64,000 nucleotides of DNA. Source: Octopus vulgaris. Its lineage: Eukaryota. Position 1 is the stretch's first letter. Each line of letters begins with the position of its first letter. The stretch is taken from NCBI GenBank assembly GCA_951406725.2, contig OX597818.1, positions 79,546,001 through 79,610,000 of the forward strand, in the 5' to 3' direction. Of the stretch, positions 1 through 64,000 are shown one piece after another. Position numbers and translations under genes: made by a program. Under the pieces are notes generated by a model, which did no database searches, was not told the DNA's origin, and saw only the letters and a program-made list of their open reading frames with translations.

Positions 1-236
1 CCGAACTCCTGGTACGTCCACTAGTACTTACTCCATTTCATCTTTGCGCAACCTCATTAAGTTCGTTCGATAGCTCCAAAGCTCTTTCTGTATATTTATT
101 ATTTTTCACCGTGTGTTGTATATAGCGGCAAGGCTTCGTGCTGTTATATATGCATAATTCTTTGTCTGATGTATTTATATAATGTTTTGGTTGTTTTTGT
201 TTTAGTATACATGCGCTAGCTTTTACCGAGCAGCGT

Positions 237-292
237 CTCCAAAATTGAGCGGTCTCAACGGTAATGTCGCGAAACCACTACGTCATTTTGAG
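237..292 (+). ncRNA. Degenerate type-I hammerhead ribozyme relic (core CTGA missing)
   Basis: CAAAAT-[ ]TGA-GCGG...TCGC-GAAAC-CACTAC-GTC-ATTTTG: stem I CAAAAT/ATTTTG, stem II, GAAA and a GUC triplet are present, but CTGANGA is reduced to TGA. Confidence 0.35.
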
Positions 293-473
293 TCACTGAC
301 TGACGAGGAAAACTCACCGGCTAATATTCCGAGTATCGTGACTTTGTCTAAATTTCCCGTCCGGTAAGCGTTCGTCTAGTTTCCCGTTTACTCTGGTACC
401 GTCTAACTTTTTCTCCTTGTTGTGTTCTTTCTATTCAACCCTTGATATATACACAATATATATATATATACAT

Positions 474-520
<47 letters not shown>

Positions 521-524
521 TATG

Positions 525-561
<37 letters not shown>

Positions 562-580
562 GTATGTATATATATATATT

Positions 581-923
581 ATATAAAATCCGTTCTGTCT
601 GTCTGTGTGTATGTCTTTTAGGATCTCGGGCATACTCCATCCGATTGCGCTCAAATTTGATATTTAGATACTGACGGTATCAGGGAGTGTATAAGCCTTG
701 AAAAAATTACAAAAATCGATTCCAGGTGAGGATGCGATCGATAAAGCCGTGAGAACGTGCATTTTTACACACAAGTACATCAGCTATTGCTCAAATTTAG
801 GTTAAATCAGTGTTTCTCAAAGGGGAGACCTATGGGACGGTCGGAAAAGTTGTTTTGAGAAATTTTGGTTTAAATGTTTGACAACTCAGCACCGTCCATT
901 GGACGCAGTGCGTTTTTGCTCGT
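581..923 (+). mobile_element. Non-autonomous Helitron-like element
   Basis: Starts TATAAAAT..(CTGT)n, contains CCGATTGCGCTCAAATTTG, ends with hairpin GCAC-CGTCCA/TGGACG-CAGTGC then CTCGT (CTAG-like). Confidence 0.5.
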
Positions 924-945
924 GAATATATATATATATATACAC

Positions 946-1046
<101 letters not shown>

Positions 1047-1092
1047 CATGTGCGTGTGTGTGTAGTTCGGAGAGGTTTTCAAAAGAACTACA

Positions 1093-1620
1093 CAGGGTGT
1101 TCGCAGTGATTTTGACAGTTTGCATAAAAGGAAGATAAATTCCATCCCAAAATATATACTGGAACGGAACAGTTTACTCAAATTCAATCACCACCAGAAG
1201 ACGGCTCCTGAACCTGGCGCCTGCGTTCTTCACTGTGTCTCAGAATATATTCGACTCCTTGATCTTGGCCACCAACACGGTATTGGTGTTGCAGGCAGAG
1301 CGGTTAGTGTCTTTCTCAACCATGCCACTCCACACAGTAACCCATGTTATAACAATCGCGGGGATGAAAGGTCAGAAATAGCGAGTGGTGTAATCGTAGA
1401 AATTCCCAGACAGCCACTTCTGACGTTTTCTGGCGGTATGGCAAAACGCCAAATCCTGCTGCAGCACCTATGGCCTTCAAGCAACAACTTTCTACAGCCA
1501 GGGTTTGACTACAGTCTCAAGCAGCTTTGAATATCTGTCTGAATTGAAACTAAGGCCCACTTCAAAGACGTGGGTTAGCATAACATCACCATGAACTTAC
1601 TTTTCATGATATTCATGACA
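1093..1620 (-). pseudogene. Tc1/mariner (maT/DD37D-like) transposase remnant, 3' part
   Basis: Minus strand reads GDVMLTHVFEVGLSFNSDRYSKLLETVVKPWL..VLQQDLAFCHTARKRQKWL with stops; same family as 39714-40440. Confidence 0.65.
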
Positions 1621-1713
1621 CGTCTCACAGTCTAAACAGTATTTACAGTGCACTGAGCAGCAGTCATGATGTCAGAATTCTGATACTCAGCACGAATCAT
1701 CATTATAAAGATA

Positions 1714-2098
1714 GGCGCAGCAGTGGCTGTGTGGCGAGGCGCAGGAGTGGCTTGCTTACAAACCACATGGTTCCGGGTTCAGTCCCACTGCGTGGCACCT
1801 TGGGCAAGTGTCTTCTACTATAGCCTCGGGCCGACCAAAGCCTTGTGAGTGGATTTGGTAGACGGAAACTGAAAGAAACCCGTCGTGTATATGTATATAT
1901 ATAGGTATGTGTGTGTATATGTTTTTGTGTCTGTGATTGTCCCCCCAAAATCGCTTGACAACCGATGCTGGTGTGTTTACGTCCCCGTCACTTAGCTTAC
2001 AAAGAATAAGTCCTGGGGTCGATTTGCTCGACTAAAGGAGGTCCTCCAGCATGGCCACGGTCAAATGACTGAAACAAGTAAAAGAGTAAAATAGTAAA
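1714..2098 (+). mobile_element. tRNA-derived SINE family A (Octopus-type)
   Basis: Head GGCGCAG..GTGGCTGTGTGG..GGTTCAGTCCC (A/B-box like), CCTTGGGCAAG core, internal (TA/TG)n, tail TGAAACAAGTAAAAGAG; many copies in the window. Confidence 0.85.
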
Positions 2099-2224
2099 GT
2101 ACACTGAGGAATTCCTGGGATAGACCTTGCGACAATTGTATAATTACCGTGGTTGACGCTAGGTAGCCATAGGCAATGAGCGTGCTTCACCGGTGTACTA
2201 CAAGGAACACACCCAACACACACA

Positions 2225-2306
<82 letters not shown>

Positions 2307-2355
2307 TTCTATCCCGCTACATGTCACCTTTGCGGAGGTGCCTTCCATTATTGTT

Positions 2356-2441
2356 CAGCGCCGACCAAAAGCTTGTGAGTAGATTTCGTAGATGGAAACT
2401 GAAAGAAGCCAATTGATTATATTTGTGTGTATATATGTGTG

Positions 2442-2498
<57 letters not shown>

Positions 2499-2698
2499 AT
2501 GACTGTGCCTCACCACCGCTTGACAACCGGTGATGGTTTTGTTTACGTCCCATACCTTAGCGGCACAGTAAAAGAAACCGAGAGAAGAAGTACCAGGTTT
2601 AAACGCTAATCACTGGAGCCGATCCATTCGACTAAACCCTTCAAGGTAGTGCTGCAACATAGCCGCAGTCCACTGCCGGAAAGCGTAAAAGATAAAAT
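2356..2698 (+). mobile_element. SINE family A, 5'-truncated diverged copy
   Basis: CCGACCAAAAGCTTGTGAG..GGAAACTGAAAGAAGCC..(TG)n..CGCTTGACAACCGG. Confidence 0.7.
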
Positions 2699-3272
2699 AT
2701 TTTTTTAAGAAACCTGCATAAATACGCGCACCTGTACTACATAAAACGATGAATTTTCACATTTACCGCTAGTGTTCATAATTATTTAAATCAGATTTAT
2801 TATTTATCTATTATTTTAGTAAATAAACAATCTGATTAAAATAATTATGAACACTTGCGTTGTTACGTATTAATTGTAACATTTCTTCTTGTTCTTGCCG
2901 AATTTCGGTTTCCTTTGTTTTTTACTGTTTCTATCGTACCATTTCGCCTTTCTTACGTGCGTCTATTCTGTTGGTGTTTTCTCTTTTTTTATTTTTATGT
3001 TGCCTCAGTAATTGAATATACTGGAGGAGAAGAGGTAGACAGACGTACCCATTTATACATTTACACATGTAGTGAAACTCATTTAAGATTTTCTGCGTCG
3101 TGAATATCAAAATATGAGAACCGCCCTCCGAAATATCTAGAAAAAGTTACTTTACAAGTATTAGGCTTAAAAGATTTTAATTGACAATTAAATGGGAATA
3201 TCTTGTGCCAAGTTTCGGTTTTAACACTACACACCATGCTACTTTCTGTACTTTAATATTGTGTACCTTTAA

Positions 3273-3705
3273 AGGCGAGGAGCTTGCAGAATCGTTAGTA
3301 TACCGGGGTAGCGCATAGCGGCATTTCATCCCTTTTTATGCCCTGAGTTCAAATCCCACCGAGGTCAGCTTTGTCTTTCATCCCTTTGGGGTCGATAAAA
3401 TAAGTGGCAGTAGATCGCTGAGGTCGATGTAATCGACTTCACCCCTCTTCCAGAATTATTGGCCTTATACCAAAACAGTATTTGGTATCTTTAGACGGTG
3501 AGCTGGCAGAACCGTTAGCACGCAGGGCAAAATAGCGGCATTTCGTCCGTCATTACGTTCTGAGTTGAAATTCTGCTGAGGTTGATTTTGCCTCTCATAC
3601 TTTCAGGCTCGATAAAATAAGTACCAGTTGAGCACTGAGGTCGATGCAATCCACTTACACCCCACTTCGAAATAACTGGCTTTGTACCAAAATTTGAAAC
3701 CAATA
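3273..3705 (+). mobile_element. Two tandem copies of tRNA-derived SINE family B
   Basis: GGCGAGGAGCTTGCAGAATCGTTAG..GAGTTCAAATCC..GGGGTCGATAAAATAAGT; second copy starts near 3494. Confidence 0.75.
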
Positions 3706-3765
3706 TTTGGTACTTTTGTTGCTATTATAAGGAATACAGTGAACTTTATCTTTTCATTATGAACA

Positions 3766-4156
3766 TAGTTTGCTTACGAACCACATGGTTCTGGTTTCAG
3801 TCCCACTGTATGGCACCTTGGGCAAGAGTCTTCTACTATAGCCTCGGGCCGACCAAAGCCTTGTGAGTGGATTTGGTAAACGGAAACTGAAAGAAGCCCG
3901 TCGTGTATATGTATGTATATATGTATGTGTGTATATGTTTGTGTGTCTGTGTTTGTCCCCCCCCCCCAACATCGCTTGATAATCGTTGCTTGTGTGTTTA
4001 CGTCCCCGTAACTTAGGGGTTCGGCAAAAAGATACCGATAGAATAAGTACTAAGCTTACAAGGAATAAGTCCTGGGGTCGATTAACACGACTAAAAGCGG
4101 TGCTCTAGCATTGCCGCAGTCAAATGACGGAAACAAGTAAAAGAGTAAAAGAGAGT
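3766..4156 (+). mobile_element. SINE family A
   Basis: Near-identical to 1714-2098, lacking the extreme 5' end. Confidence 0.85.
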
Positions 4157-4216
4157 ATTATTTGATGAATATTTCCTTCACCCGATATAATGTTATGAAG
4201 CATTTGTTTAGCTTTA

Positions 4217-4400
4217 CTTTACTTGTTTCCTTTACTTGTTTCAATCATTACATGCGGCCATTCTGTAGCACCACCTTGAAGGGTTTCAATAGAACAGATC
4301 GACTCTAGTACCTATTGTATTGGCTTGTTTTGTTGAACTGTTAATTTACAGGGACGTAAACAAAGAGACACCGGTTATCAAGCGCTGGTGAGCACAAAAA
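4217..4400 (-). mobile_element. SINE family A 3' half, inverted
   Basis: TTTACTTGTTTCAATCATT..GCGGCCAT..GGGACGTAAAC is the reverse complement of the family A tail. Confidence 0.65.
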
Positions 4401-4883
4401 CACTCATACAGATTTATACTTAAGGACGAGTTGTCTCACCTGTCCATGATTTTCGGGTGTTTTAACACCCCGTGCTTTGAGAGAGTAATCGCCACCACGC
4501 CATATTGCAGCCAATCGGCAAATACACAAGATGTATGCGTTAAGTACGTGTGTCGATAATTTTTATGACACTAGCGCCCCTTCTATTTCATATTTGAATT
4601 TATTCTTACGTATACAGTGTCCGGGCGTGCCAGAACAAAGTCTTCACACTCTATGCACATAAGTCGTAGACTGGCGGTACGACTCACTTCCGATTCGGTT
4701 CGGGGTTCGTGTACGTGACGTTGATAAGTCTTAAATGGGGAAATATTGGTGTCCGAAGTATATACATCAAGTTTGTGTGGTCGATAATTTCATTTCATCC
4801 CATCCCATTCCATCCCATCCCATCCCATCCAGCCAGCTAGCCAGCCAGCCAGCCAGCCAAATAGAATGAACAGATTTCATTAT

Positions 4884-5346
4884 GCAATATTTTAATAAGG
4901 AAAAGCAATAGAAAACTCCAGGTAAGTCACAAGTATTTAATCACAATCAGCTATAATTTCCTGTCTTACAAGTGTTCAATGTGGCCACCACCTACAGTAC
5001 GGGCAACATCAATGAGATAAGAGAATTCCTCCCAGACGGGTTTCAGTATATCACGATCCACTGATCGCTGTTGTGTGATTTTTTTCTTGTGGGGATATGT
5101 AAAAAGTCGCATTTATGTTCCACCGCTACTCATTAACCTCGAAGACCTTAAACATCGAATAACAATAGCGATAAACTCAGTGGATCGTCATATGCTGATA
5201 CGCGTCTGGGATGAATTCTTTTATCGCATCGATGTTCCCGTGCTGCAGGTAGTGGCCACTTGTAAGCAGGAAATAAAAGTTGATTGTAAGTAAATACTTG
5301 TGACTTAGCTGGAGTTTTCTATTACTGTTTCATATTAAAATATTGC
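4884..5346. mobile_element. Fold-back Tc1/mariner (rosa-like) derivative with ~130-bp inverted ends
   Basis: 4884-5014 is the inverted copy of ~5226-5346; interior encodes DFFLWGYVKSRIYVPPLLINLEDLKHRITIAINSVDRHMLIRVW (transposase C-terminus). Confidence 0.7.
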
Positions 5347-6089
5347 GTTATATATATAAGTTTCCAAAAAATTATCAATACAATAAGAACATTTAATTGA
5401 GGAAATAATTCAAAGCTACTGATTATACACACGCGCGTGCGCACACATAAATATTTCAACAGAATGATGCAAATCTTTTGGAAAGAATGTTCGTTTTGTG
5501 TAGGCGCTTTTCGAAGTCACCGTTACCCTTTTTCATGTAAAAGTTAAATAAACCTGCAGTCCATTGAAAAGTATGGGGTAATCCTTTAGCTTAATGTTAA
5601 ATTGTGTTAATATATAACTTGAGATAAAAACAAAGAATGATATACATATATTACTTTGGGATCCAGTCGCATTTTTAATGTATTCACTTTGAGCGGAATG
5701 TTTGAATACTTAGGGTAAAACATGTTAATGTTTTGAGTTGTTTTTTTTTTGTTTGTTTTGTTTCTTTGCAGACTTCTTAATACCATAATGGTTCACTTTA
5801 TATCGATTTTACCCTTTTAAAATGAGTTTAGATCAGACTTATATCACAATCGTGCCAGACACTGCTCGCTGTGTAAATTCAAAATGAAGCTTTAAACGTC
5901 CAGATGTCAATGGTGGTTTTGGCCAGTTTCACTCGGGAAATTTTTATCTCGCATATTTCCCTCTAGACTACCAAATTCTGAAAAGTGTAGTTGAGGAAGA
6001 TCTAAAGCAAACAAACAGCACGAGTGTCAGGCATGGTTCTGAAGCGGGTTTGATCTCAGCTCTTTTTAAAGAGCAAAATCGATACAAAC

Positions 6090-6900
6090 CAGTATTACAA
6101 CCAAAAAAGTTATGCTCTGCGTTTGGTGTGATATAAAGAATGACATCTGAAATGTTAAAACTATAACAAAACAGTAAATGCGGAGAAGTACTGTCATTAA
6201 TTGGAAGCATTGTATAAAAATTTGCAGTAAAAGTGCCATCAGTGGTCAGTCATAAAGGCACATTGCTTTTATGTGATAATGCAAGACTACATATAGTCCA
6301 AGTCACAGAGAAAAAGTTTATAACACTAAATATGTAAGTTTTGCTTCACCCTCCTTCATGAACTAGGAAAAGTGTCTAAACTTGGTCCGTTGGTCTTTCA
6401 TCATCTGGCTGCTTCTCAGCTTAACCCAAAGTGTTGCTTTATGCTCCTCATTGAAGAGTAAACTTGCTACCGAAATTTTCCTGGTGATGCACTGCAATTA
6501 GTGAGATATGAAGAGTGAAGTATGTCATGAAATGTTAAACTAAAACAAAAGAGTTAATGCGGAGTATTGTCATTAAAAGTACCATCATAAAGGCATATTG
6601 GTCTTAAAAGATAATGCAAAACTACTTATTGTCCAAGTCAAAGAGGAAAAGTTTATAGCGCTAAATATGTAAGCTTTGCTTCACATTGCTTATTCCACTG
6701 ACATTGCCCCATCAGCCAATAATCAATTCAGATGATTGCGGTGTTATTTAGAAAGAAAATAGTTTATTAATTGTGAAGAGGTTAAATGTTATATTGGGTG
6801 TCTGCTTCGGAACCTGAACAATTTTACGGCCGAGGGAATCAACAATTTACCAAATAGATAGGATTATGTTATCAATAATGAAGGGAAATACATTATCTTA
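6090..6900 (+). pseudogene. Degenerate mariner transposase with internal duplication
   Basis: LLLCDNARLH, YSTDIAPS and EGINNLPNR*DYVINNEGKY motifs; ~6140-6350 is repeated at ~6520-6690. Confidence 0.6.
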
Positions 6901-7017
6901 ACTAAATATATCCTTTGAGATCAAAGAAGCGACAGGACTTTCTTTCCTATGTAATACGTCTGTATGTGTGTGTGACTGAATATGTGAATATATATATATA
7001 TAAATATATATATATAT

Positions 7018-7101
<84 letters not shown>

Positions 7102-7180
7102 TACATATATGTATGTATACTTACATACAGACACGTGTATATGTATGTATGTATATATAAATATATATATATATATATAT

Positions 7181-7352
7181 AGTGGCTGTGTGTAAGTAGC
7201 TTGCTTACACACTTGGTTCCACGTTCAGTCCCACGGCGTGGCACCTTGGGCAAGTGTCTTCTACTATAGCCTCGGGTCGGCCAAAGCCTTCTGAGTGGAT
7301 TTGGTAGACGGAAGCACTGAAAGAAGCCCGTCGTATATATATATAAATATAC

Positions 7353-7395
<43 letters not shown>

Positions 7396-7586
7396 TGTGT
7401 TTGTCACCCCAACATCGCTTGACAACCAATGCTGGTGTGTTTGGTTCGGCAAAAGATACCGATAGAATAAGTACTAGGCTTACAAAGAATAAGTCCTGGG
7501 GTCGATTTGCTCGACTAAAGGCGATGCTCCAGCATGGCCGCAGTCAAATGACTGAAACAAGTAAAAGAGTAAAAAGAGTAAAGAGT
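7181..7586 (+). mobile_element. SINE family A
   Basis: Head, core and tail as in 1714-2098. Confidence 0.85.
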
Positions 7587-7611
7587 ACATATATATATAT
7601 ATGTATGTATT

Positions 7612-7871
7612 ACGTGATCACGTGACTGACCAGGCTATCGAATGTTACACATTTCTGGTTGCAATGCGCTCTCGCATTGATTTAGCCTGAAAATGACACC
7701 GCCATGCTGGCTAGGCGAACAGGCCAACAATCCCTCCTTATTGAAGGGGACTGGAGCAATGTGAAATGAAGTATTTTGCTCAGGATTATAACGCACCACC
7801 CGGTCAGGGAATCGAACCCACGATCTAGCGATCATGAGTGCAACAGCCTAACTACTAGGCCACACACCTTC
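7612..7871 (-). mobile_element. tRNA-derived SINE (family C-like)
   Basis: Minus strand: GTGGCCTAGTAGTTAGGCTGTTGCACTCATGATCG..GGGTTCGATTCCC (A and B boxes), then CCTGAGCAAAATACTT core. Confidence 0.7.
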
Positions 7872-8460
7872 ACACACACACATATATATATGTATGCATG
7901 TATATATATATATATATATATATATATGATCGCATGTTTATGTATATGGTAGAGCGTGGGAGGAAAGGAAACAGAGAGGAAATAAAATGAAAATGAAGAA
8001 ACACATGAAGTGATATAACAAAACAGAGTGTGTGTGAAAGAGAGAGGTGGAAGAAGAGATATGATGAAAAAGAAAGAGAGAAGACAAGGTATCTTCCTCC
8101 GAAAATACATGTATTTATGTGGAGCTTGTCAGTTGGTTTTTCCATTGTAAACATGTGCAGCCTTAACCTGTAGACAAGAGTTGTTTGCTTGTGTAGTTTG
8201 TAAGGTCAGACATTTCCACTTGATCATGTCTTGGAGCGTGGCCAGAATACTCAGACAGTAACCAATATTACTCCCACCCGACACCCGTATCCGACGTACA
8301 TCCACACCCACACGTATGTATTATACACGCACACATGAACCGTAAGCCGCCGCGCGCTAACACATACACTCATGCACGCACGCACATATATGCATTTAAC
8401 TGTACAGTTACCTCTGTCAGTCTACTTGTCTCGATACCTACACACATACATATATACATA

Positions 8461-8496
<36 letters not shown>

Positions 8497-8526
8497 TATA
8501 GGCATGTATGCATGTATATATCTGTA

Positions 8527-8570
<44 letters not shown>

Positions 8571-8635
8571 CATATGTATGTGTGTATATATAATGTATGT
8601 ATAGATAGACAGGCAGACAGACATAGAGATAGATA

Positions 8636-8681
<46 letters not shown>

Positions 8682-9481
8682 TATAATTTATATATACTTA
8701 TTTTATATAATATATACATGTATGTATGTATGTATTTATATGTACATGCATAAATATATATTATCTATGTATATATATATCAAAATATGCATATATAGAC
8801 ACAAAAAAGTTTTAAAAAATTCAGTGAGGTGGTGGGAGGACAAGGTAAGATTAAACCTCACATTCAATTAATTCCAGTTTAAATATGTTTCCATTAATCT
8901 ATTGAGCCTCCCGCTATGTTTATTGCCCTTTTATATGCGACCTTATTTTGGCCGGCAGTCAAATCTACGTTACATTGTCCATTCACAGGAAAGCCTGCAG
9001 GCGCTCGTGTATGTATATATGTTTGATAGCCGTTTATTTTAACATGAATATAATGTTATAAACAGGATGAAGATTAGGTTATTAACTGTGTTATATCTGG
9101 ATTGAATGGCATCTGTAATATATTTAACGTAGAAAAACAAAACCAAAAACAAACATAATCTGCGATATGTTCTCATAGTACCTACACATTCTTCACATTG
9201 TACAACATATTGCATTACGAATGAATATACTTCGCACACTGAATAACGAAAAAAAGAAACACTTCTTCAATTGTTTAATATTTTATTTCATACAACCAGA
9301 TCTGTTCCTCTAAAATTTCTTAAAGACAAAATCTCATTAAGTAGTCCATTCTTCGGGCCAGAGTCACAGAGGCAAAAAAACCCCCAAAAACCGAATTTTT
9401 CAAATCTAAATTTTTTCTCAAACAAAATTTGCCATTTACTTATCTACTAATGATTGTCTCTTTCGTATATGCGCATCCATT

Positions 9482-9513
<32 letters not shown>

Positions 9514-9612
9514 TGTATGTATGTATGTATGTATGTATGTATGCATGTATGTATATAATATAATATATATATATTACAAAACAAGAAAGTGGCAATATTT
9601 TGGTATTATTTA

Positions 9613-9714
9613 TTCTCCATTACAAGTGTTTCATTTGCTAATAGGAATTACAAAGATTAACACGTTATATAGATATGTAAGGAACCTCCTATTAGAAATT
9701 CGTCAGAGAGAGAA
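9613..9714 (-). ncRNA. Hammerhead ribozyme-like motif with long stem II
   Basis: Minus strand: TCTCTCT-CTGACGA-ATTTCTAATAGGA...TCCTATTAGCAAAT-GAAAC-ACTT-GTA-ATGGAGA; stem I imperfect. Confidence 0.55.
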
Positions 9715-9797
9715 AAGTTTGCATCGATATTGATCGTGGAATAAGCAGCTGTGCTCCAAGAGAAAACAGCTACGATTTGCCCTAACTACCTATATAA

Positions 9798-9945
<148 letters not shown>

Positions 9946-10270
9946 CTTATTAAACTTTTAATACTTTTTGATAGTTATAAAAAATAAATAAATAAATATC
10001 AAAATATAAATAATAAAAATAATTAAAATAATAATAAAAATTAAATAAATAATAATAAAAAAATATATATATTTATAATTTATAAGTTTAAATCATTAAT
10101 TTAAATAATTTTTTAAAATTTTAACTTTAATTTAAATATTTTAATTGGATTTTTATATTTTATATTTTATATTTTTTATATATTTCTTAATTAATTTTAT
10201 TTCTATTTATTGGCTTATGATTTTCACTGTTTGATTTGCCCAGTAGTGGTTCTATCTCTAATTTAATATA

Positions 10271-10393
<123 letters not shown>

Positions 10394-10404
10394 GTATGTA
10401 TATA

Positions 10405-10462
<58 letters not shown>

Positions 10463-10633
10463 GGTAGAATTAAGAGTCTCTACTAGCGTGAGATATTTAT
10501 GTATAGTAATGCCATTAATATAAATAAATATATTTACAAAGAATAATTGATAAATTTTTCCCTTGTGAGGTTTTTCACGCTAACTACTTGATAAATTCTT
10601 ATAAAGATTTTATCCGAGTTTTAAATATACCTA

Positions 10634-10710
<77 letters not shown>

Positions 10711-10713
10711 CTC

Positions 10714-10761
<48 letters not shown>

Positions 10762-11250
10762 GCCAGCTAGCTAGCTAGCTATATATATATATATATATAT
10801 ATATATAACCACATAAATAATATTTTTATAAACAAATCCGAAAGGCTTTGCGACTTACAGCAAGAAAGCTACTATGGAAGGCTCGTAGTATAATAACTGT
10901 ATATAATAAATATCATAATGATCTTTATTCTCCAATTTTGAAGCGACAATTTTTAAATATAAACAAATGACCGAAAAATGATGAGCTAACCTCAGGCTGA
11001 ATCAAACCCACAAATCGATGCTTTCATGGCTCCTTGCGAATCTGGTTCGCCAAATTCTCACCCATCAATTTCATTCGAATTTAGTATTTTAGTGTCATAG
11101 GAGATTGTAAATTTCTCCAATATTGAATTTCGGTAAGCGGAAAAAAAGTTATTTTATAGTCCACAGTTAGCAACTAGGATTTCACTTGCTCCATTCCCTC
11201 AATTTGAATCTAAAATAAATATGTATATATATATATATATATGTATGTAT

Positions 11251-12120
11251 ATTATATAAAAGTCAATGTTTTTATGAGTGGTCCTGTGTACGTGCGTTAC
11301 TTGAAAACTTCTGGACCGATCCTAATGAAATTTGGAATACAAAATCCAAGCCTAAGGAGAATGTTAATGACGTACGTTTCATACAATTTTGAGAAGGCAT
11401 AAAGGGGGAAGAACCCCCCATGAAGTTCATATACATGAAAAATCACATTCATGAAATTTAAACCATAGGTATTGGAAATAAATTTTAAAATATACCCAAA
11501 ATTTCCATTTCTTTCGAGGATTCTAAGGCCCCCTAATAGGAGCTTAACCCTCAAATTTTAGTCATTTTTTATGGACCAAAATTACTGAACGGATCCTTAT
11601 TATATTTGGAACTTAGATTCAATGCATAAGGGCGAGTATAATGCAGTATGTTTGGTTTGAATTTGACAGAGTTTAAAGAACTCGCCATGAAAATTCACAA
11701 ATTTCCGATGTTGGTATTTGACACAAATCAAGAAGTATTCCCAAAGTTTCCGCTTCTCGTGAGGATTCAAAGATCCTCTAATGGATGTCTAAACTCCCAA
11801 ATTTCAGTAATTTTTATGACCCATAACAAGGTCAAAAGTACTCAATGGATCTTTATGAAATTTGGAAATTATATTCTATGCGTAAGGACGGATGTAATGC
11901 AGTATATATATGAAAATGAGGGGGCATAAATGAGGCCATAACCACCATGAAAATTCATATATTTTTGCTGTTGATGAAATTTAAATCATATATATTAGAC
12001 ACAAATGAAGGAATATTCCTAAAATTTCAACTTCTTAGGAGGATAGCATGTCCTTTTAATGGGGACTTAACCCACACAATTTAATCATTTTTCCTCAGCC
12101 AAGACAAATACACTTGTAGT
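11251..12120 (+). mobile_element. Helitron/HINE-like non-autonomous element with three ~260-bp internal repeats
   Basis: TATATAAAAGTC start; variants of CCGATCCTAATGAAATTTGGAA near 11317, 11590 and 11846. Confidence 0.5.
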
Positions 12121-12199
12121 CTTGGAAGCTGTAGAGGTACCTGAGGATACAAGATGAGCGTTATTTGTAATTCAATGGTACAACAGTATAAGAGTTTGC

Positions 12200-12692
12200 T
12201 TATTTCGTGTTAAAGTTGTCGTATTTCAGTAATTTCAACCAATCAATGACGTGTATTCAGCTGAATAAAATTACTGCTGTTGTTTGTCAACAACAACTAT
12301 CGGCGGTGTATATTTCGTTTGTCACTTATTTATGACAGCATTCGTGCGATTGTACTAGTTTGTACAGTTACGTTTGTACAGTTACGTTTGCATGAATAAA
12401 CGAGTGTATCTGAAGCATGTTTATTTCATGGTACCACCATAATCGTTCGTGCATTTCTACTGCTTTTAGTTTTTTTCCTGTTTTTCAGCTACTATTTTCG
12501 GAAAAAACATTTTTGCCTCGTTTATTCATACAAACGTAACTGAGATGAAATATGTCATAAATAACAGTGGAAAACGAAATATACACCGCCGGATGTTGTA
12601 GTTGACAAGTAACAGCAGTAATTTTATTCAGCTGAATAAACGTCATTGATTGGTTGAAATTACCGAAATACGACAACTTTAACACGAAATAA
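12200..12692. mobile_element. MITE-like element with ~140-bp inverted repeats
   Basis: TTATTTCGTGTTAAAGTTGTCGTATTTC..(12200-12340) is inverted at 12550-12692. Confidence 0.7.
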
Positions 12693-12834
12693 CTTCGTAG
12701 ATATACACTTTTCTCAACAACGCTAAGAGTAAAATATGTTTTATATGACACATTCTACCAGTATACAAATTTTGAAAGTGTTTAGTTACAGAAAATTATT
12801 TTCTAAATCTGCCGGTCAAAAGGTAAAAATCCAT

Positions 12835-13556
12835 TTCAGGTCTTCGGGGTAGTCGATTACATCAACACCAGTGCTCAACTGGTATATATTTTATCGACTC
12901 TGAAAGGATGAAAGGCAAAGTCGACCTCGCTAACGATTCTGCCAGCTCGCCACCTAAGTATACAAGATAAATATTCTCTTCTACTATAGGCACAAAGCCT
13001 GAAATTTCAAGGGAGAGGGTAAATCTATTAGATCGACACCACTGCTCAACTGCTCGAAAGGATGGAATGCAAAGTTGGCCTCGGTGAAATTTGAACTTAG
13101 AACGTAAAGACGGACGAAATACTGCTAAGTATTTTGCCGGTGTGCTAACAATTCTTTTCTACTCTAGCCACAAGACCCGAAATTTTGGGGGAAGGGGCCA
13201 GGTAATTAGATCGACCTCAGTACGTAACTGGTTCTTAATTCATCAATCCCGAAATAATGACGAAATACTGCTAAGCAATTCGCCCGGCGTGCTAACAATT
13301 CTGCCATTATACGAGATAAATATTTATTTCTTTATTACCCACAGGGGGATAAACATAGAGGGTACAAACAAGGAGAAACAAACGGATTAAGTCGATTATA
13401 TCGACCCCAGTGCGTAACTGGTACTGATTTAATCGACCCCGAAAGGATGAAAGGCAAAGTCGACCTCGGCGAAATTTGAACTCAGAACGTAGCGGCAGAC
13501 GAAATACCGCTAAGCATTTCATTCGCCGTGCTAACGATTCTGCCAGCTCGCCGCTT
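12835..13556 (-). mobile_element. Tandem array of about four SINE family B copies/fragments
   Basis: Repeated GAAAGGATGAAAGGCAAAGTCGACCTCGG..GAACTCAGAACG..CTAACGATTCTGCCAGCTCGCC. Confidence 0.75.
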
Positions 13557-14417
13557 TAATAAGAGATAAATATTACTAATAAAATAAAGAGGTACATGTT
13601 AAGGTCGATATGGTCGACACCTTGAAAACTGTGCTACATAATGGCCGTTATCCAATAACTGAAATTAGTAAGCAAATAAAATAATTATAAACATTGTAAA
13701 TTAATAAGGAGAGGCGCTTGAGATCTTACATAAGATAGAGAGGAAATCCTTGAAAGGGAGGCAGAGGTCGTGATGGGTGAGGTAGAGGAAATTGTTGAAG
13801 GTAAAGTAGAGGAGATTGAGACGGGTGTGGTGGAAGAGATCGTTCAGAGTGAGAAGAAAATGGTGGTGGGTGAGAACTAGAGGTGAGAGGGTAAGGATAT
13901 CGTTTTGGAAATATACAGCGATGTGTAATGTTACAAACACTCTCATACGTTACATGACAGCAAGTAGGAGAAGCTGGCATTATCTTCGCAAAAACCCGAT
14001 ATAGGAAGCTTTCTAAATGGTTTCTCTCTTTTCATATTATTTTATGGATTAGCACTAATGCACAAAACAACAACTGGTTGCTGATAAAACGTATATTATT
14101 ACATCTGTAATACATGTACACATATTTTAACGTACATACACAAATACGCATACGTATTCACATACAAACATACATACATATATGCATACATACATACATA
14201 TGCATATATATACATTTATATAAACGTACTTTTCGATATGTACATTTCATTCAATATATATATATATATATATATATAGCTGTAGGCATGTATGTATGTA
14301 TGTATGTATGTATGTATGTATGTATGTATGTATGTATGTATGTATCTATGTATGTATGTACGTACGTGCGTATGTAAATATGTATATGTGCGCATGTATA
14401 CATGCATATCTATATAT

Positions 14418-14963
<546 letters not shown>

Positions 14964-15085
14964 ATTATATATGTATATATATGCATATATATATATACAT
15001 ATTTATACATACATGTATTTATATATATTCACATGTATAACGTATTATATAATAGTTGATAAACATATTTATGCATATATGTATA

Positions 15086-15145
<60 letters not shown>

Positions 15146-15867
15146 TATTGTACACATATATATATATATATGTATATATATATATGAATATATATACATT
15201 CATATATGAATTTATGTATATATGTATGTATATATATATATATATATACCTCACATGCCTCAGATAGATTACAAGCTACGCTCCATGACATGGTTAGCAT
15301 AGAAGTTCCGTTTTATTAACGTATATTATTGTTGAAGCTGGCTTCGGTTGCACATTGAAGGAAAGAATTGTTGTCTGGAGAGTCATATCTGGATAATTGT
15401 TGTTTATTTATAACAATGTTTGTTTTCGTTGTGGGAAGTTACAACTAGTCAGCTTCCAAATGTATTTATATATAAACTATATAGAAATAACGTCGGATTC
15501 GTATCTACTTAAAATGGCGGAGGCGAATAAGGCAAAATAGTTTCTTGTATCACTGGAATTACTTGTCTAAGATTCGTTGTTTTTGTTGTTGTTATTGCTA
15601 TTGTTATTTTTGTTTTTGTTGCGGTTGCTTAGAAGCTAGGTTCACGTTACTTTAATCAAGTAAACCTATATACAAACATTTTTGCCTTCGACGAACATCT
15701 CAAAAATACCTTCTCTTTTATTCGTTTATTTTTTCTTTTTCAGATTCGACTACGTTATCCGACGTGACCATAAAGTTTTAAAACGGTGTTGTATTTTAAA
15801 GACTTAGCTGCTATTTCTAAAAGTTCATGAAATTTTCTAGAGACATTCAGCTCACTCGTATATATTC

Positions 15868-16190
15868 TAAGGGCGTATGGCTTGGTGGTTAGAGTGTTGC
15901 ACTCACGATCGCGAGATTGTTGTTTCAATTCCTAGATCAGATATTCCGTTGTATTCTTGAGCAATACACTTTATCTCATGTTGCTCTGCCACCACTTCGA
16001 CGTGCAACGTCTATTTGATGTACAGCACATACATTTAATCACTATAAACAAATCATTTGTGCAAGTCGTTCAGCAAAGGCTGAATATTCATACGTTGTCT
16101 TCATGTCCGGTAAGGTCACCGTCAGCAATTTACCGCATAGAAAGTTCATCGTATGGAACGTTCACTGCAATGTATTTAATCAATGGATAG
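15868..16190 (+). mobile_element. tRNA-derived SINE (family C-like)
   Basis: GGCGTATGGCTTGGTGGTTAGAGTGTTGCACTCACGATC..GTTTCAATTCC..CTTGAGCAATACACTT. Confidence 0.6.
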
Positions 16191-16359
16191 GAAACTTCTC
16201 ATTAAATCAAGATAAAAAATAACCTTATCAAAAATTCATTCCAAAATTAAACGGGTTTGATCAGTCAACTTAATGAACAAAATTTAAAAGATTAATGAGT
16301 TTAATCAAATAAGTAAACCATATTTCTAATGAATGACGTTATGTTCTATTCCATGCTAG

Positions 16360-16830
16360 GCCGTCAATCGAGTTATACGGAGATGTTTTGAAGCGTTTGA
16401 AGGACATTCGGCGAAAACGACCGGATCTGTGGAACGCGAAGAATCGGATTCTTCACAACAATGCACCACGTCACCGAGATCTCCTCACTCGTGAGTTTCT
16501 TACCAAAAGCATCATGCTATCCCTCCTGCACCCAGCCTATTCGTCAAATTTAGCACTTGCCGACATTCACTCCTAAGATGAACATGCAGCTCAAAGGTCG
16601 CCGTTTTAACTTCGTTGTCGAGATCCAGAGCGAATTGCTGAAGGTCCGTGACTCGCTTACTGAAAACGGCTTCCAGGCTGAATTCCAAAAGAGGCAGGAA
16701 CGCTGGGACGGGTGTATTGCTGCGCAAAGTTACTATTTCGAAGGATATTATGTTAGAACTTAGCTAAATAAGTTATTTTTTCATCAAACATAACATAACT
16801 AGTCCTGGAACTTTTTGGATACCACCTCAT
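16360..16830 (+). pseudogene. Mariner transposase 3' remnant with right TIR
   Basis: RRKRPDLW..ILHNNAPRH..HPAYSSNLALAD; FQKRQERWDGCIAAQSYYFEG; terminal CTTTTTGGATACCACCTC. Confidence 0.75.
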
Positions 16831-17220
16831 TCATTCATACACATATACCTACATACTTACATACATACATACGTACGTATGTACATGCATACATAGCAAT
16901 TTATATATACATATATACATGCACACGCGCCTACGTACATATATGTGTATCTATGTAAAAATAGTGTTCTTAAAAAGTTAATTAAGCTAATATTTTCTAA
17001 ATCTAAATATTTTATTTCAAATTTTATCCTTAGCTGCAATATTTTAAGTTTTCTGGTTCTTTACTTTACCAGATGTAATAAGTTGTTCTGAACTCTTCCG
17101 GGTGTAATAACTTATCCTGTAATTTTCCATCTTAAGAATATTCTCTTGCTCGCATTTTTCCATGTAATAACAATATTTTTCATCATATTTGATGTTGACA
17201 TTCGTTTTGCTTTTTTTTTT

Positions 17221-17706
17221 ACTTCTATCATTAGCGATATAGGTACTGATGTAGTACTCTTGTATATATGTGTATATATTTAATATTGTATGCATATATT
17301 TTATTAATTTGCCAGTACGGTTACCACTTGTGATGGTATTCGCTTACCACTTGTGATGCTATTTTAATAATACCATCCCTATATTTATTTATAAATAATT
17401 TAACACATTCCGTTTGTTACTACAGTGCTTGGTCACTTTTGCAGGCATGATGGGGGAGATTGTTACTAGTAATTTAGCTGGCGGACTTTGGCTGATGAGA
17501 AATCAGGCACCTATTTGGCGCTAAATTTCGAAACCGGTACCAGGTTGACCAGCATTTACTTGTTCTGACCCATTTGATGTAAGAAATTACTATTATTCAC
17601 TGATATTTTTTCCTATCTTGTCTGTAATAGATTTGTGACTATTCGGTGGTACAGAAGTATTTTTTGACTTCTATCATTAGCGATATAGGTACTCATGTAG
17701 TACCCT

Positions 17707-17712
<6 letters not shown>
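17221..17712 (+). mobile_element. Non-coding retrozyme-like element, 446-nt period with ~46-bp terminal direct repeat
   Basis: ACTTCTATCATTAGCGATATAGGTACT(G/C)ATGTAGTAC(T/C)CTTGTA at 17221 and 17667, enclosing an intact HHR. Confidence 0.65.
17487..17544 (+). ncRNA. Minimal type-I hammerhead ribozyme, intact core
   Basis: TTTGG-CTGATGA-GAAAT..hairpin..ATTTC-GAAAC-CG-GTA|CCAGG; palindromic ACCGGT stem III; GUA cleavage after 17539. Confidence 0.8.
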
Positions 17713-17743
<31 letters not shown>

Positions 17744-17746
<3 letters not shown>

Positions 17747-18407
17747 GGTTGTATACTGTCAATCTAACAAGAACGTGACAGTAGGGGGTACACCACCGCT
17801 GTATAGCCCTAGGAAGCATCGAACGCCTCCTGATAGCTTTGACACATTTTTTCCCTGTGTCCTTATATACATATACGAAGGGGAGACAAATTATTGAATT
17901 TCTAAATCTCTCGTAGAGACATGTACGGTGGTGGGGCGATAGAATGGTTGTATACTGTCAATCTAACAAGATTGACAGTTACAACCATTCTATCGCCCCA
18001 CCACCGTACATGTCTCTACGAGAGATTTAGAAATTCAATATTTCTTATTTTGATAGTCAGTGAATAAACTTCACTGAATATAGATATATACAATTACGAA
18101 GTCGAGGCAAATATCACCAGCTGACCGGTGTCTGCTACTCTAGGCCGATGAAGGACAACGATCCTGAAACACGGTGTCCCTAGATGCAGTTCCGGCAGCC
18201 GGGGGTGTTTGTCTCCCCTTCGTATATATATATAAGGACACAGGGAAAAATGTGTCAAAGCTATCAGGAGGCGTTCGATGCTTCCTAAGGCTATACAGCG
18301 GTGGTGTACCCCCTACTGTCACGTTCTTGTTAGATTGACAGTATACAACCATTCTATCGCCCCACCACCGTACATGTCTCTACGAGAGATTTAGAAATTC
18401 AATATTT

Positions 18408-18410
<3 letters not shown>
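17744..18410 (+). mobile_element. HHR-bearing element: 364-nt period direct repeat plus two 5' inverted segments (PLE pLTR/retrozyme architecture)
   Basis: 17969-18048 is repeated at ~18332-18410; 17744-17890 = revcomp of ~18207-18353; 17893-17970 = revcomp of ~18325-18402. Confidence 0.7.
18139..18184 (+). ncRNA. Type-I hammerhead ribozyme (CCGATGA core variant)
   Basis: TCTAGG-CCGATGA-AGGA caacga TCCT-GAAACA cgg TGTC|CCTAGA; perfect 6-bp stem I, GUC triplet. Confidence 0.7.
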
Positions 18411-18444
<34 letters not shown>

Positions 18445-18525
18445 CTTCATACATAACTAGACATGTTTCTACTGCATCGATTTGTTACCCTTGCAACTGC
18501 AACCTTACTATAATACCGGTGGTGC

Positions 18526-19030
18526 AGGCGCAATGGCACAGTGGTTAGGGCAGTGGACTCGCGGTCGTAGGATCGCGGTTTCGATTCTCAGACCGAGCAT
18601 TGTGAGTGTTTATTGAGCGAAGCACCTAAAGCTCCAAGGGGCTCCGGCAAGGGTGGTGGTGAACCCTGCTATAGTCTTTCATCACAACTTTCTCTCACTT
18701 TTTCTTCCTGTTTCTGTTGTACCTGTATTTCAAAGGGCCAGCCTTTTATTATTTTGTGTCACGCTGAATCTCCCCTAGAAGTACGTTAAGGATACACGTG
18801 TCTGTGGAGTGCTCAACTATCTGCACGTTAATAAATGAGCTACGACGTCACTAGTGCCAAGCTGTATCGGCCTTTACCTTTCCCTTGGATAACATCGGTG
18901 GCGTGGAGAAGGGAGGCTGGTATGCATGGGCGACTGCTGGTCTTCCATAAACAACCTTGCCCAGACTTGTGCCTGGGAGGATAACTTTGTAGGTGCAATC
19001 CCATGGTCATTCATGACCGAAGGGGGTCAC
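18526..19030 (+). mobile_element. tRNA-derived SINE family C
   Basis: GGCGCAATGGCACAGTGGTTAGGGCAGTGGACTCGCGGTCGTAGGATCGCGGTTTCGATTC head; body shared with 21605. Confidence 0.75.
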
Positions 19031-19121
19031 ATCAATAATACCAATGCAGTTTCTTCAGGGATATATACATGGATATATACTTACACAAAAGCACACAGAC
19101 ATGATATACATACATGCATAC

Positions 19122-19169
<48 letters not shown>

Positions 19170-19327
19170 TTGTGTGTGCGTGTGTGAGTGTGTCTGTGTG
19201 TGTATGTATGTATATATATATTCATATATATCTACACGACGGGCTTCTTTCAGTTTCCGTGTAACAAATATGTATGAATTTATGTATGCATGTAGTATGT
19301 TTATATGTATGTATGCATACCTGTATT

Positions 19328-19365
<38 letters not shown>

Positions 19366-19581
19366 TATTTATATATGTATGCCATAATTTGTTTATGTGT
19401 TTATGTGTAAGTATATTTCCATGTGTGTCTTTTTATTTGCATTTGGCTCACAACAACCGCTTAACAACCGGTGCTGGTTTGTTTACGTCCCGTAACACAC
19501 ACACACACACACACACACGCATATATATATATATACATATATATTTATATATATATATGTATATGTATGTATGTATGTATG

Positions 19582-19611
<30 letters not shown>

Positions 19612-19615
<4 letters not shown>

Positions 19616-20070
19616 AGTGTGTTTGTCCCCGCCATCGCTTGACAATCGATGCTAGTCTGTTTACGTCCCCGTAGCCTAGCGCTTCGGCAAAGGAGGCTGA
19701 TAGTATAAATACTAGTCTTACAACGAATAAGACCTGGGGTCGATTCCTTCGACTATAATCCTTTAAGGCGGTGCTCCACCATGGCCGCAATCAAATGACT
19801 GGAACAAATAAAAGAATTAAAGATTAAATAATATCTATCTGTGCGTCTTTGTTTCTGTGCTTGTTCCCCACCACCGCTTGACAAGCAGTGTCGTTGTGTC
19901 ATTACGTTCCCGTAATGTAGAAGTTCGGCCAAATGTGAACGATAGAATAAGCACCAGGCTTAAAAGATAAGTCCTGGGCTCGATTAGTTCGACTAAAACC
20001 CTTCAAGGCAGTGCCCCAGCATGGCCGCAATCAAATGACTGAAGCAAGTAAAAGATAAAAGATAAAGATA
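19612..20070 (+). mobile_element. Two tandem SINE family A 3' halves
   Basis: CGCTTGACAA..CATGGCCGCAATCAAATGACT occurs twice. Confidence 0.7.
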
Positions 20071-20235
20071 CCCGTTCAATATTATATTCTATAATTAGTT
20101 CTGATTCCACTTAGATTGAATCATCTACGTTCACCAACCGTTGGAGTTATCCAAATGCTACATCTCAATATATATGTGTCTATGTGTGTATTTTTCTCTT
20201 TATTTTTCTTGCTCAAATTACCAGATATTTCTCTC

Positions 20236-20445
20236 TATCTTTTACTTGTTCCAGTCATTAGACTGTGGCCATGCTTATGCGCCGTCCTGAACGGTTTAAT
20301 CGCTCGGATCGCCACGCATCCCACTAATACTTAGTGCTTAAACCTGTTACTTATTCTCTCAGTCGCTTTTGCTTAACTACTAAGTTACGGGCACTTAAAC
20401 AAACCAACACCAGTTGTCAAACAGTGATGGAGAATAAACACAGAC
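20236..20445 (-). mobile_element. SINE family A 3' half, inverted
   Basis: TTTACTTGTTCCAGTCATTAGACTGTGGCCATGC..CAGTTGTCAA. Confidence 0.65.
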
Positions 20446-20468
20446 GCAGCACATACCTACACAAACAG

Positions 20469-20532
<64 letters not shown>

Positions 20533-20825
20533 GCGCACGTATATTTATATATACGTGTGTGTGAATAGAGCGATCGACAGACAGACAGATTTAACACTTT
20601 ATTTGATACCAAAATCCTGTCAACGGGGATTTCAGTCGTATGCATCTATGTGTTTGTGTGTAGGTATGTTACCTTCTTAATGCTTGAAATTCCTTGAGAC
20701 ACGGAATGTATTTGAATTTGAAGAGTTAAGGATGATTCCGCAAATGTAATGTTTGAGAAAAACCAATGTAGCAGGTCATGGGATGACAAAGGGAATTAAT
20801 TTGAAAATTTAGCTATATATTTTCA

Positions 20826-21202
20826 CTAGCAGTATCACCTGGCGTTGCTCAGATTTGTTTCGACCCTTTAGAATTGGAATTTTTGAAAAGTAAAAATTTT
20901 GCATTATGTTCTTTAAGTGAACATTTTTCTGGTTGAAATACACCGAAAAATGGCGACACAGCAGTCAAAAAATCGTAAAAGATAGGGATTTTCATAGAAA
21001 AAAAGCACCTTTTTTTATGTAAATAATATTTGGTGTTAACATGGTCCGATTTGAATTTTTCTTCTACGGAAGGAAGAGCATGCCTTCTTCTATCATACTC
21101 TCAACTTTGGTCAACTTGCGCAGCAGAGTCTCAGAGATAGCGTTAGTTGAAGGCTACCAATCCTGCCATACACAGACAACTTCAGCTTTATATATAGAGA
21201 GA
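20826..21202 (-). mobile_element. Non-autonomous Helitron
   Basis: Minus strand begins TC(TCTCTATATATAAAG), ends with hairpin CTGAGCAACGCCAG..CTAG; inserted between A and T with no TSD. Confidence 0.8.
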
Positions 21203-21565
21203 TTAAGTTTGTCCATGCAGTGTATAAATCCTTTCTAGTTGACTAAATACCATTCAATGTCTTCACAATCGACATAGTTGAAAGTGAAATGTAGATTTCT
21301 TTACGTATCTACTATCCAACATGAATTCCAGCGCACGGTCAGATTGAATTCCACGTAACAACATCAATTGCAAACATTTTGGCGATGTTTCTGTTCTGAA
21401 CTGACTCCAGTCTCTAATTATTTATATTCTTGGCGACAAGAATGTTTTTTCCATTCCTCTGATGTTCTGTAAAACCGCATGTGGTATGATTATACAATCG
21501 CTCTTGCAATGTATGCATACATATATGTGTGTGTATGTGAGTGTGTGTGTGTGTGTGTGTGTATG

Positions 21566-21597
<32 letters not shown>

Positions 21598-21604
21598 GGT
21601 GTAT

Positions 21605-21900
21605 GGAGGCGCAATGGCCCAGTGGCCAGGGAGGCGGATTCGCGGTTTCAATTCCTAGACCGGTTGGTGTGTGTGTTTATTGAGCGAAAACACCTAAAGC
21701 TCCACGGGGCTCTGGCAGGGGGTGGTGGCTATCCCTGTTGTACCCTTTCGTCCCAACATTCTCTCACTCTCTCTTCCTGTTTCATGATTAACGCCGCGAT
21801 GGACTGGCGTCCCGTCCAGCTGGGGGGAACACATACGCCACAGAAACCGGGAAACCGGGCCCCTGAGCCTGGCTAAGCTTGAAAAGTGCGCATAAATAAT
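21605..21900 (+). mobile_element. SINE family C variant
   Basis: GGAGGCGCAATGGCCCAGTGG head; GATGGACTGGCGTCCCGTCCAG motif; (AAT)n tail. Confidence 0.7.
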
Positions 21901-21917
21901 AAATATATATATATACA

Positions 21918-22686
21918 TAACTAATGAAGGCTAAAATTTTTTTCGGGAAAAAAATTTTATCAATGGCCAGCATATCAAAAAATACCTTTAAAGGTTATAT
22001 TTATAAATAATTTACAAGATAAGGACAAAAGAAAAATTCTAATGCCAGATATGCCGAAAAAAAGACAAAAATTGTCAATAACCATTATAATTTATGCGTC
22101 TCGAACAAACCGATAGAAATTTCTAAAAAATCCGTTATTACCGTATTGGTCCAATTTCGGGGTTAATTCATAAGAATTTTCCCCTCTTCAGCGATAAATA
22201 CGAGGGATATAAGTGAAATACTTACCCATACCCATGGAAAAAGCATGCACTAAGTCCAGAGCAGACCTAAGTACCCCAAATATATCCAAAATAGAAAATC
22301 TTCGGCACATCTCGAGAAACGTGTGATTCGAACTAGAAACTTTCACAGAGTGAGAGAATCCGGAAGTGAACACTATTCAATTTATAACTAATGAAGGATA
22401 AAATTTTTTTCGGGAAAAAATTTTTATCAATGGCCAGCATATCAAAAAAATACCTTTAAAGGTTAAATTTATAAATAATTTACAAGATAAGGGCAAAAGA
22501 AAAATTCTAATGCCAAATATGCCGAAAAAAAGACAAAAATTGTCAATAACCATTATAATTTATGCGTCTCGAAACAAACTGATAGAAATTTCTAAAAAAT
22601 CCGTTATTACCGTATTGACAATTTTTGTCTTTTTTTTCGGCATATTTGGCATTAGAATTTTTCTTTTGCCCTTATCTTGTAAATTA
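21918..22686 (-). mobile_element. Retrozyme-like element: 1.5 copies of a ~469-nt monomer plus a 74-bp inversion
   Basis: 21918-22148 is repeated at 22385-22617; 22613-22686 = revcomp of 22475-22548; contains an HHR. Confidence 0.75.
22138..22197 (-). ncRNA. Type-I hammerhead ribozyme, intact core
   Basis: Minus strand: TTATCG-CTGAAGA-GGGG aaAATTCttatGAATTaa CCCC-GAAA-TTGG a CCAA-TA|CGGTAA; AUA triplet, cleavage between 22144 and 22143. Confidence 0.8.
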
Positions 22687-22730
22687 TATATATACATATA
22701 TATGCAAATAGATAGATAGATATAAGTATA

Positions 22731-22829
<99 letters not shown>

Positions 22830-23259
22830 TCGCTCCCATTAGTATATAAATGTATTTGTATACGAAACGTCGTAACTTTTAGTGTTGGCTCTGAATTCGA
22901 TGGAAAATCTGTCGAGATAAACTTTAAAATGGGATCATCGCACCGCTAACTCGAAAGTAAGGAACAACATTGACTTGTAAATCTTTAATATAATTGGTAG
23001 TATAATATGGTTACGAAGCGAAACACTGTGCTTCCTAGCATTTAATAATTGCGTACCATCTGCCAGGAAACTTATCTTATGAATAAGTACTTCAATATAT
23101 TTTCAGCTAACGTTTAATCCGAAAGCATTTAGTGAAAAGTTATTTTTTTCTATTTTGATGTCTGAATATATGGATCAAAATTATTTTCCCCCTTATGCTA
23201 AAATTACTCAAAAAATATTTATGCATATAACAAATTTGCTGTGAGGTAAGAAACTTTCG

Positions 23260-24710
23260 TTGTCAGTGTTGTGCGTACCACGCGAGTTTGAAGCTGGTGA
23301 AATTGTGGTTAAAAAAGAAGCTCAACTGTAAGGTAAGATTTTTGTATTTTTGGTCCAGTGGAGGTTTGTTGTTTTCCGTAATAATTTTTTTACAAACAAG
23401 AAATCCTTACTGGATTCTGAATTCTTATCTGCCTGCAGTTGAATGAATAGTTTTTCTCACTTAATTGGGAGAATTGTTCGAGCGTATCTCGCTTCCAAAA
23501 GTTTGTTCACTTTTAGTGAATAGTTTTTTTCAAAAATTGTGAGAATTTAGAAGTTACAGCAATTTTTACCAATTTTTGTGACAGCTGTTTTCCAAGTTGT
23601 GGCGTTCCGGGTTCAAACTGGAGTACCAAGTGGACCTGGATTACCTAGTTGCCAGAAGATTTTTTGCTTGCTGTGTTTTTTTTAACTGTAGACTGTTTCC
23701 TTTTCTACTTCGATCTTTTATTTGTGACTTTCTTTTTATGGATCTGTTTTCTTTTTTTTCTTTTGTTGAGACTTTCTTTTTCTTCCTTCTTTTTTTGAAT
23801 TTTTATCGTGAACTGTGTTTGAAATTTGTGTTTAAAAAAACATGGCAAAGAACAAAGACAATGTTTTGGAGTGGGAAATTGTCCCACCCAAACAGTGGTT
23901 GAAAGGCTGTGAAGAGAGGACGGTAGTGTCGCTCGGCACCATCGCTCTATTTCAAAAGAATGTTATCGAAAGGGAGTTGGCAGAATATCTACCAACTATT
24001 AAATTCATCTCCAGCGGGGTCAAATATACAACGGTGTGGTTGCTATTTGACACCCCTGCGGAGGCTCTCAAATTTGCGAGCCAGCCCTTGTAGGGTAGAG
24101 AGATTTTGTTTCTTCCCACGTATTGTGAGAGGAAGTTTACGAGGGCTTGGATCTGTGGGTTGCAACCCGGAATAGAATCCGAGTGGATAGAGGACATTAT
24201 CCGCCGGGATCTGAGTGACAGTGTAGCTAAGCTCCTGAATGTAAAAATTTTACCTGCGGTTGATTGGGTGGGGTCAAAAGCGGTTTTGAACCTGTGGACC
24301 CAATCAGTCAAAAATCTGATATTTCTAGATTTTTTGAAAATGGCCGGGTGCAGGTACCCGGTGATTCTTCAAGGTCACCCCTACCAGATGTCATCGGTGC
24401 CTGGAACCTGGCTATATAAAGAAAAACTGTCCCCAGAAACAAAGTAAGGTCCTGGAGCAGTTGGTTGAGACCTCTGTAGAAGAGGGAACGAAGGTGGTCG
24501 AGAAGGCGGAGAACTCCTCAAAGAAGAGCCGCAAGAGGAAGAAAGAGAGCAATAATGGGTGCTCACCGAAGGATCCTAGGGATCAGGGAGGGGAGGCGAA
24601 TCTACCGGTCACTAAGGAGACGCCCACCTTCTGTTGAGAAGAAAATAAGAGGAAGGAAAACGGGACATTGTCGCCAGTCGGTGACATAGTACCGGAATGC
24701 TCGAGCAATT
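23260..24710 (+). mobile_element. Non-LTR retroelement remnant: 5'UTR plus ORF1 (RRM-like region and zinc knuckle), L1/Tx1-like
   Basis: 23842-24440 reads IERELAEYLPTIKFISSGVKYTTVWLLFDTPAEALKFASQPL..FLPTYCERKFTRAWICGL.. and, frameshifted, CHRCLEPGYIKKNCP; paralog at 36805-38685. Confidence 0.6.
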
Positions 24711-24801
24711 ATTCGTTTCAATTGATTGAAACGAATAAAAGAATGAAAGAATATATGCATATTATTATTATTACTGTTGTTATTGTTGTTATCATTATTA
24801 T

Positions 24802-24970
24802 TAGCGGCATTTCGTCTGTTTTTCCTTTCTGAGTTCAAATTCCGCCGAGGTCGAATTTGCCTTTCATCCCTTCGAAGTCGATAAATTAAGTACCAATTGA
24901 GTACTGGAGTCGATGGAATCGACTCATCCCTTCCCGCAAACATTGCTACCCTTTTTACAAAATTCGAAAC

Positions 24971-24972
<2 letters not shown>
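24802..24972 (+). mobile_element. SINE family B fragment embedded in (TTA)n
   Basis: TAGCGGCATTTCGTC..GAGTTCAAATTCCGCCGAGGTCG. Confidence 0.7.
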
Positions 24973-25022
<50 letters not shown>

Positions 25023-25084
25023 GTTATTATTATTGTTATTATTATTGTTATTATTATTATTGTTGTTGTTGTTATTATTATTGT

Positions 25085-25485
25085 CTTTGCACGGTTTCTA
25101 TTGCTGGAGATGTACCACGGTGCCAGCTCTTTACTACCAGTAAACTAAGCAACATCCCTTATTTTTCGAGCACCATCCGGAGTATTCGAGCGGTTCCACT
25201 TGCTGTTTTCTGCAAGTGCTCCACCCTTGTTGCAGCCCCTATTTGTTCCATGTACTTCTCAAGATTTTTGCTCACTGTTCCCAGGGCTCTGAAAATTATT
25301 GGTAATGCTACCACCTTTTTTATCGGACACAACTGCTTAACGTCCCAAGCTAATCTGTCATATCTATCGACTTTTCTTTGTTCCTTATCGCATACTTTGT
25401 TGTCAGCCGGGCATACTATATCTATGATCTATCATCGTTTGTTTTCTTTCCCAATTAACACTATGTCTGGCTTCCTATTCTCTAT
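25085..25485 (-). pseudogene. R4/Dong-like LINE 3' end (restriction-like endonuclease)
   Basis: RKPDIVLIGKENKR*IIDIVCPADNKVCDKEQRKVDRYDRLAWDVKQL..PIIFRALGTV..LQKTASGTARILRMVL; flanked by (TAA)n. Confidence 0.75.
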
Positions 25486-25556
25486 CTTCTTCTTATTATT
25501 ATTATCATTATTTTTGTTGTTATTATTGCAGTTGTTGTTGTTGTTGTTGTTGTTGT

Positions 25557-25880
25557 TATTGCCTCCGCCTTAGTGCAGGCGGAGGTATTGTTTACAAACG
25601 TGTTTGTTCGTTTGTTTGTCCGTGGACGAGATATCTCAAGAACCACTGGATGGATTCAAATGTTTGGTCTCGTCACTGGCACGAACTGATTAGATTTTGG
25701 AATCAATCCGGTACCGGGCAAGGATTCTGGATTATTTTTCCAGTTTTTTACTTAATTTTTGGGAGCGGTCGGGTTCACTTTTAAGATTCTTGCTTGTAAA
25801 AGCAGTCGAATTTATTTCAGCCATTCTCATTTTTAAAATCCTCTCTGGCTAATCGTTGAGAGGACGTTGATGTTGCCTTG
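25557..25880 (+). mobile_element. Helentron-associated (HINE/DINE-1-like) element
   Basis: TATTGCCTCCGCC tta gtgca GGCGGAGG subterminal inverted repeat, (GTTT)n, GATATCTCAAGAACCACTGGATGGATT. Confidence 0.6.
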
Positions 25881-25896
25881 TTATTATTATTATAAT

Positions 25897-26630
25897 TAGT
25901 TGATGAAAACTCTCAGCTTCTTTTGCTAGGTATGGTGGAAAGTGTCATCTGTCCACAGCCAGCAGACTAAGGTGACACTTTTTTACTGGTCATGCTTCAA
26001 GTACCCTGCGAAGAATTCTTGCAGTTCCAAGCAGTGCTGATTTTTGTAGGTGTTTCGTTTTTACATTTGTACCAATCTTTTTGAGCCATGTAGGTAGTTG
26101 AGTGCTGATACTTCCAAGTGAGCCAATTACTTACTATTGATATCATATCTACACTCTTCATTGACAGAACCTTCGTATTTCCCACTTCAAATCGTCGTAG
26201 TTGTTCACTTTCCCTTCTTTCTCTGATCCTGTTGTCACCTGGATATGCTATGCCGATTATCATGCAAGTTCTTTCTTTTTTACTCACCACAAGAATGACC
26301 GAATTCCGGTGTCTGGTCAGGTGATTGTACTGATTGCAGCCCACAGGATTTTTCGATCTTCGTTCTCAGAGACTCCTTTTGTGGTTTACTCATACCACGT
26401 CTTTGCTCAAGTATTTTGTAATCCTATGGTGATTATTTTGCAATAGTTTTCTAACTGTATAAGGCCTCTACCAGATTCTATACGTTGTATATATAACCTC
26501 TCAGTGTAATATTTGAGATGGTGCATCCCGTCATTTTTCTTGTTTTTCTGTCTATTTTGAATAGTTCATTTACTGTCCAGTTAAGGATATTGTAGCTCTA
26601 ACTTATAACTGGGACAACTAGAATGTTGTT
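25897..26630 (-). pseudogene. Second R4/Dong-like LINE fragment
   Basis: VVPVIS*SYNILNWTVNELFKIDRKTRK; TRHRNSVILVVSKKERTCMIIGIAYPGDNRI..LLGTARILRRVLE. Confidence 0.7.
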
Positions 26631-26832
26631 ACCTATTATCTTGTTTTTCACATTGAGCTTCGTTTTTATTATTATCATCATCATCGTTATTATTATTATT
26701 ATTAATATTATTATTATTATTATTAATAATAATAATAATAATAATATTAATACTATCATTATTATTGAGTGAGAGAGCAGAGCATGCCATCAAAGTGACA
26801 TTGGAGTAAAATATATGAAACTCAGTATACAC

Positions 26833-27077
26833 TTCTATATTTAAGAGATGAGGAATTATGTGCATTACACTTGACGGATATTTGTCCTCATGTTGTTTGT
26901 TTTTGACACAACGTTTCGGCTGATATACCCTCCAGCCTTCATCAGGTGTCTTGGGGAAATTTCGAACCTGACAAGGCACCTGATGAAGGCTGGAGAGTTT
27001 ATCAGTCAAAACGTTGTATTAACAACAAACAAGATGAGGACAAATATTCGTCAATTGTAAATAATGTAAATAATGTC
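26833..27077. mobile_element. 245-bp palindromic element with two divergent HHR motifs and ~10-bp TSD
   Basis: Arms ~26864-26953 and 26972-27062; flanked by CAGTATACAC (26823) and CAGTACACAC (27078). Confidence 0.7.
26905..26950 (-). ncRNA. Minimal type-I hammerhead ribozyme
   Basis: Minus strand: GACAC-CTGATGA-A-GGCTG gagggtatat CAGCC-GAAAC-GTT|GTGTC; ACGT palindrome replaces stem III; mirror copy at 26975-27020 is degenerate. Confidence 0.75.
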
Positions 27078-27220
27078 CAGTACACACATCATGACTAGCC
27101 GTCTGATAAGGGTACACTAGACACATGCTTCACAGCCATATGTGCGGGATATAGTGAACTCATAACACAATAAACAGCGCATGACCTTGCAGATGGAACC
27201 CAGTTAGAATTCTCTCTATA

Positions 27221-27540
27221 GGCGCAGGAGTGGCTGTGTGGTGAGTAGCTTGCTTACGAACCACATGGTTCCGGGTTCAGTCACATTGCGTGGCACCTTG
27301 GGCAAATGTCTTCTACTATAGCCTCGGGCCAACCAAAGCCTTGTGAGTGGATTTGGTAAACGGAAACTGAAAGAAGCCCGTCGTATATATGTATATATGT
27401 ATGTATGTATATATTTTTGTGTGTCTGTGTTTGTCTCCCTAACATCGCTTGACAACCGATGTTGGTGTGTTTACGTCCCCGTAACTTAGCGGTTCGGTAA
27501 AAGAGACCGATAGAATAAGTATTAGGCTTACAAAGAATAA
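27221..27540 (+). mobile_element. SINE family A (3'-truncated)
   Basis: Complete head GGCGCAGGAGTGGCTGTGTGG. Confidence 0.85.
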
Positions 27541-27965
27541 TTTACCCATGCGCCTAAAACGAAAATTTTCGAACGAGTGTGTGCTGCCTATTATTACGTA
27601 TGCATCGAAATCATGGAGCAACACAAAAGAGTTATGGACTTGAGAACGCTGATGATTTTCAAAATGGATAAATAGAAAAACAACAGGATAACATTGGCAA
27701 CAGGTTTAGCGGATATTATCTGGAAAATAAGATTCTGCAACGGTCTTTCGCGGCATGTATGTTTAGAAGAAAGGACAATAGACGGAAAACCAAATTAACG
27801 GATTATCCACAACGTTCAGTAAAAAATAGAGGTTAAGACCGTGTTGAAGTTTTAATGAAGACTTTGTCAAATACTTTGTCATCCAAATATGGATGACGAA
27901 AACACTAGACCGGGTTTAGTGGAGAGAGCATGCCCAGACATTCGCCCAGCAGTGTGCAAGGATAA
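27541..27965 (+). pseudogene. RTE-clade LINE 3' remnant
   Basis: LPMRLKRK..NECVLPIITYASKSW motif with many frameshifts. Confidence 0.5.
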
Positions 27966-28324
27966 TGGTGGGAATTGTATTTTGTATTTTTATAGTTATG
28001 TAGACTTATAATGTCCAAACTCTGAAACTTTGAACGAAATCCACAACAGCGTTTATTCACAAGAGGAAACGGAGTGACAGTGATTTTATGAATAGAGTGA
28101 GTCAAAAATGGAACAAGAATACGATAGAAGAGACTGGGTGGCGGAAAGGGGCATTCAAAACTGAACAAATGAACGTGTGTTCTTGGTTTGGGATTTGATA
28201 GGTCACACTCATATTTGTGTTTGTCTTTGTTTGCATACTCGTGTATATGTGTGTATGTGTGTGTGTCTGTGTGTGTAAAAATATTCATAGACATACACAT
28301 GTATATGTGTGTATGTAAACATAC

Positions 28325-28371
<47 letters not shown>

Positions 28372-28474
28372 GTTATTTGTGTATGTTTGCGTGCATGCGT
28401 GTATGTATGTGTGTATACATGTATTTAGTTGGACGTGCGTAATTGTGCGTGAATGAATGTAGCAAGCAACAATG

Positions 28475-28542
<68 letters not shown>

Positions 28543-28839
28543 GCTATAATTACTGTCCCGAGTTGAGGGAAATTTCAAGTTAAATCATCCAAAACTGTTT
28601 TTACAGTGTTTTTCAATTTTAGCGTATTACCACAGAGAGAGTGGGGGAAGATAGCGCGTAGAGTTGATGGAGATAAAAATTAAAAAGAACAGCAATAAAT
28701 ATAAACAAAATATATAAATGAAAAGCGAATATACAGAAAAGAGAAAGAAAGACAGAAAGAAAACAGCATAAAAAGGGAGAAGGGGAAGTATAAAGGGACA
28801 GGTAGAAAGTATAGATAGACAGAAAGATAGAGCGAGACA

Positions 28840-28842
28840 GAA

Positions 28843-28914
<72 letters not shown>

Positions 28915-28958
28915 GTGGGTAGGTAGGTAGGTAGATATACAAATAGATAGATATACAC

Positions 28959-29028
<70 letters not shown>

Positions 29029-29118
29029 GTAGGTAGGTAGGTAGATATACAGATAGATAGATAGACAGACAGATAGATAAATAGATAGATAGGTAGGTAG
29101 ATAGATAGATAGATAAAC
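28840..29118. repeat. Compound (GATA)n/(GGTA)n microsatellite
   Basis: Direct reading of the sequence. Confidence 0.9.
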
Positions 29119-29519
29119 AGAACAAAGAAAGAAAAAAACAGAGAAAGAAAGAAAAAGAGAAAATGAAAGATTTCAGCGAAGTAAAATTCTCATTTTACCA
29201 AAATGTGTTTATGTTGGTCTAAAGGAACTCATGCTCAGGCAATTAACTGAAATGGCGCTTCGAGTTAATGTTTGCTTAGAGATTCTCTCCACTATGCTGT
29301 GTATTATAGTTTCGTCGCTGTTTGTCTCAGAGAAACTAACTACGAGACGCGGGGAAGAATTGGAGTGGAGTGGGGTCTGGCTGAGGGGGAGATGGGGTGA
29401 AGGAGAGTGATGGAGTGCGAAGTTCTACACTACCAAACCAAGCTCTCTGCCTGATTTTGGACGGGCTTAAGGTCTTTCTCACATGTAACACATTTCAATA
29501 CACCTCCTGTTCCTACAAC

Positions 29520-29554
<35 letters not shown>

Positions 29555-29556
<2 letters not shown>

Positions 29557-30002
29557 TTCTACAAAAGGCACAAGGCCTGAAATTTGGGGGCAGGGGACTA
29601 GTGGATTACATCGACCACAGTGTTTCTACTGGTACTTAATTTATCGACTCCGAAAGGATGAAGGGTAAAGCCGACCTCGGCGGAATTTAAACTCAGAACG
29701 TAGCGACGGGCGAAATGCCGCTAAGCATTTAGGCCGGAGTGCTATCGATTCTGCCAGTACGCCACCTAGTAATAATAATAATATATAATTCTTTCTACTG
29801 GAAGCACAAAGCCTCAAATTTGGAGGAAAAGATTAAGTCGATTGCATCAACACCATTACGTAACTGGTACTTATTTAGCCGACCCCGAAAGAATGAAAGG
29901 CAAAGTCGACCTCGGCGGAATTTGAACACAGAATGTAGCGACAGACGAAATACCGCTAAGCATTTTTACCCGGCGTGCTAACGATTCTGCCAGCTCACCG
30001 CC

Positions 30003-30063
<61 letters not shown>

Positions 30064-30220
30064 TAACGACAACAACATTGACGATGATGGTGGTGGTGGT
30101 CTCTTCTACTTAAAGGCACAACGCCTGAAATTTGTTTGTGGGGAGTCGATTACATCGCCCCCAGTGTTGTACTGGTGTTTATTTCAACGACTCTGAAAAG
30201 ATGAACGGCAAGGTCGAGTG
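29555..30220 (-). mobile_element. Three tandem SINE family B copies separated by (TAA)n
   Basis: Repeated CGACCTCGGCGGAATTT..CTAAGCATTT..ATTCTGCCAG..CGCC then TAATAATAA. Confidence 0.75.
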
Positions 30221-30568
30221 CCAATCAAGGTACACCATAGATCCAGAATAACCCTGACCAGCTGTTCTTCTCCTTCTACAGGCGCTTGCTTGGAGTAGAT
30301 CCATTAACCCTACCGTTTTTCCCTATAAAGAATTAGCTTATGACAATTTTCCTTACTTAGGAAGATTACATGTACATTCATACAAAAAATACATATGCGT
30401 ATACAGAGAAAGAATTGTTTTACGTAATGATTATTTTGTGTAAATAACCGAAACGTTCATATTAATTCCACGCTATACTAACAACTTTATGCAATTGTTC
30501 TACAATATACATATATGTATTGATTGATTCTAGTTTCAGCTCACGAGCTGTGGCCATGCTGGGGCACC

Positions 30569-30618
<50 letters not shown>

Positions 30619-30704
30619 TGTGTGTACGTGTGTGTATGTGTGTGTATTATATATATATATATTTATGTATTTATATATATATGTATATATATATATATAT
30701 ATGC

Positions 30705-30765
<61 letters not shown>

Positions 30766-31071
30766 ACAAATATATAAATATAAATGGTTAAGCAATAGTT
30801 AATCTAAGGTTTTGTTACTTTTCATTTGTCTATGTTGTTTATGTTCTGGTGTTTGCTAAATTTTCTTGAGAACATTTCTTTGTGGTAAGTCCATAGCGGA
30901 TCTACTTCTGGCATAAGGGTTGTCCACATAGTGGTCATCCCTCTCATATGTATGTAATACAATTTTTTGAACCTTCAGATTTTAATATGCAAGACCACTG
31001 GTTTTAAATTAATGTTAATCAAATTAATATATAATTTTTCACCCTCATTTTAAATTTAAATATATACATAC

Positions 31072-31131
<60 letters not shown>

Positions 31132-31143
31132 ATAGTATGTATG

Positions 31144-31174
<31 letters not shown>

Positions 31175-31221
31175 ATATGTATGTATGTATATATCATATA
31201 TATGTATGTATATATATATAT

Positions 31222-31495
31222 AGCTTCAAGGTTCATCCAAGTTTGGGACCACGGGCCATACGTCCCCTGCCCAATTCAAGATCACAGCATACATGTAAAC
31301 TGCAACATAATTTCTTTTCCTCAACAGGCCCTGCCCTATTTAACATTGTCCCGAGGGAGATCAAAGAGTAAAAGGATCCCATCAACTTTAAACGGAGTCT
31401 GGATAGATTCCTTCAAAGAATACCAGATAAGCTACCCATAATTGGATACAACTCCCCCAACAAGAACTCACTACTTGAATGGACCATAAACAAAA
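31222..31495 (+). pseudogene. CR1-group LINE ORF2 C-terminus
   Basis: HNFFSSTGPALFNIVPREIKE*KDPINFKRSLDRFLQRIPDKLPIIGYNSPNKNSLLEW. Confidence 0.65.
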
Positions 31496-31559
31496 CTTGA
31501 CTTAAACAGGATTCGAATAATCCTATCAGGTGGCGCTATTAAGTTAGACATGGCTTGAA

Positions 31560-32477
31560 CCATCTCTCCGTCAAGTTGAGGCTGCTATTTTGGAAGATCG
31601 ACGCATAGCTATTCGCTAAATAGCCCATGAGTTCAAGATTAGTACCGGATCTGTGGAAACTATCATTCATGACCATTTGCATATGCAAAAGGTGTCTGCC
31701 AGATGGATTCCCAGGTTGCTCACACCTTTTCAGAAGCAAAAACGCGTCGAGTGCTCGAGGGTGAATTTGGAGATATGCCAAGACGATGAGTCAAAATTTT
31801 TCAAAAGACTGATTACACAGGAGGAAACCTGGGCCCATCATTATGATCCAGAGACCAAATCCCAGTCAATGCAGTGGAAGAACCGTGATTCACCTCCTCC
31901 AAAGTAGGCAAGGGTGCAGCCCTTCGCTGGCAAGGTCATGCTCACAGTCTTCTGGGACCAGGAGGGAGTAGTGATGACAGATTTCCTGGCAAAGGGTACT
32001 ACAATTACAGGAGCCTATTAAGCTTCACTTTTGAGGAAATTAAGAGAAGCTATCAAAATCAAGAGGCGGGGCAAGATCAGCAAAGGCATCCTCCTCCTGC
32101 AGGACAACGCACCGGTCCACAACTCGCATGTCGCCAGATAAGAAGCGCAGGCGTATGGCTATGAACTCTTCCCCCATCCCCCCTGCTCTCCTGACCTTGC
32201 ACCCCCTGATTTTCACCTCTTCCCAGTCATGAAGTTGTTTTTGAAAGGAAAGCGTTTTCCAGATGATGCAGCCTTGATTTCTGAAGTCACGTCGTCGTTG
32301 GAGGACCAAGCTGGGGTCTTCAACAAAAATGGTCTCGGGAGCTGCATCAAACGATGGGAGAAATGCATGACTCTGGGTATTTTCTATGCAGGAAAAGACT
32401 AATAACTGTGCCAAGTTTCGTTGCTCTACTTCTATGGGAAGTGGGTCAGGGGCATTACTTATTGAACGCCCCTCGTA
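31560..32477 (+). pseudogene. Mariner (D,D34D-type) transposase, 5'-truncated, with right TIR plus TA
   Basis: [55 protein letters not shown]; several stops; TTATTGAACGCCCCTCG-TA. Confidence 0.85.
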
Positions 32478-32526
32478 TATATATATGCATGTATATATAT
32501 ATAAATATATATACACACATACATGC

Positions 32527-32586
<60 letters not shown>

Positions 32587-32617
32587 ATATACATGCATAC
32601 ATACATACATATACGTA

Positions 32618-32671
<54 letters not shown>

Positions 32672-32680
32672 ATTAGAGAC

Positions 32681-33208
32681 AATTTTATCAGAATGAGATA
32701 AAAATCCAAGGCCGTGAAAGATTTTAGCACATTTATAAATAGAATGTCTTAAAGCTGTATCCATGATATATTGTATATCCCCTCATCGAAGACGGTGTGA
32801 GAAAATGGTTAAGCAATAGTTAATATAGATAATATATGAAATAGAGAGTGAAGTGTTTGAATGAAAATAGATGTGAGATATGCAGGGATATTGCATCTGT
32901 AGATCCATTATTTAGGCAGAATAATAATACTATTGGAACTTACTCACAAGATTTTGGAATCTTATATGTATTCCATTCTGCCTAAATAACGGATCTACAG
33001 ATGCAATATCCCTGTATATCTCACATCTATTTTCCTTGCTCCACTTCACTCTTTATTTCATATCTAAATTAACTATTGCTTAACCAGTTTCTCACACCGT
33101 CTCTGATGAAGGGATAAATAAAATCTCCCGGAAACAGCTGTAAGACATTTATTTATAAATGTTCTAATATTTTTCGCCGCCTTGGATTTTTATCTCATTC
33201 TGAAAATT
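32681..33208. mobile_element. ~530-bp palindromic element with divergent HHR motifs
   Basis: Arms ~32681-32922 and ~32974-33208 are reverse complements. Confidence 0.75.
33099..33146 (+). ncRNA. Minimal type-I hammerhead ribozyme with palindromic AGCT loop
   Basis: GTCT-CTGATGA-aGGGA..TCCCg-GAAAC-AGCT-GTA|AGAC; degenerate mirror copy at 32746-32793 (minus). Confidence 0.75.
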
Positions 33209-33364
33209 TTTTTTTATATATATATATACATGCTGAAATATGACCTACGTTGGACTCTTTATTTGCATAATCACCGAACCTGGAGCTTAACTATGGTCTT
33301 CCATAGCACTTACTCAGCATTACCTGACACCTTTGGGTCTTATTGGCACCATTACCTCTCATAC

Positions 33365-33421
<57 letters not shown>

Positions 33422-33483
33422 TATACGTACGTGTGTATGTATGTATGTACACTCATTTTATCATTCTACATTTACACACACAC

Positions 33484-33890
33484 ATCATCATCATCATCAT
33501 CATTGTTCGACCGTGGTCGAGACAATGGAATTTACCATGCTACGCCTGACTTCACGGTCCATCATGGCATTACGGAGGTCCTGTTGCTGGATGCCTGTAT
33601 CCCTGGAGATTACATCAGGGTAGGAGAGTGTGCGCCCTCTGGTATTGCGAGTAGATGGCTTCCAGAGGAGAAGAGTAGGAATTACCTCTTTTTCAGCTCT
33701 ACAACAATGTCCAGCAAACTGGACTCTCCTACCTTTCACAAGAGATGACACAGGTGGTAGTTTCCCATATATTTGCATTTTGGTTGGATGGCGCTTCCAC
33801 GAGATATTTTGAGCTCTCCTAAGGAGGCGAGTGTAGGTTCCATCCAACCGCCTCTCAAGTTTTTTTGATAACGTCCAGGTGTCTGAGCCA
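33484..33890 (-). pseudogene. RTE-clade LINE 3' end with (TGA)n tail
   Basis: GSDTWTLSKKLERRLDGTYTRLLRRAQNISW..RRVQFAGHCCRA..NAMMDREVRRSMV*; frame open over the fragment. Confidence 0.8.
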
Positions 33891-33923
33891 CACACGCACA
33901 CACACATACCCACACACACACAT

Positions 33924-33992
<69 letters not shown>

Positions 33993-35322
33993 GAGGAGAG
34001 AGACGCACACTTTATGGTCTGTATAATGTCGCAGATGATAATTTTCTTCTGATGTTTAGTTCGATATAATAAACTACTATTGAAATAGGACATCGTTTTG
34101 TGGCGAAGAGTAGCTTATTGTGTTTGTCTCTGTGTGTCCGTGTGTCTGTGTGTCAGAGTGCAAGCTATAAACTATACCATAAAAAAACTGTAAAATTTGG
34201 TGATCTTACCAAATTCACAAAATGTTTTTTTTAATTTTCTTTCAATTTCTCAAGAAATATTTCAATATTTGTTATTTTACACGTTTCGATGATTTAAAAG
34301 AAAGGGGAAAAATTATGTAGCTATATGAGTACTATTTCATGCATTACAACAATCTTCAGAAACAGTCCAATGACTGACAATAGTAGCTTCATTTATGTTC
34401 TTAAAAAAATACGGAAAGGCGATCAGTACTTCTTTGAACGATGTACGGTATACTGAATTCAGCAGTGTACAAGAAAACTTATAAAATAGGATATTGACAT
34501 TCAGCACATGTATTAACATAATGGAACCCCACATGGCCCAAGGAAAAAGACCTTGAAAATTGCTTCCAAAGTTAAATATCATGCAGCTGCAACCGTAAAA
34601 GCTATGATGACAGCCATAAAAACAATGCCTGATGTACCATCTAATGTTGGACCATAAATATCACCTGCACGTAATTTTAGAAAGGATGATCCGACGTATA
34701 AGACTAGGATCAGGATACTCTGAAACAGTCAGAATCACTACTGAAACTAATCATTCCAAATAATTTTGCACATTTGGGTGCCGGGGAGGTGGATTCTAAA
34801 ACATGATATCTGTCCTGGGGTTCTAATATTCAGTACAGATTGCCTCCAAACATTATAATATTTTTCCGTAACTAGACATATTTTTCGAGGAAGACTGGAA
34901 GCAAGCGACATCTTTTGTATGACGGTGTTTTACAAGCATCATGTGATGTCAAGAAAAAAGTACACACGCAGACACACACATACACACACACTAACACACA
35001 GACACATAAACACACACTAACACACATAAACATACACACATTTGTGCTTACTTCGATTTCACTCCACATAGGGATTGGAACGGAATATTTTATCATGCCT
35101 CAAACAAGCATTACCATTGATTTACCCGTTGTTATCAGCTAAAACTGTGAGAACTTAACCAAAAACTGTTTAGCAATTTTAAAGGAATTTAGTATAGACA
35201 ATAATGAAGCCCCGCATAGGCCAACGAAAAGGACCTTCAAAAACGACTTCTCAATGTCAAATATTATGGAGTTACGGCTGCAAAACCCACATGACACTCA
35301 TATCAAACAAAAGAAAAAACAC

Positions 35323-35655
35323 TACGAGGGTAAGTCAAAAAGTAATGCCATTTTGTTTGGGACAGGTATAATTACCAACACAGGAACATGTGTCATACAT
35401 CAAAATGAAGATGGTCCTCTATGGATCACATCCCTACTTCTCAACATAGTCACCGTTTCTCTCAATGGCAATGTTCTACTTTCGAATGAGAGCATGTATC
35501 CCTGCCCCGTAAAATTCTGTTCACTGTTCTTTGAGCCACTTCTTCCCTACCTCCACACTCACCAGATTTAGCGCCTTCAGACTATCATCTCTTCGGCGCA
35601 AGGAAAGAGGGTTTGAGAGGCAAACATTATTCCAGTGACTAGGAAGTGAAAACAT
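35323..35655. mobile_element. Internally deleted mariner (TIR plus transposase scraps)
   Basis: TA-CGAGGGTAAGTCAAAAAGT TIR; HTHQI..APSDYHLFG motif. Confidence 0.6.
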
Positions 35656-35844
35656 GAATAAAAAATCCGACTATTTGCCCATTTACACATTCATATATAA
35701 TTTAATAGTTTAAGGAGTATTTCTTTTATGGGCAGCTCACGAAACATGAATAAAAATTCCAACTATTTGCACCACGTGATACCTTGAGCATGTGTCTCAC
35801 AGGGCTTCTAGTAGAAGACATATATATATTTAGTTTATTGTTGA

Positions 35845-36150
35845 GTCTAGGGAGAGTCATTACGCCAATATTAATAACACATGCATTGGTTCAATTCCAC
35901 TCCTTTATTATTAGTCAGTTGATTGAATATATATTGCAAACAGAGAGAAGTCACTGAAAATGTTGCAATTGACTACGAAAGATATTTGGCAGACAAAAAG
36001 AAGGCAACAAACGATTAACTGTTTAACCAGCTAGTCAAACAAACGATCAATTATTTGGTGTGATAAATATTTTACTTTGACTAATATTAATAGAGTAGAA
36101 TTGAACCAGTGCGTGTATTATTAATAATGGCGTAATGGCTCTGCCTAGAC
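35845..36150. mobile_element. MITE-like element with ~60-bp inverted ends
   Basis: GTCTAGGGAGAGTCATTACGCCAATATTAATAA..CTCC is inverted at 36090-36150. Confidence 0.55.
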
Positions 36151-36292
36151 ACAACAAAATTTGTTTCAACACACAGATTCACATAAAGAATGTTGCAAAC
36201 CAAATACAAAAATGAGTGTGTATATATATATACATATATATATATGCGTGTGTATGTGTGTGTGTGTATGAATGTATATGTATGTATATATA

Positions 36293-36528
36293 CAGTAATA
36301 ACTCGACTATCACGGGTGTTACGTTCCAAAACCTCCCACAGAAATAATTAAAATCTAAAAAAAATATAAATACCTATCGGCCGCAGAAACCCGGTTACAC
36401 TGAGGAGTTCGTGATATAAATTTACATATAATAGCTAGAAAAGTCCACGATGTACTGAGTGCGCGATCGGTAAACAGCGATGTACTGATAACGCGATAAG
36501 TGAACCGCGATATGGCGAGGGATTACTG
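36293..36528. mobile_element. Tigger/pogo-type MITE
   Basis: TA-CAGTAATAACTCG ... CGAGGGATTACTG-TA terminal inverted repeats with TA TSD. Confidence 0.75.
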
Positions 36529-36559
36529 TATATGTATATATATATATGTGTGTGTATTT

Positions 36560-36804
36560 TCTTTTATTTTTATTCTTTAATTTGTTTCAGTCATTTTACT
36601 GCGGCCATGCTGGAGCACCGCCTTTAGGACTTATTCTTTGTAATCCTAGTACTTATTCTAACGGCTTCCTTATATATACATATATATATATATACGACGG
36701 GCTTCTTTCTTTGGTCGGCCCGAGGCTATAGTAGAAGACACTTGCCCAAGGTTCCACGCAGTGGGACTGAACCCGGAACTATGTGGCTGGTAAGCAAGCT
36801 ACTT
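36560..36804 (-). mobile_element. SINE family A, split by an insertion (head continues at 38686-38720)
   Basis: Sequence resumes as ACCACACAGCCACTCC after the duplicated 15-mer. Confidence 0.8.
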
Positions 36805-38685
36805 TATTTCATTATATTTGCCATAAAGGCAGTACATACAGTGTAGTTTTGCGGGCTGGAGAAGAACATCAATGAAGGGAATGATAATGAAACGAAGATG
36901 ATAAGGATGGGAGAAGACAAAAACGCCCGCCGACTTTTGCTTCTCTAAAACATTGTTCTTCCCTTAGGCAATACTCCAGCTCCAGGTCGGGGCCCCGGAA
37001 GGTGTATCTGTACATGTCCTTCGAGAAGCTGTCCATCGCCCTGACCATATCGACATCCGATATGACCTTCGTAGTCACCTGCGAAGGCCAATCCTCTCCT
37101 CTGTCCAGGGCATGGGCTCCTCCCTCCGGTCATCCAACTTCTCTATGTAGCTCTGTATTGCCCCTCCCTTATGGAAGAAGATGACAAAATCATATCTCCT
37201 TGAAGTGGGCTCAGTTTCCTCGTGGCACACTTCCCGCCAACAAAGTTTCCGGGTATGGTATGCTGACAGTTCACCATCAACCGCCGGCGATGTCCCATTC
37301 TTTTTCTGTCTCCTTTACGACGGGAGGGTGGAGTTTCTCCTTCATGTCCGGAAGTCCTTCCTCCCCTCCTGCCGCCTTAGGATCCATAGGTGGGCAACCT
37401 TTGTTGCCAACCTTCTTTCTTATTTCCTTTCTTTTTCGAGGGGGTTGCCACCTCCTTGACTTCCTCCCTCTCTCCCGCTAATGGGGGAGCAGGAGGTTCT
37501 TCTTCAGTTAACTGCTCCGGGACCTTTGCTTGGTCTCGGCGACAGTTTTCTTCATGTAGCCCAATTCCAGGCACAGGTGACACTTTGGGGGCGGTCGTCC
37601 CTCAAGTATCACCGGGTACCTGGAATCGATCATTGTTAAAAAATCTGGCAAAACCAGATCATCGGCTTATTGGGAGAATTCTGACATTCAGTTGCAGGGA
37701 GAATTCTGACATTCAAGAGCTTGGCAGTGCTGCCACACAGACCCCGACGGATAGTGTCTTCTATCCATTCGGGCTCTATACCGGGTGGCATCCCCCACAC
37801 CCAAGCTCTTGTCAGTATCCTCCTTTCATAAGTGGGGAGAAACAAAATTTTCTCCCCTTCTAATGGTCTGCTTGCGCAATCCCGAGCCTCCGCAGAGATG
37901 TCAAACAACACACACACTGTCGCATATTTAACACCCCTTTGGATAAACTTGATCGTTGGCAGGTATTCCGCCAACACTTGTTCAATGTCTGTCTGTGAGA
38001 ACACAGGCATGGTGTCAAGAACCTTAGAATAGGTTCTTAACACCACCCTTCTCTCAGAAAGAATTTACAACCACTGTTTGGGGGCCAATATTTGCCACTC
38101 TAAAACAGTATTTTTGTTGCTATATTCACGAAAAATAGATAAAATGTAAAACGTTCAACACAAAAGTTCAAAAATTCAAATTAAAGTCAATAATAAACAC
38201 ACAAAAAATGGAAAGACAGGGGAGAGAAACAGAACGAAGGAAGACAGTTTAAATGGCAACACAATTCTGCTACTCAGGTAATCCACAGTGTTCCGTCGCA
38301 GCACAAAATTTCGATTTTGGTTCCTCACAATTATGTGAGACACAAAAAACAGTAATTTTCCTGGCTGTCCCAGTACTCCATAGTCAGAAATACCAGTCAA
38401 AAAATAGCAGTTAAAATAACACAATTTTCAAGAGGGATACGCCTCCCAAAACACACTTCTCACAACTAAGTGAGACTTTAAGCACGACCACTGGCAGACA
38501 AAAGCATGGAACCCAGTGGAGACCTCTTGTTCGACAAAAAATAAATAATACGAGCAACAGACCCCACTGAGTCCCAAAAATCAGACGTCTTACCTAGTAG
38601 TTGTGCTTCACTATTTCACGACGCTGACACACACCGACGTGACTTCCACCGCGTGACAAAAAGAACGCGTCCACACTGTACTGAA
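36805..38685 (-). mobile_element. 1.9-kb internally deleted L1/Tx1-like retroelement with 15-bp TSD
   Basis: TSD GTAAGCAAGCTACTT at 36790-36804 and 38686-38700; ORF1 homolog of 23842 (IEQVLAEYLPTIKFIQRGVKY..; CHLCLELGYMKK); A-rich 3' end. Confidence 0.75.
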
Positions 38686-39713
38686 GTAAGCAAGCTACTT
38701 ACCACACAGCCACTCCTACATATATATATATATATATATATATATACGAGAATGAAGCAACAAGAATGGATAGGTTTTTAGTACAATCGTTTCATACAAG
38801 GACAGGTTTTATTAAAAGTTGCAATATAAAAGTTGTATATATATATATATATACATACATGCATAAGTCCGTCATGTATATATACGTATGTATCTCTATG
38901 TATGTGTGTGTGTGAGTCACTACCTTCAACCGCTCTCTTACGTTCCTGTAACATAGCATTTCGGAGAAAGGACCGATAGAGTAACACACTTTAAAAACAA
39001 ATTTTGAAGTCGATTTGTTCGAATAAAACCATTCATTGCGGTGCCCCATCATAACGGTACTTTAATGACTGAAACAAGTAATAGTTACACATTAATAGTT
39101 ACACTCGTTCTTAAGGAACGAGTCATTGTTTTACTATCTGAAATAAATAAAATATATTATATTATATAATACTTAGTGATATTGTTATGACTAACTTTGT
39201 TTCGTAACTTCTGCTGATATAAACACATGTATATATATGGGTGTAATGAGATATTTGGGTGAGATATGTTGCGTCAAATATTGCACACATACACCTCCTA
39301 TACACTCACACACACACACACACAGTCGTACATACATACATGCACATATACTTACATTCATATACACATACATTCATATATACATATGGATATAGATATA
39401 TACAGATATAAATATTGGTATGGTGACGCAAACACGACTAGAACTCAAAACAATAAGTATAAGTATATTTTTATGAATATTCAGCAGTAGTAACAGAGTG
39501 ACTCAAGGGTGTATATAAGTATATAGATTCACAGTGATAACTACACACGCACACATACACACACACACACACGCATATAAATATAAATATATAAATACAG
39601 ATATGTATATATATATATCTATGTATACACATATATATAAATATAAATATATATACATAAAAATATACACACACACACACACACATATATACATGTATAA
39701 ATACACACACACA

Positions 39714-40300
39714 CAGAGTGGTTGGACTAAATTTGACAGTTTGTATAAAAGGAAAACAGCTTCTACCACCGCCTCAAGACAGCTCCGGAACCAGACGCTG
39801 GCATTCATCACTACTGCGTCCCTGAGAAAATCTTTGAAAACCTCCTTCATCTCGGCCACCAGCTCGTCCTTCATGCTGCAGACAGAACAATAGATGTATT
39901 TCTCAATAGCGCTCCACGCGTAGTAATCCATGGGATTTCAACAGGGTTGAAACTGGGGCTGACGAGATCGTAGAAATTCTTTTACAAACGTTTTTGTCGC
40001 TTTCCGAAGGTATTGACAAGGAGCTGAATTTTGCTGCCACATATGGCCATCCAGCAGCAACCTTCTCCAGCCAGGGTTTTACTTTTGTCTCCAGCAGTTT
40101 CACGTAGTCTTTTGAACTGAGCCTAAGGCCCTGTTCAAAGATGTGAGGTTGCATGACATCACCTTCACTGGAGACACACCCAAAACCATCACAGTTTGGA
40201 CGAACTCGGATTTTATGACGTCCATTTCACGGCTTATAGCCTTTACACTGTTCAGAAAGCATTGAGAAGCAGTTGTGATGGCATTTTGATATCCGGCACG
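39714..40300 (-). pseudogene. maT/DD37D-like Tc1/mariner transposase remnant
   Basis: TVMVLG..GDVMQPHIFEQGLRLSSKDYVKLLETKVKPW; MDYYAWSAIEK..FRSCLEAVVEA. Confidence 0.75.
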
Positions 40301-40519
40301 AATTCTCATGATACATGTAATACTTTTCCACAATTCAGATGTAGTCTATAGGCTCTGCAACACTGTTCACTGTTCACCAATACATCAAGTTATTCCTAAA
40401 AAGAAAGGAGACATTAAAAATGTTGTCAAACTTAACCCGATCAACATGTATATATGTCTGTGTGTATGTGTGTGTATGTGTGTGTGCATGTGTATACATA
40501 TACATATATACATACATAA

Positions 40520-40590
<71 letters not shown>

Positions 40591-41679
40591 CATCCTCCGA
40601 GTTACGGCTATCTTAGGTTGCAGGATTTTGCGCGCTTTCGGAAATTGAAAAGCATGACCATTAATTTAGAGATACTGTCAGCAATTTCGCTCTTACGGAA
40701 ACTCGTATTCTGTAATTTTAAATTGTTATCAATTTAAAAGTACACATTTTTTTAGCTCATTTAACACTTGCGTTTTAGTTAAGGCCAAACTATATAGTTA
40801 ACGATTTGAAAAAAAATTGCATCACGTTACATATATATGCACAGATATGTATAATGTACATAATGTGAATATATGCATGTTTATGTAAATGTTTGTGTAT
40901 TTATATATGTATATATGCGTGTATGAATGTTTGTATGTATGCGTGTGTGTTTCTATCATCAACACCAACACAACCACCAACAGCAACAATAATTCGTATA
41001 TAGTATGAAGCCAATGAGCAGATCTATTTCAAATAAAACATAATATAGTCTCCTGATGTATTTTAAAAAGTCAATGAAATGTTTTTTTATCTGAGGATTG
41101 ACTTGAGACTAAACAGTTACAACAATACAATTAGCAAGAACAATATAACCACTACACCACCAACAATTCCCGACAAATATCACAAACATCTAAACCAAGA
41201 CAACCCATATAATTGCCACTATCTTGTGGATCCAACTGGCTACAACAGATATCAACATATACGCCAATACAGGTGTGTGTATGAGTGCATGTGTATATGT
41301 GTGTTTGTGCGTGTGTATGTGTATTTATGTCTTAATTCATAAGTGCAAGGTAAGAATCGCCTATAAGATATGGTATCTCTTCCTCAGTCCTTCACCTTAT
41401 CGCATTTTCGTAATTATTTTCATAGGAATAATTTTCTGTTTTTACAAAGCAAATGTTACCTGTGCCAATTTTTTATTACATTTTTGTCGTGGATAATTAA
41501 TCGTTGCTACTGTTGGATTAGCCTTCAATTTAAGAAGTCTGGAAAGAAGTTATCAAGTAGAACTCGAGGCAGTAGTGCTAAAAGAAACCGTAAATAGATT
41601 ACAATGTATATTAAATTAATGTTTTGAAAAGATTTCATGCACAAGTAAAATTAAGTTTAACAAAACAATTAATCTTACT

Positions 41680-42990
41680 ATGTCTGCAATGGAAACGATC
41701 CGTGACAGTAGAGAGAAAATTATGTCAAATGCTCCAGAAGTATTCCGGTAACTGTCTGGATCTTATGTTTCAATAACTTCTAATGTAATGCTTAAAATGG
41801 AACGACATGTATGGAACGAGGATCAGAATCAGTTTAATGTGTCGATAAACATGGTAATATTTCAAAAGAAGAGCCAAAAGTTTATACAACAATTTGCCAA
41901 AAAGAGAAGGTGGAACTTTTGAGCTAGCAAAGGCTGGTGTGAAAGATTTAAGAAGAGCATGAATTTCTACAACTTAAAAATGTCTAGTAAAACTGCGAGC
42001 GCTGATATAGAGGCTGCTACTTATTCTGAGCAGCTGAAGAAAATGATTGCTGAAGGGTACTTCACACCAGAGTAAGTATGCAATATTGATGAGACAGCTT
42101 TTCTGAAAGAGCATGTCTGCTAGAGTTTTTATATATCCAAATGCCGCTGGCGATATGGAAATTAAAGCCCCCACACGTGTATCACTCCGAAAATCTGAGG
42201 GCTTTCAAGGCTCTGCCTCTGATTTTGGTTTTTAAATAAGAAAGCAGGGATGACCAAGAGCTTTCTCAAAGAGTGGTTACAAACATTTATTATCCTGATG
42301 TAGAAAGTTACAGTACCAGACATAATATTTCCTACAAAACATTTCTTGTTTTAGACCATTCACCGAGCCATCCGACGAACTTATATAGCCATTCTGATAA
42401 TTGGAGAGTAGAATATATCCGCAAGAATACAACTTCATTGTTCCAGCCTATGAAGGTGTGATAGCTAACTTCAGAGCATATTATATGAGAAGAACTTTCA
42501 AACAACTTGTGAATACAATTGACAGGTGGGATTCACTATAATGGATGCTGTGGATAATATAACTGAGTCATGGGATGAAGTGTACCCTTTAACTTTGAAT
42601 AGAGCTTGGAAAAGTACATGGTTGTGGCATTACAAGTTTTCCTCAAACAGAAAGTCTACATCAAATTTTAGAAAGATATTGTAACATATGCAAAGAGTGT
42701 AAGATTTGAAGACTTTATAGAGGATGATGCGATTGATTTACTCGTGTCCCAGAGAGGAAGTCTGTCTAACAAGGAACTGATGCTGTTAGAAAAAGTACAA
42801 GCTGAGAATGCAGATGAGACAAGTTCTATCTACATCACCTAAACTAACTACAAAAATTATTGCTAAAAGGTTGGCACTTATAGGGACAGGTCTGCAGGGC
42901 TTTTTCTGATGATGATCCTAATTGTGAACAAAACGTAAAAATTACCAGAGGAGTTTACAATGACCTCAGTTACTATACTGAGATGTACAA
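41680..42990 (+). pseudogene. Tigger/pogo (CENP-B-like) transposase remnant
   Basis: ASKGWCERFKK, SADIEAA, NIDETA, FLVLDHSPSHP, NTTSLFQPM and AYYMRRTF motifs with stops and frameshifts. Confidence 0.8.
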
Positions 42991-43114
42991 AGGGAATACG
43001 CACCATAAACAACAATCAATTTGCATCAGTTCTTCACCCCTCGACCTGATGTTCGTGATAGCAAATTATAAGATAGTAAATATCGTCCCTCACCCTCCTA
43101 GTAACGCTCATTCC

Positions 43115-43200
43115 ACCAACACACAAGCCGGTCCGAGAATCGAACTCACTACTCCACAACTGCGAGCCCGACGCTCTAACCACTGAGACATGCACCTTCA
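43115..43200 (-). mobile_element. SINE tRNA-like head fragment
   Basis: Minus strand: TGTCTCAGTGGTTAGAGCGTCGGGCTCGCAGTTG..GAGTTCGATTCTC. Confidence 0.55.
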
Positions 43201-43202
43201 TT

Positions 43203-43244
<42 letters not shown>

Positions 43245-43444
43245 TGTGTGTGTGTGTGTAAGAAAAGAAAATGGTGAAATCGACAAATAGACATCAATTT
43301 ATCAATAGAACCCCAATTACAAATAATCTCAATTCCTTTCAACCTACAACTGTTTCCATACTCAATTCAAATAATAAATTTAAACTAAGATGCATTTAAA
43401 TACAGTTAATTGAATATTAATATTAATTCTGTGTAAGTAACGTT

Positions 43445-43850
43445 ATGAACAATAATAATACTGAATGCAATTTTATAAAAGACAATAAAAGTAAAAATAG
43501 TAGAGAAAATAAACATATATATTGTGATTGCAAATTTAAAGATATATGCTTGTTTAAAAATTGTTGCAAGCAAAAAAAAAATGTAGTATATAGATGTAAA
43601 GCGGAATCTGAGGGTAAAAACTATTTTTACATTGGATCTACGGAGAATTATATTAAAATACAAATCGCCGACCATAAATGCACTTTTAGAAATAGAAATA
43701 AATCATCTTATACCAGTCTAAGCAAATTTAGTTAGAACTTAAAGGAGAATTTTAAAAGGTATGACCTAAAGTGGGAAATCATAAGCCATGCTAACTCCTA
43801 TAAAATTGGAAACATTCGTTGCGACCAGTGTGGATGAAATTTTTCAAATT
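43445..43850 (+). pseudogene. Penelope-like element GIY-YIG endonuclease remnant
   Basis: CDCKFKDICLFKNCCKQKKNVVYRCK..YFYIGSTENYIKIQIADHKCTF..TSLSKF..YDLKWEIISHANSY..RCDQC. Confidence 0.8.
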
Positions 43851-44117
43851 TTACCTTCTAGACTTCTTATCGGAAAGATGGGGTTGGATTGTCTTGACTG
43901 CATGCCTACAAATATGTATTCAAAAACTACAGGTAAATTAAAAGTTACAAAAATTATAAATTGATTATCAAATAGATATAAGTTGATATGTTTATAAAAA
44001 ATTATAATTAAAATGAACAGTAATATTAATGCCAAATTAAATATATACTAATTGGATAATAGATATAATTTCGTAAATATTAATGTATTATTCCTGGAAT
44101 ATCATCTTTTTGTATTC

Positions 44118-44148
<31 letters not shown>

Positions 44149-44609
44149 GTTGTTGTTGTTGTTGTTGTTGTTGTTATAAAAGTTGTATTGAACACAAATC
44201 TTGATGACATAAAATGCAGCTATAATATCATACTAAGCGGATTGAATCCGTCATAGTCACCTGATACACGGTAAACAATAACTTTATTTAATTAGTAAAT
44301 AGAAATATGTGCTTAGTTATTAAAAACAGCAGTTATGACTGAGCAACTTGGATAGTAATTCTTAATTAACTAATAAAATTTACCAGCATATCATACTCTC
44401 AAAAATAATAATGAGACATTAGGAATAAATTGGTTAGTTACAGTTGATCTTATCAGTAAGTAATGTTTATGTAAATCTAAAGGTTAATTTGCTTTTCAAA
44501 TATATTAACACGCACACGCACACAAATAAGATGAATAAAAATAATGATATCAAAAACAACCGTGCATAAGTAAATGAATATTAATATGCTGAGTCTGTCA
44601 ATGATCAAT

Positions 44610-44661
<52 letters not shown>

Positions 44662-44712
44662 TATATAGAGAACACCTATCTCTAACATGTACATATTTAT
44701 ATATATATATAT

Positions 44713-45126
44713 TACTCTTTTACTCTTTTACTTGTTTCAGTCATTTGACTGCGGCCATGCTGGAGCACCGCCTTTTTTAGTCGAGCAAATCGACCCCAGG
44801 ACTTATTCTTTGTAAGCCCAGTACTTATTCTATCGGTCTCTTTTGCCGAACCGCAAAGTGACGGGGACGTAAACACACCAGCATCGGTTGTCAAGCAATG
44901 CTAGGGGGACAAACACAGACACACAAACACATACACACATATATATATAAATATACATATATACGACAGGCTTCTTTCAGTTTCCGTCTACCAAATCCAC
45001 TCACAAGGCATTAGTCGGCCCGGGGCTATAGCAGAAGACACTTGCCCAAGATGCCACGCAGTGGGACTGAACCCGGAACAATGTGATTGGTTAGCAAGCT
45101 ACTTACCACACAGCCACTCCTGCGCC
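44713..45126 (-). mobile_element. SINE family A, full length
   Basis: Exact head-to-tail reverse complement of family A. Confidence 0.9.
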
Positions 45127-45246
45127 TATATATATATAGATAGATAGATACATACATACATACATATATACATGCATATATATATATATGTATGTATGTA
45201 TATAAATATACATACATATATATATGTATGTATACACACACACACA

Positions 45247-45329
<83 letters not shown>

Positions 45330-45619
45330 ATATACATACATATACATAGAATCAAATGTGCATAAACGACTTACACCGAATGAATTAAAAGGTAACGTAA
45401 TTCAAGTGTAGAGTAAAAAATCCATGGATCAGGTATTCAAAAATAGCCGGAAGGACATGAACGGTCCGTGTGAGCGTGCAGAAAATTGTCGATTTAAATA
45501 AACAATGGAAATAAACAAACAATTCAAATAAACGAATAAAAAAACGAAACAGACGAAAACAAACGACATATATATGTATATGTATATATACATACATACA
45601 TACACACACATACACATAG

Positions 45620-45679
<60 letters not shown>

Positions 45680-45848
45680 CTATGTGTATGTGTGTGTATG
45701 TATGTATATATACATATACATATATATGTAGTTCGTTCAAATAAACGAATAAAAAAATGAAAACGTAAGCAAAAAACAAAATGAAAATAAACGAACGTGA
45801 AAACGTACACAAGAAATATGTGAGCTTGATGCTGAGTGAATATGTGAG

Positions 45849-45881
45849 TTTGACGTTTCGGGCATAGCTCTTCGTCGGAAA
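45849..45881 (-). ncRNA. Ultra-minimal HHR-like motif (CCGACGA variant)
   Basis: Minus strand: TTT-CCGACGA-A-GAGC tat GCCC-GAAAC-GTC|AAA; half copy on plus strand at 45940-45962; same family as 48928 and 52915. Confidence 0.55.
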
Positions 45882-46250
45882 AGAGAAAGGGAAAGTCCAA
45901 AGATGGAGAAGAAATCGCCAAAGTTGCACACGACTAAATGCTATGCTCGAAACGTCAAACTCTCTCTTTTCATCGAGCGTCAGGATAATACATGTCTTGT
46001 GCACGTCCGCATGTCGTTTGTTTTCGTCTGTTTCGTTCTTTTATTCGTTTATTTGAATTGTTTGTTTATTTCCATTGTTTATTTAAATCGACAATTTTCT
46101 GCACGCTCACACGAACCGTTCATGTCCTTCCGGCTATTTTTGAATACCTGATTCATGAATTTTTTACTCTACACTTGAATTACGTTACCTTTTAATTCAT
46201 TCGGAGTAAGTCGTTTATGCACATTTGATTCTATGTATATGTATGTATAT

Positions 46251-46329
<79 letters not shown>

Positions 46330-46379
46330 CATACATATATATATGTATGTATATTTATATACATACATACATACATATA

Positions 46380-46415
<36 letters not shown>

Positions 46416-46431
46416 TGTATGTATCTATCTA

Positions 46432-46471
<40 letters not shown>

Positions 46472-46509
46472 TGTACATGTTAGAGATAGGTGTTCTCTAT
46501 ATAGAATAT

Positions 46510-48800
46510 ACTTCGAAGTGGTGAAGAGATTTGAACTTGAGCCGGTAGATGAGTAAATGTAATGACAAGCATGTTGTGCAGGCCGATTTACACAGAATAT
46601 TAAATACACGGATATAAGATAGTCCGACTTATAGAATATAAATTATATCAGGAGTTAAATGGGTAAAGTTTTATGGGTTCAACAGCTGTTTCTGCCGGTT
46701 TGCTAGTCCGGAATAATAATAGTTACTTGAATCCATTATCGAGTAACACCGCCTCCGTCTTCAGGAGAGAATTTTACATTGAAGAATTTCACATTTGAGG
46801 TATTGATATGATGGAGTTTAAAGATGCAATGATTCTGTGGAGAATTAAGTGTGTTAGGAAGGAGAGTTGGTGTGTTTAGAAGAGAGTAGTGAGAGGAGAT
46901 AATAAATTTGAGGGTTAGAGTTTATAATGAGGTTACTAATAGTAGTAGAAGTGGAAGATGGGAAAGGGGACGGGTGGTTTAGGTAGTATGTGAATGATGA
47001 CCTTTGTGATAGTTTGTATGAAGGTTATAGAGTTAAAGTTTGAGATAGTGAAAAGGGCCTGTTATTAATTTGGGGGAAATGTGTTGAATGGTTCAGTAGC
47101 TAAGGGGGATTAGGTGGTGACCAAAAGTAGTTGTTAGTGGGACAAAGAAATTGGGGTGGTATTGCAGGAGTGTTGTGGTAAGGGGAGGAGTATGAAGTTG
47201 AATAGAGAGGTACGTAAGGAGGGGTAGAGATTGGTTAGTTTTCAAAAAAGTGAGGTTTTTTTAAGTACTATTTGAGGTTGGGGAGGGTGGAGAGGCTAAG
47301 AGGAAAGTGGGAAGTAGTTGATTTGGAGATTAGGAAGAAACTTGAGATGTGTGTATGGGAAGGAATAAGATGGGGGAATTAGTATTTATTAAGTAGTAGG
47401 TTGCAAGGCTGACTTTGTTTTAGATTAAAGCTTTTGGAGTATGGAAGCTTATTATAGGATTATATAGATTTAGGGAAGTACGTGAAAGTTGAGTAGTATC
47501 TGTCATTACAAGAATAAATAACATCAGAGATCTATTGAGTAATGATGAGTTGTGAAGGCGAAGAGTGGTTAATGGTTCTTTTACACATAACTTACATTTA
47601 CCGATATTTAAATTGTATGGGGCAGCTTCATTTACAATGGACCAGGAAATGGTGTATGGAATATTTTGCAATTTGAGGTTGTACAAATGAGGTAGACGCT
47701 TCAGAGATTGGATTAGTGAAGGAGTATGCACGGTAGCGGCGCTTGGATGAGTATACACGGTAGCGGCGCTTGAAAGACGGTGCACAGTAGCGACGCTTGA
47801 GATCTAGACTGCTGCCGATACATACTCTTGCTTGGTGGGAGCGGAGTGTTATAACACGGCACTTGTAGATCACACTTTTTAGTAGACAGGAGCCAGCAAG
47901 AGGGCATACTTTAGATGCGCAACAGTTGCAAGTGTTTCTACCTGCTCCGTGGTTGGGGTTTACTACTAGTGAGTTAGAGTTTGGTTGGTTTGTTGTTAGT
48001 GGAACCTAAAGTGTAATTTGTATTTGTATTGGATTGGGTGGTGGTATTGGAGCCAGTATTTGTTGTCGCATAGGTAGGATTGTGGGATGTTGGCTTGAGT
48101 TTAATATTATTTAATTGAGGTAGCTTATTAAGGATTGTGTTATTGCTAGTATGTGGGCTAACTTGTGTGAGAGTTTAGGTGTTTAGAGGACTGGTGTTGG
48201 AGTTTACGTTTGTTCAAGGAGGCGATTATGGATCCTAAATTAGGTGTAATGGAGTAGGAGATTTTCATAGATGATTTGTTGAAGATGGTATAGTATTTAT
48301 GCTGTGGTGGAAAATTAGATTTTAGAATTTCAAAGAAGAGTTTAGGTAGAAATTTAACTTGGAGAGAGAAGGATGGTGCAAACCATAAGATTTAACGCTT
48401 CCTGGCCTTAGATTGTTTAGAGTGTATGGCAGTAGTGGGCTGATCAGGAGGAGTTGGGGCTTGTAGTTGTTATAGGCTCGGGGTGGCCAGTGGTGCGGTC
48501 GAGTGCGATGTGTAGGGTTTTTGTATGCGGAGTTGTGTAGGTTTTTTTATGCGGAATTGTTGGACTGGTGTAGAGTGGAACAAGTGTCCGTAGATTCAGG
48601 GTTAGAATTGGTGGGGAGATGTGCTATTTTAGTTTTAAGCTTAGTGTTGGGAATATAATAGATTTTTGGAGGGCTTGATTAAAATAAGGGGCGTGAGAGT
48701 TAAAAATGTCTTCGTTAGCGGATAAGTTAGAGATTCTGATTGATATGCCTGTGATTATGGAAAGGGTGGTATTGATATATGTTTAAGTCGAGAATATATT
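46510..48800 (-). mobile_element. Penelope-like element, 5'-truncated (RT thumb, linker, GIY-YIG, 3' UTR)
   Basis: ILWFAPSFS..NFPPQHKYYTIFNKSSMKISYSITPNLGSII; CNCCASKVCPLAGSCLLKSVIYKCRV..CIGSSLDLKRRY; YTISWSIVNEAAPY..KCKLCVKE. Confidence 0.8.
46677..46770 (-). ncRNA. HHR-like motif in PLE 3' region, expanded domain II
   Basis: Minus strand: TC-CTGAAGA-[~65 nt incl. GTTACTCGA/TCAAGTAAC hairpin]-GAAAC-AGCT-GTT|GA. Confidence 0.5.
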
Positions 48801-48927
48801 TACGTGTGTGTGTGTTTGTGTGTGTGTATGTGCGTATATATATATATATATATATACAAAAGACGAAGACAGATGTATGAACAACAAGTAAGTGTATTAG
48901 TTTGACGCTCGGTAAAATGAAAAACTA

Positions 48928-48961
48928 TTTTACGTTTCAAGCCTACGCTCTTCAACAGAAA
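48928..48961 (-). ncRNA. Ultra-minimal HHR-like motif (CTGTTGA variant)
   Basis: Minus strand: TTT-CTGTTGA-A-GAGC gtag GCTT-GAAAC-GTA|AAA. Confidence 0.5.
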
Positions 48962-49330
48962 GGAATAAATGAAAATAAACAGAGAGAGAACGAAAAAATG
49001 TGTAGATTTAGCGCTCAAGAATGGCGAATGATTAGCAAAAAAGTTTGAAAGAAGTTGAAAGAAAGGGAGATAATAATAAAAAAAGTAGCGAATTGAGAAC
49101 TTGGTGTGGGGATATATATATATATGCAGAGAAGATGATCTTGAAATCGGAGATTTTAAACTAACGGAGGCATCACTTGTATATCGCCCGAGGAAACACG
49201 ACATACAAACAGTTGTATAATCAATGTAATCTTGGAGAACTATGTTGTGTCGAAGCAATTGTAGCGAATAATAAACAAATGTCAAACCGTACTCCCTCTT
49301 CCTAACTCCAATTTTTTCGATATATATATG

Positions 49331-49367
<37 letters not shown>

Positions 49368-49372
49368 GTATA

Positions 49373-49478
<106 letters not shown>

Positions 49479-50059
49479 ATATATACATATATATATGTAT
49501 ATATATATATATCCGTGTGTGTGCGCGCGCGCGTATATATGTATATATACATGCATACATGCATATATATATATATATGTGTATACTCAACTCCATGCAA
49601 CTTAAAATTTCGTAGTCTCGTAGAAGAAACCAAGCTATTCAGGCTTTTGGAGGTCAATGTACATTTGTGTGTATATATGTGTGTGAAAAAGAAGGAGAGA
49701 GTATTTGAGTGTCTGTGTGTATTCATGCGCGTTCGTCCGCGCTTATTTACATAATATATGCCCAGCTCCCACAGTTTCTGTCAACCCAATTCTTTTCACG
49801 AGATCAATGTTAGAATGTGATAGAAGGCACTTAGCTTTGGTTCCATATTGTAGGGTTGAAGTTGGATCTTCTGCGTTTGTGCCTGGTCTCTGTCTTGAAG
49901 ATACCTTCCCTATCCTTTACTTCTATTAGTCTCAGAGGCTCTGTGATGGGTTATGCTTTACTGCTTGTCTAACCTACCAAACAGATAAACATGTAATTAG
50001 ATAGAAGATTGAACTGGTTTTCGATCGATGCTAGGGTATGCGGATATTTTTAAACTACC

Positions 50060-50365
50060 TCACACGGAACGACAGGAAGAGGAATGAGGAGGTGCTAAGG
50101 CGAGCAGGAATGAGAGAAAAACTAACAATCAAACTGGATAAACGAATGTTGAGGTAGTTTGGCTACATGGAGAGGATGGATGAGGAGCGGATGGTAAGGA
50201 GAATGTTGAACGCAGAAGTGGAAGGCGGCAGAACCAGAGGCAGACCTCAGTTTGTGTGAATGGATGGAGTGAGGATAGCTTTGGTCGCTAGAGGTGTTGG
50301 AGTGAGGGATACAAGGAAGTTTATAAATGATAGGAAAACTTGGAGAGTGTTTGTAGACGGATGAG
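50060..50365 (+). pseudogene. RTE-clade LINE 3' remnant
   Basis: DRKRNEEVLRRAG..RMLR*FGYMERMDEERMVRRMLNAEVEGGRTRGRP..DRKTWR. Confidence 0.75.
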
Positions 50366-50613
50366 TGAATTTGTTGTTGTTCAAAGGGGTACGGAACCAG
50401 CATGGTGCGGTGGGGTAAACCAGCATATACTTTCGGGCCCCGCTGCTAATATTGGGGGTTGCGTTCTATGCCTTGACCCGACCCGAGTATAGAACAGGGC
50501 TCGCCTCTTTGAGCTGAGAAATGAATAGAATGCCTGGTGTATGTCTTGTTGTGGCTACCCAGTCCTAAAAATGTGGAATAGTCCTGAGTACATTCATACA
50601 CACACACACACAT

Positions 50614-50663
<50 letters not shown>

Positions 50664-51282
50664 GACGGGTCGTCCCGAGGCTATAATAGAAGACATTTGC
50701 CAAAGGTGCCATAACTACGTGGTTAAGAAACCAGCTTCTTACAACACAGCTACACGTGCGCCTTAATATTTTTTGTTATCTCCCCCTACTCCATGATAGT
50801 ATATCTAGTTCTACTTCATCCAGTGTAACACACTGTCTTTAACACGCCAGTGACAAGTTTGACGGATATTTGGCTACTATTTCTAGCGAGTAAGACGACA
50901 ACGACATAACGCTTGTTCACAGGGCCGCCTCGTTCCCGTTGTATTTTGTTATTCGCTATACACCAAAGTCATCTCAAACATTAAAACGAAATGACAAACA
51001 GTCGGGCTTGGTGCTCTGTTTATGTTGAAAGCATAGTTTACTTACTGTTGGCTGCTGATAACTAAAATCCTCTAACGCCATTCATTGTTTGGGTAAGAAC
51101 AGGATTGTGTGAATGACAGATTTTGGGAAATTCCTGAAAATCTGCACTTAATAATGAGCCTATAGAATACACATTGTTGTTATCCAACCGTTTGTGCTCA
51201 TTGCATATTTAAAATATGATAAAAACATTTAAATAATGTGAATTTAATTTTGTATACATATTATGTATGTATGTATTTACAT

Positions 51283-51323
<41 letters not shown>

Positions 51324-51639
51324 TGAGTGTGTGTGTGTGTGTAAAAGCAGGCGTGACTGTGTGATAAGAACATTGGTTCTCAGAACCCTTGTAATAGGAT
51401 TTGGTAGTCAAAAACTGAAACATCTTGTTATATACATACATACATACATACATACATACATACATACATACATACATACATACATACATACATACATACA
51501 TACATACATACATACATACGTACGTACGTACATACATATACTGAGAAAGACCAACAAAAGCTCAATCTTTCCATATGGCGTAATACCAATGAAATAATTT
51601 TATGGTTTAAAACTAACCAGGGTAGAGAGAGGGCAAGCT

Positions 51640-52050
51640 TAACCCCATTTGATATACGAATAGGTAGATTTTTTATCAGTCTATATGGAAAGTTATGGTG
51701 CTTATGTTCGGAAGGAATTTGACTGACATTAGTAATAGAGACGTAATTACGTATACTAGAAAAACACTGCTGTTCAGTAAATTTTCGGCCCGGGTCAAAC
51801 AAACTGACCCAGTAGGCTCCTTCGATGTGGTGATGGGGGCATTCGACTGCACAGATATTTGTGGCTGCATAGGTATACACTTGCTAGACACCTTAAAGAG
51901 AAGGTTTCCTTTGTAGTCTATACAGAGGTGATGCTTCAGCCATCTCTAGAAGGCGTCAATGGAACACCTTAGACGGGCTTAGCAAGGACCTAACTCACAC
52001 CCTGAGCTCCTTTGGCCTTAAGATTACAATTCACGCCGACCTTACTATTA
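51640..52050 (+). pseudogene. Penelope-like element RT core remnant
   Basis: RKTLLF..FDVVMGAFDCTDICGCIGIHLL..FGLKITIHADL matches the PLE RT FDVTMGSYDGAEVCELVG / GLKITI pattern. Confidence 0.7.
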
Positions 52051-52054
52051 TCAT

Positions 52055-52260
52055 TTATCTTTTGTCTCCTATCATGTTTCAGCCATTAGACTGCGGTAAT
52101 GCTGGAGCACTGCCTTGAAGAAATTTAGTCAAACTAATCAACTAAATTTCTTTTCAAGCCTAGTACTTATTCTATCGGACTCTTTTCCCGAACCGCTAAG
52201 CTTTCGGGGACGTAAACACAACAACACCGGTTGTCAAGCGGAACAAACACAGACACAAAG
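52055..52260 (-). mobile_element. SINE family A 3' half
   Basis: TAGTACTTATTCTATCGG..GGGACGTAAACAC..GGTTGTCAAGCG. Confidence 0.7.
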
Positions 52261-52274
52261 AAACACACACACAC

Positions 52275-52324
<50 letters not shown>

Positions 52325-52332
52325 TGCAAACT

Positions 52333-52389
<57 letters not shown>

Positions 52390-52914
52390 TGCCCATCAAA
52401 CACCCTACCACTGACCATCCCATCAGCTCACATATGCAAAAACAAACAGCTACACAAAAGACCACCACTTCGGTTACCATAGCTTCTGAATTCTTCCAAC
52501 AACCATCACAGACACAAAGATCACTCACACATACACATATAGACACCTAATACCAACACAACACACACGCGCGCACATAAACAGCTAATACCACACACAA
52601 TACACACGCGCACATCTACACACACACAGAATTACCAACACACACATACATACACACGCACTCAGTTACAACCACACACCACACACACACAGTTACTGCC
52701 AGACACACATACGCATACACACACATGCTATTACACACGCGCGCGTATACCCACATATACACACAGATATCACCTTCTCTTACACTCTCCTGTCTTAGAA
52801 AGCATTTTTTTCTATGTCCATTCACTTCCGGTCATTCCAAAATGTAACTACATGTGGATTGTTGGTGATTTTTTTCCTCCTTCTTCCTTTTCTTTTGGAC
52901 TTTCATCTGTCTTT

Positions 52915-52951
52915 TGTTTCTGAAGAAGAGCTTTGCTCGAAACGTAAAACA
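52915..52951 (+). ncRNA. Ultra-minimal (37-nt) type-I hammerhead ribozyme, intact core
   Basis: TGTTT-CTGAAGA-A-GAGC ttt GCTC-GAAAC-GTA|AAACA; 5-bp stem I, 4-bp stem II, ACGT palindrome instead of stem III. Confidence 0.75.
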
Positions 52952-55171
52952 CTCTTTTTTTCCTTCCCTGATCGTCTTATTAATACTTTGCATGTACCAC
53001 GTACTTGTATCGTTGTTTTTTATTGTTGTTTTTTCTCCGTTTGGGAGGATTAATTATATATACATACACACATACATACATACATATATATATTGTTGCA
53101 CATATAAACATCTTAGACAGCATCGAAAAATAGGTCATACGAATCGTTGTCATGAGGACACTTTCTAATATCTTCAACCCTTGGCCATAGACGTGCTCAG
53201 TTTGTCACACTGATTCTGCATCAGAATTATACTTTAGTTACACGAATCTATGGAATGCTCAGCTAGTTATATGCTAATTCAGGAGTAGGTAATCAATCAA
53301 CTGAATCTTCTTTGTTGAACAACAGGGATCCATTTAGGTAGTTTTAATGAAGTTAGGTGATTTCAGGTAGGATAGAAACCAAGTTTCTTACTTTTTTATC
53401 GCTACTACATTGGGCTCTATTCTTCAGGTCTGCTTCATCTAGTGCCACGCCTATTCAAGTTCATTCAAGCCACTCATCTCTCCTCCTCTCCCTTCCTTCA
53501 TAATATTATTTGTCGCTCCATTCTAGACCAGTAATAACCTGGTATCAAATGTCCTCTCCTGAATGTATGTTGTTTGTATTTAACTCCTCACCCATTTCCA
53601 TCTCCAACTGTTCAAGAACATCAGTCGCATTGATCTCAAAGAGGATCACGGCAACATTCCTTCCTTCCAGACCAAACCATTAAAGCAAACCTCTCGCTGA
53701 CATAGTTTGAAAATAACAGCAACATTACGGACAGGACAGATATTCTTGTTGAGCTGAAATAATCCCACGTGTGTCAATACATGAAATTAAACTGGCAGTG
53801 ACTACAGGAAAATTTGGGACGGATTTTAATATGTGTCCGTGCAGACTGGAATTTGAAGTAAACAGGAATGTGGTAATAACCAATGTGCCAGCCTTGTATG
53901 GAAGTGTTCTGCTTTCAGAACCTTTAAATATGAAGAGTGGCAGGTAAGAGGATCTGGCGAAGTTGGTTCAGAATATGTGTTGTGTATTCTACAATAATGT
54001 TTATGTATGTGCATTATCAAGTTGCAAACAAATCAAAATCTAATTGATGTAAATATTAAGTAACATGCAGATAACGGAGAAAAATAGTCAAGAGACAGAT
54101 TTACTGCAAATTAAGTCGTTTATCTCGATCTCGGTGCAAAACTACCGACAACGAGACAACTTCACTCACTGCTTTGATTTCAGTTTTATATAGAAATGTA
54201 CTCACTGAAACACAACCAAAGTTTTGAAACTGATAAAAGGTTTAGTCATTATTTAATCAACAAACATCGTTAAAATAACTATACTATGGACATACGCCTT
54301 AATCCCTTGAGTAATCTAAAACTTTACGACACAGAAAATATCCTGCCGCTACGCAAACCAATAAATACATAAATTTTGCTGTACACTTCTGGTTTCTGTA
54401 GAATTTAGTATGTATATTCATAGGGTACGTGCAGAACTAAGAGAATCCATGAAATAACGTATCCATTATTAAAACATTCTAACAGATTCGTAGCAGACAT
54501 CAGTATGCATCACAAATAATTTTTCTAGCTTTGACTGAGGAAATATACAATAAGGTCCAAACATCGTGGTGTCTCAAAATCCCTTTACACCAGTGCATCA
54601 CGTACTTTATGAGTACGTATAGTCGAAAGAATGGAAGTGCTCTCCGATGATAAAAAAAGAGCAGTTATCAGATTTTCACGTTCTAATCTGCCAGAATGTA
54701 TTGTGAATAAATCTTGTTTATGTCTAATTCCTTTAAAACTGTGTCTCCAAAAGTTGTTAATTGTTTATTTTTTACAAAGCACTTGTTAAAATAACTACGA
54801 TTGTATAGATTAGTTTGTTTGTTTGTGCGCAATTTCGAAAAGAAGATTTTCATTTACTTTGGAAGAACTAATTTTATAAACAGACACAGCGACGATAGCC
54901 TTGCTAAGAGACATAGAAGAGGAAGAGGTAGCTTTGGTTGTGAGTTGCAAGATACCTCAGAGTCCTCCCCCTACAACCCTCAGATGGAAGGGGAGGAAAG
55001 CGCTCAACTGGTTCAAAGTACAGTGGACCACATTTCCACTATGACAATGAACAGTACAACAACAAAAACAACACAGCACGAGGATTTAATTCCATTTACG
55101 AAACAGAATTCCCCGAAATATACGAGACAATACCAAAGACATCAACTAACAGCGTCAACAATAAGACAACG

Positions 55172-56110
55172 AGCACGGCCATTACCTGCTCCATAACTCT
55201 GCTAAACAGAGATTATAAGATCTTGGCCAAGATATTAGCCAAGACGTTGGTGCTTGTCGTCTATAAGCTGGTCGGTGACGCACAGACACGCCCTATCCCA
55301 AACATCTATCTACGACAACCTCTACCTCACGCGTTACGTTATAGAGAGGCTGGGTTAGGAACATGGCATGCGTGTGCCCTGATCAATTTGGATCAATCGA
55401 AATCTTTTGATACGATGAACCACCAATACTTGGAAGCTATCATCGCGGTAGCCGGTTTCGATTCCGTTTTAAGAGGCTAGATCGCTACAGTGCTGAGCGA
55501 CATCTGTTCGGTGGCCAAAGTAAATGGCCACCTATCGGAATCGTTTAGCATCGCACGTTCGGTCCGTCAAGGATACTCACTCTCACCACAACTTCTGTAC
55601 GAGTTGGCCATCGAGCCATTTCTGCGAAACTGGATGTTTCGAGGGATATCCCGCGGGAACTAGGATGCAGAAGGTTCGTGTCGGCTTATGCGGACGACGT
55701 CACCGTAATAATATTGCATATATCCGAAATCGAGGTGATTGGCACTGCCGTAAGGGAGTACGAAGCGGTGACAAGAGCAAAGATTAATAAGAAATCGGTG
55801 GGCCTGCAGCTCGGCACCAAGAGAGAGCAGATCCTTGCCGACCGACAGTGTCGTAGGGTGATGAAACCGTTCTGCATGCAGTTGTCAAGTCTGTGGGCAT
55901 TGCTGACTTGTGGAGCATTGTCGAAGAACCGTCGACGTGTGTAGGACGAATTCGGTCATCAGCCGAATCCATCGTGAGAATCCTCCTGCTAACGTCTTTT
56001 GACCGGGAATGGAAGGCAATTTTTTATTGTCTGGTGGCTATGGCGAAAGGAGCTAGATACTGAAAACTGTCTTCAGTCAAAGACCTCCTACACCACATTA
56101 CTGTGGTGTA
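55172..56110 (+). pseudogene. L1/Tx1-clade reverse transcriptase remnant
   Basis: RPI..TLLNRDYKILAKILA, INLDQSKSFDTMNH, VNGHLSESFSIARSVRQGYSLSP, SAYADDVTV, AKINKKS. Confidence 0.85.
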
Positions 56111-56237
56111 GGAGACGTGTATTCCACTTGGCCATACTAACTTGTAAGATTTTGGAGACTACAAGAGGGATCTTATATATCTCAAAGGCCTTGAGTAGCC
56201 AGTCATGTGGGAAACTATCAAACGCTTTTGGTTTGCG

Positions 56238-56296
<59 letters not shown>

Positions 56297-56297
<1 letters not shown>

Positions 56298-57095
56298 GAC
56301 ATCGTGAGGTTGTTGATTGAAGATACTGTGTCTACTGTTTTTCCAGTGTACTGTTTTTCAAGTCACAACAAGGACTTCAGATAGACAGTACTTTACGCAA
56401 TATGCGTTCAGTCTCCAAGTAATGCTGACTTTTGCAATACATCTAGAGTGTAGGGTATTTCTAAGGTTTTCAGATGTTTTTTTCAGATTGGGTGGTGTTG
56501 AACCCAATTCTCCGATGGCAATAGGGATAACCTTTATGTCCGACTCTCGTGGCTGCCACATCTTTTCGCCCATTACCTTTTCCGGTGTATGTTGGTACCA
56601 AGCACCCGCAAACTCAGATCCACATTTACGGCAATGTAGACAGTGGAGGTTTTTGGGCTACTTTGTGTCTACGATTGTACTCTTTCTGCGCAAGACTTTT
56701 ATAAGCACTATCAATGTGATTCACTTTCAACCCTCTTTCCACACATTCTGCAGAGGTCCGATGCACTTATGTGGTATATATTCTTATTCACTTAGCCAGC
56801 ATTCAATGCCTTGTCCTGGGCCGAGTTCAGTAGGTTTTCAGTATTATTTTTCTGGTCACCTTTGTTGAGCCACCTCCATGAAGCCTCCTGGTCTTTTAAT
56901 TAGTTGGTTTCACAGTGGAAATGACCATGTAATTCCATACGAAGTAGGGTTTCTTCTCTCTCGTTGGCTGTTCTTGTTCGGAATTCATGAGCACTCTGAA
57001 GTCTGTTTTTGTGAACTCTTTCTGCACTAGCAGCATACTGTAGCAAGTCTTCTTTGCTGTTTACCTAATATTCTGCTACGTTTCTTCCATCAACC
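56297..57095 (-). pseudogene. R4/Dong-like LINE 3' remnant beside (TAA)n
   Basis: LHGHF..SWRWLNKGD..TENLLNSAQDKAL..CRMCGKRVES; VIPIAIGELG. Confidence 0.7.
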
Positions 57096-57104
57096 CTTGT
57101 GCTC

Positions 57105-57745
57105 ACCCGGTACTTGCTTTGTTGACCCCGATAGAATGAAAGACAAACTCGACCGCGGAGGAATTTGAACTCAGAATGTAAAGACGGGCGAAATGTCGTT
57201 AAGCATTCTGTCTGGAGTGCTAATGATTCTGCCAGCTCACCGCCTTAATAATGATAATGGTTTTCAAATTTTGGCACAAGGACAGCAATTATGAGTGAGT
57301 TGGTAATTTGATTACATCGACCACACTGTTCAACTAGTACTTATCTTATTAGCCCCCAAAAGTTGAAAGGCAAAGTCAACCTCGACGGAATTTGAATCCA
57401 TAAAGTAAGGACGGACAAAATGCCGGTAAACATTTTCTCCAGCATGCTAGCGATTGTGCCAGCTCGCGGCCTTAATAAAAAATAATAATAATCATTTCTA
57501 CTATAAGCAGAAGGCCCTGAAATGTGTGGGGAGGGGACTAGTCGATTACATCGACCCTAGTGTTTTACTGCTACTTAATTTTTCGACCCCTAAGGATGAA
57601 AGCCAAAGTCGACCTCGGTAGAATTTGAACTCAGAACGTCGCGGCAGGCGAAATACCGCTAATCATTTCGTCCAGAACGCTAACGAATGTGCGAGCTCAC
57701 CGCTTTAGAAAAAAATAATAATGATGATGATAATCTTTTTTACTA
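57105..57745 (-). mobile_element. Tandem array of three to four SINE family B copies
   Basis: Repeated GAATTTGAACTCAGAA..GCCAGCTCACCGCCTTAATAA. Confidence 0.75.
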
Positions 57746-57964
57746 TTGGCAGAATGCCTGCAATTTTGGTTGGGGTGAGATAGTCGATAATATCAATGCA
57801 CTGTGTATCTTGATATGAGGTCACCATGTCATGCACATATAGTTGTGATGCATGTGCCTGATATATTCTTATCAGACGGGTAGTGACGATGGATATATTG
57901 GGCTTCGTATATTTGTACTCAAGCATTACTTTGATGGCATGCGCCATTACAATACCAGTGTATT

Positions 57965-58230
57965 ACAATACCAGTGTTTTTAGGAGCACTAGTAATGATC
58001 ATAAAGAAACTGAAAATTATTTGAGAATGATCCCTGGCTTATCATCCCTGCAAGAAGTGCAAAAGATTGTTTTAATTGGTACGTCACAGGTATTGAGAAG
58101 AGCATAGTCGATGCTGAACCATTACTACCTGTATGTTTAATTTAATGGCTTACCAATACAGTGAGTTCCTTTGCCCTAGAAATCGGGAAGACACTCGGCA
58201 GAAATGGAAACAAAATTGAAAGAAGAAGGG
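57965..58230 (+). pseudogene. R4/Dong-like LINE extreme 3' end
   Basis: ENYLRMIPGLSSLQEVQKIVLIGTSQVLRRA*. Confidence 0.6.
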
Positions 58231-58392
58231 TTTTTTTTTGTAATGATAGTAATATGCGCTGATATGAGATCACCATATCACGCATATATTCTTCTGGCGC
58301 ATGTGCCTGGTGTACCCTTATCAGAGGGGTAGTCATGACGGGTATATTTGTACTCCTGTGTCACTTTGATGGCATGCCTTGCTCCCCCACTC

Positions 58393-58470
<78 letters not shown>

Positions 58471-58635
58471 AAGAAGAAGAAGAAGAAGAAGAAGAAGAAG
58501 AAGAAGAAGAGTTTCTGATGAAGGCACAAGGCCAAAAATTTGGAGTTGAGGATACCATCGACCACGGCACTTTATTTTATCGCCCCAGGAGCGATGACAA
58601 ATAAAGTTGATCTCGGTGGAATTTGAACTCAGAAT

Positions 58636-59053
58636 ACTCCTTACTCTTACTCTTTTTCTTGTTTCAGTCATGTGACTGTGACCATGCTGGAACACCGCCT
58701 TTAGTCGAGCAAATCGACCCAGGACTCATTTTTTGTAAGCCCAGTACTTAATCTATCGGTCCCTTTTGCCGAACCGCTAAGTTACGAGGACGTAAACACA
58801 CCAGCGTCGGCTGTCAAGCGATGTTGGGGGGAACAAACACAGACACAAAAACAAATACACACACATACAATTATATATATATACATATATACGACGGGCT
58901 TCTTTCAGTTTCCGTCCACAAAATCCACTCTCAAGGTTTTGGTCGGGCCAAGGCTATAGTAGAAGACACTTGCCCAAGGTGCCACGCAGTGGGACTGAAC
59001 CCAGAACCATGTGGTTCGTAAGCAAGCTATTTACCACACAGTCACTCCTACGC
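58636..59053 (-). mobile_element. SINE family A, full length
   Basis: Reverse complement of family A, head to tail. Confidence 0.85.
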
Positions 59054-59188
59054 ATTATTTCTTAAATATCCTTTATTTGCCGAAAGATAATGTTACATTT
59101 TTATCATAATATTAATTTTTTTATGACATTAATAACTTTTTTTTAAGAATAGCAAAAAAGAGTAAATAATACCGATAATAATAATAAA

Positions 59189-59224
<36 letters not shown>

Positions 59225-59729
59225 GTTTTTGTTTTTTGTTGTTTTTTTTCAATGATAATTCTTATCCATTCTTAGCACACCGGCGAACTTTTAGTGAATG
59301 TCTTACGGAGAATCGGTTTCAGACAGAATTAACGTTAGCGGTCATCACGGATCATTGAATAGTTTCGTTAAGTATCTCGCCTGTTCTAATAGTCTATAGC
59401 ATTTCTCGGCTGTACCAAGTTTATTTAAATACACTGACAAAAACTTCTCTTACGCTTCGCTTCATAATAACAGCGCCAACGCGTCGCCCATTGCCAATTC
59501 TAAGCAAGAACTGAAACGAAGAGACAACATATTGCTGGCATCGTATTTATTTTCATTGGTCAATGAATAACCAATGAGGCACTACTTTGGATACAACTAC
59601 ACATATATATATCCGCCGGTGTTACACTTTGATGTGTGCGGCAATTGTATTGCCCGCATTATCCAATATCAGGACACAAAGTCAAGCATTGCTAAAATGA
59701 TTCAATGTCTATAGATATGTATATATATA

Positions 59730-59770
<41 letters not shown>

Positions 59771-59773
59771 CAC

Positions 59774-59804
<31 letters not shown>

Positions 59805-59811
59805 CATACAC

Positions 59812-59851
<40 letters not shown>

Positions 59852-59956
59852 CACACATACATATACGTATGAAGAGTGTATGTGTATTTGTATTTAAGTT
59901 TCAATATGTATGTATATGTGTGTATATATATATATATGTGTGTGTGTATGTCTACA

Positions 59957-59999
<43 letters not shown>

Positions 60000-60462
60000 A
60001 CATGTGTGCGTATATTTTTTCGTATGTTGGTATGTATACATATGTATTTATTCACATAAAATTATCTCGATAGATACATGACTATGTATATGTGTGTACA
60101 TGTGTAACCGTGCATTTATGCGATTGTGTGTTTGTGTATGTGTGTGTGTGTGTCACTGTATTGCAAGAGTCATTAAAAATGGCGCCGGTGGGGCTGAATA
60201 GCAAAATATTAAATATCCTATCAAAATGTGTACGCTTCATTTAGTAAAATGAAATATACTGCTATTGTATTAATATGTTTTTCGAATGAATCGCAAGCCA
60301 GCAGACAGATGATGAGTGTCGTAAAATAAGCGAAAATGTTTACGGCATTAAGTCGACCATCGTAGTTATCTGTCTTTATATAATAGGGTTTATATGTACT
60401 CATCTCCAAAGATAACGAAACCGAATACACGTAATGTCATACCTATTCCAAGCAAATTGTGT

Positions 60463-60501
<39 letters not shown>

Positions 60502-60557
60502 TGTGTGTATGAAACAGAGAATGAAAGGGGGCAGTTGCAGGAGTGAGTGTCTTTATG

Positions 60558-60653
<96 letters not shown>

Positions 60654-60657
60654 CATG

Positions 60658-60690
<33 letters not shown>

Positions 60691-61232
60691 GTGTGTGTAT
60701 GTGTGTGTGTGTGTGTGTGTGTGTATTTATGTACACGCGCATATATATATATACATATATATATATATAGATATACATATATATACATATATATATAGAT
60801 ATACATATATATATATACACACACACACATATATATACACACACAATGTGTCTATGTATGTATGTATCTATGTATATATGTATGCGCGCATATACGTATA
60901 TATTAGCAAAAGCAAGCAATAAATGCATGCACTCGTCTTCTGCATTGAGTACTTTTTGCCTGTATAGTAAATCAAGATTACACACGCGCAAACATACGCA
61001 CATACACATACACACATATACCCATACTCATACACATACACACACCTATACATAGATCACATTATTTACTTTCATACATATATACTTATTTTTTGGCACG
61101 GCTTACTACACATTTATGTACCCAAGTATATTTAACACATGTGTAGGTGTCCTATGCGCATTTGTATGACTATGCAGATATAAGTGTATATGTGTATGCG
61201 CATCCGGGTGTATATGGGTATGTATGCATGTA

Positions 61233-61281
<49 letters not shown>

Positions 61282-61301
61282 ATATACATATATATACATA
61301 C

Positions 61302-61359
<58 letters not shown>

Positions 61360-61934
61360 ATCGACATAATAGAATTAGCCAAGTGTACAGATCAATAACG
61401 TCTCAATGTTTTTAGTAAATTCAAGCTGAAATTTTTCTATTCGACAACCTGAAGCTTAATACGTCCGTCTGGGTGCTTATGGTTCTTTGAGTCAAGTTAG
61501 TATTGCACGAACAGAGTCTGAAAAAAATGTTGCGTAATTCACACTTTGGCACACAGAGACACACACAGCCAAACGCATACACTGATCGACAGTGACACAT
61601 ACACCCACACATATACCTATATATATACTTACATATAGACATATACATACATGCATACCCACGAACAATTTTTTTCACAGTCAAACTTGGTTTGGTAATG
61701 GTTGTATCACTCGAATAAAATATTACACAATTCATTCTGTCTCTCCCCTTTCTCCCTATCTCCCCCTCCCTTTTTCACTCTCTCTCTCTCTCTACCTTTT
61801 TTCTCTCTTTCTCTTTCATATACGCAGACATTCACAAACCGATGACCAATACTCACAACCATGTGTGTATGATCGTCAGTATTGGAGGTGTTTGAGTATG
61901 TGTACGATAAGTATATATATATATATATTTATGT

Positions 61935-61968
<34 letters not shown>

Positions 61969-62190
61969 AAGTGTGTACATATATATATATATCCATTTAT
62001 GTAATATAAATATAAAACTATATCTATATATTTATAGATATATGTGTATATATATTTATGGATACGTGTGTGTATATATGTATATATTTATATATTTATA
62101 TATATATATATATATGTATGTATGTACATATATATATATATAAGTATACATAGATGCATGTATATATACATACATACTGAGAGACATAAT

Positions 62191-62271
<81 letters not shown>

Positions 62272-62640
62272 AAATGTTACATAATATATACTTCGTTGCT
62301 TCATTGCTATTCTGAAATATTGCTTCAAACCATTGTATGGAAATTGTTCCAAATTTGGTATTTTGAACTCTAGTACCGCAGTATCCTCATCTGAGTTTTT
62401 GGCAATAAATATCTTTAAATATCTTTTGCAATAAATATCTTTAGTACTATGTTTTTACGGTGACTGTGTAAAGTTAATGACTGTCTTGAGTTCTATACTT
62501 ATAGGAGGATGACAGAAGTAGCCAAAGACAGTTCAATTGAACCATATACCTTGAAAGAATTTTGGTTCAATATACAGTCGAATTATATATAACTTCTGTT
62601 TACTGAACGAGATTTATCCCCCACCTCTCTCTTTCTCTTT

Positions 62641-62673
<33 letters not shown>

Positions 62674-62679
62674 AAAACT

Positions 62680-63150
62680 TATTCATACGATGATTAATTA
62701 TCTTTAAATATGTCCATATTTCATATATTTTGGAGTTTTTTTTAGTTAGACCAAAATTGAGCGAAGACACCAGAAAGGTATGATGCTGCGGTTTTTGTCT
62801 GAGAGAAACTCTCTTCATAAATACAATGTATACTTGAACGAGGCGAATATGTACAGCAACATGCTTTTCAACAGTATCATCATATCTTTCAACGCAGTAA
62901 CTAGTGCAGTAAATTATCTTGTGGTAGCGCTCTCTTTTCAGTTGGTGATATTGTTTTTATCTTTAATATTGTTGTCGTGGAGAAGGATGCAACATGAGTC
63001 CAATCTGAGTTCTTGTTTTGATTTCCATTTATAGCCGGGAAGCAGCGTCCTTGACAAAACCCTGAATACATTTCCCTTTCTTAATCCCGCTGGACTCAAT
63101 AAACAGAAACTACATTGACACTACCACTGATTCTCCTGAGAATAAAAAAC
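62680..63150 (-). pseudogene. Ancient hAT (Buster/Charlie-like) transposase remnant
   Basis: Minus-strand scraps ESSGIKKGKCIQGFVKDAA and WTH..CILLH resemble W.KC..I.TDGA / WTHC.LH; a nearby plus-strand scrap (62500-62590, TLKEFWFNIQSNY) resembles the hAT dimerisation domain. Confidence 0.35.
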
Positions 63151-63629
63151 AAAAACTTTTTTTTCGGTTTATTATAAAGGAACCAGTATCATTGACAATC
63201 TTGCTTTTGTTGGCTTCAGACCAACTTTTATCGTGCAATTTTATTACCAAAGGTATTCAATCGGTGACAAACCAGTCTTTTAGCAATATCTTGGACAATA
63301 TTAAAATAAGATCTTTGACTTTTTTTATGAGGTTTAATTAAGAGAAATTTGTATTTCTCGCACATCGAGTAACCTCCTTGTGGTTTCCTCATTACCTTGT
63401 TATGATTAACACAAGAAACTCCTCTAGAAGGTTTCCTTCCGAGATACTGCAGCGACCAAAGTGGTTCTAAGTTTGTCGTTTAGAACATGATTGAAATCTC
63501 TTTTCTCTCTGAAATTTTTATTAGCTTAATGTGAACTAGAATCGTTCGTGAGTCTTAATTTCCACTTCTAACTGCTGATTTGTCACGAGCATTTAATAGG
63601 GAGATCTATGTTACAGATATCTTTTTGTT

Positions 63630-63812
63630 ATCTATTACTCGTTTCAGTCATTGGACTACGGCCATGCTGAGGCATCACTTTGGAGGGTTTAGTCAAACAA
63701 ATTGATCCCAGTGCATAGTTTTCTCTAGTCAGGTCCCTTTTGCCAAACTACTAAATTATAGGGACGTAATCAAACCAGTATTGGTTATCAAGCGATGGTA
63801 GGTTGCAAACAC
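63630..63812 (-). mobile_element. SINE family A 3' half, diverged
   Basis: GTTTCAGTCATTGGACTACGGCCATGCT..GGGACGTAA..GGTTATCAAGCG. Confidence 0.65.
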
Positions 63813-63824
63813 ACACAATTGTGT

Positions 63825-63873
<49 letters not shown>

Positions 63874-64000
63874 GGTAAGATCCGAGGATCAAGGTGTAGG
63901 AAGTTAGTAAGCTTCAAGCAGTCCATATACATGGGGTTGCTGTGTTGCTGTGTATGCGAATAAAAATCCAAATTTAGGGAATGGAATTGATAAAATCCAG

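Follow-up and report, generated by a model that had tools for sequence, protein, structure and literature searches.

The window, a 64,000-nt stretch of the Octopus vulgaris genome (2.8 Gb, rich in microsatellites), holds an insert of ~700 nt which corresponds to 1.5 copies of a 469-nt unit (Table 1). The direct repeats are spaced by 467, 468 and 469 nt and the copies are 97-98% identical, which confirms the 1.5-copy structure described for this locus in an earlier note. The same note had the repeat copy begin at the base after the predicted AUA cut of a hammerhead ribozyme (HHR), and this is indeed the case; this base (22143, equivalent to 22612 in the 5' copy) is numbered +1 here. Also correct was its observation that TATTG is shared with a 74-nt inverted segment, the overlap being 5 nt long. 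This inverted arm is the antisense of 22476-22548 with no mismatch and one additional A, and the 5' copy agrees with the unit up to 22617. The 469-nt unit contains no credible ORF, and the RT and GIY-YIG ORF between pLTRs that would mark an autonomous Penelope-like element (PLE) is likewise absent. The flanks are (TA)n, and a 13-nt direct repeat (ATATATATACATA) around the whole insert is a probable target-site duplication; in the family, such 13-nt repeats were informative in 2 of 33 rows, the remaining rows being pure TA and uninformative in this respect.

Table 1. Features of the insertion (window positions; signed numbers are positions in the unit)
Feature	Positions	Strand	Remark
Main arm, 1.5 units	21918..22617	-	spans unit -5 to the fixed 'long' 3' end (~+228)
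Full 469-nt unit	22144..22612	-	cut site to cut site; 32% GC
3' partial copy	21918..22143	-	starts at the predicted cut (+1)
'Tail', ~89 nt	21918..22007	-	between the short (~+139) and long (~+228) fixed 3' ends
Inverted arm, 74 nt	22613..22686	+	unit ~+65 to ~+139; its end lies in (TA)n at the fixed 'short' site
Microhomology TATTG, 5 nt	22613..22617	.	common to both arms
Probable target-site duplication, left, 13 nt	21907..21919	.	ATATATATACATA, in (TA)n tract
Probable target-site duplication, right, 13 nt	22686..22698	.	same 13-mer, ATATATATACATA
GTAAGT, 5'-splice-site-like hexamer	22220..22225	-	~80 nt upstream of the cut; alignment columns 388-393
Predicted type I hammerhead motif	22133..22201	-	only complete HHR of this copy

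Several sequence features surround this structure. The GTAAGT hexamer, splice-site-like by sequence alone, is near-invariant across the 469-nt family. Upstream of the hammerhead, CACTTCCGGA is conserved at 22359-22368 (minus strand), which we take to be an ETS-like motif. Together, these two elements suggest a putative internal Pol II promoter and a ribozyme-holding intron, as in PLE pLTRs. Contigs of four sequencing runs presumed to be RNA contain pieces of the family (ends, strand and circles are not readable from contigs), and no joint matching the spliced donor was found in them. The insertion occupies the (TA)n at the end of another dispersed repeat (21601-21900), which has matches in 25 of 251 sequences at 77-88% identity, carries A-box- and B-box-like motifs when read by eye, and is probably a tRNA-derived SINE. 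ARAGORN found no tRNA in 21000-23000, and a bacterial promoter scan, which is of no relevance here, stayed at chance level.

The predicted hammerhead lies on the minus strand, with the CUGAAGA core from C3 (22191) to A9 (22185), stem II at 22184-22159 (GGGG/CCCC plus a 5-bp apical hairpin), GAAA at 22158-22155 and then stem III, the AUA triplet ending at 22144 and the cut being predicted between 22144 and 22143. The CUGANGA, GAAA and NUH core elements of a type I HHR and its stems I-III are all present in a constrained fold (stem I 6 bp, stem II 4+5 bp, stem III 4 bp). For the monomer, this fold has -12.5 kcal/mol and stands 2.7 kcal/mol above the minimum (-15.2 kcal/mol), and the minimum-energy folds have no stem III. 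No Rfam hammerhead family matched at the gathering score or at E<=10, and the long stem II insert may be behind this missing match. After removal of 14 duplicate fetches, the core proved near-invariant in the fetched family copies (G5 153/153, A6 156/156, G8 156/157, A13 178/178; G12 in 169 of 178), and N7 is variable (A 112, G 21, T 14, C 10). Non-majority bases make up a mean of 1.7% at core positions versus 4.4% (median 2.7%) in unit columns 240-469. Across 13 sequences, hand-picked to span subfamilies and one of them lacking the 5' half, 94.9% of stem cells are paired; stem II shows a single clean G-C/A-U swap, and the changes in stem I (U-G/U-A) and stem III (U-A/U-G) are consistent with wobble pairing. 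Core conservation and pairing changes would thus fit selection on the predicted ribozyme. G at H17, found in 9 of 200 copies, would likely inactivate cleavage. Diverged subfamilies (L128, L130, L136, L140, L147, L246 and L248) show an altered stem II, and several of them carry an AUC triplet; L246 and L248 are ~80% identical to the window copy. Given its single complete hammerhead, the window copy could not itself release a monomer.

The repeat is dispersed, and the 21 bases after the cut occur at 257 exact sites genome-wide, with the 9 bases before the cut also intact in 185, and the first 100 of these 257 places were fetched as the family sample. Among the matches listed, 96 of 103 distinct sites (~93%; 115 rows minus 12 duplicates dropped by eye) run more than 5 nt past the cut, and 7, the window copy included, stop within 5 nt of it. 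For the 102 arms reaching +3, truncation proceeds at an even rate between +3 and -446 (0.0033-0.0067 per nt, in bins of 50 nt) with no hard 5' wall, and 6 of these arms pass a second cut site. A pile-up of 5' ends near unit +378 (10 ends in -100 to -81, against 1-7 per 10-nt bin nearby) was considered as a possible transcription start and set aside, as it forms no wall. Arms reach up to 1.8 units, and their halves are near-identical with no recurrent real differences: in 48 arms, tandem halves agree 502 times and differ 78 times at polymorphic columns, where 229 differences would be expected if they were unrelated, and they have 55 rare alleles in common; the commonest differences are alignment artefacts (139-147, homopolymer runs). 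Because truncation is flat past the cut and tandem halves share alleles, the family template was likely circular or multimeric. Both the read-through and the matching halves are accounted for by a template that has no ends, in the simplest case a circle. The earlier note had likewise proposed a multimer or circle-derived template; circle, homogeneous multimer and precise end-to-end jumping all fit these counts. By its composition, a non-coding, low-GC (32%) unit with a predicted type I HHR that elsewhere in the genome occurs as at least 2 consecutive HHR-bearing units (6 copies), the 469-nt repeat can be classed as a new family within the non-LTR retrozymes, bearing PLE integration marks; it is absent from the main texts of the literature searched.

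The strongest alternative, which we nevertheless regard as unlikely, is that the template was an uncleaved linear multimer made by genomic tandem read-through, and that mobilisation does not depend on the hammerhead, as in the PAc assay. The high proportion of listed sites running past the cut agrees with it, and the sections consulted of Frangieh 2024 (PMC11167929) describe HHR mutants that insert normally and no RNA-seq reads ending at the cut. It is difficult to reconcile, however, with the scarcity of genomic tandems, since an exact pattern search recovered only 6 two-HHR copies genome-wide and no arrays of 3 or more units among them, yet arms of 1.8 units have near-identical halves. Moreover, the core nucleotides are kept across subfamilies, and arms starting exactly at the cut are in excess (see below).

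The 3' ends of the arms are informative about priming. They cluster at two sites, at ~+139 (short) and ~+228 (long), ~89 nt apart and both running into (TA)n; BLAST stretches arm ends into the TA flank, to ~149 and ~233. In 134 arms, the ends were long in 65, short in 51 and other in 18, and the tail between the two sites contains a hairpin at ~+185 to +216. Head-to-head pairing, with an inverted 5'-truncated copy and a tail at one end, was found at 46 of 83 loci. Among the 102 head-to-head junctions examined, 66 had both outer ends classifiable, and 65 of these combine a long with a short end (p ~1e-18 versus 50%), one being long+long; the window copy is also a long+short pair. At polymorphic columns, opposite arms are the same in 535 cases and different in 102, against 251 expected. 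The fixed long and short ends, paired in this way, are the 'tail' signature of PLEs. The earlier note had proposed a template switch at the RNA 5' end, and this is not supported: the outer end of the inverted arm lies at the family's fixed second priming site. Such a switch would leave the position of the outer end free, yet the outer ends are fixed and paired, so that separate priming of the inverted arm is likely. A fold-back of the RNA at its 5' end was rejected on the same ground as the source of this arm.

The junction in the window had been flagged as coinciding with the cut and hence as a fossil of ribozyme processing. The cut is indeed one end of the possible range; the 5-nt overlap leaves 6 possible positions for the breakpoint. 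Overlaps of at least 5 nt occur at 15 of 102 junctions versus a 4.4% null, and 6 of these 15 are fold-backs at internal palindromes, enriched by sampling, without which 9 of 96 remain; the overlap of the window copy belongs to this non-palindromic set. Inserts are present instead of an overlap at 62 of the 102 junctions. TATTG is located 5' of the cut, and a cDNA stopped at +1 ends in TTACCG and does not contain it; the overlap would then be a chance match, with a probability of 0.001-0.002. Thus, the junction of the window copy is likely a 5-nt microhomology join, and this single junction is not good evidence of ribozyme processing.

At the family level, the picture is different. Arms starting exactly at +1 number 8 in 7 loci genome-wide (10 raw matches, two being dropped, one as an internal deletion and one for lack of further homology). 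Three control offsets at which a C follows an A (-6, +47 and +10) yielded 2, 1 and 1 junctions (3, 2 and 1 raw matches, two of them judged internal deletions by eye), and 7 of 11 at p=1/4 corresponds to a binomial p=0.0076. Within the bounds set by three controls of unequal capture, the small +1 excess is real, and amounts to ~2-2.4% of arms versus a 0.4% background, with a rough denominator and non-random loci. The excess implies that cleaved RNA ends were likely copied now and then into family arms, which provides weak in vivo evidence for hammerhead cutting; no junction counts at a PLE or retrozyme hammerhead cut were found in the main texts of the literature searched. The junction tabulation that the earlier note had called for is accordingly mixed, with more loci at +1 than at any control offset but with nearly all listed sites running past the cut and with other positions piling up as much as or more than +1: -13, +15 and +19 have 7, 6 and 8 junctions versus 3 at +1 in 74 rows from a pattern enriched for nearby junctions (130 matches, 100 of them listed; the rows cover the first 30, a further 39 regions that looked non-intact by eye, and 3 others). 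Among single loci, L046 (1414-1754) is the best candidate cleavage fossil: the two arms of this insertion, separated by 8 nt, each have the predicted cut as their exact start. Another insertion, L194 (1187-1906), is a multi-switch product of four segments, of which one stops at +2 and another begins at +1.

These counts also bear on whether the window cDNA ran off a cleaved 5' end at +1 and was joined bluntly to the other arm, TATTG being coincidental. We find this improbable, slightly more so than the linear multimer. The 8 arms in 7 loci, against 2, 1 and 1, and the double start at L046 make such an event conceivable, but it requires the chance match, and across the range of blunt-join rates used the rough posterior for a cleaved end at the window copy is 1-11%, rising somewhat if the +1 fraction is closer to 5%. 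The search was designed to find +1 arms with a base other than A at -1, and these arms are therefore silent on overlaps. Copying from self-cleaved RNA, as the earlier note had it, thus finds some support in the family, and is probably wrong for the window copy, where the microhomology join is preferred.

A possible source of the enzyme was sought among GIY-YIG candidates, of which 150 of 6136 at first look were scored, and 46 PLE loci were inspected. The genome contains a young PLE family whose copies are mostly 97-98% identical (L228 1930-7172, also L229-L237), with many intact copies and two ORFs: ORF1, at most 479 aa long, overlaps an RT-GIY-YIG frame of 781 aa. The RT-GIY-YIG frame scores 28.9 bits for RVT_1 (just below the cut-off) and 30.6 for GIY-YIG (above), and it has a CX4CX2C linker, which makes it Neptune-like by the description given in the sections consulted of Craig 2021 (PMC8557442). 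The element has 456-nt pLTRs with a splice-donor-like AAG/GTAAAA, and its ends fall at two sites in (TA)n with 38 nt between them (short at 13 loci, long at 5); at L233 a long copy is paired with an inverted short one. By eye, the long end of this PLE, a hairpin followed by ATCCTA..TTATAAAT, is similar to the long end of the retrozyme unit, and a minimal hammerhead-like motif of the U3-A8 type, a variant named in the part consulted of Cervera 2014 (PMC4209133), was read by eye ~100 nt from the 3' end. No DNA homology of the 469-nt unit to an autonomous PLE was found among the 46 loci; the unit profile hit only an insertion beside one PLE end (L209/L229). There, at L209 2819-3264, a retrozyme inverted pair sits in (TA)n directly at the long end of the autonomous PLE. 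The young PLE, having no DNA homology to the unit, is thus a candidate helper only. That the repeat is instead a pLTR fragment of a still unfound autonomous PLE, left by 5'-truncated insertions, is very improbable: its tail, inverted head and HHR downstream of a splice-donor-like motif would suit such an origin, and 46 inspected loci out of 6136 first-look candidates leave it some room, but in the fetched loci arms running 5' past +229 continue into the same unit and wrap to a second cut site, and the unit has no ORF.

Taken together, we consider it quite probable that the window element is a copy of a non-LTR retrozyme mobilised in trans by a PLE RT/GIY-YIG enzyme priming on both (TA)n strands. 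Rare two-hammerhead copies would be transcribed and self-cleave into 469-nt monomers, which would be ligated into circles. A PLE protein might then bind +139 to +228 and make a staggered cut in (TA)n, which fits the 13-nt flanking repeat. The long site (~+228) would be used for priming by one target strand and the short site (~+139) by the other, so that two cDNA arms arise head to head; the pattern is observed, and its chemistry is presumed. Synthesis passes the position of the cut site and, in the observed pattern, stops at ~0.4-0.5% per nt, giving arms of 0.1-1.8 units. The two free ends would finally be end-joined, often with inserts or microhomology. In the window copy, the long arm would have run at least to -5 and annealed via TATTG/CAATA. 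About 2% of family arms likely run off freshly cleaved linear RNA, and the window copy is probably not among them.

A broader reading is possible, and we offer it tentatively. Every inverted insertion might use both internal RT starts, one per target strand, in an obligate asymmetric dimer reaction; internal priming would permit an end-less circular template, the +1 spike would be an in vivo fossil of cleavage, and the family would record the whole cycle of a retrozyme run by a PLE. If so, the +1 spike would record what in vitro work and RNA-seq on a PLE missed. The strict long/short pairing leads to a testable claim on the use of the two start sites by the PLE enzyme.

Other retroelements offer partial parallels. 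In R2 elements, the full-length 5' end usually arises from the cut of a 5' self-cleaving ribozyme; both systems share the idea of a 5' junction set by ribozyme cleavage, but here only ~2% of arms end at the cut. In L1 twin priming, both target strands prime and a 5' inversion results, whereas here both priming sites are fixed and the arms copy overlapping sequence.

Closer relatives are the metazoan non-LTR retrozymes, defined in Cervera & de la Pena 2020 (PMC7229834), where PLEs are named as candidate helpers; the phylogeny in Li et al. 2026 (bioRxiv 10.64898/2026.07.22.740005) supports a PLE origin. As described in the consulted text of both, these elements are non-coding and low in GC, with a canonical-type type I hammerhead and partial tandems, and PLE helpers and a circular template are proposed for them, as for the 469-nt family. 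By the same sources, the unit differs in its length (469 nt versus 170-400 reported for invertebrates), and the family shows PLE tail and inverted-head marks and no long arrays; in the main texts of the two papers, 'tail' occurs 0 times and 'inverted' 0-1 times.

The other side of the comparison is with EN+ PLEs, for which the tail arrangement is described in Arkhipova 2013 (PMC3846280) and Craig 2021 (PMC8557442), and traced to two internal RT start sites, on both strands, in Frangieh 2024 (PMC11167929). In the sections consulted of these papers, EN+ PLEs share with our family the partial tandem with an inverted 5'-truncated copy, the tail at one end, target-site duplication around inverted structures, microsatellite targeting, an HHR near the 3' end and internal initiation at two sites. 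By those accounts, our family is unlike them in its 469-nt unit with no ORF, its tail of ~89 nt versus the 30-40 nt reported, a hammerhead fuller than the minimal PLE motifs (4-bp stem III) and no homologous autonomous partner among the 46 PLE loci. Mobilisation of animal retrozymes by PLEs has so far been drawn from co-occurrence and phylogeny; in our study, the anatomy of the insertions itself bears the PLE signature.
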